Below, piece by piece: positions 1-64,000 of a stretch of 64,000 nt of DNA. A program made the translations under genes and the position numbers. Below the pieces are notes generated by a model, which saw only the letters and a program-made list of their open reading frames with translations, had not been told where the DNA came from and did not search any database. Location of the stretch: assembly GCF_017348835.2 (NCBI RefSeq), contig NZ_CP071375.1. One strand, given 5' to 3'. The stretch is from Escherichia coli. Its GTDB lineage: Bacteria > Pseudomonadota > Gammaproteobacteria > Enterobacterales > Enterobacteriaceae. How positions within the stretch are numbered: position 1 is the first letter of the stretch; every line of letters starts with the position of its first letter.

Positions 1-548
1 TGGATTACCAGACTGGCCCGATTATCTGGGGTGAACCAGGCACTAACGGTCAGCACGCGTTCTACCAGCTGATCCATCAGGGAACCAAAATGGTACCGTG
101 CGATTTCATCGCCCCGGCTATCACCCATAACCCGCTCTCTGATCATCACCAGAAACTGCTGTCTAACTTCTTTGCTCAGACCGAAGCGCTGGCGTTTGGT
201 AAATCCCGCGAAGTGGTTGAGCAGGAATATCGCGATCAGGGTAAAGATCCGGCAACGCTTGACTACGTGGTTCCGTTCAAAGTGTTCGAAGGTAACCGCC
301 CGACCAACTCTATCCTGTTGCGCGAAATCACTCCGTTCAGCCTGGGTGCGTTGATTGCGCTGTATGAGCACAAAATCTTTACTCAGGGCGTGATCCTGAA
401 CATCTTCACCTTCGACCAGTGGGGCGTGGAACTGGGTAAACAGCTGGCGAACCGTATTCTGCCAGAGCTGAAAGATGATAAAGAAATCAGCAGCCACGAT
501 AGCTCGACCAATGGTCTGATTAACCGCTATAAAGCGTGGCGCGGTTAA
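1..548 (+). CDS. pgi: glucose-6-phosphate isomerase, C-terminal part (5' end lies upstream of window)
   Basis: ORF ending 548 translates to the Pgi C-terminus (...[36 protein letters not shown]...); frame is open back to the window edge. Confidence 0.9.
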
Positions 549-559
549 TCATCGTTCAT

Positions 560-652
560 GCCTGATGCCGCTATGTAGGCCGGATAAGGCGTTCACGCCG
601 CATCCGGCAACCGATGCCTGATGCGACGCGGTCGCGTCTTATCAGGCCTACA
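560..652. repeat. REP/BIME palindromic elements
   Basis: gccggataaggcgttcacgccgcatccggc and gcctgatgcgacgc...gtcttatcaggcctac motifs typical of enterobacterial REP. Confidence 0.8.
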
Positions 653-1059
653 GGTCGATGCCGATATGTACATCGTATTCGGCAATTAATACATAGCACG
701 ATTGATTAAATAACCTTAATAACAATGCCGACGTTATGTCGGCATTGTTTTATCAGATAAATCCCCTTGTCTGTTATTTAACGGAAATCATACCGTGAGG
801 TTAATCCTAAAATAGATTTTTAATCGTGATTGATTTCGGAAAATACTCAGATTAATTACTTTTACTTTTATTTTAACATTATGATTTTTAATATTATTTA
901 TATATAAGTTGTAGCTTATATTTGATATTCATTCCAATTATCCTAAAACCCCATCTCTAATTCCCCGCGCCGTAATTCGCATGCTTTAGTTGTGTATACT
1001 CGATCCCGCCCGAAATGTTTTTGGGTAAATCTCCATTCATTCAATGAAGGGAAATTGTT

Positions 1060-1302
1060 ATGAAAAAAGTTCTGTATGGCATTTTTGCCATATCTGCGCT
1101 TGCGGCGACTTCTGCGTGGGCTGCACCTGTACAGGTGGGCGAAGCGGCAGGGTCGGCAGCAACGTCGGTTTCGGCGGGGAGTTCCTCCGCGACCAGCGTC
1201 AGCACCGTAAGCTCGGCGGTGGGGGGCGCGCTCGCGGCAACCGGTGGCGGTGATGGTTCTAATACCGGGACCACAACAACCACGACCACCAGTACCCAGT
1301 AA
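1060..1302 (+). CDS. yjbE: small secreted Gly/Ser/Thr/Ala-rich protein, first gene of yjbEFGH exopolysaccharide-associated operon
   Basis: 80-aa ORF with signal peptide [21 protein letters not shown] and low-complexity tail ending [10 protein letters not shown]; position after pgi. Confidence 0.85.
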
Positions 1303-1415
1303 TAAAGTATGTATCCCCAAAATAATTCGAGTCATCACATCTGTGGCTTGAAGTATGAAGGGATTTACCATAACCACACTCCGGTGTGGTTATTCTGCCC
1401 CTCTGGAGAAGAGTC

Positions 1416-2054
1416 GTGAAGCGACCTGCATTCATTCTTATCTGCCTGCTATTACAGGCCTGTTCAGCCACGACTAAAGAGCTGGGCAATTCACTGTGGG
1501 ACAGTCTGTTCGGTACGCCAGGTGTACAGCTGACGGACGATGATATTCAAAATATGCCCTACGCCAGCCAGTACATGCAGCTTAATGGCGGGCCGCAGTT
1601 ATTTGTGGTGCTGGCCTTCGCTGAAGACGGACAACAAAAATGGGTCACTCAGGATCAGGCCACTCTCGTCACACAACATGGTCGTCTGGTGAAGACTCTG
1701 CTTGGCGGCGACAACTTGATTGAGGTGAATAACCTTGCCGCCGACCCGCTGATTAAACCCGCACAAATCATTGATGGTGCAACTTGGACGCGCACGATGG
1801 GCTGGACCGAATACCAGCAGGTACGCTACGCCACCGCACGCTCAGTCTTCAAATGGGATGGCACCGATACCGTCAAAGTCGGCAGCGATGAAACCCCGGT
1901 TCGCGTGCTGGACGAAGAAGTCTCCACCAACCAGGCGCGCTGGCATAACCGCTATTGGATCGACAGCGAAGGGCAAATTCGCCAGTCGGAACAGTATCTC
2001 GGCGCGGATTATTTCCCGGTGAAAACCACCCTCATCAAGGCGGCAAAACAATGA
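1416..2054 (+). CDS. yjbF: lipoprotein YjbF (GfcB-like)
   Basis: ORF 1386..2054; likely start is GTG at 1416 giving MKRPAFILICLLLQAC lipobox; overlaps yjbG start by 4 nt. Confidence 0.8.
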   Translation: MKRPAFILICLLLQACSATTKELGNSLWDSLFGTPGVQLTDDDIQNMPYASQYMQLNGGPQLFVVLAFAEDGQQKWVTQDQATLVTQHGRLVKTLLGGDNLIEVNNLAADPLIKPAQIIDGATWTRTMGWTEYQQVRYATARSVFKWDGTDTVKVGSDETPVRVLDEEVSTNQARWHNRYWIDSEGQIRQSEQYLGADYFPVKTTLIKAAKQ

Positions 2055-2788
2055 TCAAACAAACTTTTGTCGCGTTGCTTTTGAGTGTGGGAGCGTCATC
2101 GGTCTTCGCGGCAGGAACCGTCAAGGTGTTCAGCAATGGCAGCAGTGAGGCCAAAACACTAACAGGCGCAGAGCATTTAATCGATCTGGTAGGCCAACCG
2201 CGGCTGGCAAACAGCTGGTGGCCCGGTGCGGTGATCAGCGAAGAGCTGGCAACGGCGGCAGCATTGCGTCAGCAGCAGGCGTTGCTGACACGGCTGGCAG
2301 AACTGGCCGCAGACTCCAGCGCTGATGATGCCGCTGCGATTAACGCCTTACGCCAGCAAATTCAGGCGTTGAAAGTGACGGGTAGGCAAAAAATCAATCT
2401 TGATCCCGATATCGTCCGCGTTGCCGAACGCGGTAACCCGCCGTTGCAGGGGAACTACACGCTGTGGGTCGGACCACCGCCGTCCACGGTCACGTTGTTC
2501 GGGCTTATCAGCCGTCCTGGCAAGCAGCCATTCACTCCAGGTCGCGACGTGGCGAGCTATCTCTCTGACCAGAGCCTGCTCAGCGGTGCGGATCGCAGCT
2601 ACGCGTGGGTGGTTTACCCGGACGGACGCACGCAAAAAGCGCCGGTGGCTTACTGGAACAAGCGTCACGTAGAGCCGATGCCCGGCAGCATTATTTATGT
2701 TGGCCTCGCGGACTCCGTCTGGAGTGAGACGCCTGATGCCCTTAACGCCGACATTCTTCAGACTCTGACGCAGCGGATACCTCAATAA
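2051..2788 (+). CDS. yjbG: periplasmic protein YjbG (GfcC-like)
   Basis: ATG at 2051 giving [20 protein letters not shown] signal peptide; 245 codons; listed ORF starts earlier at an alternative codon. Confidence 0.8.
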
Positions 2789-4884
2789 TGAAAAAAAGAC
2801 ATCTGCTTAGCTTACTGGCGCTGGGCATTAGCACAGCTTGCTACGGCGAAACATATCCTGCGCCCATTGGTCCGTCGCAGTCGGATTTCGGTGGCGTAGG
2901 ATTATTACAAACGCCCACGGCTCGCATGGCGCGGGAAGGGGAGTTGAGTCTGAACTATCGCGATAACGATCAGTACCGTTATTACTCAGCTTCAGTGCAA
3001 CTCTTCCCGTGGCTGGAAACAACGCTGCGCTACACCGACGTGCGCACCCGGCAGTACAGCAGCGTCGAAGCGTTCTCTGGCGATCAAACGTATAAAGATA
3101 AAGCCTTCGATCTCAAACTGCGTTTGTGGGAAGAGAGTTACTGGCTGCCGCAAGTGGCGGTTGGTGCGCGGGATATCGGCGGTACGGGGCTGTTTGATGC
3201 GGAATATCTTGTTGCCAGCAAAGCCTGGGGGCCGTTCGATTTTACGCTCGGCCTGGGCTGGGGGTATTTGGGCACCAGCGGTAATGTGAAAAATCCGCTC
3301 TGTTCAGCCAGTGATAAATATTGCTATCGCGATAACAGCTACAAACAGGCGGGATCTATCTACGGTAGCCAGATGTTCCACGGTCCTGCCTCACTGTTTG
3401 GCGGCGTGGAATACCAGACGCCCTGGCAACCGCTGCGCCTGAAACTGGAGTATGAAGGCAATAATTATCAGCAGGATTTTGCCGGTAAGCTGGAGCAAAA
3501 AAGTAAGTTTAACGTCGGGGCGATTTATCGCGTTACCGATTGGGCCGACGTTAACCTTAGCTATGAACGTGGCAACACCTTTATGTTTGGCGTCACGCTG
3601 CGCACCAACTTTAACGATCTGCGCCCGTCTTACAACGATAACGCCCGCCCGCAATATCAACCGCAGCCGCAGGATGCCATTTTGCAGCATTCGGTGGTGG
3701 CGAATCAGTTAACGCTGTTGAAATACAATGCCGGACTTGCCGATCCGCAGATCCAGGCGAAAGGCGATACGCTGTATGTTACCGGCGAGCAGGTGAAATA
3801 TCGTGATTCGCGCGAAGGGATCATCCGTGCTAATCGGATCGTGATGAATGATCTGCCGGATGGGATCAAGACGATCCGCGTTACGGAAAATCGCCTTAAC
3901 ATGCCGCAGGTGACGACGGAAACGGATGTCGCCAGCCTGAAAAATCATCTCGCCGGAGAGCCGTTGGGCCACGAAACGAAGCTGGCGCAAAAACGCGTCG
4001 AGCCAGTGGTTCCGAAGTCCACCGAGCAGGGCTGGTATATCGACAAATCGCGCTTTGATTTCCATATCGATCCGGTGCTGAACCAGTCGGTCGGTGGCCC
4101 GGAAAACTTTTACATGTATCAGCTGGGCGTGATGGGAACGGCAGATTTGTGGCTGACGGACCATCTGCTCACCACCGGCAGCCTGTTTGCAAATCTTGCC
4201 AACAACTACGACAAGTTTAACTACACCAATCCGCCGCAGGACTCGCACTTACCGCGCGTGCGTACCCATGTGCGCGAGTATGTGCAGAACGATGTCTATG
4301 TGAATAACCTGCAAGCCAACTACTTCCAGCATCTGGGCAACGGCTTCTACGGTCAGGTCTACGGCGGCTATCTCGAAACCATGTTTGGCGGTGCGGGGGC
4401 TGAGGTGTTGTATCGCCCGCTGGACAGCAACTGGGCGTTTGGTCTGGATGCCAACTACGTTAAACAGCGCGACTGGCGTAGCGCGAAAGATATGATGAAA
4501 TTCACCGACTACAGCGCGAAAACCGGACATCTGACCGCGTACTGGACGCCATCTTTCGCCCAGGACGTGTTGGTGAAAGCGAGCGTTGGGCAGTATCTGG
4601 CAGGGGATAAAGGCGGCACGCTGGAGATCGCCAAACGCTTTGATAGCGGTGTGGTGGTGGGTGGCTATGCCACGATCACGAATGTTTCGAAAGAGGAGTA
4701 CGGCGAAGGGGACTTCACCAAAGGCGTGTATGTCTCTGTACCGTTGGATCTCTTCTCGTCTGGCCCGACACGCAGCCGTGCGGCGATTGGCTGGACGCCG
4801 CTGACGCGTGACGGTGGTCAGCAACTTGGGCGTAAGTTCCAGTTGTATGACATGACCAGCGACCGTAGCGTCAATTTCCGCTAA
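2788..4884 (+). CDS. yjbH: outer-membrane beta-barrel protein YjbH (GfcD-like)
   Basis: 698-aa ORF, signal peptide [21 protein letters not shown]-terminal ...SVNFR; start overlaps yjbG stop by 1 nt. Confidence 0.85.
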
Positions 4885-4930
4885 GTCATGGGAAAGGTGC
4901 CAGTTTTCGCACTCACTGGCACCTTCATTC

Positions 4931-5209
4931 TTAATGGCCTGTCGAGCCATCAGGAACGCAGTTCACCCCCGGTTTGCGATCTGGTGTGTAAAGGCGAAAA
5001 CATTCTGTCTTCCTGTCCGTCGATATCGGTTGCAGGTCTGGTTGCCTGAGCGACTGGGCCATCATTGGGCTGGAGACATTGCTTTGCGGTAGGTCGGCTT
5101 TATCAGCAGTACCGAGCGGACCAGCATAAGCAGGAAGAACAGAGACTGATAACATCAAAGCAGCAAAATAAGGCTTCATTTTTACCACCTTTATCAGGTT
5201 ACGTTTCAT
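4931..5209 (-). CDS. yjbT: small putative periplasmic protein
   Basis: 92-aa ORF with signal peptide (MKPYFAALMLSVSVLPAYA) located between yjbH and psiE. Confidence 0.6.
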   Translation of the reverse strand: MKRNLIKVVKMKPYFAALMLSVSVLPAYAGPLGTADKADLPQSNVSSPMMAQSLRQPDLQPISTDRKTECFRLYTPDRKPGVNCVPDGSTGH

Positions 5210-5310
5210 TTGTTCCAGAGGAACATTGTCGATTTTTCGCGCATTGCTGGTGGCTGGGAATCACCTGAATGGGTGATTTTTGAATTACCGGCTTTGGTGC
5301 GGTTTGTCTT

Positions 5311-5352
5311 GCCGGATGCGCCGCCAGGCGCGGCTTATCCGGCCTACGGGTA
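5311..5352. repeat. REP element
   Basis: gccggatgcgccgccaggcgcggcttatccggcctac. Confidence 0.7.
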
Positions 5353-5478
5353 GGTATATCCGGCTTTGGTGGAGGCGCGCTCCAAATCCAGGTTGAACAA
5401 AACATACACAAAAAATATAGATCTCCGTCACATTTTTGCGTTATACAGGAAGCTCGCCACTGTGAAGGAGGTACTGCT

Positions 5479-5889
5479 ATGACGTCACTCTCTCGTCCGC
5501 GCGTGGAGTTTATCTCCACCATTTTGCAGACCGTACTCAATCTTGGCCTGCTGTGCCTCGGCCTGATTTTGGTTGTCTTCCTCGGCAAAGAAACGGTGCA
5601 TCTGGCTGATGTGCTGTTCGCGCCAGAACAAACCAGCAAATATGAGCTGGTAGAAGGACTGGTGGTTTACTTTCTCTATTTCGAATTTATCGCGCTGATT
5701 GTGAAGTACTTTCAGTCCGGTTTTCACTTCCCGCTACGTTACTTTGTCTATATTGGGATCACCGCCATTGTGCGCTTGATCATCGTCGATCATAAATCGC
5801 CACTGGATGTGTTGATCTACTCGGCTGCGATCCTGTTACTGGTGATCACCCTGTGGCTGTGTAATTCGAAACGGCTGAAGCGGGAGTAA
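5479..5889 (+). CDS. psiE: phosphate-starvation-inducible inner membrane protein PsiE
   Basis: 136-aa [28 protein letters not shown]... with SD aaggagg upstream. Confidence 0.9.
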
Positions 5890-5922
5890 AAAGACAGCAC
5901 GCCGAACTGGCGCGGCGTGCTG
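5888..5922 (-). terminator. stem-loop between psiE and xylE, probable xylE (or bidirectional) terminator
   Basis: inverted repeat cagcacgccg...cggcgtgctg; T-rich on the minus strand after the stem. Confidence 0.5.
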
Positions 5923-5932
5923 GACAGGAAGA

Positions 5933-7408
5933 TTACAGCGTAGCAGTTTGTTGTGTTTTCTTCGTTTCCGGTTCCCAGAGGGCTTCCAGCTCCTCAAGGG
6001 TTTTACCTTTGGTTTCCGGGACAAATTTCCACATAAACAGTGCTGCCAGAACGCCCATACAACCGTAAATCCAGTAGGAGAAACCGTTGTGGAAATGGGT
6101 CACCAGCCAGGAGTTTTTGTCCATCATCGGGAAGGTCCAGGAGACGAAGTAGTTCGCCAGCCACTGGGCCGCCACCGCGATTGCCAGCGCTTTACCACGA
6201 ATAGCATTCGGGAAGATTTCCGACAGCAGTACCCAGCATACCGGACCCCAGGACATGGCAAAGGCGGCAACATAGAACAGCATCGACAGTAGCGCCACAA
6301 TACCCGGTGCCTGAGTGTAAAACGCGGTACCGAGGCTAAACATACCGATTGCCATTCCGAGTGCGCCGATAATTTGCAGTGGCTTACGACCAAATTTATC
6401 CACCGTCATAATTGCCAGAACGGTGAAGGTGAGGTTGATAACTCCGACAATAATGGTCTGCAACAGCGCGATATCCGTGCTGGCCCCCAGCGTTTTGAAC
6501 ACTTCCGGCGCGTAGTACAGCACCACATTGATGCCGACAAATTGCTGGAAGATGGAGAGCATAACGCCGATTACAATCACGCCCACGCCAAACATCAGCA
6601 GACGACCACCGGTTTTGCGGCCATGATCCAGGGAGTGTTTAATTTCCTGTACTGCCTGAGTTGCAAGCGTGTTGCCCATAATTTTGCGCAGGATACTTTC
6701 CGCCTGTTCTTGCTTGCCGCGTGACATCAGCCAGCGAGGACTTTCTGGCACGGTATACAGCAGCATTAAGAACAGCAGTGCAGGGATACATTCCGAGGCA
6801 AACATATAACGCCAGCCGTCGGTATTCAGCCAGCTGGCATCACCGGAACGGGCAATAAAATAGTTTACGCAGTAAACTAAAAGTTGCCCGAAAATAATCG
6901 CAAACTGGTTAAATGAAACCAGTTTCCCGCGAATATGAGCTGGAGCCAGTTCCGCAATATACATTGGTGAAAGCATTGAGGCTAAACCAACGCCAATACC
7001 GCCAATAATGCGATAAATAACAAATTCCGGGACATAACCTGCCAGATAAACAGGCACTGTGTTGTCCGGATTTATTGAGGTAAACCCAAGTTCTGGCCAG
7101 GCAGAACCTACACCAGAAATAAAAAACAGGACAGCAGCAATCTTAAGTGAATCACGACGACCGAAGCGGTTACTGCAATAACCACCGAGGGCACCGCCGA
7201 TGATGCAACCAATCAGAGCGCTGGCTACGCAAAACCCTAACAGGGAGTTGGCAGCGGATTCACTTAAGTTTTGTGGAGCAACAAAGACGGTATTGAGTGA
7301 CTCAACAGTACCGGAAATAACGGCGGTGTCGTAGCCAAATAATAAACCACCTAATGTAGCGACTAAGGTAATCGAAAATATATAACTGGAATTATACTGG
7401 GTATTCAT
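5933..7408 (-). CDS. xylE: D-xylose:proton symporter (MFS)
   Basis: 491-aa ORF MNTQYNSSYIFSITLVATLGGLLFGYDTAVISGT..., sugar-transporter signature. Confidence 0.95.
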   Translation of the reverse strand: MNTQYNSSYIFSITLVATLGGLLFGYDTAVISGTVESLNTVFVAPQNLSESAANSLLGFCVASALIGCIIGGALGGYCSNRFGRRDSLKIAAVLFFISGVGSAWPELGFTSINPDNTVPVYLAGYVPEFVIYRIIGGIGVGLASMLSPMYIAELAPAHIRGKLVSFNQFAIIFGQLLVYCVNYFIARSGDASWLNTDGWRYMFASECIPALLFLMLLYTVPESPRWLMSRGKQEQAESILRKIMGNTLATQAVQEIKHSLDHGRKTGGRLLMFGVGVIVIGVMLSIFQQFVGINVVLYYAPEVFKTLGASTDIALLQTIIVGVINLTFTVLAIMTVDKFGRKPLQIIGALGMAIGMFSLGTAFYTQAPGIVALLSMLFYVAAFAMSWGPVCWVLLSEIFPNAIRGKALAIAVAAQWLANYFVSWTFPMMDKNSWLVTHFHNGFSYWIYGCMGVLAALFMWKFVPETKGKTLEELEALWEPETKKTQQTATL

Positions 7409-7683
7409 TCAGACCTGCCTTAGACCATTCTGATCTTTTATCAGTGCATTGATGTTGGAATTGTCAGGCAGTTAAGGCAATTATCATTTTTTACAATGCG
7501 TTTACGTAATGTCTTTTCTGTGATCTTAATTGTGATAATTATCTAAAATTGATGAAAACAATACTATTGCCGTGACTCAGAGCACGAAAGAGAATTATCG
7601 TAAGTGGGAAAACAAATAACGTAAAAATAATAAGCTCTATGATGGAAATATTAACCGGCGAACGATTCAGATTGCAGACAAAA

Positions 7684-7709
7684 GAAAAAAAGGCGCTCCG
7701 TGGAGCGCC
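7684..7709 (-). terminator. rho-independent terminator downstream of malG
   Basis: ggcgctccgtggagcgcc hairpin flanked by an A-run on + strand (T-run on - strand). Confidence 0.7.
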
Positions 7710-7779
7710 GAATAACAGTCACAAGTTGGGATAACGTAAGTTGAGGGTGCAGCGGCATAACATTGGCAGAACAACATCT

Positions 7780-8670
7780 TTAACCTTTCACACCACCTGC
7801 CGTCAGGCCGTTGACCAGCCAGCGTTGAGCCAGCAAGAAGACGATGGTGATCGGTAATGCAGACATCACGGCAGCGGCGGCAAAGTCACCCCACAGGTAG
7901 TTTTGCGGGTTGAGGTATTGCTGCATCCCCACGGCCAGGGTGTAGCTGTTTACGTCACGCAGTAACAGCGATGCGACCGGAACTTCAGTAATGGCAGCGA
8001 TAAACGACAGGATGAACACCACCGCCAGAATCGGTACTGACAGCGGCAACAGGACAAGGCGGAAGGCCTGCCACGGTGTCGCACCATCCAGCGCAGCCGC
8101 TTCTTCCAGCGAACTGTCGATGGTTTCGAAATAGCCTTTGATGGTCCAGACATGCAGCGCAATCCCACCCAGATACGCGAAAATTACGCCGCCGTGAGTA
8201 TTCAGGCCAATGAATGGAATGTACTCACCCAGACGATCAAACAACGCATACAACGCGACCAGTGAAAGTACTGCCGGGAACATCTGGAAAATCAGCATTC
8301 CTTTCAGCAGCGTCGCTTTGCCTGGAAAGCGCATACGGGCGAAAGCGTAGGCGCAGGTGGTGGAGAGCGCCACAATGCCAATCGCGGAAATCCCGGCGAC
8401 CTTTACCGAGTTCCATAGCCACAGCAGTACCGGGAATGGCGGTGGCGTAATGCGACCATCAGCCTGTTCCACGCTAAAACCTAACGCCAGTTTCCAGTGA
8501 TCCCAGGAGATTTGCTCCGGGATCAGGCTGCCGGTCGCAAAGTTCCCCTGGCGCAGTGAGATGGCGACGACCATCAGCAGCGGGAACATAATCGCCGCGA
8601 TAAAAAGTAGCAGTAGCAGGTGAGTAATAAACAAACGTGCTTTTTGCGATTTCGGTTGGACCATTGCCAT
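7780..8670 (-). CDS. malG: maltose ABC transporter permease MalG
   Basis: 296-aa [35 protein letters not shown]... Confidence 0.95.
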
Positions 8671-8684
8671 TTTTGTTATCTCCC

Positions 8685-10229
8685 TTAATCAAACTTCATT
8701 CGCGTGGCTTTCAGGTTCACTATCGCCAGCGCACCCACCAGCAGGAAGATCAGCGTGGCAATTGCTGCTGCCAGACCGAAGTCCTGACCCCCGCCGCCTT
8801 CAAAAGCGATGCGGTAGGTGTAGTTAACAAGCAGGTCGGTATAACCGGCTGGCGTGGTCGTGCCAAGACGATCCGGGCCTCCGTTGGTTAACAGTTGAAT
8901 CAGCACGAAGTTGTTAAAGTTAAAGGCGAAGCTGGCGATCATCAGCGGCGTCAGCGGTTTAATCAGCAGCGGCAGCGTAATCTTAAAGAAGTTCTGGAAC
9001 GGACCTGCGCCATCCATTGCTGAGGCTTCATACAAATCGTCCGGAATCGCTTTCAGCAAGCCCATGCAGAGGATCATCATGTACGGATAACCCAGCCAGG
9101 TATTGACGATAATCAGCATCGTTCGGGCGGTGGTCGGATCGCTGAACCAGGCGGGCTTCACGCCAAACAGCGCGCTCAACATCATGTTGATTTCACCGAA
9201 GCTCTGGTTAAACAACCCTTTGAAAATCAAGATTGAAATGAATGATGGCACCGCGTAGGGCAGAATCAGCAGGACGCGATAGACCGCTTTGCCGCGCAAC
9301 GCTTCCCACTGCACCAGACATGCCAGAACCATGCCGACCGCCACCGTTAAAAAGACGGTGATCAGTGAAAACACCACGGTCCAGACGAAAATGGCGAGGA
9401 ACGGTTTCTGAATGCCTTCGTCGGTGAAGACGCGGGTAAAGTTTTTCCAGCCGGTGGTCACGGTGTAACCGGGGCTTAGCTTTTCATCACCCCAGTTGCC
9501 GTCGGCGGTAATGGACTGGTAAAAGCCAATTTGGTTATTCGGACGATATTTCACGCCGCTCTGATTATTCGTCAACGTGCCGTCACCGTCGAGTGTGTAG
9601 AGCGGCTGCGTGCCAGAAAACTGGCGCAGGGAGCTCATCATCACTTTGTTGCCATCCGGCAGAATGGCGGTAATGTCACTCAGCGCCTGACGATTCTGGG
9701 TAATCACGCGTAGATTCGCGCGTTCGCCTTCGGGCTGGGCGGTCGTTTCTTTCAGTTGCAGTTTTTGCTCGCCGCCAAATTTAAAAGCGTCGGAAAGGTA
9801 ATTTTTGCCGGTTTCGCCGTCGCTGAGCGCCAGTTGCCACTCATCGCCCGCCGGGTAAAGACCAAAATTATAGGTTTTGCCTGCTTGCCAGGAGCGATCT
9901 AGCAACACTTCCTGCGCACGTTCAAAAGTCAGCTGGTTAGTGCTGCTGTAGTTGGTGAAGGCAATGGCGATGGTGCAGACCAGAGGGAAGAGGACGAATA
10001 ATCCCATTCCAGCCATTCCCGGGTAAACATAGCGCCAGGCGTAGGCTTTACGATTGGCGAAAATATACAGCCCCGCTGAACTCAATATCAGCGTGGTAAT
10101 GGCAAACAGGTATTCCCCTTGTGCGTACATTAAAACAACAAGGTAACCCACCAGCAGGCCGAGCAGACCTAACACTGACCATTTCAGCGCGTCGCTTTGC
10201 CACCAATGTTTCTTTTTAATGACATCCAT
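8685..10229 (-). CDS. malF: maltose ABC transporter permease MalF
   Basis: canonical [17 protein letters not shown]... start lies 5 codons inside listed ORF 8685..10244; 514 codons. Confidence 0.93.
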
Positions 10230-10244
10230 GGGGTTCTTCCTCAT

Positions 10245-10380
10245 TCCAGGACGGATAAGGCTTTCACGCCTTATCCGACAACAACTGCCTGATGCGACGC
10301 TGACGTGTCTTATCAGGCCTACATACGTTTCGGTTTTGTAGGCCGGACAAGGCGTTCACGCCGCATCCGGCATTTCACAG
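10245..10380. repeat. REP/BIME cluster between malF and malE
   Basis: repeated gcctgatgcgacgc / gtcttatcaggcctac / ggataaggcgttcacgccgcatccggc palindromes. Confidence 0.85.
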
Positions 10381-10382
10381 CA

Positions 10383-11937
<1,555 letters not shown>

Positions 11938-13053
11938 ATGGCGAGCGTACAGCTGCAAAATGTAACGAAAGCCTGGGGCGAGGTCGTGGTATCGAAAGAT
12001 ATCAATCTCGATATCCATGAAGGTGAATTCGTGGTGTTTGTCGGACCGTCTGGCTGCGGTAAATCGACTTTACTGCGCATGATTGCCGGGCTTGAGACGA
12101 TCACCAGCGGCGACCTGTTCATCGGTGAGAAACGGATGAATGACACTCCGCCAGCAGAACGTGGCGTTGGTATGGTGTTTCAGTCCTACGCGCTCTATCC
12201 CCACCTGTCAGTAGCAGAAAACATGTCATTTGGCCTGAAACTGGCAGGCGCAAAAAAAGAGGTGATTAACCAACGCGTCAACCAGGTGGCGGAAGTGCTA
12301 CAACTGGCGCATTTGCTGGATCGCAAACCGAAAGCGCTCTCCGGTGGTCAGCGTCAGCGTGTGGCGATTGGCCGTACGCTGGTGGCCGAGCCAAGCGTAT
12401 TTTTGCTCGATGAACCGCTCTCCAACCTCGATGCTGCACTGCGTGTGCAAATGCGTATCGAAATCTCCCGTCTGCATAAACGCCTGGGCCGCACAATGAT
12501 TTACGTCACCCACGATCAGGTCGAAGCGATGACGCTGGCCGACAAAATCGTGGTGCTGGACGCCGGTCGCGTGGCGCAGGTTGGGAAACCGCTGGAGCTG
12601 TACCACTATCCGGCAGACCGTTTTGTCGCCGGATTTATCGGTTCGCCAAAGATGAACTTCCTGCCGGTAAAAGTGATCGCCACCGCAATCGATCAAGTGC
12701 AGGTGGAGCTGCCGATGCCAAATCGTCAGCAAGTCTGGCTGCCAGTTGAAAGCCGTGATGTCCAGGTTGGAGCCAATATGTCGCTGGGTATTCGCCCGGA
12801 ACATCTACTGCCGAGTGATATCGCTGACGTCATCCTTGAGGGTGAAGTTCAGGTCGTCGAGCAACTCGGCAACGAAACCCAAATCCATATCCAGATCCCT
12901 TCCATTCGTCAAAACCTGGTGTACCGCCAGAACGACGTGGTGTTGGTAGAAGAAGGTGCCACATTCGCTATCGGCCTGCCGCCAGAGCGTTGCCATCTGT
13001 TCCGTGAGGATGGCACTGCATGTCGTCGACTGCATAAGGAGCCGGGCGTTTAA
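11938..13053 (+). CDS. malK: maltose ABC transporter ATPase MalK
   Basis: canonical [44 protein letters not shown]... (Walker A); listed ORF starts 30 codons upstream. Confidence 0.95.
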
Positions 13054-13094
13054 GCACCCCACAAAACACACAAAGCCTGTCACAGGTGATGTGA

Positions 13095-14465
<1,371 letters not shown>

Positions 14466-14477
14466 TAGCAAAACCTG

Positions 14478-14510
14478 GGCCGGATAAGGTGCTTGCGCCG
14501 CATCCGGCAT
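14478..14510. repeat. REP element downstream of lamB
   Basis: gccggataaggtgcttgcgccgcatccggc. Confidence 0.8.
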
Positions 14511-14616
14511 AAAAACAGGCTGTCATTATCTGAAAGGGGCGCAAGCCCCTCTGATTATCGGGTTTAGCGCGCTATTGCCTGGCTACCGCTGAGCTCCAGA
14601 TTTTGAGGTGAAAACA

Positions 14617-64000: not shown

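Follow-up and report, generated by a model that had tools for sequence, protein, structure and literature searches.

Identity of the pgi-yjbE locus

What does the long AT-rich stretch between pgi and yjbE of Escherichia coli control, and what constrains the small, low-complexity protein that yjbE encodes? We examined positions 700-1302 of the window, by which we mean the whole 64-kb stretch of DNA analyzed, and established that they comprise the pgi-yjbE intergenic region and yjbE, with which the Rcs-activated envelope-polysaccharide operon yjbEFGH begins (Table 1). The 3′ end of pgi opens the window, with its stop at position 548, and positions 540-1420 were 100% identical to E. coli strain PE164, in which RefSeq annotates pgi, yjbE, yjbF, yjbG, yjbH, a periplasmic protein (Pfam YjbT), psiE and xylE. 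The yjbE product matched PF11106 (YjbE) over its full length (positions 1-79; 108.3 bits against a gathering cut-off of 27.9; E = 2.3e-31). Given that the Pfam families scored far above their cut-offs and that the PE164 match and the RefSeq annotation agreed, the first-pass annotation, which had assigned the gene as yjbE of yjbEFGH, was correct about the locus. The operon and that description of it are already known annotation, and the basic picture is unchanged.

Of 5426 complete E. coli genomes, 5418 carry the 621 bases from 700 to 1320 as a single copy, with identities of 90-100%; in strain PCN061, yjbEFGH-psiE-xylE is missing beside an IS1. Downstream of yjbH in the window lie yjbT, a hypothetical gene, psiE and xylE. 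The yjbF/yjbG and yjbG/yjbH reading frames overlap by 4 nt and 1 nt, respectively, in agreement with the operon coupling described in PMC8592465. A PADLOC search of YjbE through YjbH yielded no defence-system match. Experimental evolution of E. coli repeatedly yields mutations in yjbEFGH when the selected cells are mucoid or resist predators, phage or sedimentation (PMC8117528, PMC8540638). The yjbE-yjbF spacer carries a 73-nt ERIC-like insertion in some strains, and an IS1 insertion in this spacer activates Rcs (PMC8117528).

Table 1. Features of the pgi-yjbEFGH region, in window coordinates.
Feature	Position	Strand	Remarks
REP-element cluster 3′ of pgi	578-648	+	Rfam naRNA4 RF02564, 79.5 bits; absent in some strains
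Rfam RF02053 STnc430 match	714-863	-	68.6 bits versus gathering score 47; model positions 1-162
pgi terminator hairpin	721-747	+	12-bp stem followed by TTTTAT; usable in both directions
Box 1, TGAGGTTAATCCTA, candidate RcsAB operator	796-809	+	starts 264 bp upstream of ATG
Box 2, TCGGAAAATACTCA	836-849	+	inverted half-site TCCGAAA on minus strand
AT-rich spacer	850-935	.	15-19% GC; hypervariable within E. coli
Box 3, half-site TCCTAAAA	941-948	+	directly upstream of putative -35
Invariant block, putative core promoter	985-1010	+	-10-like TATACT (995-1000)
Conserved 5′ leader	1026-1059	+	Shine-Dalgarno AAGGGA (1047-1052)
yjbE coding sequence	1060-1302	+	80-aa precursor; RefSeq yjbE; Pfam PF11106
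YjbE predicted signal peptide	1060-1122	+	MKK, hydrophobic stretch, AWA|AP
YjbE hydrophobic stretch	1189-1242	+	
YjbE codon 56	1225-1227	+	rare V56G change
YjbE T7 run	1270-1290	+	preceded by GGGDGSNTG
yjbE-yjbF spacer	1303-1415	+	structured, fold z = -4.1; hairpins 1307-1368 and 1370-1393
yjbF	1416-2054	+	GfcB-like lipoprotein; Pfam PF11102
yjbG	2051-2788	+	GfcC-like protein; Pfam PF20616 + PF06251
yjbH	2788-4884	+	GfcD-like outer-membrane protein; Pfam PF06082

Candidate Rcs operators in the yjbE leader

Alignment of 81 distinct sequences revealed conserved blocks at the pgi terminator (721-747), TGAGGTTAATCCTAAAA (795-812) and TTTCGGA (835-842), with further blocks at TTATCCTAAAACCCC (937-952), TTTAGTTGTGTATACTCGATCCCGCC (985-1010) and the 34 bases 5′ of the ATG. 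Three putative Rcs sites, designated boxes 1 to 3, fall in this leader. Box 1 agrees with the RcsAB core at each of its six strongly conserved positions and includes a perfect TCCTA half; it was invariant in 11 E. coli strains, and its core was conserved in 80 sequences. A second RcsAB core at 836-849 (box 2) is matched on the minus strand, and box 3, a half-site, is conserved across genera as well as in the 11 strains. RcsB-type half-sites conserved family-wide (TCCTAAAA, inverted TCCGAAA, TCCTAAAA) occur at three places in the leader, at distances of approximately 260, 220 and 115 bp from the ATG. The sequence TCCTAAAA has two copies in the 64 kb, those of boxes 1 and 3, both within the leader.

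The loose RcsAB core T.AG.....TC..A occurred at close to its background frequency in the window as a whole, with 24 matches in 64 kb versus 22 expected. The leader holds two matches within 54 bp, 40 bp apart, versus approximately 0.14 expected in 360 bp, and this pair coincides with the best-conserved blocks of the 81-sequence alignment. Across genera, variation in the boxes was limited to positions that are degenerate in the RcsB consensus, and these positions varied independently. The distance between boxes 1 and 2 was either 40 or 51 bp, differing by an 11-bp indel; as this length corresponds to one helical turn, the two boxes stay in helical phase.

The search for RcsAB boxes, which the first-pass annotation had proposed, recovered two conserved core matches, and the stricter patterns had no counterpart. 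The RcsAB box consensus is reportedly TaAGaatatTCctA, said to go back to Wehland and Bernhard in 2000; at up to three mismatches it had no match in the leader, box 1 having four. The strict RcsB box, TN(G/A)GAN4TC(T/C)NA (PMC7913699), likewise had no match in the leader, because box 1 has G rather than A at position 5. The weaker RcsB box TN(G/A)GAN4(A/C)CTNA from the same source (PMC7913699) does describe box 2 in the window, where K-12 has a one-base difference. A Reg-Seq preprint gives TCCTAAAAT as the canonical RcsB right half-site and lists yjbE among the predicted RcsB targets. Rcs control itself, as claimed in the first-pass annotation, is documented in the literature: expression of yjbEFGH depends on RcsA-RcsB (PMC5461412, PMC5651002), and the yjbE operon is induced by colicin M (log2 ~5.7; PMC3599342).

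The position of box 1 has a parallel at rcsA. Upstream of K-12 rcsA, the sequence TAAGGATTATCCGA, which we take to be the rcsA RcsAB box, lies at -264 from the ATG, as does box 1, and the two share 10 of 14 bases; outside the box, the region upstream of rcsA and the yjbE leader had no significant similarity. Furthermore, boxes beginning with TGAG (of the TGAGG..TC..A type) were enriched approximately 5-fold upstream of distant yjbE-family genes (1.77 versus 0.36 per kb), in genes that have no pgi neighbour, including two beside an RcsA-like regulator.

A hypervariable AT-rich spacer between conserved sites

An AT-rich leader of roughly 300 bp had been described, and both of the runs quoted for it, ttttactttt (860-869) and atttatatataag (896-908), were present. 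The GC content of positions 700-1059 was 31%, and the leader contained the GC minima of the 64-kb window, namely 15% for the 100-bp segment at 808 and 19% for the 150-bp segment at 800, against a mean of 51% (s.d. 8-9%). The extreme AT part spans approximately 150 bp (about 800-950) within the AT-rich zone of approximately 300 bp.

Nucleotide diversity was distributed unevenly along this region. Among 11 diverse E. coli strains, pi was 0.017 in pgi, 0.062 at 700-860 and 0.087 at 861-960, with a peak of 0.127 at 850-899; it then fell to 0.007 at 961-1059, with 0 at 1000-1049, and was 0.011 in yjbE. The same pattern across segments was seen in six strains, and the last 100 bp 5′ of the ATG were nearly invariant. 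The proposal had counted on a leader that differs between strains, and among these 11 strains the leader is not invariant, its AT core being hypervariable. Family-wide, pgi remains the neighbour of yjbE, and the two are separated by a long AT-rich gap (334-510 bp, 30-42% GC); across genera the spacer is poorly conserved in sequence and always AT-rich. The gap differs from strain to strain, at 354, 498 or 511 bp. REP copies, which form the cluster 3′ of pgi, occupy a median of 38 places per genome. The pgi terminator has a fold energy of -18.8 kcal/mol (z = -5.9) and is conserved across genera.

The first-pass annotation had further suggested that this DNA is curved and bound by nucleoid proteins. 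Under a wedge model, which gives an approximate result, the end-to-end ratio of positions 770-969 lay at the 32nd percentile of the window, the same as in shuffles, and the suggestion of curvature was not borne out. The H-NS motif TCGATAAATT, at up to two mismatches, was absent from positions 700-1059. Both results weigh against the alternative that the AT-rich stretch is mainly an H-NS/StpA silencing platform and that Rcs chiefly relieves silencing, although the former is approximate and the latter concerns high-affinity motifs. That alternative draws on the lowest GC of the window, on an AT-richness kept in all genera despite sequence drift, and on a layout parallel to that of rcsA, with a box at -264 followed by AT-rich DNA. 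The gene rcsA is silenced by H-NS, and this parallel makes silencing of the AT-rich yjbE leader by nucleoid proteins plausible. We regard silencing as the main role of the stretch as quite possible, although on balance we do not favour it. Silencing would also be compatible, as a co-mechanism, with our preferred reading of the leader as a control region activated by Rcs.

Downstream of the spacer, the block at 985-1010 was at least 95% conserved over the 81 sequences and identical in the 11 strains. A promoter and terminator scan of positions 540-1450 returned no consensus match and no strong sigma-70 site, so the promoter is presumably non-consensus, with a weak -35. In the fold of positions 1005-1085, a small hairpin includes the Shine-Dalgarno sequence and was no better than in shuffles (z = -0.5).

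YjbE within and outside the operon

The description of the yjbE product as an 80-aa low-complexity protein with a poly-Thr run near its end was confirmed: Ala, Gly, Ser and Thr account for 70% of precursor residues and for 78% of those in the predicted 59-aa mature protein (88% when Val is included), and the C-terminus reads T7-S-T-Q. Judged by eye, the N-terminus has the n-h-c layout of a signal peptide, with AWA|AP fitting the -3/-1 rule, and this is kept in 29 members. A search of PDB sequences identified no YjbE relative among solved structures. The AlphaFold monomer was of low confidence (pLDDT 56), with one helix spanning the signal peptide and a second at residues 44-61. A YjbH-linker-YjbE fusion, modelled from a shallow paired alignment of 14 rows, reached a pLDDT of 45.8, with the YjbE part at approximately 21-27, and was uninformative on interaction. 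That the role of YjbE is unclear, as the first-pass annotation stated, agrees with the literature, in which the role of YjbE/GfcA is still called unknown (PMC8592465, PMC11494523).

An exhaustive HMMER search of 1.84 billion representative proteins retrieved only 28 YjbE-family clusters at 50% identity. The distant members share a layout of signal peptide, GEAAG-like motif, Gly/Ala/Val/Leu hydrophobic stretch, GGGDGS(N)TG, Thr run and ST. Among nine distant PF11106 members looked up in their contigs, two were followed by yjbF(GH) and seven were orphans without yjbFGH nearby. One of these seven lies beside phage tail genes, and two are divergent to a gene for a 188-aa GerE-type regulator, whose best NCBIfam match was RcsA (E = 6.5e-13, below the family cut-off).

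With seven of nine distant members being orphans, dependence of YjbE on YjbFGH is not general, and these members argue for some autonomy of YjbE. An alternative extends this to the E. coli protein: YjbE would serve the Rcs stress response on its own, as a small protein exported to the envelope, and would be only co-transcribed with YjbFGH and not their client. Besides the orphans, with their RcsA-like or phage-tail neighbours, the structured spacer between yjbE and yjbF speaks for it, as does one published data set in which yjbE was the most strongly induced gene of the operon. However, the order yjbE-yjbF-yjbG-yjbH was strict in all 80 loci, found via YjbF in 80 Enterobacteriaceae species, and two more distant members also precede yjbF; the gfc operon has an analogous first gene; mucoid clones with mutations in yjbE and in yjbG/yjbH have each been seen (PMC8540638); and the genomes of the orphans may encode YjbFGH or GfcBCD at other loci. 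We consider full autonomy in E. coli possible but rather unlikely, and retain the reading in which YjbE would act with YjbFGH.

The STnc430 match upstream of yjbE

The conserved blocks at 714-863 could instead belong to a minus-strand sRNA gene, STnc430, with its promoter in the AT-rich core and its end at the bidirectional pgi hairpin. The match to RF02053, on which the first-pass annotation is silent, is full-length and above the gathering score, in the window as well as in 11 of 20 other genera; a strong hairpin stands at the predicted 3′ end, and on the minus strand the hexamer TAAAAT, which resembles a -10 element, precedes position 863 by a few bases. The family, however, goes back to a computationally predicted Salmonella candidate between pgi and yjbE, for which Table S3 of Sittka et al. 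(2008) gives 0 cDNA reads from either library and no Northern blot, and RefSeq annotates nothing at 714-863. The central helix of the model pairs exactly the two half-site blocks. Across 80 sequences this helix displayed no covariation (score 0.058 versus 0.084 in shuffles), its only variable pair was broken in 26 of the 80, and RNAalifold recovered no consensus structure for STnc430. Boxes of the same type also precede yjbE-family orphans that have no pgi terminator. Since covariation, consensus structure and reads are all missing, we read the conservation as that of DNA operators and the pgi terminator, and an sRNA gene as distinctly improbable. STnc430 at pgi-yjbE is probably regulatory DNA rather than an RNA gene, as judged from its pattern of conservation, which means that a curated Rfam sRNA family here probably describes a regulatory DNA region.

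Conservation of the YjbE threonine tail

The first-pass annotation had suggested that the Thr run may vary in length between strains. We compared its length using two queries. A 109-nt query across the run reached at least 95% identity in 5316 of 5420 genomes, with 103 genomes in the 90-95% band; a query for the T9 allele (from a locus encoding an 82-aa YjbE) had exact matches in 45 genomes and 95-99% matches in a further 58, the remaining 5313 falling in the band expected from a 6-nt gap. These identity bands indicate that approximately 98% of E. coli genomes carry T7 and approximately 1.9% carry T9, so that the run is near-invariant and the suggestion does not hold. Beyond these genomes, exactly T7 was found in 77 of 83 sequences, from 78 other Enterobacteriaceae species and five further E. 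coli strains, written in at least 25 distinct codon strings that mix ACC, ACA, ACG and ACT.

The C-terminal region of YjbE is almost invariant across the family, while YjbF identity falls to 64%. Mean pN/pS against K-12 was 0.021 for YjbE residues 53-80 (28 aa), 0.086 for mature YjbE and 0.155 for YjbF. Low-complexity YjbE, above all its tail, is under strong purifying selection and is the most constrained protein segment among those examined. Such constraint, which places YjbE among the most conserved parts of yjbEFGH, makes it probable that the tail serves as a specific recognition element. The window itself has Gly in place of the otherwise invariant Val56, a change found in 2 of 5418 genomes, both from pigs. 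Sporadic loss-of-function alleles of yjbE also occur; an O111:H8 strain, for instance, carries a 1-bp deletion.

That the poly-Thr run is a hypervariable, slippage-prone repeat diversifying a surface peptide between strains is extremely improbable, for the T9 allele in approximately 103 of 5420 genomes and a +9-bp yjbE insertion that arose in an evolved mucoid clone (PMC8540638) stand against T7 in approximately 98% of E. coli and in 77 of 83 sequences family-wide, at least 25 synonymous versions with mixed codons, and a tail pN/pS of 0.02. A contingency-type variable amino-acid repeat is largely refuted by the fixed T7, the mixed codons and the lack of broad length polymorphism.

Proposed mechanism

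Collectively, we lean towards the explanation that this stretch is the Rcs-activated control region of yjbEFGH followed by the gene of an exported YjbE, which would act with YjbFGH and whose Thr tail would be recognized; we hold this to be somewhat probable. RcsA-RcsB~P would bind the distal boxes and the proximal half-site and, once bound, may activate or de-repress the promoter with the weak -35 and TATACT at 995-1000. The AT-rich spacer would provide flexible or silenced DNA, for which composition and length would matter above sequence. YjbE would be exported by Sec and, once in the envelope, may act with the outer-membrane module of YjbF, YjbG and YjbH as its partner or client, with the exact Thr tail of YjbE being specifically recognized.

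A bolder conjecture, which we think improbable, makes YjbE a tiny family of autonomous exported mini-proteins controlled by RcsA/RcsB, with a conserved T7-ST tail read by a specific partner. The tail might then be where surface polysaccharide is attached or primed, or it might be a strand completing the laterally open, 13-stranded YjbH/GfcD barrel, and STnc430 would be the operator region of the regulon.

The first-pass description of the locus is correct, and its emphasis on variability and curvature is partly wrong. The operon yjbEFGH belongs to the standard set of the Rcs envelope-stress regulon. Our additions to a known locus are modest: a fixed T7 tail, a hypervariable spacer between invariant sites, a doubtful STnc430 family, and orphan yjbE-family members beside RcsA-like regulators. 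Upstream of yjbE, three candidate RcsB sites are now defined, along with a freely evolving spacer.

Comparison with known systems

The window carries the same locus as K-12 yjbEFGH (Ferrieres et al. 2007; Ionescu and Belkin 2009, both as cited in later papers), with the same gene order and flanks (pgi 5′; yjbT and psiE 3′). It differs from K-12 in one YjbE residue, the rare V56G allele, in box 2 (ACTCA versus ACGCA in K-12), and in a slightly longer REP-containing gap after pgi. Compared with the RcsAB box system, the yjbE leader has three dispersed putative half-sites rather than one canonical box.

Relative to the group 4 capsule genes, the proposed paralogy of yjbEFGH with gfcABCD holds for three of the four genes. 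The YjbF/GfcB, GfcC and YjbH/GfcD families occur in order with short overlaps, and identities to the K-12 gfc locus were 39% for YjbF/GfcB, 43% for YjbG/GfcC and 65% for YjbH/GfcD. For YjbE and GfcA, homology was undetectable: BLASTP gave E = 1.4, GfcA had no PF11106 hit at E <= 1, and hhalign aligned the signal peptides only. In the group 4 capsule operon gfcABCDE-etp-etk, the wza/wzb/wzc paralogues gfcE, etp and etk are linked, whereas yjbH has no such genes on its 3′ side.

Both operons nevertheless open with a small gene, and YjbE and GfcA share operon position and layout only. In this layout the signal peptide is followed by a polar part of low complexity, then by a hydrophobic stretch of Gly/Ala/Val, and finally by a C-terminus rich in Gly/Asp/Ser/Asn and then in Thr. 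At 101 aa, GfcA is the longer of the two, and its main Thr-rich part comes before the hydrophobic stretch. It has been speculated that GfcA may be glycosylated and exported via GfcD (PMC8592465), for which an open 13-stranded barrel is predicted (PMC11494523). By analogy, the proposed glycosylation of GfcA and the open GfcD barrel suggest what kind of recognition the YjbE tail may undergo.

Natural variation at yjbE and its flanks

Alleles in which yjbE or the whole yjbEFGH operon has been lost occur naturally. In E. coli O111:H8 05-3004, yjbE is a pseudogene through a 1-bp deletion in GGTGGGCG (L104, the locus from this strain, 1261-1436), strain PCN061 is without yjbEFGH-psiE-xylE, with an IS1 element adjoining the gap, and several YjbE products in the protein database carry a frameshift. 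Codon 56 of yjbE (window 1225-1227) encodes Gly in the window through two closely spaced T-to-G changes, at 1224 and 1226, but is otherwise invariantly Val; among 5418 genomes, just two had the Gly56 allele, those of the pig-derived strains PE164 and F2_81.

The REP cluster is polymorphic among E. coli strains, leaving a pgi-yjbE gap of 354, 498 or 511 bp. Downstream of yjbE, the first hairpin of the yjbE-yjbF spacer is interrupted in several strains by a 73-nt ERIC/IRU-like element, which gives a spacer of 186 nt (L100, another E. coli locus, 1504-1689) compared to 113 nt without it. An IS1 insertion in this spacer has been reported to activate Rcs (PMC8117528).

Features in the window
Feature	Position	Observation
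REP-element cluster 3' of pgi	555-690	match to Rfam naRNA4, 79.5 bits
STnc430 match	714-863, minus strand	Rfam RF02053, score above gathering threshold
yjbE-yjbF spacer	1303-1415	two hairpins, U-tail absent; strong fold, z = -4.1
yjbJ promoter region	24190-24215	AATAATCCTAAG
yjbJ	24294-24503
340-aa ORF	25379-26401	AAGATAAATTAGATAATAAAGATGCAAC... repeats

The yjbE leader and related candidate regulatory sites

The yjbE leader matches the sRNA family STnc430, whose source is a predicted candidate with 0 reads and whose helix showed no covariation across 80 sequences; STnc430 may be a regulatory DNA region that was entered as an sRNA. Elsewhere in the window, the yjbJ promoter region contains a TCCTA half-site, as does the yjbE leader, and for yjbJ a preprint describes osmotic activation by an unidentified factor whose right half-site is RcsB-like. 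Separately, the stretch that holds the 340-aa ORF ranks second in the window for AT-richness; the ORF begins with three 30-bp tandem repeats encoding a repeated 10-residue unit.

Most distant YjbE-family genes were solitary, with yjbFGH not nearby (loci including L090 4131-5255, L097 3126-4255 and L092 5001-5240), and one adjoined phage tail genes. Two had as divergent neighbour a gene for a 188-aa GerE regulator, with RcsA as its best match, and two TGAGGA..TC..A boxes lay in between.

The region upstream of rcsA in K-12 showed no significant similarity to the yjbE leader outside the box. The rcsA box, TAAGGATTATCCGA (L109, the K-12 rcsA region, 13761-13774), starts 264 bp before the rcsA start codon, a distance identical to that between the start of box 1, the candidate RcsAB operator of the leader (window 796-809), and the yjbE start codon. 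Beyond each box the DNA is AT-rich and includes TTACTTTACTTT-like runs.
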